Positions 1-39,367 of a stretch of DNA of 39,367 nucleotides are shown one piece after another. A program made the position numbers and the translations under genes. The notes below the pieces were generated by a model, which saw only the letters and a list, made by a program, of their open reading frames with translations, searched no databases and was not told the DNA's origin. Source of the DNA: a virus (lineage: Duplodnaviria > Caudoviricetes). The stretch lies in the IMG/VR virus record IMGVR_UViG_3300019874_000013, positions 1 to 39,367 of that record. The stretch is one strand, 5' to 3'. Position 1 is the stretch's first letter. Each line of letters begins with the position of its first letter.

Positions 1-127
1 AAAATTGGAAAGGAAATAGTTTCAAATATGGAAAAAGAAAAACCTATAGGATAAATATTTAAAAAAAGATAAGTTAGCCTGAAAAAACACGGGGATATAA
101 TGGTTTCTTTCCTTGAATCGAAGACTA
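1..127. repeat. Terminal direct repeat, left copy (circular assembly overlap)
   Basis: 1-127 is identical to 39241-39367; 127 is a typical assembler k-mer length. Confidence 0.95.
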
Positions 128-441
128 AGTTTTTCCAGGAGGGTGTCGCCAATCTGATCGAACAGCTTGACACAATCGAGTTAGGCGCATGCCTTACCAA
201 GTGCCGTTTGATGATGGGCATGTCTCGTAAGGCTGCATCTGAGGCGATGGGGATTGGGCCGGCAATGCTTACCCAATATGAGTACAATATATCTATACCT
301 GGCCCACTGGCATTGAAAAAGATCTTCGAATTCTACGGCCTTCCCCTGGAACGAGCGGATGGAATGGTCTTAGCGGCTATGAAGAAAAAGTATGACACTC
401 AAAAGATGCGTGGTTTAAGAAAGCGGAGGACAAGATCATGA
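100..441 (+). CDS. XRE-family HTH DNA-binding protein
   Basis: GMSRKAASEAMGIGPAMLTQYEYNISIP fits the XRE HTH pattern. Confidence 0.7.
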   Translation: MVSFLESKTKFFQEGVANLIEQLDTIELGACLTKCRLMMGMSRKAASEAMGIGPAMLTQYEYNISIPGPLALKKIFEFYGLPLERADGMVLAAMKKKYDTQKMRGLRKRRTRS

Positions 442-626
442 TGGATGGCTTTATTAATGCAGGAAACGGCCCAAACGGAGCCAATCTAGTGGATAGCAAA
501 GGTCAAGCATATATCTTGCTTAATGGTAGCTTTATCGAGCGTTACAACGCGTTGACGGATTGCATGGTTAAAATGATGGCTCGAGTTGATGAGCTTGAGA
601 AGGTGAATAATGAAAAAGTGCCCTGA
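438..626 (+). CDS. Hypothetical protein
   Basis: ATGA overlap with the upstream gene; GGAGG RBS. Confidence 0.6.
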   Translation: MMDGFINAGNGPNGANLVDSKGQAYILLNGSFIERYNALTDCMVKMMARVDELEKVNNEKVP

Positions 627-828
627 TTGCCAAGAGATTGCCCCCTTTTACGAGGGGTATGATGACTGCTTCTGCGAGAACTGCAACAAGTGGCTAGGAG
701 AAAAGTGCAATGATCCTACATGTAACTTTTGCCCTAAAAGGCCTGATCGGCCTAATGTAAGTCTCGCCAAAGCGAAAAAGATGCCTACAGCGTTTAGATA
801 TATCAAACCAGGAGTGAAAAGTGAGTAA
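610..828 (+). CDS. Cys-rich putative zinc-binding protein
   Basis: CPDC, CENC and CNFC motifs; operon packing. Confidence 0.6.
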   Translation: MKKCPDCQEIAPFYEGYDDCFCENCNKWLGEKCNDPTCNFCPKRPDRPNVSLAKAKKMPTAFRYIKPGVKSE

Positions 829-1102
829 GGAAGAGCCTAAAGAGTTAAGAAAATACGTTGTTTATTGTGGTGAACATGAAATGCCGATTACGGCTGAAGT
901 ATGCATGATTTCTAATGGAATTCTTGAGTTTTACAGAAATGGCGAAGCTCTCATCGTTTTCAAAGAATGGGATTACTTCGTGAAACTTCCCACCGAATGT
1001 TGTGGAAAGTGTGAAGAGGAGTGTGACGAAGAAGAGGATTCTATTGAAGAGAAGCTAGAGAAATTCATGAAGGGATTTGGTTACACGAAGGCAAAGCTAT
1101 GA
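821..1102 (+). CDS. Hypothetical acidic protein
   Basis: GGAG RBS; overlaps both neighbours. Confidence 0.6.
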   Translation: MSKEEPKELRKYVVYCGEHEMPITAEVCMISNGILEFYRNGEALIVFKEWDYFVKLPTECCGKCEEECDEEEDSIEEKLEKFMKGFGYTKAKL

Positions 1103-1356
1103 ATCTAAGACCTCTAGGCAAAAGAGTTCTCATTAAGCGTACGCCTAACGAACAAAAGGTGAAGGGTATCTTGATTCTTGCAGATCAGCAGGTCAAGAAG
1201 GCCGAGGGTGAAGTGATCGCTATGGGCGATGGCATTACCGAGGTTAAAATCGGCGATGTCGTCATGTTCAATCCTTATTCCGGAGTTCCGGTAGGTGCGC
1301 CCGATGACGACTTGCTTTTACTTAAGGAAGAAGAATTGATTGGCGTGGTGGGATGA
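1099..1356 (+). CDS. groES: Co-chaperonin GroES (Cpn10)
   Basis: LRPLGKRVLIK...GEVIAMGDG...VKIGDVVMF...LLLKEEELIGVV is a clear Cpn10 pattern. Confidence 0.92.
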   Translation: MNLRPLGKRVLIKRTPNEQKVKGILILADQQVKKAEGEVIAMGDGITEVKIGDVVMFNPYSGVPVGAPDDDLLLLKEEELIGVVG

Positions 1357-1709
1357 TCTTCACTATCCCAATCCGCATACGATCCGAGGGGAACCTGCAT
1401 GAGCATTGGCGAAAGAAGCATGCCCGAGACAAAGAAACTCAGGCCATGCTAGCCATCTGGTTCAAAAATGCCAGGCTTCCCGAGTATCTACCTTGCACGG
1501 TGAAGTTTACAAGGATTGCGCCACGCAAGATAGATGATGATAATTTGGTCTTTAGTCTCAAGTTTTGTCGCGATTGTGTGGCAGATTACCTGATTCCAGG
1601 CCTTGCAAGGGGTCAAGCGGACTCTGATCCAAGGATTAAGTGGGAATATGCCCAAGAGAAGGGGAAGCCCAAGGAATATGCCTTAAAAGTGGAGATCGTG
1701 AGTGGATAA
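1353..1709 (+). CDS. RusA-like endodeoxyribonuclease
   Basis: SEGN...HW, RKIDDDNLVFSLKFCRD and a C-terminal strand resemble the RusA fold. Confidence 0.7.
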   Translation: MIFTIPIRIRSEGNLHEHWRKKHARDKETQAMLAIWFKNARLPEYLPCTVKFTRIAPRKIDDDNLVFSLKFCRDCVADYLIPGLARGQADSDPRIKWEYAQEKGKPKEYALKVEIVSG

Positions 1710-1896
1710 ATATTCGATAGAAAATCTTGTGCCTACATTTTTGGAGCATAGTATTGAAAGCCAGAAGCGTTATGCTGAGGATGTTAAGAATTACCCCGAT
1801 GCAGAATGGGCTAAAGATCCTTTCGACATTTCACAAGCTTTGCATAGTATTTGTGAAGAATTGATTGAGATTAGGAGAATTTTAGATGAGCGATAG
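1702..1896 (+). CDS. Hypothetical protein
   Basis: GGAG RBS with GTG start; coupled to the upstream gene. Confidence 0.55.
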   Translation: MDKYSIENLVPTFLEHSIESQKRYAEDVKNYPDAEWAKDPFDISQALHSICEELIEIRRILDER

Positions 1897-1926
1897 AAGC
1901 AACGGCTATAACTCAAAGGATAAGTA

Positions 1927-2193
1927 ATGGAAAATTGCGATATGTGTGGCTCAAAGATAGTCGATGGAAAATGTGATTGCGGAATATGGAAGAGTGCTGA
2001 AGAGATGAAGGACTGTCCTATGAAGCAGTCCATCGAGAAATTCCATGACATGAAACGCTTTAGTGTAACAGGTGATGCTCCTCATCTGGGATGTGCAGTT
2101 GTTTATTTCAGGGGAGATTACTTAGATTGCAAAGCGGTCGAGCAGTTCATTTATAATATGAAAGGCAGACCTTATCATGAGGAAAAGGGATGA
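1927..2193 (+). CDS. Hypothetical protein (N-terminal CxxC)
   Basis: AAGGA RBS; operon context. Confidence 0.6.
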   Translation: MENCDMCGSKIVDGKCDCGIWKSAEEMKDCPMKQSIEKFHDMKRFSVTGDAPHLGCAVVYFRGDYLDCKAVEQFIYNMKGRPYHEEKG

Positions 2194-2519
2194 TCTTACA
2201 ATTAATTCCACAGATAGAAATGCAAACAAGTAAAGGCCGAGGCTTTGCCAACTTCCTCGTTGATCGCGGCATGGACTTCGATAACGAATGGATTGTATTC
2301 CTCGATTCTGGCGAGATCTGGAGTTTCCTAAATAAGGATGTGAGGATACCGAAGAATGTTACTTATGGCAGGGATGGGGGAGATAAAGAGGAGAGCGAAA
2401 GTCCTAAGCCAAAAGAAGAGAAGGTTTACACTGCCACATGTGAAAAGTGCGCTGACGATTTCGACTATACTCGGTGGACTTTCACAGGGTATGAGTGTCC
2501 TCGATGTGTGGCAAAATAG
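2190..2519 (+). CDS. Hypothetical protein with C-terminal Zn ribbon
   Basis: ATGA coupling; CEKC...CPRC. Confidence 0.6.
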   Translation: MILQLIPQIEMQTSKGRGFANFLVDRGMDFDNEWIVFLDSGEIWSFLNKDVRIPKNVTYGRDGGDKEESESPKPKEEKVYTATCEKCADDFDYTRWTFTGYECPRCVAK

Positions 2520-2703
2520 CCAAAGTAGGCTTCTTTTTACCTATAGTTGTAGCCATTCTTACATTCATGAAGTAATCGCAATCCTCCCCTTTTCGGGGAG
2601 ATTCGCTAAAGTAAGTGTCTAGAATCTCAGGTTTAGTTAAGAACCGACGGCACTTATCTTTTTGTGGACAGGTGTTATCTATGCATAGGCAAATATCAGC
2701 CAT
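2482..2703 (-). CDS. Small Cys-rich phage protein
   Basis: MADICLC...CPQKDKCRRF; GGAG RBS. Confidence 0.65.
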   Translation of the reverse strand: MADICLCIDNTCPQKDKCRRFLTKPEILDTYFSESPRKGEDCDYFMNVRMATTIGKKKPTLAILPHIEDTHTL

Positions 2704-2734
2704 TAGCTTTCTCCAGTCGTTTCCATAGGTCCTT

Positions 2735-3166
2735 TTATAGCGATATTTCAGGTATCAACATGTAGATATCAGCAATAACAGCGAAGCCCATCCCTTCCAT
2801 ACTAAAGAATTTACCTTCCTCTTTATCGAAGTATACTTTGTGAGGAACAGAATATTTTCCATTAGATAATTTCCAGCAAATAAGGCAGTTTTCATCATCA
2901 GCAGGAAAGTTTTTACCGTCTAAAATAACCCAAACCGATCTGTTTTTACCTATAAAATTATCCAGAGACAGGTTGAATATGTCGCATACTAACACAGCCT
3001 CATCGAGTAAAAGGTTTCTCTTATCATTTTCTATTAGCGACAGACAAGCTCGGTCAATTCCTAATTTAGTAGATAGGTCTAACTGGGTCATATTATATTT
3101 TCTTCTAAGAGTCGCGATCTTATCGCCATGTGTAATTTTCAATTTGCTTTCTCCAATCTCTTCCAT
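2735..3166 (-). CDS. XRE-family HTH regulator with extra C-terminal domain
   Basis: LRRKYNMTQLDLSTKLGIDRACLSLIENDKR. Confidence 0.85.
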   Translation of the reverse strand: MEEIGESKLKITHGDKIATLRRKYNMTQLDLSTKLGIDRACLSLIENDKRNLLLDEAVLVCDIFNLSLDNFIGKNRSVWVILDGKNFPADDENCLICWKLSNGKYSVPHKVYFDKEEGKFFSMEGMGFAVIADIYMLIPEISL

Positions 3167-3534
3167 AGATCCTTATAGTTTATCTTCAGGGAGCACAGCT
3201 TACCCGCATGCCGCTCCGCTATCTTGGACAGAAGGTAAACCGTACGAATTGCCCGTACGTTCATTACCTCTTCCTCGTCGATCAGAGCATCTCTAACCCA
3301 GTCATCGTCCGCTGTAACGTTGTATAGCTGCATAAGCGGAACCACGTCGTCAAAGAAGCGTATCAGTTCGTCGCAGCCGAACTCTTGCAGGAATAGGTTT
3401 ATCTCTTCTTCTAGGGTTTTACGTTTCAATTTACGTTTTCCAAACATTTTATAAGTTTCAACACAGAAACTATTAAAAGAGGGATGCCAAAGCCGAAAGT
3501 TAATATTAGAAATAAGTGTGGGCCCAAAAGCCAA
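3139..3534 (-). CDS. Hypothetical protein (real start probably the internal MFGKRK, about 3447)
   Basis: ORF in the leftward early operon. Confidence 0.65.
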   Translation of the reverse strand: MAFGPTLISNINFRLWHPSFNSFCVETYKMFGKRKLKRKTLEEEINLFLQEFGCDELIRFFDDVVPLMQLYNVTADDDWVRDALIDEEEVMNVRAIRTVYLLSKIAERHAGKLCSLKINYKDLWKRLEKAN

Positions 3535-3562
3535 ACGCCATATTTTATAAAGTATTCTTCAA

Positions 3563-3820
3563 TCATTTAGTTTCCTCTTGCTTCGGCAAATCATCCAAAA
3601 ATATTAATGCCTCGTTAATAATTAAAAATGCATACTTTTCCTGTTGTTCTTTGCTCCACTCTATAAATACCTTAGAGGTTGCATCTGCGACTACTACAAA
3701 AAACAGAGATAATGCTTTTTGGATGCAATCGGGCTTTGTTTTTTTAAGTATAGGAAGTATAGCAGCCCCCATTTGGTTAGCCATATCTGCCATATGAGCT
3801 TTATCATCTTCTTCAATCAT
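3563..3820 (-). CDS. Hypothetical protein
   Basis: Abuts the upstream gene; GGAGG RBS. Confidence 0.6.
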   Translation of the reverse strand: MIEEDDKAHMADMANQMGAAILPILKKTKPDCIQKALSLFFVVVADATSKVFIEWSKEQQEKYAFLIINEALIFLDDLPKQEETK

Positions 3821-4018
3821 TTAGTTTCCCTCCACGATTCGCACCGTCCAGGCGTATTGTTTAATTAGGTCTATCTGCTCAGAAGTCAGGGTCACTGAGT
3901 TCTTGCCGTTACTACGCTTTATAAGAGCGCAGATCATCTTCGACGTATCGCATATGGGGTAATAACGCTCCTTCCCGTAGGAAGGGCGTAGCTCTAAGCA
4001 TATTGTTTTATCGTTCAT
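3821..4018 (-). CDS. Hypothetical phage protein
   Basis: AGGAG RBS; YG-x-ERYYP motif. Confidence 0.65.
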   Translation of the reverse strand: MNDKTICLELRPSYGKERYYPICDTSKMICALIKRSNGKNSVTLTSEQIDLIKQYAWTVRIVEGN

Positions 4019-4024
4019 TTGCTC

Positions 4025-4264
4025 CTAGTAGTAGTCCGGATCGAAGCTATCATCAGCCTTGCGCTCGATGTAGGCTTCAAGCATCCGGTGGTTTGCATCA
4101 AGTAGTTTATCTATAGCACCGTTAAAGTCAGGGTCGATGAGATCTCGCATGATCTGGTTATACTCCTCGGTAAAGAAGTCCTTATCGTCGCCTTGTTCCC
4201 AGGCGCGTTCCATCATGTAGTGACGTTCTTCAAGCTGTGTGTCGTAGAAGGGTTCTGTTTGCAT
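4025..4264 (-). CDS. Hypothetical acidic protein, first gene of the leftward operon
   Basis: GGAG RBS just downstream of the predicted promoter. Confidence 0.65.
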   Translation of the reverse strand: MQTEPFYDTQLEERHYMMERAWEQGDDKDFFTEEYNQIMRDLIDPDFNGAIDKLLDANHRMLEAYIERKADDSFDPDYY

Positions 4265-4288
4265 AGAGTCTCCGTTGTTGTGCCTATT

Positions 4289-4318
4289 AATATATCACTA
4301 GTAGCACTAAGGATGCAA
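4289..4318 (-). promoter_or_regulatory. Sigma70-type promoter TTGCAT-N18-TATATT with extended TG
   Basis: A near-copy lies at 36231-36260; both are followed by ACAACAAC and an RBS. Confidence 0.65.
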
Positions 4319-4428
4319 GAAAAATCATGCTGCACCTATTTTTGTCGATTAAGCCCAGTATATTGGACATAAAATAAAGGCTTGTCAAAAACGGCACTCT
4401 AAAATACTCTAGGTTTTTACTAGGAGTA

Positions 4429-4590
4429 ATGATGAATAAGGAACCTCCAAAAATTGTCGGAAAAGGTCATTCTAAATCAAAAATGAAGAAATTAAAAAGT
4501 AATGTAGAAAAAGTCATGGAATTAAGAAAAACTGATCCCATGAAACAAGACAAAAAGATGGCCGCTTGCTCTAAAATGAAGAAAAAGTAG
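4429..4590 (+). CDS. Small Lys-rich protein (53 aa, not in the ORF track)
   Basis: AGGAG RBS, ATG at 4429, TAG overlapping the GTG start at 4590. Confidence 0.6.
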   Translation: MMNKEPPKIVGKGHSKSKMKKLKSNVEKVMELRKTDPMKQDKKMAACSKMKKK

Positions 4591-4778
4591 TGCCATCTGA
4601 GATAACAGTCATCGTAAAGGATGACGAAAAGACTCTTAGAACAAAGAGCCTCATTTACGAGAGCTATACCGTAGACGAGGCAGACCCTATTTTAAAGGAA
4701 TGTATTGATCGCACCGTTAAAGAGTTTAACGGCGATCCTACAGATATACAAATCAAAATAAGCATGACGGTTAAATGA
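4590..4778 (+). CDS. Hypothetical protein
   Basis: Coupled to genes on both sides. Confidence 0.6.
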   Translation: MPSEITVIVKDDEKTLRTKSLIYESYTVDEADPILKECIDRTVKEFNGDPTDIQIKISMTVK

Positions 4779-5170
4779 GTAGGCCAGAAAAAAATATTGA
4801 TTGGACATTAGTAGATCAATTGTTAATGGCAGGCTGTCTAGGTACAGAAATAGCTGCTCATTTCGATATGCACCAGAATACTTTTTATGCTCGTATAGAA
4901 GAAAAGTATGGGCTTAGTTTCACACATTATTGTCAGGAAAAGCGGTCTAAAGGGGATGCAATGATTCGTGCTAAGCAATATGACAAGGCTTTGAAGGGCG
5001 ATAATAGTATGTTAATTTGGCTTGGTAAGAATAGGCTTAGACAACGTGATAAAGCCCCAGATGAAGAACAATTAGAGAATATGGAGAAACTTGCAGCATC
5101 CCTATCAGCATTTCTTGCACAAACATCCGGAACTAAGCCATCTGTCGAATCGGATCTGGAGACTCAGTAA
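4775..5170 (+). CDS. terS: Terminase small subunit
   Basis: MSRPEKNIDW, an HTH, and GDNSMLIWLGKNRLRQ; lies directly before terL. Confidence 0.8.
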   Translation: MSRPEKNIDWTLVDQLLMAGCLGTEIAAHFDMHQNTFYARIEEKYGLSFTHYCQEKRSKGDAMIRAKQYDKALKGDNSMLIWLGKNRLRQRDKAPDEEQLENMEKLAASLSAFLAQTSGTKPSVESDLETQ

Positions 5171-6590
5171 CCTCTATTATATTAAAGACTCTAATGGAAA
5201 GCGTATCAAGTTCGTGCCTAACTGGGCACAGCTAGAAATCCTTAACGATCCCCACGCTTTTGAGCTTTGCTTAAAATGCCGCCAAATCGGAATGACGACC
5301 CTTTTCTGTATTGATGGTTTGGACTCCGTTCTATGGAACGACAACTTTCAGGCCGGAATAGTCGCCCAAACACTCGATGATGCTTCTAATATCTTCAAAG
5401 ACAAGCTGAAATTTGCCTATGACAATCTGCACCCGACAGTACGCGCTTTATTCAAGCAGGTAGGGGATTCGGCTAAGGAAATGAGCTTTTCCCACGGCTC
5501 CACCATACGAGTAGGTACCTCATTACGCTCTAGCACCCTTCAAATGCTCCATGTCTCCGAGTTCGGTAAGATATGCGCCAAAGATCCAGAGAAAGCACGC
5601 GAGATTATCACGGGTTCTTTAAACACGGTACATGCCGGGCAGAGGATTATCATCGAATCTACAGCAGAAGGAAGAGAAGGGCGGTTCTTTGAGATGTGCC
5701 AAAGTGCGATGGCCAAGAATCGTAGTGAGCTTGGGCCATTAGACTTCAATTTCCGATTCTTTCCCTGGCATAGGCATCCCGAATACAAACTCGATCAGGT
5801 TGTGCCCATTTCTGACTTTCACGCCGAATATTTCGACAAGCTTTACCTCAAGGGCATTGTATTATCAGACGCGCAGAAATACTGGTATGCCAAAAAGTAT
5901 GAGACTCAACAAGAAGATATGACTCGCGAGTTCCCGTCCTTTCCAGAGGAGGCATTTTCGGCTTCACAGGATGGTTATTGGTATGCTACACAAATGAGAC
6001 AACTCCACGAAGAAGGACATATTGCCAATGTTAGCTATGATCGCGCTTTGCCTGTTCACACTGCTTGGGATTTGGGCCAGGCAGATTTTATGGTCGTCTG
6101 GTTTTTCCAGATCAACCGACAAGGTGAAATTAATGTTATTGATTACTACAAGGCTTCTAATACTTCTCTCGATCTTATGGTGTCCATTCTATCATCTAAA
6201 GGGTATGTTTATGGCACTCATATTTGGCCTCATGACGCTAACGCTCGTGACAGAGCTGGGATTACTTTTAAGATGCAGGCAGCGGATTTAAACCTACATG
6301 GCATTGTTTTAGAGAACCATGACTTGAAGGATGGCATTAATAAAGTGAGGATTACCTTATCTAAATGCTGGTTCGATGCTAAGAAGTGTAAAGAGGGGAT
6401 ACATGATCTTGAGGCTTATAAAAAGAAGTGGTCTTCCTCTATTGGGGGCTGGTCTAGCGAGCCTGCTCACGATGCTGCTTCTCACGGGGCTGACGCTTTT
6501 CGTTACCTTGCTGCGGGTTATAGTCGCGTTGCTGGCGCAGCTAATGCAAAAGATGACTACGCGGCTGTAAATGCTTATTATTCGATGTAA
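5091..6590 (+). CDS. terL: Terminase large subunit
   Basis: LKCRQIGMTT (Walker A), LHVSE (Walker B), IIIESTAEG, nuclease motifs AWDLG and SHGADAFRY. Confidence 0.95.
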   Translation: MQHPYQHFLHKHPELSHLSNRIWRLSNLYYIKDSNGKRIKFVPNWAQLEILNDPHAFELCLKCRQIGMTTLFCIDGLDSVLWNDNFQAGIVAQTLDDASNIFKDKLKFAYDNLHPTVRALFKQVGDSAKEMSFSHGSTIRVGTSLRSSTLQMLHVSEFGKICAKDPEKAREIITGSLNTVHAGQRIIIESTAEGREGRFFEMCQSAMAKNRSELGPLDFNFRFFPWHRHPEYKLDQVVPISDFHAEYFDKLYLKGIVLSDAQKYWYAKKYETQQEDMTREFPSFPEEAFSASQDGYWYATQMRQLHEEGHIANVSYDRALPVHTAWDLGQADFMVVWFFQINRQGEINVIDYYKASNTSLDLMVSILSSKGYVYGTHIWPHDANARDRAGITFKMQAADLNLHGIVLENHDLKDGINKVRITLSKCWFDAKKCKEGIHDLEAYKKKWSSSIGGWSSEPAHDAASHGADAFRYLAAGYSRVAGAANAKDDYAAVNAYYSM

Positions 6591-6684
6591 GGTGAGAAAA
6601 TCGTACTATGAATATTTGAATCTGTTAAATACCATCCCAATCTATGGGCATATACACTTTTCCCGTTCATAAAAAGGTAATAAA

Positions 6685-8709
6685 TTGAGAAACAGCGATC
6701 CAATTTTTTGGCCCTCCTCAGATATAGACCTTTCACTTCGACAATCTATGAAGAGGAACTACGATGATTCCATCAACATCTTGCAAACTCAATGGAACAT
6801 GGCCGATCTAGACCAGCGCTTTGCAATGGGGGATCAGGAAATATGGGCTTCTCTTTATCCTGGCACCATGAATTTGCGAAGGAAGATGTTCAACTTCAAC
6901 ATTATTAACCCCATCATCCAGGCTATCACGGGCCATCAGCGCCAGACTCGTAAGTCTACCATTTGCATACCAGTGAAACCCGAAGGGCAGAAGACCGCCG
7001 ACCAGCTTAGTAAGTGCCTTTATCATATCCACAAGAACGGCCTTTATCAAACCTACAGTGAAGCATTTGAGCAGGGGTGTCTAACCACAGGGTTAGGTTT
7101 CCTATATTGCTATAAAGACTTGCAAGACGACCCTATTTCGGGCGATCCGAAGGTGCGCTATATCGACATGAAGCAATGTATCTTTGATCCCTTCTTTAGA
7201 CGTAGAGATCTTTCGGACATGCGTTATTGGTGGGTGAGGACATTCTACGGCAGAGAAGAGGCCGCCCTTAACTACCCTAAGCTCCGAGAAGAAATCTTGT
7301 CGATGCCGAAAGGATGCTATCGGGATGATAAATTCTATTATATGCCCGAGGTTTACCAGCTTCAGTTTCCAGACCTCATAGCTGTAGATGAATACTGGTA
7401 TCTATCCACTCGGGAAGCTACCTTTCTTGTCCAAATAGACACAGAAGAGTGTCAGGAGTGGACGGGGGACGAAGAGCAGCTAAGGGATGTAATGCGGACG
7501 TTTCCAGGGATGTTCCGTGTGCTTAAGCAACCTAAGCAGACGGTAAGGCGTACTATCACTGTAAATGACCGCGTGTTGCTTGATGAAGGGCAGCCTATGG
7601 GCCTGGATCGCTACCCCATCGTTTGTTCCCTAGGATACTTTCAGCCGAACACGGCGTACTATGCGTATAAGTTCAGGGGCGTCGTGAGGGATATGAAAGA
7701 TAGCCAATATCTTTTCAATCAATTAAAAGTATCAAATTTAGATATACTGCAAGCCCAACAACAGGGTTTAAAGATACGTCAAGGTTCACTTGTTACTCCA
7801 GAAGATGGACTAAATCAAGGCCACGGAAGGATGCTTGTCTATAAGAAGGATGCGAATCCTGGGGATATCGAGCAGATGGATATTCACCCTCCTTCACCTG
7901 TCATGTTACAGATGGAAGAGATGCTAATGAATACCGCTCATCGGATTGCTGGTGTTGATCCTTCAGCTATGGGGATAGATGTAGATGATAAGGCCGGAAT
8001 CATCTCTATGATGAGGCAAGTAGCGACAGCAAGGAATTTACAGCGTCTATTTGACCAGTTTGATGAGATGCAAACCCAAATGGGGGATATTCTCATCGAG
8101 ATTATCCAGAAAAGCTGGACATGGGGTAAAGTCAAAATGGTTTGTGGTGAAGATCCAACCGAGGAGTTCGACTCTAAGTTATTCATGAAGTATAACTGCA
8201 AGGTGATTCCAGGCGCGCTTACTGAAACACAGCAGCAGCTTGAATTGGCTCAGCTTCTTTCAGCTAGAGAGATTCTAGGCGATCTAGTATCACCTAAAGA
8301 TCTACTAGAAGCTATGACACTTCAAAACAAAGACAAGCTTATCGAGTCTGTCATGCAGAGGGAGCAAGCTCAGCAAGAACAGCAGAAGCAGATGGCTCAG
8401 ATGCAGATGCAGCAGATGGAAGTGGATAACGCTACTAAGATTGGTTATGCTAAAGCTCAGGAAGGGCTTGCTGAAGAGCGTAAAGCTAAGATCCAGGTTG
8501 ACATCGCTAAGGCTGAGGAAGACATACGCAAATCTCACCTAGATGACACCGAGTCTTTACTTAATGTTGCGAAGATTATGAAAGAGCTTCAGGGCTTAGA
8601 TATTCAGCACTTACAAGCTAAGATCACGATGCTGCATGACATTAACAACCTGAATTTCGAGCCTGATTTTTCTAGCAAAGAACGAAAAAGTTTATTACAA
8701 CAAGTATAA
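6685..8709 (+). CDS. Portal protein (P22-like)
   Basis: 674 aa after terL; FNIINPIIQAITGHQRQ and FDPFFRRRDLSD; Gln-rich helical C-terminus. Confidence 0.88.
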   Translation: MRNSDPIFWPSSDIDLSLRQSMKRNYDDSINILQTQWNMADLDQRFAMGDQEIWASLYPGTMNLRRKMFNFNIINPIIQAITGHQRQTRKSTICIPVKPEGQKTADQLSKCLYHIHKNGLYQTYSEAFEQGCLTTGLGFLYCYKDLQDDPISGDPKVRYIDMKQCIFDPFFRRRDLSDMRYWWVRTFYGREEAALNYPKLREEILSMPKGCYRDDKFYYMPEVYQLQFPDLIAVDEYWYLSTREATFLVQIDTEECQEWTGDEEQLRDVMRTFPGMFRVLKQPKQTVRRTITVNDRVLLDEGQPMGLDRYPIVCSLGYFQPNTAYYAYKFRGVVRDMKDSQYLFNQLKVSNLDILQAQQQGLKIRQGSLVTPEDGLNQGHGRMLVYKKDANPGDIEQMDIHPPSPVMLQMEEMLMNTAHRIAGVDPSAMGIDVDDKAGIISMMRQVATARNLQRLFDQFDEMQTQMGDILIEIIQKSWTWGKVKMVCGEDPTEEFDSKLFMKYNCKVIPGALTETQQQLELAQLLSAREILGDLVSPKDLLEAMTLQNKDKLIESVMQREQAQQEQQKQMAQMQMQQMEVDNATKIGYAKAQEGLAEERKAKIQVDIAKAEEDIRKSHLDDTESLLNVAKIMKELQGLDIQHLQAKITMLHDINNLNFEPDFSSKERKSLLQQV

Positions 8710-8721
8710 AAGGAGATCTAT

Positions 8722-8919
8722 ATGAAAGAAAGCATGGGGAACGCCGGTTACGACCAAGGCAACATGAATCCAAAAGTAGAAGACTATCAGCGTCCAATGG
8801 CCGCTTATTCTCAAGAAGGTTTTAGCAAGACTACACAATATGTAGAGCGTAACAACGCAACTCAAGTCAAAGCTGCTAAAGACATCGAGAAACAGGCTTA
8901 TAAAGGTCGTTATTCATGA
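8722..8919 (+). CDS. Small hypothetical protein
   Basis: AAGGAG RBS. Confidence 0.65.
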   Translation: MKESMGNAGYDQGNMNPKVEDYQRPMAAYSQEGFSKTTQYVERNNATQVKAAKDIEKQAYKGRYS

Positions 8920-9053
8920 AATCTTGTGGCATGAAGGCCAAAGAGCCAATGAAAGATGCAAAGAAAGATATGGGCAATATGATGAAAGCTGGCAAAAAAC
9001 TGGCATCCATTCTTCCTCTGGGAAAGAAGGGTGTGCCTAAAAAGGGTAAGTAA
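8916..9053 (+). CDS. Small Lys/Met-rich protein (45 aa, not in the track)
   Basis: ATGA and TAATG coupling at its two ends. Confidence 0.55.
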   Translation: MKSCGMKAKEPMKDAKKDMGNMMKAGKKLASILPLGKKGVPKKGK

Positions 9054-9223
9054 TGTCTAAATTAGCGAAAGTTAATAAAGTGGCAGTCCAGAAAGGGCCA
9101 ATCGTAGCCGATCAAAAGACTATGAAGACGATGAGCCGCAAAGAAATCAACGTGGAAGATGCGGGACGTAGGGCTTTGCTTGATGACGGTATGACTCTAA
9201 AGATGATGACACCTAAGCGATGA
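9053..9223 (+). CDS. Small basic protein (56 aa, not in the track)
   Basis: TAATG and ATGA coupling. Confidence 0.55.
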   Translation: MSKLAKVNKVAVQKGPIVADQKTMKTMSRKEINVEDAGRRALLDDGMTLKMMTPKR

Positions 9224-9393
9224 CCGAAAAAAAGTATATTGAAGTTACTTTTAAAAACGTTTCAGACTTTAGAAGTCGTATTGCCAGACTTTGGCAGGAA
9301 CAGAAAGATAATGAGTGCTATGACTTTATATTCCTGGATAAGGAAACGGAAAGCGAGTACGAAAAACTGATAAAATGTTTTTATAAAGAGTAA
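9220..9393 (+). CDS. Small hypothetical protein (57 aa, not in the track)
   Basis: ATGA coupling; ends 2 nt before the next gene. Confidence 0.5.
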   Translation: MTEKKYIEVTFKNVSDFRSRIARLWQEQKDNECYDFIFLDKETESEYEKLIKCFYKE

Positions 9394-9395
9394 CG

Positions 9396-9929
9396 ATGGT
9401 CAAAAGCCTATACGCTGATCGGGATACAGTAGGTACTATTTATAGGAACCTGCAAGAAACAGGATCGAAGGATAAAGTAGAGGTTGGGGATATGTGCCGA
9501 GAGGTCATGTCTTCGCTTGTTGAAGATCTGAACGATACCATTAAGTCTGATCCCTATGAGGGCAAGCCTTTTTATATCTGTATCCATGAAAAGAAAGATA
9601 TGATGATGCCTTCGATGCTCTTACGTCGCGTCATTACTTCTTTATATCGCCCATATCCTGAGGATGACACTACAGTTTTTTGGACAAGTCCTAAGTCTAA
9701 CGAAACGCTTTTTTGCTGGTGTATCCCTCATTGGTCTGAGATGGACAATATCATAGCCAATGAAGAGCTTTATGATGTCGATCTAGTTTTAACTATCAAG
9801 GCCTGGAAATCGTATAACCTGGAGTATTTCGGGTTTATGAAAGACGATATAGGCAATTGGATTCCCAATCTTAGGATTAAGGATAAGAAGATGGAAGCGC
9901 CCAAGAGCCGGTTGATTCTTCCATGTTAA
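9396..9929 (+). CDS. Hypothetical protein in the head module
   Basis: 177-aa ORF between portal and scaffold. Confidence 0.75.
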   Translation: MVKSLYADRDTVGTIYRNLQETGSKDKVEVGDMCREVMSSLVEDLNDTIKSDPYEGKPFYICIHEKKDMMMPSMLLRRVITSLYRPYPEDDTTVFWTSPKSNETLFCWCIPHWSEMDNIIANEELYDVDLVLTIKAWKSYNLEYFGFMKDDIGNWIPNLRIKDKKMEAPKSRLILPC

Positions 9930-10180
9930 TTCCACTCTACATTATAGATGGATATATTTCTGACCCAATATTCCTTGTTATGATTTCTCATAGCCTGATC
10001 AGAGCATTCTCTTGAGCAAAACTTCCGTCTATTAGCTGGAATCGCTCCCTTGCATATCCTACATTCAAGTTTAGTTTTTATAGTACAGCTTAATTTTTGT
10101 TTATATACACATTTATAACATTCGCTCTTTCCGAAGAAATCCGACTCTTTTACCTCTGTAGAACAGGTAGGACAAATCAT
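9926..10180 (-). CDS. Zinc-finger protein
   Basis: CPTC, CYKC, CRIC and FCSREC; GAGG RBS; opposite strand to the structural operon. Confidence 0.65.
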   Translation of the reverse strand: MICPTCSTEVKESDFFGKSECYKCVYKQKLSCTIKTKLECRICKGAIPANRRKFCSRECSDQAMRNHNKEYWVRNISIYNVEWN

Positions 10181-10306
10181 ATTACCTCACTTGTTAGTTG
10201 ATATTTAAATTTTTATTCTTTAACGTCCAGATAAAGGTTTCGGCGCGCCTAAAAGCGTCAGATATCGGCCGAAAATCGTCTCGCCAACGAAACAAAAAAG
10301 GAACTC

Positions 10307-11068
10307 ATGGAAGAAGAAGTCTTAAATAGCAGTATAGAAGAGGTCGCTCCTCAAGAATCCCAAAACCATAGAGAAGGCACTGAATCGGAGCCTCAAAACT
10401 CGAAGCCGGAAGTCGACAACTGGCAGCAGAGAAATTTTAAGGCTATACGAGACAGGCAAAAAGAACTCGAAAGAGATCTGCAAATGCAAAGGGATCTGAA
10501 TGAAAAGCTAATGGCGATGGCCAAAGCATCTCAGCCTCCTCCGCCTATAGAGGTAGATGAATTAGATTCCATATCCGATGAGGAGTACGTTCCCAAGGGC
10601 AAGTCTAAAAAGCTAGTCCGTAAGGAAGTAGAACCTTTGAGGAAAGAGATAGAGGAGCTTAAAATGCAACTCAATCGACGGGATAAACAAGATCAATTCC
10701 ACTCTTTAAAGCGTCAATTTGCCGATTTCGACGAGGTGGTTAATAACCAAACTATGGCCCTCCTTGAAGAAACAGAACCTGAGTTGGCTGAGACTATACT
10801 AGACCTTAAAGACCCTTATAAAATTGGTGTACAGACTTATAAATACATCAAAGCTCTTGGAATCCAAGGTAAATTACCGGATGCCAGACGCGCAAAGGAA
10901 GTAGATCAGAAGCTTGCGGCAAATGCTAAAACCATTCCGTCGCCTATAGCTTCAGATAAACGTCCAATGGCCCAAGCATTTAGGCTTACCGAAGCCGAGA
11001 AGAGCAAGCTTTATGAGGAGATGACAGGTTACGCTCGATTGGCATCTTCCGTGCCGGAGATGGGTTAA
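10307..11068 (+). CDS. Putative capsid scaffolding protein
   Basis: Acidic N-terminus and coiled coil; immediately upstream of the capsid gene. Confidence 0.7.
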   Translation: MEEEVLNSSIEEVAPQESQNHREGTESEPQNSKPEVDNWQQRNFKAIRDRQKELERDLQMQRDLNEKLMAMAKASQPPPPIEVDELDSISDEEYVPKGKSKKLVRKEVEPLRKEIEELKMQLNRRDKQDQFHSLKRQFADFDEVVNNQTMALLEETEPELAETILDLKDPYKIGVQTYKYIKALGIQGKLPDARRAKEVDQKLAANAKTIPSPIASDKRPMAQAFRLTEAEKSKLYEEMTGYARLASSVPEMG

Positions 11069-11102
11069 ATCTCGGCCTACTTAGGAAAAAAGTAGGCTAA
11101 AA

Positions 11103-13885
11103 ATGACAGTATCATTAAATACTATGCCGTCGCAGATTCAGCAACGGTATAACCAAAAGCTCTTGAGTACTCCAGAGCGCAACTTGATCCACAATTTATT
11201 TGCGGTTCCTGTTGAGCTACCGGATAACCAAGGGTTTATTGATAGACAGTCTCGTTATGACAGACTAGATCTATTCCCAGTGCCTCTCGATGATGCACAA
11301 ACTAATCCTCCTTCTCAGCTATTGAATAGAGTGGATGTCGATAATTGCAGTCGACATATTAGTGATTATTATGCTTTAGCGGCGTAATTGTGCAGGGTTC
11401 GTGTCTATGCAACATATATTGTGTTGACCAGACAAGTAACCATCACTAACGAGGATAGAATTGTGTCCTCGATAAACCTAAGATGATTGACTTGGAAGCC
11501 CTCGCAGCTCGACTGGAGGGTAACAAGGGGCAAGTGAATATAAGGATTTAACTGGATGATCGCGAAACCGGGAATTAATAGAACGAAGCTCAAGGTAACA
11601 TTGATATCGAATATCATGTATTTCATGAGATACTTCTTTCTTTTGAAGCCTTCGATGAGGAGTGAATGTATTTCTCATTCTCATCATGATTTCGCATTGT
11701 CTTTTTTTAACAATCAAGTAGGGATAAATTTTTGGCATAAGAGAGTCAAGCGTAGAACCGGAAATCTGAGCATTATAAATAGTTCTCTCCTTAAGAGAGA
11801 CTCTAGTTTTTCGCTCTTGTTGGTTGTTCGTTGTTTGAGCTTTTTCCTTAACCCAATCCATCAAGTCTTTGTCAGTGTTGCTGATTTTGATATAGGTGTG
11901 ATAGTTAAGAAGATCATGGGTAGCTTTAGTGCGGAAGAGTCCGATGAAAAAGCACCCTTCGCCATCAATAATCCCTGCGAGGTAAGCAAGTTCTATATCT
12001 GTCATATAAACCTTTTGTTTAAGACAGTATAGTATACAGCTAATACTTATATTTGTACAGCCTGAACGACTAAGTTCTTGGGACGCGAAAGCGTATGCGA
12101 TAGTCTGAACTCCACGAATAAATAAAGGTGGAGAGGGAAGGCCGAAGAGCCATCCCCGCCTATGTAAAACAGATTTACATAGGTCATAAAAGTAACAGAT
12201 TGCCAGTCCTTAATAGCGCGGCCGCTCGTTTGGGCCAAGCAATGAGAGAAACTCAGGACGTTCTACAGCGCGATAACCTCGAAAGTACAGCTTCGGTGAT
12301 AAATTGCGTCGGTAAAAAATATACTGCCGACCTTAAATCTTCTCTGATTGACTTGGAACTCCTCGCCGCATAAGCGGACGGACAACAAGGCGGAACCCAG
12401 TTTACATGGGACCGTGAACGACTAAGTGAGAAGACTTCAACGTCCACTGAACATGGATCTCTTGAAGAAGCGATAGTCTGAACTCTATGGAAACATAGAG
12501 AGGGAGACCCGAAGAGGTTTCCCCGCCTAGGAAACTAGGTCATAAAGTAACAGATTGGGTGTTAACGGCGACTTGCCTACAGAAATGTCGATTAGCGATG
12601 TTGACGATGTTGTTACCGTTCTACAAGGTAACAGCGCAGAGTATATCACTAATATGATCGAAGCGACGAACCAGTTTTCGACTTCGGCCATCGGCGATTC
12701 TTATGGTTGCATGTTGACCACAAGAATGATCCCTGTGCTGAACAACATTGCTGGATTTACTCGTAAGCAGTTCTATCCAAATAGTACAACTCATACTCTT
12801 TCGTCAGAATGGGGTGGAGTTAATAACGTCCGCTTCTTTATTTCGGAGCAGGGTTCAGTTACACCTAATGCGTCTCTTAATGGTGCCGACATCGCTAACT
12901 GCTTTGTTGCTGCTAAAGAGTCGTATAAAGTCGTATGGCAGACCGGAGGTAAGGCTAAATTTATTTACTTGCCACCTGGGTTAAATGATTGGGCCCAGGA
13001 TAAATCTTCTCTGATTGACTTGGACCTCCTAGCTGCGTAAGCAGTGGAAGACAAGGGCGAAGATTAAATGGTAATATATCTTACCACAGGTTATAATAAA
13101 CACAAAAAGGATGTGTTTGTGGTAACTAGTAGGATATGTACCACATGTAACATTGAGAAGTCTTTCGATGAGTTTGGAAATTCAAAGAAAGGTAAATGGG
13201 GAAAAAGAGAGGTTTGCAAACCTTGCAAGCGTATTAAAGATAGAGAATACGAAAGGGCGAATCCCGACAAGATGACTGCTAAACATGATAGATGGGCAAA
13301 GAAAAATGAAGCTCATTTAGCAGCATACAGACATAAACGATATGAAAATAACCCTGAGCCTTACAAGGCCAGTTCAATAGAATATCGTAAGAAAAAGAAT
13401 AACGAGCCTGTGAAGAAGTATAAATATAAATACCCTCACAAAAAAAAGGCACATTTATATGTTGAATTAGCGGTCCATTATGGGCATCTGATTAGACCGG
13501 ATCGTTGTTCTAAATGTGGGATAGAATGTAAACCTCAAGGTCATCATCATGATTATGGCCTGCCTCTAGACGTTACATGGTTATGTCCAAAGTGTCATGG
13601 CTTTGAACATAGATTTAAACACGCTGAACGACTAAGTGAGAAGACCATTGTTGAAGACAGTGGAAGCGATAGTCTAGACTCTATGGAAACATAGAGAGGG
13701 AGATCCGAAGAGGTTTCCCCGCCATCGTGAAAAGGTGGTCAGTAGGTCTGCAAGGGGCTGAAAGTAATAGTTTTGACAATAATGACCCTTGCATGCTTCG
13801 GCACACAGCCGGCGCAAGCTTTTACCAGGGACAATGCATTACCAATGACCTATGGATGCAAAACTTACGCTCAACAGGCATCTAA
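11103..13885 (+). CDS. Major capsid protein (N4-gp56-like), spliced: join(11103..11342,11391..11456,12203..12313,12558..12981,13776..13885), 316 aa
   Basis: Exons total 951 nt in one open frame: ...LNRVDVD|CRVRVYATYIVLTRQVTITNED|PVLNSAAARLGQAMRETQD...NCVG|GVNGDLP...PPG(Y)|NNDPCMLR...STGI*. TNEDPVLN..A..LG and E.G.V.NVRF resemble N4-gp56-type capsids. Confidence 0.88.
11343..11390 (+). other. 48-nt coreless group-I-like mini-intron (insertion 1)
   Basis: Follows a U and ends in G. P1 is ATGTCGAT/GTCGACAT with U.G at the junction; P10 is TGCA/TGCA. Contains an in-frame stop. Confidence 0.7.
11457..12202 (+). mobile_element. Group I intron 2 (746 nt) with antisense LAGLIDADG ORF
   Basis: P1 CGAGGAT/GTCCTCG (U.G); P3 CCTAAGA/TCTTGGG; P7 GACTA (12068)/TAGTC (12101); terminal G at 12202. 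Confidence 0.92.
11478..12005 (-). CDS. LAGLIDADG homing endonuclease (single motif)
   Basis: LAYLAGIIDGEGC, ISNTD and IYPYLIVKKRQ; AAAAGG RBS. Confidence 0.92.
   Translation of the reverse strand: MTDIELAYLAGIIDGEGCFFIGLFRTKATHDLLNYHTYIKISNTDKDLMDWVKEKAQTTNNQQERKTRVSLKERTIYNAQISGSTLDSLMPKIYPYLIVKKRQCEIMMRMRNTFTPHRRLQKKEVSHEIHDIRYQCYLELRSINSRFRDHPVKSLYSLAPCYPPVELRGLPSQSS
12314..12557 (+). mobile_element. Group I intron 3 (244 nt, no ORF)
   Basis: P1 GTCGGT/GCCGAC (U.G); P3 TCTTCTC/GAGAAGA; P7 GACTA (12420)/TAGTC (12474); P9 CTCTATG-GAAA-CATAGAG; terminal G at 12557. Confidence 0.93.
12982..13775 (+). mobile_element. Group I intron 4 (794 nt) with HNH ORF
   Basis: P1 CCTGGGT/GCCCAGG (U.G); P7 GACTA (13630)/TAGTC (13670); P9 GAAA hairpin; terminal G at 13775; splicing creates a TAC codon. 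Confidence 0.92.
13068..13694 (+). CDS. Intron-encoded HNH-like (Zn-binding) endonuclease
   Basis: CTTC...CKPC N-terminus; RPDRCSKC...GHHHDYGLPLDVTWLCPKCH. Confidence 0.8.
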   Translation: MVIYLTTGYNKHKKDVFVVTSRICTTCNIEKSFDEFGNSKKGKWGKREVCKPCKRIKDREYERANPDKMTAKHDRWAKKNEAHLAAYRHKRYENNPEPYKASSIEYRKKKNNEPVKKYKYKYPHKKKAHLYVELAVHYGHLIRPDRCSKCGIECKPQGHHHDYGLPLDVTWLCPKCHGFEHRFKHAERLSEKTIVEDSGSDSLDSMET

Positions 13886-13897
13886 GGAGGATCAATT

Positions 13898-14968
13898 ATG
13901 TTACCTTACTCAATGATTGCTGGCGGAAGATTTAATCTTACCACAGCGAATATTGCATCGGGCTTAGACCTAGTATGCAACAGCCAGAACCCACCTGATT
14001 ATATCGAGTTAAAGTCGATTACGGGATGGGGTGAATCAGGAGATGCGCAAGCTATTGAATGGTTCTGGGAAAAGTCAATGGCACAAGGAACAGCTAAAGG
14101 TATTCTTCAAGCTTCAGAAGCTTCTACCCCACAGTTACCAGCCATGACTTCCTACACAATTGCTGCTAATGGTATCACTACCTATGACACAGCAAATCCA
14201 CCTTCTTTTGCAGCTTTAGCCTCATCTGACATCAATAAAACGACTTTTGTCGTTACGATGGCAAACACAGCGGCTATTTCTGTGGGTGATTTAGTTCGCG
14301 TTACTGTTCCTGTGGATATGTACCAAGTAGCTACTTATGTTTTCGGAGTGACAGCAGTTACCGCTAACACAAGTATTACACTTGGTTATATGGCTAGCGC
14401 TGTGAGTGCTGGATTAGCTGCTTTTGCTAACAATGCCGATACAGCAAATATCACTAAGTTCATTCAGAATAGAATGTACCCAAGATATGCTTATATCGCT
14501 TTGATTACACAAGCTGCTCAAGCCGTTGTTTATTTCACTGCACCTAACGACTTTACCCCAGGTGAAATCGTTTCTTTCAGAGTCTCTTCCGCTTATGGAA
14601 TGGACGAAATTAACAACAAACCAGCTCGCGTGCTTAGCGTAACAAATAGTGCAACCGTATCTTCGATCACAATTGATCTAGATACATCAGGATTCACCGC
14701 ATTTTCTTTCCCAACATCGGCAGTAGCCCTTGCTGGTGTAAGCCCTGCGGTGGTAGTGCCTTCATCGTCTGGCGTAGTGCCTCTCAATGGTAGTGCTACT
14801 AATCCTCAGCAGCCTCCTGGTACTAATCTCTTAGATACGTTTGATGATAGAAACGTGAGAGTTGTTCATTTAGGCGCTGGCCTGTTTAACGTGGCATCTC
14901 ATGCCTCAGATAACGGAGACGTTTGGATGTATAGATTCTTCAAATATGATGACTATAAGACAGTATAG
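13898..14968 (+). CDS. Virion structural protein (beta-rich, FCCH-like domain)
   Basis: AAGGAGG RBS right after the capsid stop; Ala/Thr/Val-rich; ITQAAQAVV...GMDEINN. Confidence 0.75.
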   Translation: MLPYSMIAGGRFNLTTANIASGLDLVCNSQNPPDYIELKSITGWGESGDAQAIEWFWEKSMAQGTAKGILQASEASTPQLPAMTSYTIAANGITTYDTANPPSFAALASSDINKTTFVVTMANTAAISVGDLVRVTVPVDMYQVATYVFGVTAVTANTSITLGYMASAVSAGLAAFANNADTANITKFIQNRMYPRYAYIALITQAAQAVVYFTAPNDFTPGEIVSFRVSSAYGMDEINNKPARVLSVTNSATVSSITIDLDTSGFTAFSFPTSAVALAGVSPAVVVPSSSGVVPLNGSATNPQQPPGTNLLDTFDDRNVRVVHLGAGLFNVASHASDNGDVWMYRFFKYDDYKTV

Positions 14969-14977
14969 TATCTGAAC

Positions 14978-15009
14978 ATTAGACGCAACCCTAAGTGGTT
15001 GCGTCTAAT
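14978..15009 (+). terminator. 13-bp perfect hairpin, probable terminator or processing site
   Basis: ATTAGACGCAACC-ctaagt-GGTTGCGTCTAAT. Confidence 0.6.
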
Positions 15010-15030
15010 TAATCCTAAACTTATACTCCC

Positions 15031-15645
15031 TTGAAAAAGGAGTGTAAGTTGAAGATTTGTACATGGTGTAAAGAAGATAAGCATTTATTGGAGTTCCCTA
15101 AGAGAAAGACTACTAAAGATGGACTATATCCTTGGTGTAAGGAATGTTGTAGAAAAAAGACCAAGGATTATGTTTTAAAAAATCCTGAGAAAGTTAAAGA
15201 AACTTCAGAGAAGCGAAAAGACAAGCACCTTGAAGCCGCTAGAATTTACAAAAAGCTTCATAAAGAGAGTTTAGCAAAAAAGCAAAAAATTTATTATGAG
15301 ATAAATGCGGAAGCGTTAAAAGAAAAGGCAAGAGCATATTCTAAGAACTGCACGGAAGACCAAAAGAAAGCTCGTAGGGAATACTATCTTAAATGGAAAG
15401 AATCCGATAGTGGCAGAGAATATCTTAAGAACATAGCAAAAGAGAGAAGAATAAAATATAGAAAACAGTTTAAAGCTTCTCAGAAAGTTACAGATGCCGT
15501 AAGGTCTGGCAAATTAATTAGACCGGAAAATTGTAGTTTATGTGGAATGATAGGAAAAATAGAAGGCCATCACGCAGATTATTCAAAGCCTCTCGAGGTT
15601 ATTTGGGTATGTCGTAAATGCCACATGGCCATTCATAGAATGTAA
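15031..15645 (+). CDS. Free-standing HNH-like endonuclease
   Basis: CTWC...CKEC; LIRPENCSLC...GHHADYSKPLEVIWVCRKCH; same architecture as 13068-13694. Confidence 0.8.
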   Translation: MKKECKLKICTWCKEDKHLLEFPKRKTTKDGLYPWCKECCRKKTKDYVLKNPEKVKETSEKRKDKHLEAARIYKKLHKESLAKKQKIYYEINAEALKEKARAYSKNCTEDQKKARREYYLKWKESDSGREYLKNIAKERRIKYRKQFKASQKVTDAVRSGKLIRPENCSLCGMIGKIEGHHADYSKPLEVIWVCRKCHMAIHRM

Positions 15646-15669
15646 ACCCGCTTTACACAAGGAAAGCAA

Positions 15670-16038
15670 ATGGTAGAAATCAGAGAATACAATAAAAAAC
15701 AAACGAGCAGACTGCCTGCTGAAAAATATGAAGAAGAAGTGAAGAAGCTTAAAAAAGCGCATGAACGTCTTGTTAAAGGACGATTTGAATTCGTCGACGC
15801 TCAAGGCGGCTGGATTGAGTTCGCCTATCGGTTTTTCAAGGGCGATATGCTTGTTACCTATAAGCTGTATCACGGCGAGACTACAGAGCTTCCCGCTGGT
15901 ATTGTAAAGCATATCAACAACACGAAGAAAAAGGTGCGCAAGTTTGCTATAAACCTTGATCCTTCTAGCAATCGTGGTGTTCCATCGACTTACGAAGTTC
16001 AATCAAGGATTTCATTTATCCCATGTGAATCCTTATGA
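15670..16038 (+). CDS. Hypothetical protein (structural module)
   Basis: AAGGA RBS; coupled to the next gene. Confidence 0.7.
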   Translation: MVEIREYNKKQTSRLPAEKYEEEVKKLKKAHERLVKGRFEFVDAQGGWIEFAYRFFKGDMLVTYKLYHGETTELPAGIVKHINNTKKKVRKFAINLDPSSNRGVPSTYEVQSRISFIPCESL

Positions 16039-16385
16039 CGGGTTTCTTTCCATCTAAGGTAGAGATCGAGGACATATCCAATGCTCAATATGGAGTGGTT
16101 ACATTTATTGAAGACCATGAATTTTTAGTAAATGAGATCATTGGATTGCGTGTATCGAAACCGTATGGCATGGTGGAAATTAATAACAGGCAAGTTAAAA
16201 TTTTAGATTTGACCTCTGATTCTGTAACTGTGGATGTGGATACTACGAACTTTACCCCATTCACGGTTCCGGGATCTCTGATTGGGACATCACCGCCTTA
16301 TGCGGTGCCTTCAGCATCAGGAGTTGATCTAGCTTCCGCTTTGCCGAGAACGATATTAGAAGATGCTTTTGACAATAGGCCATAA
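16035..16385 (+). CDS. Structural protein paralogous to the C-terminal domain of 13898-14968
   Basis: LRVSKPYGMVEINN...DVDTTNFTPF...AVPSASGV matches FRVSSAYGMDEINN...DLDTSGFTAF...VVPSSSGV. Confidence 0.75.
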   Translation: MTGFFPSKVEIEDISNAQYGVVTFIEDHEFLVNEIIGLRVSKPYGMVEINNRQVKILDLTSDSVTVDVDTTNFTPFTVPGSLIGTSPPYAVPSASGVDLASALPRTILEDAFDNRP

Positions 16386-17468
16386 ATGATCGGTACATTA
16401 GATGATATTATCACGAAAGTTAGGAAGCTGACGGGCGCTGGAACTGATCTTCAACTTACCCGTGCGCAAATCATTGACTATATCAATTCGTTTTATCTCT
16501 ATGACTTCCCAGCAGAGTTTAGAAGCTTAAAGCTTAAGGATATCTATACATTTAATACTATTCAGGGCTTAGACACATACCCTTTCGATTATAACCATTG
16601 GAGTACGGTGCAGAGTCCGGCCTACTGCATGAAGAGACCTATCGCTCTTTATACCAATAAATGGAACTTCTATGGCCAATCCTATAACTGGCAGTTTCAA
16701 GACAATTTCGCTTCGGGAGTGGGTACATCTGGCCCATACTCAGGAACCCTAACTTCTACGCCTATCCTTGCTAGTGTAAATAATAACCCAATGGTATTTA
16801 CTCCTGCTCCTGCATTAGGGCCGTTCCCTACAGGTGTACCAGTAGCATTTCCACAGGCTAATATATCTAGGATTCAGAATATACTTATCACGGCCAATAC
16901 AGCGACAAGCTCTCTGCATGTAACAGATGATAGCGCAGGTAATCTGATAGGCGACTGTTTGCCAAACGGAACAATAAATTATCAAACAGGGGTTATCTCA
17001 AACCTTCGGTTCTCTGCTGCTATTCCTTCAGGTAATCCTATACAGGCTCAGTATTCGCCTTATCAACCCACGGTGCCTTTGTCTATATTGTTCCAGCAGC
17101 AACAGTTCATCCTCCGACCTGTGCCAGATCGTGGTTACCCTATCGAGATCACGGCCTATCGGCTTCCTTCTCAGGCTCTACTTGGCTCCGAAGACCCCAA
17201 CAATCCGAATACGGCTGGAGTTCCTGAGCTTTTAGAGTGGTGGGAAACAATTGCATTTGGAGCGGCTAAGAAAGCTTTTGAAGACCGTTGGGATGATGAC
17301 GGGGTTGCGAGCATGGATAAGAGCTTGAAAGAGCGATACGCAAATAATGAAGCTAGAACCTATGCTCAGCTAGGCTCACAAAAGATAGATACTATTTTTA
17401 CCGATCAACTGGATTGTAACTATGGCTATTATGGCCTTACATTCGGCAATCCTGGAGGCAAATCATGA
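16386..17468 (+). CDS. Head-to-tail adaptor / tail tubular-like protein
   Basis: TLDDIITKVRKLT N-terminus and LRPVPD motif; position in the module. Confidence 0.6.
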   Translation: MIGTLDDIITKVRKLTGAGTDLQLTRAQIIDYINSFYLYDFPAEFRSLKLKDIYTFNTIQGLDTYPFDYNHWSTVQSPAYCMKRPIALYTNKWNFYGQSYNWQFQDNFASGVGTSGPYSGTLTSTPILASVNNNPMVFTPAPALGPFPTGVPVAFPQANISRIQNILITANTATSSLHVTDDSAGNLIGDCLPNGTINYQTGVISNLRFSAAIPSGNPIQAQYSPYQPTVPLSILFQQQQFILRPVPDRGYPIEITAYRLPSQALLGSEDPNNPNTAGVPELLEWWETIAFGAAKKAFEDRWDDDGVASMDKSLKERYANNEARTYAQLGSQKIDTIFTDQLDCNYGYYGLTFGNPGGKS

Positions 17469-18112
17469 CATATGGATCTCTCCCTAACTCGGGGCAATCC
17501 TTGGGGCAAACTAGAGCCACCATTAAAAACAACTTTGACCTGATAAAATCTACTATAGATCAGAATCACAGAGACTTTAATGCCTCGGGCGCAGGCAAGC
17601 ATTACGTTATTCAAATGCCTGTTACTGCAACTATCCCTGTAAATCCAGTTCCCCCAGGCGGTTTGGTTGCTGGGGATGCTAATATCTATTCGAAAACCTC
17701 AAGTGTTGCGAGTCAAATATTCTTTAGCCCTGACGCTTCAGGCAATGAGTATCAATTAACACGAGCGATAACAGCCAATTTTGCAAGTTTTAGTACTAAC
17801 GCTCCTTATGGGGTAGCTCCAGCTAATACCATAATTATAGGTGGATGGACATTTCTACCAGGTGGAATGTTGTATCAGTACGGATTATTCACGGGAACTT
17901 CTGCTTCAAGCACTCCAACTAATGGTACTATTCCTTTTCCTATAGTTTTTACTAATCCTCCTTATGTAGTTCAACTTCAGGTAAGACGAAACGATGCTTC
18001 TGGTGCCAGAGCTTCTATTTCCAGAACAAGTCCTCCTACTGCGATAGATTTTACCTACAATTTGGAAAGTGGTACTTGCGATGGTGTTTATTGGGTAGCA
18101 ATCGGGATATGA
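17465..18112 (+). CDS. Tail-associated protein with fibre-type C-terminal domain
   Basis: GWTFLPGGMLYQYG...IPFPIVF...VYWVAIG. Confidence 0.7.
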   Translation: MTYGSLPNSGQSLGQTRATIKNNFDLIKSTIDQNHRDFNASGAGKHYVIQMPVTATIPVNPVPPGGLVAGDANIYSKTSSVASQIFFSPDASGNEYQLTRAITANFASFSTNAPYGVAPANTIIIGGWTFLPGGMLYQYGLFTGTSASSTPTNGTIPFPIVFTNPPYVVQLQVRRNDASGARASISRTSPPTAIDFTYNLESGTCDGVYWVAIGI

Positions 18113-20409
18113 CTAAATTAGATGAGCTTTACATAGCCGGAAGTGACATCGGTCTTCAGTTAAACAAGAAGCCCTACCTCCTACCCGATAAAGCTTTCTC
18201 TAAATTAGAAAATGCCTATGTATACCGTGATCGAGTTATCAAGAGACAGGCTCTCCGTTCATTAGGCCGATTACGTCGAGTTTTTACGGGAGCTGATGTT
18301 CGTTCATTGGGAGTTACGGTAGCTCTTCAGACTACTTACACTTATGCGGATATCTTTGCTTCTTTTATCCCTCCTCTTGGTGCGGCTGAGCCAGATAAAA
18401 GCATAGAGCCAGGATCTTTAGTCATTACGATTGCGGCTCCCGATGCAGCAACATTCACCGATAATGGATTGGGCGGTTTCACCGTTACAGGCGCTGGCGT
18501 AGCCGCTGGCTCTTCGGTTAACTACGCGACAGGTGCAGTAACTATCGTCTTAACCGCCTCCGCAGGTGGAGCAGCTATCACGGCAGCTATAAACTATTTC
18601 CCCAATCTCCCTGTAATGGGGATAGCGGACAGAGAGATCAGCTCGGTAAATGATGAAGAAACCTTCTTCTTTGACACTGTCTATGCTTATAAATTCGTGG
18701 GAAGCGGCTTCCAAGAGGCCATACCTGGTACAGTCTGGACAGGAACGGACTACGACTTCTTCTGGACGACAAATTATAGAGGTGTAACCGCAGATTCTAG
18801 GCTTTTCTTTGTAACTAACTTCTCGCTATTAGATCCAATGCGTTATACCGACGGAAACACCTGGACAACCTTTCAGCCTATCATCTCGGATAATCCACCC
18901 TCGGCAGCGCAAAGCTTACTCTATAAGGCTAAGATACTCATCCCCTACTATGGGAGATTGATAGCTCTTAACACTTTCGAAGGGACGACAGCAGGTGGTG
19001 TCGCGGCGGCTGGAAACTTCTTTGCCAGGGCTAGATTTAGCAGAATCGGTGACCCTACAGCGGTGGACTCTTGGAGATCCGATCAGTTCGGTAAGGGTGG
19101 ATTCATTGACGCGCCCACTAACGAATCCATCATGTCGGCTATCTTCTTTAAGAATACTCTCATTGTCTCATTTGAGCGCTCTACTTGGCAGCTTCGCTAT
19201 GTTGGAGAGTACGGGTTACCTTTCCTATGGGAACGTATCTCATCTGATTTCGGTTCTGAGTCTAAAATGTCAGGTATTTTATTCGATCAAGGCGTTGCTG
19301 TAGTTGGAGACAAGGCTATTACCTCATCAAACAGTATTAATGTGCAGCGTATAGATGAGCAGATACCCGATGTGGTTTTCGGCTTCCGCAATGCCGAGCA
19401 AGGGATTGAAAGAGTTAATGGAATAAGAGACTTTCAGAGACAATTGGTGTTCTGGAACTACTCCGATTCTAATTTGAGAAGGAAATTCCCCAATAGAGTT
19501 CTAGTATATAACTATGAGAACGCTACCTATGCCATATTTCGAGATAATGTAACTGCTTTTGGCACGTTTCAGGCTCAAGGGGGCAACATTCTATGGGACT
19601 CACTCGACATATTCTGGGATGATGACGATGTGTTCTGGGATGACTTCGATACGCAGAGCCTTTTCCCAAGTATAGTTATTGGAAATCAACAGGGATTCAT
19701 TAGCTACTATGGGTATAACTCTCTTGATGAGCCTTCTTTGTATATACAGTCTATCACGTTGGCAAATCCGATAACTTTAGTGATTCCTGACCATAACTTA
19801 GAAGATTTAGAGATAATCCAGCTAAAAGGGCTTCTTTTCACCACTTCGGCGGGAGTCCCAATAGCAACCGACCTCAATGATCGCATTTTCCAAGTCACCC
19901 GAGTGGATGCTGATACCATAACATTATCAGAATGGGATGGAACAGATTACGTCACAGATTACTCTTTTACGCCGGACAATACGAATATCTATATCGGCGG
20001 AGGATTGGTAGCGCTATTCCCTAAGATGGATATTCAGACTAAGGATTTCAATCCCTATGATAAAAAAGCTAATCAGGTTAAATTGGCTTATATTGACTTC
20101 CTAACGGACGTTCCAGGAAACCCGGATGCGGCTATGACAGTAGAGCTTCTTCTAAACTCTTCCCCAATAGCTATAGGTAATGTCATTGTCGGTAATAAAG
20201 ACGTGGAACAGTACCTTCCCGCACCCTATTACTTGCCCTTATCCGACTATGCGTGGCATAGGTTCTATGCGACGACGACAGGACAATATATTAAAGTACG
20301 CATGACTTATAGCGATGCTCTCATGAATCAGCTATCTACGCATACTTCATCTTGGGTTCTTAATGCGATGAGTCTATATGTGAAAATGGGTGGACGAAAT
20401 CCATTTTGA
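18109..20409 (+). CDS. Tail nozzle / stabilisation protein (podovirus type)
   Basis: About 766 aa, beta-rich; the likely ATG at 18109 overlaps the upstream stop. Confidence 0.65.
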   Translation: MTKLDELYIAGSDIGLQLNKKPYLLPDKAFSKLENAYVYRDRVIKRQALRSLGRLRRVFTGADVRSLGVTVALQTTYTYADIFASFIPPLGAAEPDKSIEPGSLVITIAAPDAATFTDNGLGGFTVTGAGVAAGSSVNYATGAVTIVLTASAGGAAITAAINYFPNLPVMGIADREISSVNDEETFFFDTVYAYKFVGSGFQEAIPGTVWTGTDYDFFWTTNYRGVTADSRLFFVTNFSLLDPMRYTDGNTWTTFQPIISDNPPSAAQSLLYKAKILIPYYGRLIALNTFEGTTAGGVAAAGNFFARARFSRIGDPTAVDSWRSDQFGKGGFIDAPTNESIMSAIFFKNTLIVSFERSTWQLRYVGEYGLPFLWERISSDFGSESKMSGILFDQGVAVVGDKAITSSNSINVQRIDEQIPDVVFGFRNAEQGIERVNGIRDFQRQLVFWNYSDSNLRRKFPNRVLVYNYENATYAIFRDNVTAFGTFQAQGGNILWDSLDIFWDDDDVFWDDFDTQSLFPSIVIGNQQGFISYYGYNSLDEPSLYIQSITLANPITLVIPDHNLEDLEIIQLKGLLFTTSAGVPIATDLNDRIFQVTRVDADTITLSEWDGTDYVTDYSFTPDNTNIYIGGGLVALFPKMDIQTKDFNPYDKKANQVKLAYIDFLTDVPGNPDAAMTVELLLNSSPIAIGNVIVGNKDVEQYLPAPYYLPLSDYAWHRFYATTTGQYIKVRMTYSDALMNQLSTHTSSWVLNAMSLYVKMGGRNPF

Positions 20410-20457
20410 ATATATTGGGGGGAAAGATATAGTTTAGTAAATTTATTGAGGAATCTT

Positions 20458-20598
20458 ATGCCGAAAGGAATTTATACAAGAACTCATCTTCCTATTATGA
20501 TTGGTAAACGATTTGGTAAGTTAACTATCAAAATTTTTAACGTAACAGATGCAAATATAAGTAATATCTGTCAGCGGCATACTTGGAGGCATATCTAA
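20458..20598 (+). pseudogene. Internally deleted homing-endonuclease-like remnant (46 aa)
   Basis: MPKGIY...IGKRFGKLT fused to FNVTDANISNICQRHTWRHI; GAGG RBS. Confidence 0.55.
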
Positions 20599-21071
20599 TG
20601 GCATTTTCATCCGATCAACCACTTACCTCTAATCAGCTACCTATCTCTATCGACTTCCCTTCGGAGCCGGCGCAACTACTTACTGTTATCACAGATACCT
20701 ATAAGCGTACGGCTAATGTTGTTAATAGCAAAGTTGGAGGCCTTTACAACCCGACTGAAGTTGCCACATTTAAGCTATTAGCGGATGCTTCGCCATTAAT
20801 GCAAACAAGAAGCGTCTACAGAAAGACGCTTGATTTAGTCATTTTAAATGGCGGCCCTATAGGAGCAGGAGCGACAGTTGTTTTCCCTCATAATATAACC
20901 GGCATAACCAATACGATGATAATCTATGCTAGTTGCACAAGCTCGACTTCTATATTTTTCACTGTTGTTTACCCCGATGTATTTCTTGATGCGACCGATG
21001 TTACTTTCACGAATCCTCTTGGCGTTACCTTAACCCAATGTATTTGCATTGCCGAATATACTAAAGTTTGA
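20598..21071 (+). CDS. Virion structural protein
   Basis: GGAGG RBS before the ATG at 20598. Confidence 0.7.
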   Translation: MAFSSDQPLTSNQLPISIDFPSEPAQLLTVITDTYKRTANVVNSKVGGLYNPTEVATFKLLADASPLMQTRSVYRKTLDLVILNGGPIGAGATVVFPHNITGITNTMIIYASCTSSTSIFFTVVYPDVFLDATDVTFTNPLGVTLTQCICIAEYTKV

Positions 21072-21116
21072 CAATCCCTATTCTGTTTAGCAACATCAGG
21101 AAAAAATGGTGATTCA

Positions 21117-21722
21117 ATGGCTGCACCCGCATTTATGGCATTTCAGGGGCTTAGTTCAATATTAAGTGGCCTCACAGATCAGAGCGGCTACAAAAAACAA
21201 TCCAATTTCGATAAGAATCAGAAGAATATCTATGGGCAGATGAACCAGCAAGCGAACCAGTTAGGGGCGCAAGGCGGGGGATATGAAAATGCGATGGGTC
21301 TTCTTCAGGATTATCTAAATCCCCAGAGTGACGTTTATAAGAACTTTGAAGCTCCCTACATGCAGCAATTCGAGCAGCAGACTATTCCTGGCATAGCTGA
21401 GAAATTTGCAGGCATGGGCGCAATGGGAGGCGGTCTATCGTCTAGTGGATTCGGTCAAGCACTTGGGGCAGCGGGAGCCAATTTACAGACCGATCTAGCC
21501 TCTATGAAGTCGCAAATGCAAAGACAGTCCATCGGTGATATTCTAGGCCAATATAACAAGCTTACTAGTGGAATTATGGGAGCACAGCCTTTCACCCAAG
21601 AGGCTCAAGGCCCAGGAACTCTTTCAAGCATCTTTGGTGGTCTAGGAGGGATGAGTAATCCTTTTGGTGCTTTCACCGGGGGCGGCAACAAGCAAAAAAG
21701 CGGAAGTATTAGCTTTGGATAA
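21117..21722 (+). CDS. Putative ejection/pilot protein
   Basis: Gly/Gln-rich; position typical of podovirus ejection genes. Confidence 0.6.
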   Translation: MAAPAFMAFQGLSSILSGLTDQSGYKKQSNFDKNQKNIYGQMNQQANQLGAQGGGYENAMGLLQDYLNPQSDVYKNFEAPYMQQFEQQTIPGIAEKFAGMGAMGGGLSSSGFGQALGAAGANLQTDLASMKSQMQRQSIGDILGQYNKLTSGIMGAQPFTQEAQGPGTLSSIFGGLGGMSNPFGAFTGGGNKQKSGSISFG

Positions 21723-21743
21723 TCTAAATAAGAAGGTTGTTTA

Positions 21744-23084
21744 ATGGTTCAGTATGTAACACATTCTCCCCAGGCTGAGTCTCAAAAGGCTATGCGTGGG
21801 AATCTATCCAAGATATTCGATCAAACCAATCAATTCGCAATTGAACAACAGCAATACGAAAGAAATAGAGGTCGTCTTCAGCAAGCATTGGGGGAAGTAG
21901 AACAGAGTGCAAAAAATCCACAAGGAACACCTCTTCAAACTTCGCTTTCTTTTTTAAATGCTATGGCTGGAATACCTGGCTCAGAAAGATATACCGCTCA
22001 AGTTTTACCTCAAATTCTTCAACAAGCACAGGCTGAGAAGATTTATGGCAATAAGTCCGGTGGCTCTGCTTCATTTGGGGGACAAGGTTCGCCGCAAGCT
22101 CCTGGGCAGCAAATGCCTCAACAAGACTTTGCTCAAGGAAACCAGAATATAACAGGGCCTTCTCCTACTGGCCAACAAGGGCCTTTACCACAAGAAAGAC
22201 AATATCCTACAGGAGGAGTACTCCCCGAAGTAATACCTACCGAGGAAATAGACCAGGAAGCAAAAAATGCAGCGTTAATATCAGGTGATCCTAATAGATA
22301 TTCCTCTAGAATGTCTGAACTCCAAAATTATAACCAATTAGCTCAACAGGCTCAGGATATAGCAAGTAAAAAAGCCGCTTCTTTTGGAATACCCCCCCAA
22401 GAAATCCCCGAATTCTTAAAATTGGGCAAAAGATATGGCTATTTAAGAAATTCGGATGACTGGGCAGAAAAAACACTTAAAGACTGGAAAGTTTATAAGA
22501 GCGACAAGGAAAAATTACAAAATGCTTTTGTTCCAGGGTTTTTTACTGGTTTAGTTTCTAGTGCTAAGTCGCGTGAAGATACGCTTAAGAAATTAAACCC
22601 TGTAGTAAGAGATCTTGTAGATAAAGGGTTTGAGCCAGAAACAAGAGCGCAACTTGCGCAGCAAGGGCTTAGCCCAACAGAGGTTGAGGAACAGATTAAT
22701 CCTCTTAGCTCAAAAGCTCAGGCTGCTCTTTCGGGCGTTGCCAAATATTCCGCAGATATGGGTGAAGATTTAGATGTTAAAAGGAAAGATGGAAAAACTT
22801 TTAGAGACATTATAAATAAAGACTTAGTCAAGTATTTTGAAAATAATATCGACGAAAAGACTCCTCTTTCCGTACTTAGACATAAATTATGGGCTGATAA
22901 GGGAGTTCCGTGGGAATCTATAGGCCCCGCGATTCGTGAGGCTGTCGCTAATAAAAAGATAAACCTAACTCCAGCTCAACAAACAGAAATGGTAGAGGTA
23001 GAAACACAACCCCCTAGGAATTCACTAAGTGAAATCTTTAAAGATTGGTGGAGACCAATTGAATTCATTAAAGGTTCTAAATGA
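21744..23084 (+). CDS. Putative internal virion (ejection) protein
   Basis: Gln-rich, helical, 446 aa. Confidence 0.55.
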   Translation: MVQYVTHSPQAESQKAMRGNLSKIFDQTNQFAIEQQQYERNRGRLQQALGEVEQSAKNPQGTPLQTSLSFLNAMAGIPGSERYTAQVLPQILQQAQAEKIYGNKSGGSASFGGQGSPQAPGQQMPQQDFAQGNQNITGPSPTGQQGPLPQERQYPTGGVLPEVIPTEEIDQEAKNAALISGDPNRYSSRMSELQNYNQLAQQAQDIASKKAASFGIPPQEIPEFLKLGKRYGYLRNSDDWAEKTLKDWKVYKSDKEKLQNAFVPGFFTGLVSSAKSREDTLKKLNPVVRDLVDKGFEPETRAQLAQQGLSPTEVEEQINPLSSKAQAALSGVAKYSADMGEDLDVKRKDGKTFRDIINKDLVKYFENNIDEKTPLSVLRHKLWADKGVPWESIGPAIREAVANKKINLTPAQQTEMVEVETQPPRNSLSEIFKDWWRPIEFIKGSK

Positions 23085-24460
23085 CACCTATTCTTAATGC
23101 AGCTCTGCAAGGCTATTCAGTCAGCCAGATTATCGGCTTTCTAACTAAGCTTTATCCCTCGATGGGATCTAAGATTAGAAAAGCGCAGACTGCTGGATAT
23201 GGTATTGATAAAATCCTAGAGTTTGTTTCTAAAACTATGGAGGGTGGCAAGGCAGATCCACGTTTAACTCAAAGTGAAATTCACGCTTCTAATATGGAGC
23301 GCCAATCCCAGATGACAAAAGACCTCCTGAAGACTGCGGCTGGAACGGGAGCGGGCATACTGGGTGCATCTGCATTGAGTCAACTTATGCCTCAATCTCC
23401 TCAAAATCCTTCTACTGCACCTCAACCTGGCCCTCTTCCAATTCAGCCTACTCCAAATCACATGCCTCCAATCGGCCCTAACATGGGAAGAAATGTACCA
23501 CAGCCCCCACAGCCACAAGCTCCTACTGTTCCTCCTCCAGCAATGGCACCTAATGCGGCTCCAGCCCCACAGCCTCAGCCTATTGCTTCTAATCCAATCC
23601 CTCAAGCTGCTGGAATCCTCGACAGTCTAGGAGTTAGGGAATTAGCCGAGAAGATGCGTCTTCAAGGGAAATCCCCCGAGATGATTAGTCAAGTGATTGC
23701 TAAATCTCTGAAAGGCGAAAAGCTAGATCAGTTTAACCAACTGGTTAACTCCAAGCAAATACCTCCTTTAAAAGATCTTGTTTCCCAGTTTATGCAGGAA
23801 GAGCCGACAATGCAGACTGCTAAGCTCCCCGAAGGCAAGGAATTCAAGATGGGCGGCTTACTCGAACCTATACAGCCTAATGAGATCATCAAAGAAGATT
23901 ACCAAGTACCAGAAGGGGAAAGACCGCCAATTAAGAAAGGCTCGATGGTTATCAAGCCAGATGGAACGGTCGGTGAGGTAAAGGGTGAAGATAAATCAGG
24001 GGCTATAGTTGAAAGCGATGGGAAAGCTTCCAAAGTTTCAATGGATGAGCTGGAATCTGAGCCGGAAGATGTCATCTCCATTACTCAAGACTTGCTTAAG
24101 ATCCCTGAAGTAGACCGGTCGAGTGTAGTATCTCTCTTCACTTATGATCCCGAAGAAAAAGATATGTTCATTCAGTATCACAATGGGGATACATATAGAT
24201 ACCTTGATGTTGACCCCAAAAAGGTCTTTAATGTGGCTAATAAAATGGGCATACCTATAACCGAAGGGAAGAATATCTTTGGAGCTTGGTCACCGGAAGA
24301 TAAGAAATCTATAGGGGCGACTCTTATTCAGGAATTCTTAAAAGATCCCAAATATGCCAAGCCTAAAAAAGGTGCTCCTTCAAACCCTAACTACAAAAAA
24401 CTCGAGACATTTTATGACTACTGGGAAAAACTCAGAAAAAAGCCAAAAAGAAGACCCTAA
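23081..24460 (+). CDS. Putative internal virion protein with Pro-rich linker and KTSC-like domain
   Basis: RSSVVSLFTYDPEEKDMFIQYHNGDTYRYLDV resembles KTSC. Confidence 0.55.
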   Translation: MTPILNAALQGYSVSQIIGFLTKLYPSMGSKIRKAQTAGYGIDKILEFVSKTMEGGKADPRLTQSEIHASNMERQSQMTKDLLKTAAGTGAGILGASALSQLMPQSPQNPSTAPQPGPLPIQPTPNHMPPIGPNMGRNVPQPPQPQAPTVPPPAMAPNAAPAPQPQPIASNPIPQAAGILDSLGVRELAEKMRLQGKSPEMISQVIAKSLKGEKLDQFNQLVNSKQIPPLKDLVSQFMQEEPTMQTAKLPEGKEFKMGGLLEPIQPNEIIKEDYQVPEGERPPIKKGSMVIKPDGTVGEVKGEDKSGAIVESDGKASKVSMDELESEPEDVISITQDLLKIPEVDRSSVVSLFTYDPEEKDMFIQYHNGDTYRYLDVDPKKVFNVANKMGIPITEGKNIFGAWSPEDKKSIGATLIQEFLKDPKYAKPKKGAPSNPNYKKLETFYDYWEKLRKKPKRRP

Positions 24461-24531
24461 AGAATATGAAGTTCTAAAGAAGTTTGCCTTTATCCGTAAG
24501 AGGCTCGCTGCTTCTAAGAAGAAAAAGAAAG

Positions 24532-24720
24532 CTAAGACCTCTGTGAAATCCTAGCCTGTTGCTTCAGTTCGGCTATTTCTTGTCTCAATAGGTTAATATC
24601 ACGCTCTTGCTCTCTGAATAAATGCTCGGTGCTTGCCTGACTATGCCCGACTTTCTTTCCGGCAAAGAAACAAGCTATAAGTAACAATATTCCTACAATT
24701 CCATCAAATGTATCGTTCAT
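24532..24720 (-). CDS. Small TM + coiled-coil protein
   Basis: N-terminal hydrophobic helix, then heptads. Confidence 0.65.
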   Translation of the reverse strand: MNDTFDGIVGILLLIACFFAGKKVGHSQASTEHLFREQERDINLLRQEIAELKQQARISQRS

Positions 24721-24950
24721 TTTTGTACCCCTAAAGGGTAAGAGAGTCTTAAAGCGTCCTGCTTTCGTAACTCACATAGTATATCTATAAGACTAGCGTT
24801 CTTTCTGTTTTCAACCTGAAGTTCTTTGATATTAAACTCGGCTATATTCAAGTCGTATGCACATAATTCGATCTTCTTATTAAGATCCTTTACGGTAATA
24901 AAGAAAATAGCTAAGAATATGATAAATAAAATAGCTTCAAAAGCCCTCAT
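24717..24950 (-). CDS. Small TM + coiled-coil protein
   Basis: AILFIIFLAIFFITV; ATGA coupling. Confidence 0.65.
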   Translation of the reverse strand: MRAFEAILFIIFLAIFFITVKDLNKKIELCAYDLNIAEFNIKELQVENRKNASLIDILCELRKQDALRLSYPLGVQK

Positions 24951-25090
24951 TTTCTTCCATCCTTTAGTAAATCTATAAACATTTCGTAGAGCTTATCCGT
25001 TCTTGCTCCTTGTGTCTTTACATCTTGATGGATGTAAGCGGCTGCGCTGATTACTGTAGCGATGATTGCGATGGTTTGTGCCCAATCCAT
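24947..25090 (-). CDS. Small TM protein (47 aa, not in the track)
   Basis: MDWAQTIAIIATVISAAAYIHQDVKTQGARTDKLYEMFIDLLKDGRK; fills the gap exactly. Confidence 0.7.
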   Translation of the reverse strand: MDWAQTIAIIATVISAAAYIHQDVKTQGARTDKLYEMFIDLLKDGRK

Positions 25091-25092
25091 AT

Positions 25093-25287
25093 TTATTTCC
25101 TGCTTTGTTCTAATGTGGATTGTAAGTCGAACATTTGTTTTTTGAGTAATTCCAACTCTCTAGACAGGCTAATCTCTTTAAGCTGAGCCAATTCTTTTTG
25201 ATGGCTGGCATCAGATCTAGAATCCCCTACGGCTTTCCCGATCACGAAAACAAGCATTATGAAAAGTAGGCCGAAAAAAAGTTCCAT
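25093..25287 (-). CDS. Small TM + coiled-coil protein
   Basis: AAGGAG RBS preceded by ACAACAAC. Confidence 0.65.
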   Translation of the reverse strand: MELFFGLLFIMLVFVIGKAVGDSRSDASHQKELAQLKEISLSRELELLKKQMFDLQSTLEQSRK

Positions 25288-25425
25288 GATTAATCTCCTT
25301 GTTGTTGTTCTTATATGTTAACATAAGCCTCACATTATTAGTATCTTAAAGAATTAGTTGCCAACTTCGTTTCTGTTAAGCAAGTTTGAATTTTAAAAAC
25401 TTAACCTCTTCGAGGGACAAAAACT

Positions 25426-27165
25426 ATGGGCACAAGAATTCAAAAAGTATCTACGATCGGCAGCGGAAATGTAAATGTTTTCCCAGTGCCAATTGTAGCA
25501 CAAAGACCTCCTGCATCAACAGATGTCGATTATCCACTAGGTCAAATCTGGATTAATACTTCGGTTAGCCCTGGAGTATCTTATGAATTCTTGGATTCAG
25601 CTTTAGGTACTTGGTCTACAGGTGGAAATTCTGAGGCTACCACATCCTCATTCGGTATTGTTCAATTAGCAACTCTAGCAGAATTACAAGGTGGCACCGC
25701 ACCCGCTGGTGCTTATGTACCTACCGCAAACGATGTAGCTACAGTGATTGCCGGTGTTGTCGTTGGTGCTGTCCCTCCGGCTACCGTTGCTCAACAGGGC
25801 ATTGTTGAGCTCGCTACGAATGCGGAAGTAGTTTCGCCTTGGACATCAACTATCCCTAATACGGCAATTACACCAGCCAATATTCAAACCATGTTCGCGG
25901 CTCCTCCTCCTATTGGGGGAACAACTCCCGCAGCAGGTGCCTTTACTACGCTTGCCGCTTCTAGTACTTTAAGCGTTGTAGGCGCATCAACTATCGCCGC
26001 GTTAAGTGCTACATCAGGAGCTTTTAGTACAACGCTGGCGGTTACCGGCACTTCAACATTAGCCGCAGTTGGTGCAACAAACGGTACCTTCTCAGGAACA
26101 TTAGGCGTCACGGGCACTTCAACTATTGGCGTTCTTAGTGCAACTAATGGAACTTTCTCGGGTACATTAGGAGTTACAGGCACTTCGACATTAGGAGTAA
26201 TCGCGAGCGGTAACACAACTATCACAGGTACACTTGGCGTTTCGGGTCTTTCTTCCCTAGCCTCTGCAACATTCAGCTCAACAATCGTCGTTACAGGCCT
26301 ATCAACTCTAGCCGCTCTAACTCAAGTCGGCATAGCTAATATTAATGCTTCCGGTGCAGGAGTTACAACTATAGGAACGGGCGGAACTGGCGCTGTAAAT
26401 ATTGGTAACGCAACGGGTAATACTGCATTAACGGGTGCTTTAACAATCTCAACAACTTTGGGTGTTACCGGATTAACTACTCTCGCAGCTCATACCGCTG
26501 TAGGTACGGTTTTAATGAACGCTAGCGGTGCTGCAGCAACTACGATTGCCACTGGTGGTACTGGAACTTTAGCGTTAGGTAACGCAACGGGCAACACAGT
26601 TTTGACAGGTGCTTTGACAATTTCGACAACTTTAGGCGTGACAGGTCTAACCACATTAGCGGCTTTAACCGCCGTAGGAACTGTTAATATTAACGCCACG
26701 GGTGCAGGAGTAACGACTATCGGTACAGGTGGAACCGGAGCCGTTGCTATTGGTAATGCTACGGGCAACACCGCTGTTACTGGTTCTCTTACAGCATCGA
26801 CATCTCTAACCGCTACTCTGGGAAATATTACTGCCACAAACGGTAACTTAGTTCTTACCGCGGCCGGCAATAAAATGATTAGAACAAGCGTAGCGACCAC
26901 AATAACGGCTGGCGCGAACTCTACAGGTACCGTAACTCTAGTCGGCGGAACTGCAACCATCAGCACCACAGCTATCGCAACAGGATCACAAGTAAGAATT
27001 TGGAGACAAAGCGTAGGAGCAACGGGAGCGGCTGCACTTGGTGAATTGAGCGTGGGAACCATTAGCAACGGCGTATCTTTTGTTATCAATGCATGGCAAC
27101 AAGCAAACGCAACAGCTCTACAAGCTTCCGATGTTTCTGTCATTGGATGGGATATCGTCAACTAA
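25426..27165 (+). CDS. Tail fibre / spike protein with Gly-Thr-Ala repeats
   Basis: GIVQLAT/GIVELAT motifs; 22-aa repeats (TLGVTGTSTL) and about 60-aa repeats (IGTGGTGAVNIGNATGNT). Confidence 0.8.
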   Translation: MGTRIQKVSTIGSGNVNVFPVPIVAQRPPASTDVDYPLGQIWINTSVSPGVSYEFLDSALGTWSTGGNSEATTSSFGIVQLATLAELQGGTAPAGAYVPTANDVATVIAGVVVGAVPPATVAQQGIVELATNAEVVSPWTSTIPNTAITPANIQTMFAAPPPIGGTTPAAGAFTTLAASSTLSVVGASTIAALSATSGAFSTTLAVTGTSTLAAVGATNGTFSGTLGVTGTSTIGVLSATNGTFSGTLGVTGTSTLGVIASGNTTITGTLGVSGLSSLASATFSSTIVVTGLSTLAALTQVGIANINASGAGVTTIGTGGTGAVNIGNATGNTALTGALTISTTLGVTGLTTLAAHTAVGTVLMNASGAAATTIATGGTGTLALGNATGNTVLTGALTISTTLGVTGLTTLAALTAVGTVNINATGAGVTTIGTGGTGAVAIGNATGNTAVTGSLTASTSLTATLGNITATNGNLVLTAAGNKMIRTSVATTITAGANSTGTVTLVGGTATISTTAIATGSQVRIWRQSVGATGAAALGELSVGTISNGVSFVINAWQQANATALQASDVSVIGWDIVN

Positions 27166-27223
27166 ATAGAGTTGAAAAAATAATTATTGGGGTATATTCC
27201 TTTAGGAAAACCCCAGGAGAAAC

Positions 27224-27421
27224 ATGTTTAAAAATATTGCTTGCCTAAAGTTCATCGTTAACGGCAAAGAACATCTTTATTTTGTAGAGAACGAAACTAC
27301 TACCGCAGAGGTAAAAGAGTTCGCTTATCAGCTAATTAAGTATATCGGCCAGATTGATGATGCGCAAAAGGCTAAAGAATGTGCGCAAGAAACACCACCA
27401 GAAGAACCTAAACCAGAATAG
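27224..27421 (+). CDS. Hypothetical protein
   Basis: AGGAG RBS. Confidence 0.6.
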   Translation: MFKNIACLKFIVNGKEHLYFVENETTTAEVKEFAYQLIKYIGQIDDAQKAKECAQETPPEEPKPE

Positions 27422-27430
27422 TGAGGTAAA

Positions 27431-27763
27431 ATGTCCTATACAAATCGAATAGCTTGGGAAAATCTCAGAAGTATTAACTCAGCGACATTTACAGGTTCTA
27501 AGCAGGCTCTAGGTACCCCCCTAGAGTTTCCATCTTATATTTGTAAACTCGTAAATAATAGCACGTCTCTTATTACGATTTCTGTAGATGGTGTTAACGA
27601 TGTCGATGTTGCTCCAGCCAATTCATTTTGGCTCTATGATGAGGGCAAAGTGAATTTATCTTCCGCTGTTCCTGCTGTTCCTAAAGGAACCCAATTTTAT
27701 GTTACTGGGAGCGCGGGAACAGGGTCAGTGTATCTTGTATCTCAATATATTCGACAAGGGTAG
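27431..27763 (+). CDS. Small beta-rich structural protein
   Basis: GAGGT RBS. Confidence 0.65.
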   Translation: MSYTNRIAWENLRSINSATFTGSKQALGTPLEFPSYICKLVNNSTSLITISVDGVNDVDVAPANSFWLYDEGKVNLSSAVPAVPKGTQFYVTGSAGTGSVYLVSQYIRQG

Positions 27764-27770
27764 GTATATT

Positions 27771-28346
27771 TTGTCCCAAGCAGGCATGAACAATACATCA
27801 GGAGGCCCATCGCCCCCTCAAGTCCCTACTTCATTTGTCACCCAAGACGGCATAGCCGTCCCAGCGTTAAATATCCTCATCGTCAATGCATATGATACCT
27901 CGCAAAACAACGATAATGGAATAGAGACAAAAGGGGGTGTAGCTGGGGGAAATCCTCCAGGTACTGGCGCAACTAATGAAACGGATATCTATCTTACCAA
28001 TCGTGTAACAGGTGCAGTAACTACAGCCGATGCAACATTAACGACAATTATTACACTTCCTATGGGGGCTGCTCCAGCTACCTATATGGTATTTGGGAAC
28101 GTCCAAGCATTTAATGCTTCGACTCCAGCAGGTGCATCTTACGGCTTCTCGGGAGCCTTTAGAACTACTGGAGCCGCTGCGGTTGAAATAGCCACTGAGT
28201 ATCATGATGAATTTGAAGAGGCTGCCTTTATTACGGCAGATATCTTTCTGTCGGCAAGCGGGAATAACATACTCTTGCAGGTACAAGGTGTCGCCGCCAC
28301 GTCTATAAATTGGAATTCACTTTTAGAATATAGGATGGTGACATAA
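27771..28346 (+). CDS. Structural/tail protein (likely TTG start at 27771)
   Basis: AGGT RBS; Thr/Gly/Ala-rich. Confidence 0.65.
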   Translation: MSQAGMNNTSGGPSPPQVPTSFVTQDGIAVPALNILIVNAYDTSQNNDNGIETKGGVAGGNPPGTGATNETDIYLTNRVTGAVTTADATLTTIITLPMGAAPATYMVFGNVQAFNASTPAGASYGFSGAFRTTGAAAVEIATEYHDEFEEAAFITADIFLSASGNNILLQVQGVAATSINWNSLLEYRMVT

Positions 28347-29602
28347 TGGGCTTTAGTTTCGTAACGGGTCTTGAGTCTATTGTTCACGCCGATAACGCTT
28401 CCTTCGATGGAACATCTCGCGGTGGAGCTATGACCACAAATGCTCAACTTTGGATTGGTTCTACGGCTGCAAGACATGTTAAAGTAGGAACCCTCACCTC
28501 TCCCGACTCTAGCATCACCTTTGGCTATTCTTCTCCCAATATCACCGCTATGGTCAATCGGGCTGTAGTAGATCACTATATGCCGAACTACATCGTAGAT
28601 GGTGCTGCAAAAGCTGGGTATATGTATACCACAATCGGAGCGGCCATTACCCAGGCTGTGGCAGATGGCTTTGGCCCTACCAACCCTTGCATTATCGGCG
28701 TTAGACCAGTGGGATTGTTATCGGGAGGATATGCTGAAAATGTCGTTGTGCCCTCAATGCTAGGGGTTCAATTCATAGGCTATGGCAATGCAGATGATAA
28801 CAATGCAAGCGTTTACCTTAACGGAACATTTACCGCCCAAGCCTCTTCTACTTGCTACGTGGATAACTTCAATTTCTCTAGCACTGTAGCCATGTCGGCT
28901 AATCTATGGCAGTTTGATAACTGCACCTTTCAAGGAGCGGTAACGGGCGTTACAGGCAAATATAACTACTGCAACTTTACTAGCACCGTTCAAGACGGGA
29001 TTTTTATAGGATGTTCGGGAATAGACGTAACGCTTACCAATAGCCTAAGCCAGTTCTATGATTGCATTAATCCAAGCATTAACGTAAATGCTTTTTCCTT
29101 CACCATCGCTTCGGGATGCGCAAATGTAACCGTTACAGGCACTAGCGCTCTGCAAAGCTTTCTATTCAACTCTAGCATCGTTTCTATCGCATCAACAGCT
29201 ACCGTAAACGTACAGGGCATTGGCGCTCAGTCTAGGGGGAACACCTCGATATCAGCCGTTACAACGCCTAACTGGAGCGTATTGCAGAATCTCCAAGGCA
29301 ACATCCTCACGGCTAGAAGGGTGGCAGCAGACACTACCCTTACACGCTACGATCAATATATCGGCGTAGTAGGAAACGTAGGCGCGGTAAACATCACTCT
29401 ACCCAATACCGGATCGGCAGCCGCTAAGGGTTACAATAACCAGGTCTGGAAAATCGTTGATGAGGCTGGCACAGCCAACACGTTAAACATCACATTGACG
29501 ACTAATGGGGGTACTATTAACGGAGCAGCAACATTCGTTATCAACTTATCTTATGGCGCTGTAGAGGTAATTTCCGATGGCACTAACTATTACGTAATTT
29601 AG
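28346..29602 (+). CDS. Tail spike-like protein (beta-helix-like central region)
   Basis: YTTIGAAITQA...GGYAENVVV followed by Cys/Asn-spaced strands. Confidence 0.65.
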   Translation: MGFSFVTGLESIVHADNASFDGTSRGGAMTTNAQLWIGSTAARHVKVGTLTSPDSSITFGYSSPNITAMVNRAVVDHYMPNYIVDGAAKAGYMYTTIGAAITQAVADGFGPTNPCIIGVRPVGLLSGGYAENVVVPSMLGVQFIGYGNADDNNASVYLNGTFTAQASSTCYVDNFNFSSTVAMSANLWQFDNCTFQGAVTGVTGKYNYCNFTSTVQDGIFIGCSGIDVTLTNSLSQFYDCINPSINVNAFSFTIASGCANVTVTGTSALQSFLFNSSIVSIASTATVNVQGIGAQSRGNTSISAVTTPNWSVLQNLQGNILTARRVAADTTLTRYDQYIGVVGNVGAVNITLPNTGSAAAKGYNNQVWKIVDEAGTANTLNITLTTNGGTINGAATFVINLSYGAVEVISDGTNYYVI

Positions 29603-29609
29603 GAGTCCT

Positions 29610-30563
29610 ATGTCAAACAGACCACAATTGCTTTTGCCTATTTATGGCGGTACTGGACTCGCTACATATGCTATTGGCGACCTTATTTACGCTTCATCTA
29701 CCTCAGCCCTTACAAGGCTTGCGGTAGGCTCAAACACACAGATCCTAACCTTAGCTGGTGGAGTTCCTACATGGGCCGCTCCTGCCACGGCTGGAACTGT
29801 AACAAGCGTAACGGGCACAACGAATCGCATCACTTCCAGCGGAGGTGCAACCCCAGCTATAGACATATCTGCATCTTACGTTGGGCAGTCATCAATCACA
29901 ACACTCGGCACAATTTCAACGGGCGTTTGGTCGGGAACTGTTATATTAGTCGCTAAAGGAGGCACAGGCGTTGCAACCATCACAGGCCTTGTCTCGGGAA
30001 ATGGCACAGCTAACATGGTTGGAAGAACGATTACTGGAACAGCTAATCAAATTGCTGTAACAAATGGTAGCGGAGCTACTGCAAACCCTACACTAGCCTT
30101 TTCACCTATCATGGTGAACTCTACGCAGCCTTGTTTTTTTGCTAGGCAGTCGGGCACTGTAGCGAATGTGAGTGGTGACTCTACCGCCTACACATGCGTT
30201 TATGATGTATCTGTATACGATAATGGCTCTAATTACAACGCGACTACAGGGGTTTTCACGGCACCTGTTACAGGCAGATACCAATTCAATTGCTGCGTAA
30301 CCCTAGAACAGTTGGGTATTGCGCATACCACGACTACGCTTTCCTTTAGCAATATCGGAGTAGCTACATATACACAGCGATGTGGCGCTTTATTCCCAAT
30401 AGTGGGAGGAGATGGACTTGTTTCCATTACAGGGCAGATCATCATAGACTTGACAGCTGCTCAGACTTTCTCTACGATCCTTACCATATCAGGTGGCACG
30501 AAAACCGTAGACTTCTACGGGCAGAACGTAAGTTCATGGTTTAATGGTACCCTAGTTTGCTAA
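29610..30563 (+). CDS. Tail fibre with C1q-like C-terminal domain
   Basis: GGTG repeats; YDNGSNYNATTGVFTAPVTGRYQF...WFNGTLV. Confidence 0.8.
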   Translation: MSNRPQLLLPIYGGTGLATYAIGDLIYASSTSALTRLAVGSNTQILTLAGGVPTWAAPATAGTVTSVTGTTNRITSSGGATPAIDISASYVGQSSITTLGTISTGVWSGTVILVAKGGTGVATITGLVSGNGTANMVGRTITGTANQIAVTNGSGATANPTLAFSPIMVNSTQPCFFARQSGTVANVSGDSTAYTCVYDVSVYDNGSNYNATTGVFTAPVTGRYQFNCCVTLEQLGIAHTTTTLSFSNIGVATYTQRCGALFPIVGGDGLVSITGQIIIDLTAAQTFSTILTISGGTKTVDFYGQNVSSWFNGTLVC

Positions 30564-30856
30564 AAGAGGAGTAAACCCGCTTTACATGATGAATTCAGAC
30601 GACGCTAGAATAATCCACACGATGATTAGGGAGAAATACCCTCCTCAAATCCTTCCCGCTAAAGTCTTGGCGGATATGATAGATGTTTTATTAAATCATT
30701 TTGCAGAACAGGAGGAGTTATCAAATGTCCATAGGCCCCGTCAGTCCTCCAGTATACCCAGTCCCTCCACCCTCTCCTGAAACGAAGCCTATTGATAAGC
30801 CTCCACCTAAGAACCCTGATGGTGGGCTTGGCTATGTATGGTAGATGTCATTCCGC

Positions 30857-30886
30857 TTTACATTGCACGTTTTCCTAACGTATAAT
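30857..30886 (+). promoter_or_regulatory. Sigma70-type promoter TTTACA-N18-TATAAT
   Basis: Upstream of the gene at 30915; the -35 lies inside a repeated palindrome. Confidence 0.5.
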
Positions 30887-30914
30887 CCCACCTTTTTACA
30901 CGATTTGGTAACCA

Positions 30915-31148
30915 ATGCAAGCACCTGTTTTCTTTGCTAGACTAGCCCCAAAACAACCCCAGCTTTTTGAAAAAGATCTTAGGCATACCAATGCTCCTTG
31001 GGTGATGCCTACTGGCTATCACATGGTTAGGATCTATGTTCCTAAGAAAGATAGTTATGTCCCAGAGGATGGATACTATGACCGTAACTTAGGAAGCTGG
31101 ATTAAGGCTAACGGTGTTGCCGTTAAAATATTAGGATGGGAAGAGTGA
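30915..31148 (+). CDS. Hypothetical protein
   Basis: ORF downstream of the predicted promoter. Confidence 0.55.
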   Translation: MQAPVFFARLAPKQPQLFEKDLRHTNAPWVMPTGYHMVRIYVPKKDSYVPEDGYYDRNLGSWIKANGVAVKILGWEE

Positions 31149-31333
31149 AAGTAGAAATTATGTGGAGTGCAGAACACTCAACTGTTATCAAGCATATTCA
31201 AAAAGATAACGATATCTGGAAAGCAATAGAAAAGGGAGAAGCTTTTGATACGGTTCAGGTTTTTAAAAGTGCAGGCTTTATGGTGGATCTAAGGAAATCC
31301 ATAATGATAAAATGGACGGAAGATGAAGAATGA
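31136..31333 (+). CDS. Hypothetical protein
   Basis: Overlaps the upstream gene. Confidence 0.55.
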   Translation: MGRVKVEIMWSAEHSTVIKHIQKDNDIWKAIEKGEAFDTVQVFKSAGFMVDLRKSIMIKWTEDEE

Positions 31334-31404
31334 AGGGAGCATCGGACGGCCCGAAATTACTCTTACAAAGTGATGACCTCAGCGTTCGACTCGCTGGCGC
31401 CCTA
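31334..31404 (+). tRNA. Atypical or degenerate tRNA-Val(TAC)-like element
   Basis: T arm CAGCG-TTCGACT-CGCTG; anticodon arm TTACT-CTTACAA-AGTGA; acceptor AGGGAGC/GCGCCCT with one mismatch; short D arm; no CCA. Confidence 0.55.
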
Positions 31405-31474
31405 ATTTTGACGACCCTTAATAGGAGTTCTTATTAACTACTTCGGACTTACAGCTAATCTGATAGATGCCGGA

Positions 31475-31690
31475 ATGTTGTGTTTCGGTAAATGCGGGAA
31501 ATTCCTCAATGCAAGAGGTAACCGATATTGTTTTATCATAGACATATGCTGCCTAACCTATTGGGCGTATATGGATTTTGAGCGCGGCCTTTACTCGCAG
31601 GGAATATCATGCTTCGTAAGCATGTCTATTGCATGCTATGGGTTTTATAACTGGGGCAAGAAACATCCTAAATCTCCAGATTTGCCATAA
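31475..31690 (+). CDS. Small membrane protein, PnuC-like C-terminus
   Basis: GLYSQG...IACYGFYNWGKK; the start may lie further upstream. Confidence 0.5.
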   Translation: MLCFGKCGKFLNARGNRYCFIIDICCLTYWAYMDFERGLYSQGISCFVSMSIACYGFYNWGKKHPKSPDLP

Positions 31691-31935
31691 ATCCTAATTC
31701 CTTCTATCGTCGGTATTTAAGCTAGGAGTAACATGAGTGCAGAATCAGCCTTCGCCTTCGGTATCTACATCGGCTCGGCTATGGGCTTCCTGCTCCATTA
31801 CTACCTAACGAAGATGAAAGACTCATAAATTGACCTGTTCTATGAGGGGTGAGAAAGAACAGTAAGTGGGTGCCATTCCAAGGCCTTGGAGTCAGCTTCG
31901 ACGGCCCCGTAGAGCTAATCCCCTCACTTTATAAT

Positions 31936-32295
31936 TTATAAAACCTTCGTGATCTTCTCTACCTCTTCATCCGGCAATTCTTGTAAAACAACCTGATTAT
32001 GTAAGGGGCTGCAAGTTCCAAAAACCATACAATCCGTGCATATATCCGTAGGCGTTTCTTCTCCAGTTATACGATTCCAGACAACCATTCCGTGATTCTT
32101 TTGGCATTTTTTACATTGGCTTACCGCTTCCGGCTTTATACCAGGTAAGTTCGTACAACAATGCATACACTTTCGGCGCACTTCGGAAGACCAAGAGTTA
32201 GTATCCATTATAACGGTTTTCTTTTCACATAGCTCACAAATTAAGGGATCAACGTCAAGCGGGTTTACATCGTTCATCTCGGTTTCTCCGGCCAC
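31936..32295 (-). CDS. Multi-CxxC zinc-binding protein
   Basis: CELC, CMHC, CKKC, CTDC; likely ATG at 32277. Confidence 0.6.
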   Translation of the reverse strand: MAGETEMNDVNPLDVDPLICELCEKKTVIMDTNSWSSEVRRKCMHCCTNLPGIKPEAVSQCKKCQKNHGMVVWNRITGEETPTDICTDCMVFGTCSPLHNQVVLQELPDEEVEKITKVL

Positions 32296-32386
32296 TGAGG
32301 GCCATTTGGGCCTTTCGGCGGTTTAGGTGGGTAGTCGTCGGGAACTGAGGGGAAGCTCGCGAATAGAGCTAGGAAGAGGAGTAGGG

Positions 32387-32689
32387 TCATCCTTCCCCCC
32401 TCGTAAAATCCAACCTATACTCAGTCCCCATCCTATCTAAACACCTCAACAAAAACTCCAAGGTAAACTCCTTTAGCCTTCCATTCTTTATTAGCGAAAC
32501 CTTCGATTGGTGCACCTTTAGTATCTTGGCAAACTCAATCTGTACCATGCCGCTTTCCTTGAAAGCTTGGGTAATCCTGTTGGCAGCTTGCACCTTCAGG
32601 AGATGAAGTCCGTCATTCATTCTCTCCTCCATAAACGGCCCGAAGCATAACCGACAAAAAGACCTAGAATACTCATAGATACCCAACAA
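32387..32689 (-). CDS. XRE-family HTH protein (HigA-like; real start probably about 32620)
   Basis: QIEFAKILKVHQSKVSLIKNGRLKEFTLEFL. Confidence 0.8.
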   Translation of the reverse strand: MLGIYEYSRSFCRLCFGPFMEERMNDGLHLLKVQAANRITQAFKESGMVQIEFAKILKVHQSKVSLIKNGRLKEFTLEFLLRCLDRMGTEYRLDFTRGEG

Positions 32690-32756
32690 TATTCATTGCG
32701 AACCAAGGCACAGCTTAGAAAATAAGAAATTAGAAGAAGTATAGTCATTATTTTAT

Positions 32757-32942
32757 TCATTCTTCCTCGTCCTTTTCCCACTCCAACAACCCATCGTAAA
32801 TCTCCATATTTCTATGAAATATTTTCTCAAAGGTTTCGTGATCTACGTTTTCTTTAATAGCCTGAACTAACCCTTTGTATCCCGCATCAAGCCAAAACAC
32901 TTCACTTTCGAGCCTGATTATTCTAAGGTCTTTCTCATCCAT
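32757..32942 (-). CDS. Hypothetical protein
   Basis: Overlaps the upstream gene. Confidence 0.55.
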   Translation of the reverse strand: MDEKDLRIIRLESEVFWLDAGYKGLVQAIKENVDHETFEKIFHRNMEIYDGLLEWEKDEEE

Positions 32943-33150
32943 TTTCTTCTGCTTCTTTTTTTAATTTGTTCCGTAGTTCATAAAATTCACGCTCTCTCTC
33001 AAGAACATTTAAAAGAAGGAGCCAGCCTGTGCAAATTTCTGATGGGCCATTTCCATACCATTGTTCAAAAGAAAGCCCAGATTGAATAAAATCAGCCGCA
33101 GAAAACAATCCTTGCTTGTAACCTTTCTCCCACATATCCATTATTACCAC
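32935..33150 (-). CDS. Hypothetical protein
   Basis: Start region is supplied by the duplicated 48-bp segment. Confidence 0.55.
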   Translation of the reverse strand: MVIMDMWEKGYKQGLFSAADFIQSGLSFEQWYGNGPSEICTGWLLLLNVLEREREFYELRNKLKKEAEENG

Positions 33151-33386
33151 CTATGCTCGTTAATGTGATTCGCGTAAGCCTGGGCAACCGAATTATTCTT
33201 TACCATTTCCTTGACCACCATTGAATTAGATCATTTCCCCAAATAAGTAAAATCACCCCTAAATAACACTCCCATCCTAAAAAGTAAAAAGAAAGAGCAA
33301 GCATAAAAATAGGTAACAAGTATTGCATTTTAGAAGTCATTACCACCTGTTCTCGTTAATGTGATTCGCATAAGCCTGGGCAACCG
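33143..33386. repeat. 48-bp imperfect direct repeat (33143-33190 and 33339-33386)
   Basis: 45 of 48 positions identical; the copies flank a small gene. Confidence 0.9.
33200..33340 (-). CDS. Small membrane protein (46 aa, not in the track)
   Basis: MTSKMQYLLPIFMLALSFYFLGWECYLGVILLIWGNDLIQWWSRKW; TAATG coupling. Confidence 0.55.
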   Translation of the reverse strand: MTSKMQYLLPIFMLALSFYFLGWECYLGVILLIWGNDLIQWWSRKW

Positions 33387-33945
33387 CCGCATGCCATTTG
33401 TACATATTGGCCTCGTAAACCATGTCATTCCATTCCTGTATCACGTTAAGCCCATATTGATGCGCTACAGCGATAAATACAGCCACTATAGCAACGGCAT
33501 TGCAAGAAAGGGTTGCAGCCCCAGCAAATGCCGAAGTGAAGGCAAGCTTCGCTTTGTCGGTGTCGCTGATTTTAGGAAGATACCAGCACATGTCATGCAG
33601 CTTATCTTGATGCTGCCCAGCTTTCTCGGCGTGGTGATGCAATCCAGCGTAGGCCGCTTTCTGGTTAGTGCGCTTTATCAAGTCGATAGCGTAAGAAGAT
33701 GGCAACCCCTCATCGGTAACATGGTTATGTGGAACTTTAGGTGGTATGAACTTAACCTCGGTCTGTCGCCAGCAAGGTAACTCCTCCGGTTCGTATTCAT
33801 AACATGCGACCTTGGCCGTGTAAAGGGTGCCTAGAATGATGCAAAACCAAAAGAAGTAAGTAGGGATAGACTTGAGCTTGTCATAGACTTTATCGAATAG
33901 GCAAACGGTTCCTATGACGATGGCAACTAGGGATATTTCATTCAC
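33340..33945 (-). CDS. Membrane protein (likely GTG start at 33945)
   Basis: AAGGAG RBS; two N-terminal and one later hydrophobic segment. Confidence 0.65.
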   Translation of the reverse strand: MNEISLVAIVIGTVCLFDKVYDKLKSIPTYFFWFCIILGTLYTAKVACYEYEPEELPCWRQTEVKFIPPKVPHNHVTDEGLPSSYAIDLIKRTNQKAAYAGLHHHAEKAGQHQDKLHDMCWYLPKISDTDKAKLAFTSAFAGAATLSCNAVAIVAVFIAVAHQYGLNVIQEWNDMVYEANMYKWHAAVAQAYANHINENRW

Positions 33946-34175
33946 AACAATTCTCCTTGTTCGGGCTGTATCCGTTGGTATTGGCATATCAATCTTACCA
34001 GGCTTTCAAACTCAGACTTCAACGACGATAAATCCTTTTCTAGCTGTCCATGCTTCGCGTAGATAGACCGCCTCACCTTGTTTTGTTGCTCACGCATCTC
34101 TTTGATCTCTCGGGCGTTACGTTCTTCTGGACGTTCTGGGATAAGTTCAAGTTGTATACAATTATATTTTTGCAT
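33942..34175 (-). CDS. Coiled-coil hypothetical protein
   Basis: ORF coupled to the next gene. Confidence 0.6.
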   Translation of the reverse strand: MQKYNCIQLELIPERPEERNAREIKEMREQQNKVRRSIYAKHGQLEKDLSSLKSEFESLVRLICQYQRIQPEQGELL

Positions 34176-34212
34176 ATGTTGAGTCTGTGTTAATTTTTCA
34201 TGGTTTCACTCT

Positions 34213-34245
34213 GGCGCCGAAAGTCTATCCTCTCGGCGCCTTTTT
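34213..34245 (+). terminator. Rho-independent terminator-like hairpin
   Basis: GGCGCCGA...TCGGCGCC followed by TTTTT. Confidence 0.5.
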
Positions 34246-34246
34246 C

Positions 34247-34471
34247 TTACTTCTGGGCTTCCATAACTAGCTTTACGCAAGCTTCGATAGCATCCGCCTT
34301 TTCTCGATACCAGCCTTTAAAATCCTCTTGCTCAATCTTTTCTTGATCCTGATTGGCAACGAAAATTATATATCCAATATTAGCATCTAAAACCGCATAT
34401 CCAAGGTTTCCGATTTCTCGGGTATAGACATATATAGATTTCTTTGGTTCTAATATATTTGATAAATTCAT
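34247..34471 (-). CDS. Hypothetical protein
   Basis: ATGA coupling to the YqaJ gene. Confidence 0.6.
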   Translation of the reverse strand: MNLSNILEPKKSIYVYTREIGNLGYAVLDANIGYIIFVANQDQEKIEQEDFKGWYREKADAIEACVKLVMEAQK

Positions 34472-35334
34472 GTTCCCTCTTTTATTTTAGTTACCCGCCA
34501 GCTCTCTACCGGAGCTTTGCGGTATTTGTTTAAGTCTACACCCTGAAGCTCGGGGATATCGCTATATTGGACAGCGCCACCCCTAACAACCTTGGTTAGC
34601 CTAATGCCTCCACCGAAGGAGTTCTGACCTTCGCTAAGCCCGATTAACTCGTCTCTTAGGTTAGTCTCTATCTCTTCCAGCTTCTTTATCACGCTCTGCA
34701 CTTCCAAGAGAGCCTTAGCTTTCTCATCCCACTCGCCCGATCTCTCAACGTAGTCGCGATCTGTAAAAGCGGGGGGAATGAAGTCGATATAATTACGCCA
34801 AAACTTATGCACTTCCTTAACTATCTTGTTTATCAAGGCTTCATCCCTGAGAACCTGGACAGGATAGCCAACCTTATTAATTTTGTCCCAGAAGTAATAA
34901 TAGCAAGTATCCATCTCAGAAATAAAAAGTTGATATTGCATCTGGATTCTATATTTCATAGGAATTAAGTAAGCTCTAGCATCTTCGGTGGCTTTCTGGC
35001 CCCCCGTCTTAATCTCTAAGATACACTTATTCTCGAAGTTAATGCCGTCGAGGGAAGCGGACATGTAGTAGTATTCAGCGCTTTCACCACAAAGAGGCGG
35101 CAATTTAAATCCCATGATACCTTCGAAGGCTTCGCGAGCCTCTGCTTCATAAAGATTGCCCTCGGCCATTGCCTGTGTTTGCTTAATCTCGAATAGACCC
35201 AGCATATTTAGATATTGCTGATATGAAGTAAGGAAACCCTCCCCCATAATGTTAGCCACCATTGAAGCGCCAATTTTATTTTGTCTCCAAGCGTGCCACT
35301 CGGGAGAATTTGGTTTAACGTCGATAATTTTCAT
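34468..35334 (-). CDS. YqaJ-like (lambda exonuclease family) nuclease
   Basis: EWHAWRQNKIGAS, MSASLDG, LEIK, YRIQMQYQL. Confidence 0.93.
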   Translation of the reverse strand: MKIIDVKPNSPEWHAWRQNKIGASMVANIMGEGFLTSYQQYLNMLGLFEIKQTQAMAEGNLYEAEAREAFEGIMGFKLPPLCGESAEYYYMSASLDGINFENKCILEIKTGGQKATEDARAYLIPMKYRIQMQYQLFISEMDTCYYYFWDKINKVGYPVQVLRDEALINKIVKEVHKFWRNYIDFIPPAFTDRDYVERSGEWDEKAKALLEVQSVIKKLEEIETNLRDELIGLSEGQNSFGGGIRLTKVVRGGAVQYSDIPELQGVDLNKYRKAPVESWRVTKIKEGT

Positions 35335-35510
35335 TTACTAGACATCTCTTTCTTCCAGGCATTTCGATATATTTCGTAATCTGATCGCTGTTTAACGACC
35401 AGGCAGGTAAGGAGCTGAATTAGGATATCGTCGTGGTATTCGGGCCATTGCTCAAACCACTCGGAGTAGCGCTCTTCTAATTCTTTAATTAGTTCTTGTT
35501 GGGGTGTCAT
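35331..35510 (-). CDS. Hypothetical protein (59 aa, not in the track)
   Basis: AAGGA RBS; ATGA coupling to the YqaJ gene. Confidence 0.55.
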   Translation of the reverse strand: MTPQQELIKELEERYSEWFEQWPEYHDDILIQLLTCLVVKQRSDYEIYRNAWKKEMSSK

Positions 35511-35533
35511 AAAATTCCTTTTTAAGCTTCTTA

Positions 35534-36202
35534 TCAGAAAGGAATTTCTTTGTCGAAAATAGAAGGAGATTCAGCTTTAGCGGGTTGAGTTTTATTATGC
35601 TCAAAGGTAGAGGTAACCTTGGTAAGAATACGGGAATGGAAATCCGTGGTTACTTCTAAGATTTCATGGAAGCCTAGATCTTTTAGCCATTTGCCGAAGC
35701 CGGCTTTCTGCTCATCCGAAAATGTATTATACATCGCATAAAGTTCTCTAGCCTGCTTTTCTGATATTCTGGCAGCCAAGACTTTTACAGGCTCGGGAGC
35801 TTTATCTTTTCTGGTACGATCCGTCGCGCTCTCTCCATCGTCATCTTCAGTTGACACGCCAACGATGGCAGATAGGGCATAACGGCGTTGATAGGTGACG
35901 GCTGAACCAAATGATTGGGCATCGACTTTAGCGCAAATAATGGGGGCTATAGACTTAACCCATTGACCCGACTTATGGCCGAGTATAGTTACTAGGCAAT
36001 TCACGCCATCGAGGATCATGATAGATTGCGTAACGCAAAGGCCATTCTTGGTTAGAGCATCTCGGCAAGCTTCCCATACGCTGGAAAGATCAGCATACTT
36101 TGACTTGAAGAAAGGATTCGCAGCATCTTTAAGCGCAGGGCGGATTTCGCCTTGGCACTTTGAAAGAGCGGTATAAAGTTCGTTGACTTGTTCAGACTGC
36201 AT
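35534..36202 (-). CDS. erf: ERF-family ssDNA annealing protein
   Basis: NPFFKSKYADL, HKSGQW, AQSFGSAVTYQRRYAL, EDDDG. Confidence 0.95.
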   Translation of the reverse strand: MQSEQVNELYTALSKCQGEIRPALKDAANPFFKSKYADLSSVWEACRDALTKNGLCVTQSIMILDGVNCLVTILGHKSGQWVKSIAPIICAKVDAQSFGSAVTYQRRYALSAIVGVSTEDDDGESATDRTRKDKAPEPVKVLAARISEKQARELYAMYNTFSDEQKAGFGKWLKDLGFHEILEVTTDFHSRILTKVTSTFEHNKTQPAKAESPSIFDKEIPF

Positions 36203-36230
36203 TTTATGCCTCTAAGTTGTTGTTCCTACC

Positions 36231-36260
36231 AATATATCATTACTAGGATTAAGGGTGCAA
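36231..36260 (-). promoter_or_regulatory. Sigma70-type promoter TTGCAC-N18-TATATT
   Basis: Near-copy of 4289-4318. Confidence 0.65.
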
Positions 36261-36676
36261 TAAAAAAAGAGGATGATTTTTAGGCCACCCTCTACAACAA
36301 CAAAGATCATCTCTCTGAGGATTCTTGTCACAGAGAGATTATCTTAACGGCGCTAAAAGGGGAAGACAAAAAAATCGCCCCTGGGATGAGCAGAGGCGAA
36401 GTGTGGAAAGAGCCTCTTTAATGTACAATCAACGGCCTAAATGTAGGGGAGGGGAGCTAATTTGTCAAAGTTTAACTTGAGCTTTAGTTGATGTAAGAGT
36501 AGATTAAAGAAGATGCCGCGTAAACACAAACCCACGCGGCATCCAGACGTAGCTAAAATAACTATACTGTTCCTTCATCATGATTGCAATATCTAAAAAC
36601 TTTCATGAAAAAGTGGCTATAGATTACCATGCTTATGTCTTTAAAAACAATAGGTTTGTAAAGATGTAGCTTCTTT

Positions 36677-37537
36677 GTGCGACTAAGAATTCCTCTACCT
36701 AACTATACACAAGTTCCAAACGATCTTTTCGATCACTGGCTTCCCCACCTTAACGAGTCCGAACTAAAAGTTTTGCTCGTCGTCATTCGTCAAACGCTCG
36801 GCTATCACAAACAAGCCGACGTAATAAGTCATTCGCAGATACAAAAAAAGACTGGCCTCTCGAAGGCTAACTGCTTGATAGGGGTGAAGTCTCTCATCTC
36901 TAAAGGGGTCATCCGAAAAACCGTACATGGCGTTCTTGGTACAGAGCAAGTTTCCTATGAATTAATTTTCGCCGAAGAGCCAGCAATTCAGCCTATTGCC
37001 GTAGAGGAGGGGGGGGGTATTGTTCCGATACTGGGGGGGGTATCGCAACAATACCCACAAAAGAAAGAGACAAAAGAAAAAGAACAACAACAAAAGCCTT
37101 CGGCTGCTGCTGTTTTCTCTAAAGCGATTGAAGACAAGCTACAGGCTCTTGGGGTAACAAAGACTGAGCGTAAGAAATGGAATTACTCAGAAGCTCAAGT
37201 CTCTCAGGCATTTGCCGTGACAGGGGAGGTGCCAAGAGATAATCCTCTTAAGACTTTCCGCGCAGCGCTCAAAGATGGCTGGGAGCCGACGAAGCCTCGG
37301 CGCAAAAAAGGTCAGGTGGATATTGAAACTTGGGTGCGTGGAATCAATGCCAATCTGCCTAAAGACCTTCATGTGCGAATTGAAGGTGACGACGTTGTTT
37401 TCCTTGATAAAAGGTTTGATGGACATAAAAATATAATTGTTAAATCGAAATTACCTATTAATAATTTAAATGTTGATTTAAACAAAAGAGAGCAAATACA
37501 ATCTAACCTCAAACAAATAGTTCAGGAGAGACCATGA
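36677..37537 (+). CDS. Replication initiator (lambda O-like N-terminal domain)
   Basis: YTQVPNDLFD...ELKVLLVVIRQTLGYHK...ISHSQIQKKTGLS; followed by dnaB. Confidence 0.85.
   Translation: MRLRIPLPNYTQVPNDLFDHWLPHLNESELKVLLVVIRQTLGYHKQADVISHSQIQKKTGLSKANCLIGVKSLISKGVIRKTVHGVLGTEQVSYELIFAEEPAIQPIAVEEGGGIVPILGGVSQQYPQKKETKEKEQQQKPSAAAVFSKAIEDKLQALGVTKTERKKWNYSEAQVSQAFAVTGEVPRDNPLKTFRAALKDGWEPTKPRRKKGQVDIETWVRGINANLPKDLHVRIEGDDVVFLDKRFDGHKNIIVKSKLPINNLNVDLNKREQIQSNLKQIVQERP
37010..37055. repeat. Two tandem 23-bp iteron-like repeats (putative origin)
   Basis: GGGGGGGGTATtGttcCGATACt and GGGGGGGGTATcGcaaCAATACc, followed by an A-rich tract. Confidence 0.55.
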
Positions 37538-38928
37538 TAGATTTCACTAAGCTTTCCGACCCCGATTCCGAAGTTGTCTTGCTGGGTACTATGCTCTCGT
37601 CGATCAATGCGGTAAACAACGCGATGGACGTTCTTGGAGAGGGAGATTTCGTCAAAGCCGAGCACGTGAAGATATTCCGAGCTATGCAGAAGCTCTACAG
37701 GCTAGACCACGAGATCGAACCTTTCTCGGTAATCCGAGTTGTCGAGGAGGATAACAAGAACTTCGACGGCTTTTACGTCATCAACTTGCAGCAGTTCAAC
37801 ACTTCAGGCGAGGGGCTTTACCAGATCGAGAAGATCAAGGAGCTATCTCGTATGCGTCGGCTTTTGGTGGCTTTCCATGAGAATTGCGACATTGTCCAAA
37901 ACAAGAAGGGGACTTCCGAGGAGATCATTGCAAAGATCTGCAAGGACATGGACTCCATTGTCTCCGAAAAGTCGGCTCCCGAGAAGAATTACGACGACGT
38001 AATATGGCAAAACTTTAGAGATACCGGCGAGCCCTATTGGAAATACCTCGAAAAACGAATGGAAATGAGCCTTAGAGGCGAGATCGTGTTCGATGGTGTG
38101 TCTACCCACTACCCGAGGTTAGATAAGGCTTTAAATGGCCTAAATAACGGTCATTTCATTGTTGTCGGCGCAAGACCGGGAGTTGGAAAGACAACTTTCT
38201 TGATAAACCTCATTCGAAACGTCTGTCTTAAGCAGAAGCAGCCAGCCGCCTTTTTCAGCTTAGAGATGTCAACCGAGGATGTTTTTATCAACCTAACTTG
38301 CATAGATGCCGCAGTCCCAAGCAAGAGCGTAAGGGCCGCGACTATCGAGCCGGACGAGTTTAACCGTTTCATTGGAGCTGCCGAAAAGCTAAGAGGAGTG
38401 CCGCTTTACGTTGACGATCAGGGATCGCTCAGGATAAGCCAGATCATTGCTCGAGCTAAGCGCTACGTCTCTGTTTACGGGATCAAGGTGATTTTCGTTG
38501 ACTATCTCACCCTTGTCACGGGCGATGTGAGATATTCTAACAAACAAGAGGAGATTGCCGAGACTTCAAAAGCGTTGCGGGCTTTAGCTAAAAAGCTAAA
38601 CATTCCGATAATCTGCATTTGCCAGCTCAATCGGGATTCGGAGAAGGATCAGCGCATACCGCGCAAATCCGATTTGAGGGAGTCTGGGCAGATCGAGCAA
38701 GACGCTCATTCCATCCTAATGCTTCATAGGCCAGATATGAATGATCCACTTGGCAAGCCTGGCCTTATGCAAGTGCATATAGTCAAAAACCGTTTCGGCG
38801 AAGAGTGCGTGATAGATTTTTCTTTCCAGAAGGAATCGGGATTGATGGAAGAAATCGCGCCTATTCAATATTTTCACCCACCCGTGGAAGATTACCAGTC
38901 ACCCGAATTCGATAGGTATAATGTATGA
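37534..38928 (+). CDS. dnaB: Replicative DNA helicase
   Basis: GARPGVGKT, FSLEM, VDYL, QLNR, SDLRESGQIEQDA, KNRFG. Confidence 0.97.
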   Translation: MIDFTKLSDPDSEVVLLGTMLSSINAVNNAMDVLGEGDFVKAEHVKIFRAMQKLYRLDHEIEPFSVIRVVEEDNKNFDGFYVINLQQFNTSGEGLYQIEKIKELSRMRRLLVAFHENCDIVQNKKGTSEEIIAKICKDMDSIVSEKSAPEKNYDDVIWQNFRDTGEPYWKYLEKRMEMSLRGEIVFDGVSTHYPRLDKALNGLNNGHFIVVGARPGVGKTTFLINLIRNVCLKQKQPAAFFSLEMSTEDVFINLTCIDAAVPSKSVRAATIEPDEFNRFIGAAEKLRGVPLYVDDQGSLRISQIIARAKRYVSVYGIKVIFVDYLTLVTGDVRYSNKQEEIAETSKALRALAKKLNIPIICICQLNRDSEKDQRIPRKSDLRESGQIEQDAHSILMLHRPDMNDPLGKPGLMQVHIVKNRFGEECVIDFSFQKESGLMEEIAPIQYFHPPVEDYQSPEFDRYNV

Positions 38929-39104
38929 AAAAGCCACTATTTTCCCAAGACCCGCAGGAGATGATGATACTAAAGGAGCTTTCCAGTCAGGCTTTCTCTT
39001 TCGTGGAGTTCTATAAAAAATATGGTAAAGAAATGCTTTTAAAGGCGATGGACATATCAAATAGGAGTGAAAAGTTTAAAAATGCTAGAAAAATTAGGAG
39101 TTAA
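38925..39104 (+). CDS. Hypothetical protein (59 aa, not in the track)
   Basis: ATGA coupling to dnaB. Confidence 0.45.
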   Translation: MKKPLFSQDPQEMMILKELSSQAFSFVEFYKKYGKEMLLKAMDISNRSEKFKNARKIRS

Positions 39105-39105
39105 C

Positions 39106-39294
39106 ATGAACGACAAGATAATGGAATATATTGCTTTATTACACATGGTAAAGGTATTTCGTGAGAGGACTTATGAGAAAGGCTTGGGTTCTGAGCCTCT
39201 AGGAATAGAATTTGATAATTTAAAATTAGATATTTATCAGAAAATTGGAAAGGAAATAGTTTCAAATATGGAAAAAGAAAAACCTATAGGATAA
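39106..39294 (+). CDS. Hypothetical protein
   Basis: AGGAG RBS before the ATG at 39106. Confidence 0.55.
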   Translation: MNDKIMEYIALLHMVKVFRERTYEKGLGSEPLGIEFDNLKLDIYQKIGKEIVSNMEKEKPIG

Positions 39295-39367
39295 ATATTT
39301 AAAAAAAGATAAGTTAGCCTGAAAAAACACGGGGATATAATGGTTTCTTTCCTTGAATCGAAGACTA
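39241..39367. repeat. Terminal direct repeat, right copy
   Basis: Identical to 1-127. Confidence 0.95.

Follow-up and report, generated by a model that had tools for sequence, protein, structure and literature searches.

Why should the introns of a phage capsid gene carry, in the reading frame of the upstream exon, a short peptide that ends in Ala-Ala followed by a stop codon? The question is raised by a 39-kb phage record (the window; 39,367 nt in total), which contains genes for a terminase, a P22-like portal, a scaffold-like protein (10307-11068), and a capsid protein. The N4-gp56-type capsid gene at 11103-13885 on the plus strand is interrupted by four inserts (11343-11390, 11457-12202, 12314-12557, and 12982-13775), each with U directly 5' of it and G as its last base. 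Excising these inserts in silico gave a stop-free capsid protein of 316 aa; uninterrupted relatives have 315 aa and reach up to 90% identity (in exon 4). One source annotates the product of the intact relatives as an N4-gp56 family major capsid protein, the intact relative P0001 matches phrog_1357 (major head protein), and the four insert boundaries were recovered by a profile-based spliced aligner. Based on the relatives, this splice model, and phrog_1357, exon 1 (80 codons) spans 11103-11342. It is followed by exon 2 (66 nt) at 11391-11456, exon 3 at 12203-12313 (splice model), exon 4 at 12558-12981 (splice model and relatives), and exon 5 at 13776-13885, which includes the true stop (reading frame and splice model).

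By their anatomy, inserts 2-4 are group I introns, and we presume that they are self-splicing. The rule used here is that a group I intron has a U-G pair at the 5' splice site and a terminal G (PMC11915505); in inserts 2-4, the final exon U is paired with a G in P1, and the last intron base is G. Among 29 short introns including intron 3, 98.7% of the cells in the core helices (P3, P4, P5, P6, P7 pseudoknot) were paired and 19 of 24 core pairs displayed two-sided changes, with slid controls 31-51% paired; the P7 G-C pair of the guanosine site was invariant (29/29). R and S motifs are located at 12068/12099 in intron 2, 12420/12472 in intron 3, and 13630/13668 in intron 4. No Rfam family matched anywhere in the window, and the Rfam group I model gave no match in 11000-14000 at the gathering score or at E values up to 5. 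Intron 2 (11457-12202) is a full group I intron with an antisense open reading frame (ORF) for a LAGLIDADG-like endonuclease of 175 aa (11478-12005, minus strand; PF00961, E 2e-4, marginally below the cut-off), intron 3 (12314-12557; 244 nt) has no ORF, and intron 4 (12982-13775) contains an endonuclease ORF of 208 aa on the plus strand (13068-13694; phrog_2340, E 1e-31; phrog_1035, endonuclease VII). An earlier, sequence-only reading of this DNA did not recognize that insert 1 falls short of a complete group I intron. It is a coreless mini-intron of 48 nt (11343-11390) in which the catalytic core P3-P8 is absent and no R or S motif was found, and it appears to be coupled to intron 2.

The sequence-only reading had proposed that ribosomes passing from the capsid exons into the inserts append ssrA-like tails. 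Recomputing the read-through returned three peptides, NCSRHISDYYALAA, KKYTADLKSSLIDLELLAA, and LNDWAQDKSSLIDLDLLAA, each followed by a stop codon (at 11385-11387, 12371-12373, and 13038-13040) and ending in YALAA, LLAA, and LLAA, respectively, exactly as claimed; the tails of the three tagged inserts (1, 3, and 4) are NCSRHISDYYALAA, KSSLIDLELLAA, and KSSLIDLDLLAA. The codons given for LAA (TTA GCG GCG, CTC GCC GCA, and CTA GCT GCG) and the in-frame tag of intron 4 in a different phase (phase 1) were likewise reproduced. In insert 1, the tail occupies 11370-11387 and yields a capsid fragment of 94 aa, while those of introns 3 and 4 are located in P5 (12359-12373 and 13026-13040) and yield fragments of 158 and 299 aa, respectively. 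In-frame tags are thus present in three of the four inserts, but the claim had passed over intron 2, which gives RIVSSINLR with the stop at 11484-11486 and contains an out-of-frame relic, DLEALAA, at 11489-11509. Because introns 3 and 4 are related and have their tails at the same P5 position, the window holds two independent cases and not three.

Loci with related capsid genes came from a protein search (best 80 of 192), from a search of genomes, and from scans for three patterns: the mini-intron, 3' core motifs blind to the tail (matches listed only), and the site-102 P1. In these sources, which include the listed matches and the best 80 of 192, the capsid family was present in 283 of 548 sequences and comprised five clades. 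At least 423 inserts were found, of which 402 passed our filters and 245 were distinct; left out were 21 of the 423 (17 with a P1 of <5 bp and 4 that did not have the U and G ends) as well as 157 duplicates, and one locus (L366), identical to the window in length and match position, was omitted before counting. The ends of 248 neighboring non-capsid ORFs served as background, and a set of long ORFs (23/253 ending in AA), which included tagged capsid fragments, was dropped. The introns in this survey share ancestry, and the counts are non-independent trials.

When the exon frame was compared with the other two frames, as the earlier reading had suggested, the enrichment was strong: an end in Ala-Ala-stop (AA-stop) was present in the exon frame of 118 of the 245 distinct capsid introns and in 0 of 490 other frames in the collected loci. 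None of the 248 neighboring ORFs ended in AA. In clade A, to which the window belongs, inserts without an upstream mini-intron had AA-stop in 68 of 82 cases versus 7 of 3,205 dinucleotide shuffles (0.2%). Among the full introns of this clade without an upstream mini-intron, 45/57 had AA-stop and 51/57 ended in Ala; 23/25 clade-A mini-introns had AA-stop, and 16 of 17 sites were tagged. AA-stop was also frequent in clades C-E (19/22) and weaker in clade B (22/82, with a final Ala in 44/82), where the ends VALS, VFN, and GVS recurred; we guess that these divergent ends reflect a different host protease. The residue preceding AA was Leu in 50 of the 118 tails, and 15 tails are of the Y-A-x-A-A or YALVA type (YALAA, YAIAA, and YAVAA) and resemble tmRNA tags. 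Further tmRNA-tag residues are present in relatives (DNYAIAA and EYALAA). Two introns in P22-type capsid genes encode ANDSSFALVA and ANDQSFALVA before the stop, which are close to AANDENYALAA, and the P22-type capsid intron in GenBank MW202674 encodes QDAYFLLAA before the stop. The SspB-binding AANDENY segment is absent from the window tails and partial in some relatives.

An AA-stop end could be a by-product of RNA structure, with a GC-rich P5 stem and a loop of the GUAA or AUAA type spelling Ala-Ala-stop and selection acting only on an in-frame stop close to the 5' end of the intron for folding. In introns 3 and 4, the stop is indeed located in the P5 loop, an in-frame stop is known in many group I introns (PMC3984707) including T4 td (PMC8565351), and 42 of 62 P5 tails have their Ala codons in predicted pairs, so RNA shape contributes. 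However, AA-stop was not found out of frame (0/490), and the endings are free at the codon level, with all four Ala codons at both positions, three stop codons, and 79 distinct 12-nt endings. Moreover, tails occur at non-homologous RNA sites, including places without a P5: in P5, the P6 region, the bodies of mini-introns, the downstream exon, P1 loops, and P2 of terminase introns. The exon case is the most telling against a by-product. At 38 or 41 nt, a mini-intron shifts the frame, and its tail ends in capsid codons 81-84; these codons read TGC CGC GTA A (tail end CAA-stop) in 14 of 15 alleles with a frameshifting mini-intron, compared with 2 of 68 alleles without an intron and none of the 13 with a self-tagged mini-intron. 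In clade A, 51 of 54 introns, in phases 0, 1, and 2, have the P4 motif in the exon frame, versus 9 of 21 untagged introns behind a mini-intron; the length of the P1 loop is what holds it in frame. The ribosome would run a median of 19 codons before the stop in tagged introns, across P1, P3, and P4, versus 9 codons behind a mini-intron, and close relatives keep P5 and lose the tail. Selection therefore looks to act at the level of the peptide, with RNA shape not the sole factor, and these comparisons largely refute the by-product explanation, which we regard as very improbable.

The distribution of untagged introns is consistent with selection on the peptide: introns go without a tail at positions that would not require one, near the N-terminus and behind a mini-intron. 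Tags were present in 1 of 17 introns before codon 50 and in 85 of 144 after it, and directly behind a mini-intron in 1 of 40; counting against the proposal, 15 of 144 full introns past codon 50 without a mini-intron combined an early stop with the lack of a tag. Of the site-102 introns, none of 25 with a mini-intron was tagged and 2 of 2 without one were, and L344 is a third tagged case without a mini-intron. Among the five closest site-102 introns, on the branch of intron 2, the two without a mini-intron are tagged and the three with one are untagged. We also asked whether the antisense endonuclease ORF made intron 2 lose its tag; this was rejected, as L052 and L160 carry the same ORF yet are tagged. 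The proposal that tags hard-coded in the introns would lead to degradation of the fragments is supported by the enrichment and by several signs of selection on the peptide.

How, then, is insert 1 removed, given that it has no core? Its guide (11350-11357) pairs with exon 11335-11342 to form P1 with the U-G pair, 11346-11349 pairs with exon 11391-11394 to form P10, it ends in G, and compensatory changes in these elements are present among 25 clade-A mini-introns. An assembly artifact was ruled out: over 11315-11465, a contig from a second (freshwater) run is identical to the window, although with only 28 letters to the left of insert 1, and related DNA in the same run lacks the insert, with 11342 joined exactly to 11391. 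In total, we identified 44 distinct mini-introns of 29-59 nt in three clades. P10 had at least 3 bp in 42 of 44 and covaried with the exon (TGCA/TGCA and GGCA/TGCC). For all 40 mini-introns with a mapped neighbor, the next intron was at most 110 nt away, and the other 4 show the start of a site-102 intron at the edge of the locus. The stretch following P1 forms a tether of at least 8 bp with the exon just before the P1 of the next intron in 36 of 40 cases versus 9% of controls. The tether changes in sequence with the partner site and in most cases lands 6-9 nt 5' of the splice site of the next intron, whichever intron that is. In the window, 11359-11366 forms 8 bp with 11442-11449 in exon 2, immediately 5' of the P1 of intron 2, and the minimum-energy fold places the mini-intron P1, the tether, and the intron-2 P1 side by side (z −3.1). 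None of the 25 clade-A mini-introns occurred without an intron at site 88 or 102, a count biased by the many found via the site-102 pattern; in the unbiased sources, the protein search (best 80 of 192) and the mini-intron pattern scan, all seven distinct mini-introns likewise have an intron at one of these sites. The last three bases of mini-intron and partner matched in 21 of 40 pairs (shuffled mean, 15), and we rejected this match as a coupling signal since it is only weak.

Based on these comparisons, the ribozyme of intron 2 likely removes both insert 1 and itself. Insert 1 would have kept nothing of a group I intron but its substrate parts, and pairing would hold it beside the 5' splice site of intron 2, the core of which may dock one P1 helix after the other; excision of segments that are not their own is within the reach of engineered group I ribozymes (PMC2532722, PMC4094466). 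The tagged stop of insert 1 would guard for the pair, intron 2 having lost its own tag, and the loss suggests that ribosomes seldom reach unspliced intron 2. In this way, the coupling accounts for the exception that the untagged intron 2 makes in the window. Alternatively, the tails may be degrons and insert 1 may be removed by another route, such as action in trans by an excised intron, a different intron of the same gene, an enzyme of the host, or bypassing by ribosomes. The mini-intron lengths 39, 48, and 57, which are multiples of three, point in that direction, but many mini-introns have 38 or 41 nt and are frameshifting. Also, covariation is seen in P1, P10, and the terminal G, the tether mostly lies 6-9 nt before the splice site of whichever intron follows, and the (biased) clade-A count found no mini-intron without an intron at 88 or 102. 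We therefore consider another route rather unlikely.

Returning to the tails, comparative sequence evidence makes it likely that they are a selected, ssrA-like degradation signal on capsid fragments made from unspliced RNA. Transcription and translation are coupled in bacteria, which have no nonsense-mediated decay. In a highly translated late gene with four introns, this coupling would be expected to generate many N-terminal fragments (94, 158, and 299 aa), as ribosomes entering the introns before splicing would add the short tail ending in Ala-Ala-stop. The tail would send the fragment to a host protease in the manner of an ssrA tag, a ClpXP-type protease may read the free Ala-Ala end, and removal of the fragments would protect head assembly. 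That capsid fragments poison assembly in a dominant-negative manner is something we infer. The window tails end in a free C-terminal hydrophobic-Ala-Ala, as does an ssrA-type ClpX degron. In the E. coli tag AANDENYALAA, ALAA binds the ClpX pore and is essential for degradation; ALAA required a preceding linker in vitro, and GFP-ALAA was removed in vivo by other proteases even without ClpP (PMC8512704), so that a protease other than ClpXP may act. Most ssrA tags end in di-alanine, chlamydial ClpXP left GFP-VDD undegraded (PMC9601184), and some tmRNAs encode Ala-Ala only (PMC11915505). For ClpXP specifically, we lean moderately in its favor.

Ending in Ala-Ala does not by itself make a degron, and the end must be exposed to work, since the P22-type coat protein itself ends in VAA. 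The tail could have been selected as a peptide for a non-proteolytic role, such as fast termination and ribosome release or blocking of scaffold binding by the fragment. The comparative data document selection on the last residues and not degradation, and the departure of clade-B tails from AA would suit such a role. Yet the tails copy upstream residues of the tmRNA tag (DNYAIAA, EYALAA, ANDSSFALVA), their loss in short N-terminal fragments fits a clearing of fragments, and we know of no Ala-Ala termination signal. On this evidence, a non-proteolytic role is improbable. For the degron and the shared ribozyme for the mini-intron taken jointly, we see a slightly better than even chance.

Outside capsid genes, 3 of 5 ORF ends in terminase introns were AA or VA, 1 of 5 tape measure introns was tagged (LLVA-stop in the cultured phage phiCP13O), and 0 of 6 ribonucleotide reductase introns were tagged. 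Generic intron finders, applied to these non-capsid genes, gave 6, 19, and 8 candidates from at most 112 loci and performed weakly in a benchmark (43 right, 20 unmatched), so these counts rest on ORF ends and not on mapped splice sites. The pattern across gene classes fits a stronger need for tags in virion proteins and is confounded by host. The DnaB of the window gives the impression of a chlamydial host, which we treat as an assumption; its identity to plasmid DnaB proteins is only about 30%. Host searches gave seven genome-contig matches, mostly phage-sized contigs in unrelated bins. The long contig of L216 was rejected as a host link because a phage part of 41% GC is joined to DNA of 61% GC, with frameshifts, and the tmRNA tag from its bin was set aside along with it. 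Capsids of cultured phages are only 22-24% identical.

The introns described here share the U-G pair, the terminal G, the P3-P7 core, and the homing endonuclease ORFs with phage group I introns such as those of T4 td, mycobacteriophage LittleE, and Tuc2009, of which the latter two also interrupt capsid genes (PMC3706429). As in known phage group I introns, an in-frame stop truncates the unspliced product. This stop has been read as a folding aid (PMC3984707), and in T4 td it lies at intron bases 1-3, as the first codon and without a tail (PMC8565351). Here, in contrast, ribosomes would reach an Ala-Ala end after 14-19 codons, and one of the inserts is coreless; the available parts of these reports mention no encoded degron (PMC3984707, PMC8565351, PMC3706429). 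The likeness to tmRNA/ssrA and ClpXP lies in the hydrophobic-Ala-Ala at the C-terminus of a truncated protein, with some tails of the Y/F-A-L-A-A type or close to the whole tag. Unlike tmRNA tagging, however, the window tags are encoded in cis in the mRNA, end at a normal stop without trans-translation, and mostly lack the SspB-binding part; ARAGORN and Rfam identified no tmRNA and no tRNA-like domain with a resume codon in the window.

The nearest idea is yeast HAC1, in which a short intron-encoded peptide targets the unspliced product for degradation (PMC5114014). HAC1 is eukaryotic and concerns one regulated intron that is not self-splicing, while here many mobile self-splicing phage introns would mimic a bacterial degron. 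In the SIBR-Cas proposal, a group I intron (T4 td) is also combined with an ssrA tag, but the design is synthetic and reversed, the tag being attached after splicing (PMC8565351). As in engineered trans excision-splicing ribozymes and spliceozymes (PMC2532722, PMC4094466), a group I core would remove a foreign segment and join its flanks; those ribozymes act in trans and supply the guide, while here P1 and P10 belong to the mini-intron, which a tether joins in cis to a natural intron. In fungal SSU rDNA, small putative group I introns (56-81 nt) are likewise very short with group I-like ends, but they reside in nuclear rRNA, have no coding tail, and in the part of that report available to us have no described tether to a full intron (PMC3160393). 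In a literature search that most subscription journals fell outside, neither ssrA-like tails encoded by natural introns nor tethered coreless phage introns were found to be described. The window locus adds a link between the two: the mini-intron carries the tag, and the partner intron loses its own.

Taken as a whole, the evidence tips just past the midpoint toward phage group I introns carrying a protein quality-control module, a mimic of the tmRNA tag that would have evolved repeatedly. These introns would also have given rise to coreless satellites of 30-60 nt, each spliced by the ribozyme of a tethered neighbor, with one ribozyme serving two introns and the tagged satellite acting as a checkpoint that bars ribosomes until the ribozyme is active. 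How self-splicing introns are tolerated in the most highly expressed structural genes is a question of cost, to which a hard-coded degron would be an answer at the protein level. In annotation, "short capsid genes" that end in Ala-Ala may flag hidden introns in phages, and the hundreds of natural tail variants could serve to chart protease specificity in uncultured hosts. If true, the coupled mini-intron would be an example from nature of a ribozyme that removes a second intron lacking a core, as known so far from engineering, and would bear on the origin of trans-acting splicing. Selfish RNAs would, in these phages, have converged on the tmRNA signal of their hosts.

Read-through tails, the short exon-frame peptides encoded by introns and considered candidate ssrA-like degrons, also occurred in introns at other loci. 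The P1 region of introns in P22-type capsid genes codes for near-complete tmRNA-like tags, i.e., ANDSSFALVA (L136:3140-3180), ANDQSFALVA (L098:3385-3430), and QDAYFLLAA (L554:1947-1994). In terminase introns of large phages, the tails are GRKAA (L117), CALAA (L165), and CAYVA (L154), of which those of L117 and L165 lie in the P2 hairpin. An unannotated intron in the tape-measure gene of the cultured phage phiCP13O (L552:823-1500; JF767208.1) gives a read-through ending in LLVA.

Intron 2 of the window contains a LAGLIDADG-like ORF on the minus strand (11478-12005), which is antisense to the intron and the end of which overlaps P4/P5. L160 and L052 share this antisense ORF; in the majority of site-102 introns, by contrast, the ORF is on the sense strand. 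Downstream of the capsid region, a free-standing plus-strand ORF (15031-15645) resembles, as judged by eye, the intron 4 endonuclease in its C-terminal Cys/His motifs. The window also encodes a GroES-like protein (1099-1356; by eye), tRNA-Val(tac) (31334-31404), and a DnaB helicase (37534-38928), the start of which may resemble that of chlamydial DnaB. In L216 (G001:C2, ~250900), a frameshifted related phage of 41% GC adjoins chromosomal DNA of 61% GC; this junction represents either a prophage or a chimeric contig.

The tag is absent from full introns located 40-53 nt downstream of another full intron (L218, L119, L458, and L494), hinting at a coupled splicing order for closely spaced full introns. 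In L263 and L358, a mini-intron at codon 80 is followed by full introns at codon 88 and site 102, neither of which is tagged. L218:2-3409 is a capsid gene split by seven inserts, with exons of 19-46 nt. In capsid clade B, exon-frame read-through ends include VVALS, VAIS, VVFN, and YGVS (e.g., L126, L095, L431, and L134). These tails possibly represent a second class of degrons aimed at a different host protease.

Follow-up and report, generated by a model that had tools for sequence, protein, structure and literature searches.

Each group I intron is regarded as self-contained, with one catalytic core serving one pair of splice sites; the T4 td intron is a self-splicing example in a phage gene, and T4 gene 60 is a case of translational bypass. 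Three introns are present in Twort orf142 (cited in PMC11878797, in the accessible text of which the terms 'degenerate', 'in trans' and 'ssrA' are absent). As described in the accessible portions of the corresponding reports, trans excision-splicing ribozymes and spliceozymes are laboratory group I constructs acting in trans (PMC2532722; PMC4094466); the PaSSU introns of Phialophora are 'degenerate' group I introns of 63–75 nt in fungal SSU rDNA that have P7 and self-splice (PMC3160393); exon skipping occurs between tandem complete group I introns (PMC10136302); and a micro-exon of placozoan cox1 lies between two complete introns (PMC5436844). A literature search, conducted largely outside subscription journals and supplements, returned no report of natural coreless tethered introns or of intron-encoded AA tags.

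The window analysed here is a soil phage contig of 39 kb (39,367 nucleotides) with genes for a terminase, a P22-like portal, and an N4-gp56-type capsid protein. Genome collections contain seven matches to it, in bins of mixed phylum composition; six are contigs of at most 41 kb. The capsid gene, on the plus strand, is interrupted by four inserts (11343–11390, 11457–12202, 12314–12557, and 12982–13775), and taking out all four yields a 316-aa protein having 93% identity to an intronless homolog. Exon 1 (11103–11342) comprises codons 1–80 of the N4-gp56-type major capsid protein, exon 2 (11391–11456) has 66 nt, and exon 4 matches the major head protein PHROG 1357. The second, third, and fourth inserts, referred to as introns 2, 3, and 4, have one core type common to all three. 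In intron 2 every position of P1 (11450–56/11465–71, 7/7), P3 (11477–83/12076–82, 7/7), and P7 (12068–72/12101–05, 5/5) is paired. An antisense endonuclease-like ORF inside intron 2 (11478–12005, minus strand) matches PHROG 5046 (E 1e-21) and, below the cut-off, Pfam LAGLIDADG_1 (E 2e-4). Introns 3 and 4 are full group I introns that read in frame to LLAA and a stop, and intron 4 contains an endonuclease ORF (13068–13694). An Rfam scan of the whole window gave no matches; intron 3 scanned alone matches RF00028 with E 7e-5 and 26 bits, under the gathering score of 50.

The first insert spans 48 nt (11343–11390) and places a stop codon (TAA, 11385–87) in the capsid frame, at exactly the coordinates given in the first-pass annotation. 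The observation is confirmed: the insert is real DNA in the capsid gene. A contig from a run of another study spans 11315–11465 with zero differences, and similar inserts occur at codon 80|81 in 24 other distinct loci. An assembly error or a dead gene as the source of the insert has a negligible probability and is refuted by this recurrence, which takes in 75 distinct inserts, with compensatory changes and with exons that are conserved, as well as by the identical contig. The prediction that removal of the insert joins the reading frame through VDVDCR holds, as VDVDCR is read straight across the first insert site, with none of the extra codons, in 118 of the 120 capsid homologs; the other two have unrelated N-termini. 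A full-length intron was also looked for in relatives at the insert site, and none was found at codon 80|81 in any locus of family A, the capsid family of the window, in which nearby full introns are found at codons 83, 88, 95–97, and 103. A 48-nt skip in run X3 was considered as splicing and rejected, the run being of DNA type and its likeness of 85% pointing to insert-free relatives. Locus L321 was rejected as a spliced copy of L136, the two being only 70–79% alike. The joined junctions of all 75 inserts (exact, 20 nt on each side) are absent from the loci collected. Among the 10 sequencing runs listed as sources of matching sequence, none is of RNA type.

Most of the splice signals proposed initially for the insert are borne out in the window. 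The helix P1' (exon 11335–42 with guide 11350–57) forms 8/8 pairs, with U11342, the last base of exon 1, opposite G11350 at the cut site; P10' (guide 11346–49 with 11391–94, the first 4 nt of exon 2) forms 4/4 pairs and abuts the U.G pair; the last base of the insert is G; and a P3–P8 core is absent. The segment 11331–11480 folds with z = −4.4, a value as low being reached by 0/200 shuffles. By these signals the insert acts like a group I substrate, but the lack of a catalytic core places it outside the self-splicing group I family. The 3' hairpin (11368–11388), which lies over the codons of a YALAA-stop tag, does form in the window, but its proposed status as a required splice signal is rejected, since it is found in only 10 of the 25 family-A inserts, all of these 47–59 nt long, and is regarded as optional.

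To establish the distribution of such inserts, 362 capsid loci taken from collections of viruses, metagenomes, and genomes were subjected to spliced alignment, using 120 of ∼170 matches from the metagenome scan and 80 of 160, 80 of 235, and 80 of 192 matches from the protein scans. Rows omitted are the window's own contig (L364), the 3' end of a full intron (L385 89:43), and exact-sequence duplicates; pattern matches outside capsid genes were dropped (26/80 in one search set and 16/58 in another). The 362 loci yielded 75 distinct inserts without a core, distributed over two capsid families and five sites. The 25 inserts of family A are all at codon 80|81, in carriers whose exons are 64–96% alike; the 50 inserts of family B, a capsid with 31% identity to family A, are at codons 88 (10), 92 (12), 104 (24), and 114 (4). 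Sixty-seven inserts are 30–75 nt long and eight are 325–989 nt, the long ones having ORFs inside and lacking the core motif. Even with unrefined boundaries, a U before the insert and a G at its end are present in 21/21 family-A loci with insert. The U.G pair at the 5' splice site occurs in 24/24 family-A loci, P1' has two pairs that covary with changes on both sides, and exon codon 80 is GAT in 11/11 carriers vs 63/94 others. In P10' of family A 96.9% of cells are paired and two pairs are changed on both sides, with UA in 7 loci and GC in 16–17. Both P1' and P10' are present at all five sites with sequences differing between sites, although the family-B counts for P1' follow in part from choosing the best P1 among boundary shifts. 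The last three bases of the 75 inserts are most often ATG (28), TTG (25), AAG (11), or TAG (6); a conserved P9.0-type pairing was not found among the 75, in only ∼55 of which a U precedes the terminal G. Judged from sequence, the inserts are a widespread family of putative tiny coreless introns with splice-site guides.

The family bears directly on the two translational alternatives of the first-pass annotation, in which the ribosome bypasses the insert as in T4 gene 60 or reads through its stop. The window by itself is compatible with either, as TGC at 11346 equals TGC at 11391 and 48 is divisible by 3. The lengths of 47/75 inserts are not multiples of three, so readthrough is excluded; at codon 80|81 the frame is shifted by 16/25 inserts, among them inserts of 38, 41, 47, and 59 nt. 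Matching take-off and landing codons occur in only 9/25 inserts at that site, in none directly before a stop, and 0/67 are matched at the junction; the TGC match of the window is a by-product of P10'. The ORFs of ∼290 codons inside some inserts also speak against bypass, and translation across the insert by either route is extremely improbable.

Equally improbable is that the insert splices unaided in the manner claimed for the 67-nt PaSSU intron of Phialophora. In the accessible part of that report PaSSU-type introns do retain P1, P10, and a pairing with the 3' exon (PMC3160393), but they are described with P7, and a P7-like pair was sought in the 67 short inserts and found in 0/67. Members of the family are as short as 30 nt, and none was found without a host. 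The same lack of any catalytic RNA, including the 0/67 result for P7, would suit excision by a protein nuclease and ligase, with the helices serving as protein recognition sites or surviving as relics of a decayed intron. However, the U.G pair, abutting P10, and terminal G constitute group I chemistry, kept at five sites of differing sequence, and a protein would leave the strict dependence on one adjoining ribozyme unexplained; protein-mediated excision is thus very unlikely.

A further helix, not recognised in the original observation, is predicted to link the insert to intron 2 and not to introns 3 and 4. In the window this tether pairs 11359–66, within the insert, with 11442–49, within exon 2 (8/8 pairs, pair probabilities 0.65–0.98). 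It starts nine bases past the G of the U.G pair, its partner is formed by the exon bases directly 5' of P1 of intron 2, and most of exon 2 is looped out between the strands. RNAalifold applied to 24 family-A loci returned P1', the tether, and host P1 unprompted (L114, which carries an extra intron, was left out of this set). Across P1', P10', the tether, and host P1 98.7% of 624 cells pair and 29 change on both sides, each varying pair reflecting only ∼4–5 changes on the capsid tree. The true covariation value is reached by 0/500 shuffles, and slid controls pair at 25–52%. Related sequences can beat such shuffles even without structure, and the tests of register, exon swapping, host dependence, and host switching therefore carry more weight.

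With regard to register, pairing of the 75 inserts to the flank of the closest full intron downstream averages 5.59/8 Watson-Crick pairs at the tether register, vs 1.2–3.1/8 at 13 other registers and 2.15/8 for 55 other downstream introns at that same register. In the exon swap test the true score is 194 for family A vs a maximum of 188 in 20000 shuffles, and 274 for family B vs a maximum of 260 in 5000 shuffles. The tether of L097 is weak (5/8 pairs). In L114, L138, L347, and L350 the nearest intron reaches only 3–4/8 in the fixed register; their tethers match the flank of a more distant intron or a flank in a shifted position.

The inserts depend on a particular neighbour. In family A this host is the full intron at codon 102|103, represented in the window by intron 2. 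A search by protein alone gave 105 distinct family-A loci: insert and host occur together in 11, the insert without the host in none, the host without the insert in 2, and neither in 92. Complete hosts have a paired canonical P7 in 55/65 cases, the variable position being occupied by five different pair types, and several of the other 10/65 have a variant P7 when read by eye; natural family-A hosts can be as short as 223 nt. In family B the site-88 inserts differ in tether sequence according to host, four loci being tethered to the intron at 122 and six to introns at 97–101. A held-out search used patterns made of the insert guide and next exon only, including neither tether nor host, and returned 58 matches, 42 of them in capsid genes. 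All 42 have a downstream intron start and none lacks a downstream full intron (0/42); the usual host is present in 29 and an intron at another site in 13 (11 distinct). In these 13 (11 distinct) the tether sequence changes to match the new host. Host P1 was assigned automatically in 11/13, where the pairing of insert tail with new flank beats at least 491/500 shuffles and the core motif was matched in 8/11; the automated choice failed for 2/13, which were read by eye. Compensatory tether variants include GGCGAGA/TCTCGCC, GGCTAGA/TCTAGCC, and GGCGAGT/ACTCGCC.

These results refine the proposal that the insert is a non-autonomous intron borrowing the core of introns 2–4. Comparative support for borrowing is strong, but the donor appears to be intron 2 rather than introns 2–4 generally. 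Introns 3 and 4 are rejected as core donors, as the tether goes to intron 2 and 0/30 loci that have other full introns but none at the host site carry the insert. Use of a neighbour's group I core is upheld, but action in cis on the same transcript reads better than free action in trans. The alternative that any of introns 2–4, excised and free, splices the insert in trans, with the tether only ordering folding or delaying the host, is favoured by the single core type of the three introns and by engineered cores which, in the accessible part of the report, excise inserts in trans with P1, P10, and a 3' G (PMC2532722). It is nevertheless unlikely given the 0/30 result, a tether whose end point is invariably P1 of a single host and which changes when the host changes, and a loss of tags confined to hosts. 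The insert is quite probably a coreless satellite intron, spliced in cis by the core of the tethered neighbour, intron 2.

The 19 carriers occupy dispersed positions on the capsid tree, requiring 17 changes (shuffled mean 17.8), and the block therefore moves horizontally. From this distribution the insert, exon 2, and the host appear to travel as one mobile block, so that part of the co-occurrence and covariation reflects linked inheritance. Such joint transfer can account for some of the co-occurrence but not for tethers that change when the host does. The antisense ORF in intron 2 is a candidate driver of homing by the block. Several family-B satellites at site 104 contain ORFs of 288–296 aa in the P1' loop and lack the core motif, and in 2/2 tested the ORF matches Pfam PF00961 LAGLIDADG_1 above the cut-off; the insert of the window has no endonuclease ORF.

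The ssrA tag ends in LAA. The YALAA tag ascribed to the insert is present, the in-frame read ending in YYALAA and the stop, and it resembles the ssrA degron, its role in proteolysis being putative. An in-frame AA-stop is found in 116/152 ordinary full introns and 60/73 satellites but in 6/60 satellite-bearing hosts, counts for which the intron frames come from automated alignment and are in some cases off; AA accounts for 15/3773 of the stop-preceding dipeptides in the window. Intron 2 has no in-frame AA-stop tag. Alternative hosts have it in 0/6 cases and family-A hosts without satellite in 3/3, two of which may be near-identical. The distribution points to a joint function of satellite and host as a single unit in which the tag has been shifted upstream, and the AA-stop tags carried by most introns in these genes suggest a general quality control of unspliced transcripts.

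In the proposed mechanism the helices follow each other in the order P1', short linker, tether, host P1, ATAAA, and P3, and P1' and host P1 would be held on the same leash to P3, docking in turn. The Tetrahymena intron has the order P1-J1/2-P2-P2.1-P3, which the satellite-host helix order resembles. P1' would dock in the active site of the host in place of host P1, guanosine would open the 5' site of the satellite, P10' would align exon 2, and the satellite's own terminal G would enter the G site of the host. Exons 1 and 2 would thus be joined and the host would then splice itself; the satellite would have to go first because the core leaves with host splicing. Exon skipping from exon 1 to exon 3 is disfavoured by the P10' pairing, which averages 3.9/4 with exon 2 vs 0.3/4 with exon 3 in 22 loci. 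Ribosomes on unspliced transcripts would stop in the satellite and release a fragment whose AA tag would direct it to proteolysis; the hosts' loss of their own tag would then be accounted for. The block of insert and host would spread by homing. As far as the accessible portions of the reports extend, engineered ribozymes provide a precedent, and such chemistry is therefore possible (PMC2532722; PMC4094466).

If this reading is correct, one ribozyme would remove two introns, natural cores would act on an additional, separate intron of the same RNA, and introns without a core could persist and spread. A natural tethered coreless intron would be a new kind of intron, provided that splicing is shown, and the shift from self-splicing to shared machine would be testable protein-free on a transcript of ∼450 nt. 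The host core would be a small RNA-only parallel to the division between spliceosome and passive intron. More generally, it is reasonably likely that satellite introns form a class of mobile elements parasitising the ribozymes of others, which contribute no more than guides, a terminal G, and, beside host P1, an exon tether, re-target by ∼8 base changes, and may carry their own homing endonuclease, and that the host core is a natural multi-substrate splicing machine on one transcript. The arrangement would offer a design rule for engineered multi-site ribozyme splicing, namely an 8-bp tether abutting P1, and would indicate that introns of 30–60 nt in phage genes are missed by covariance-model and gene-calling tools.

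Compared with known phage group I introns (RF00028, Twort, T4 td), the insert shares the U.G pair of P1, an abutting P10, and a terminal G, and the family shares homing-endonuclease ORFs in loops and an essential phage gene as its site. The inserts differ in having no P3–P9 core, in a length of 30–75 nt, and in being tied to one neighbour by an exon tether, and here a single core would handle two splice-site pairs while retaining the intervening exon. T4 gene 60 is similar in its coding gap of ∼50 nt, stop, and stem-loop, whereas the insert lacks matched codons beside the stop and has group I signals instead. As portrayed in the accessible portions of the reports, engineered ribozymes likewise excise a non-ribozyme segment bounded by U and G using P1 and P10, but their guide is on the ribozyme, whereas that of the satellite is on the excised element, and the satellite arrangement is natural and mobile with the core downstream on the same RNA (PMC2532722; PMC4094466). 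From the accessible part of the PaSSU account, those introns share small size, P1 and P10, and a pairing of the intron middle with the 3' exon, yet they are in eukaryotic rRNA with no neighbouring host intron named there, while the inserts lack P7, are host-dependent, and are stop-tagged (PMC3160393). Within what is accessible of the reports on tandem introns and the cox1 micro-exon, close group I splice sites flank a short exon, as they do here; in the present case only one of the flanking introns has a core, and P10' would select inclusion of the exon (PMC10136302; PMC5436844).

In-frame reading into the full group I introns of these capsid genes ends in an ssrA-like AA-stop in 116 of 152 cases, the set comprising the window introns at 12314-12557 and 12982-13775 and 150 others in L002-L435 (L-numbers denote individual capsid-gene loci). 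This reading often overlaps the conserved P4 strand of the full introns, as in LIDLELLAA. A literature search found no paper on AA-stop reads in such full group I introns.

A whole-window scan with the Rfam model RF00028, accepting E values up to 1, matched none of the three full introns in 11457-13775, and this type of intron is poorly covered. Variant P7 sequences occur in the host introns of L107, L112, L114, L121, L132, L134 and L154, a host being the full intron to whose flank a coreless satellite insert is tethered; judged by eye, the variant P7 is paired in several of these seven.

In L114 and L130, exon 2 carries an additional full intron of 202 nt at codon 88, within the tether loop, and despite its presence the satellite still finds its best pairing partner in the sequence flanking the codon-102 intron. 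Two satellites per gene, tethered to separate host introns, are found in L129, L131, L138 and L158, and the capsid genes of L434 and L435, with ∼950 coding bases, hold six and seven inserts, respectively. In L439, on a 360-kb contig, a 20-nt insertion at codon 68 breaks the frame of a capsid gene otherwise devoid of introns and is perhaps a sequencing error.

Elsewhere in the window, the C-terminal domain of a tail-like protein (25426-27165) is of the K1-lyase type, 29610-30563 gives a weak C1q-like match, and replication protein O adjoins a DnaB helicase (36677-38928).

In the second capsid family (B), coreless satellites at codon 104 contain an ORF of 288-296 aa in the loop of their own P1 helix (P1') at 12 loci (L120, L123, L140, L147, L160, L331, L444, L463, L474, L478, L483 and L484); the codon-104 satellite of L126 has a different P1'-loop ORF, of 74 aa. 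Both of the 288-296-aa ORFs tested match LAGLIDADG. Within window intron 2, an endonuclease-like ORF lies antisense to the intron (11478-12005, minus strand); it is assigned to the HNH family by PHROG and has a weak LAGLIDADG match in Pfam.
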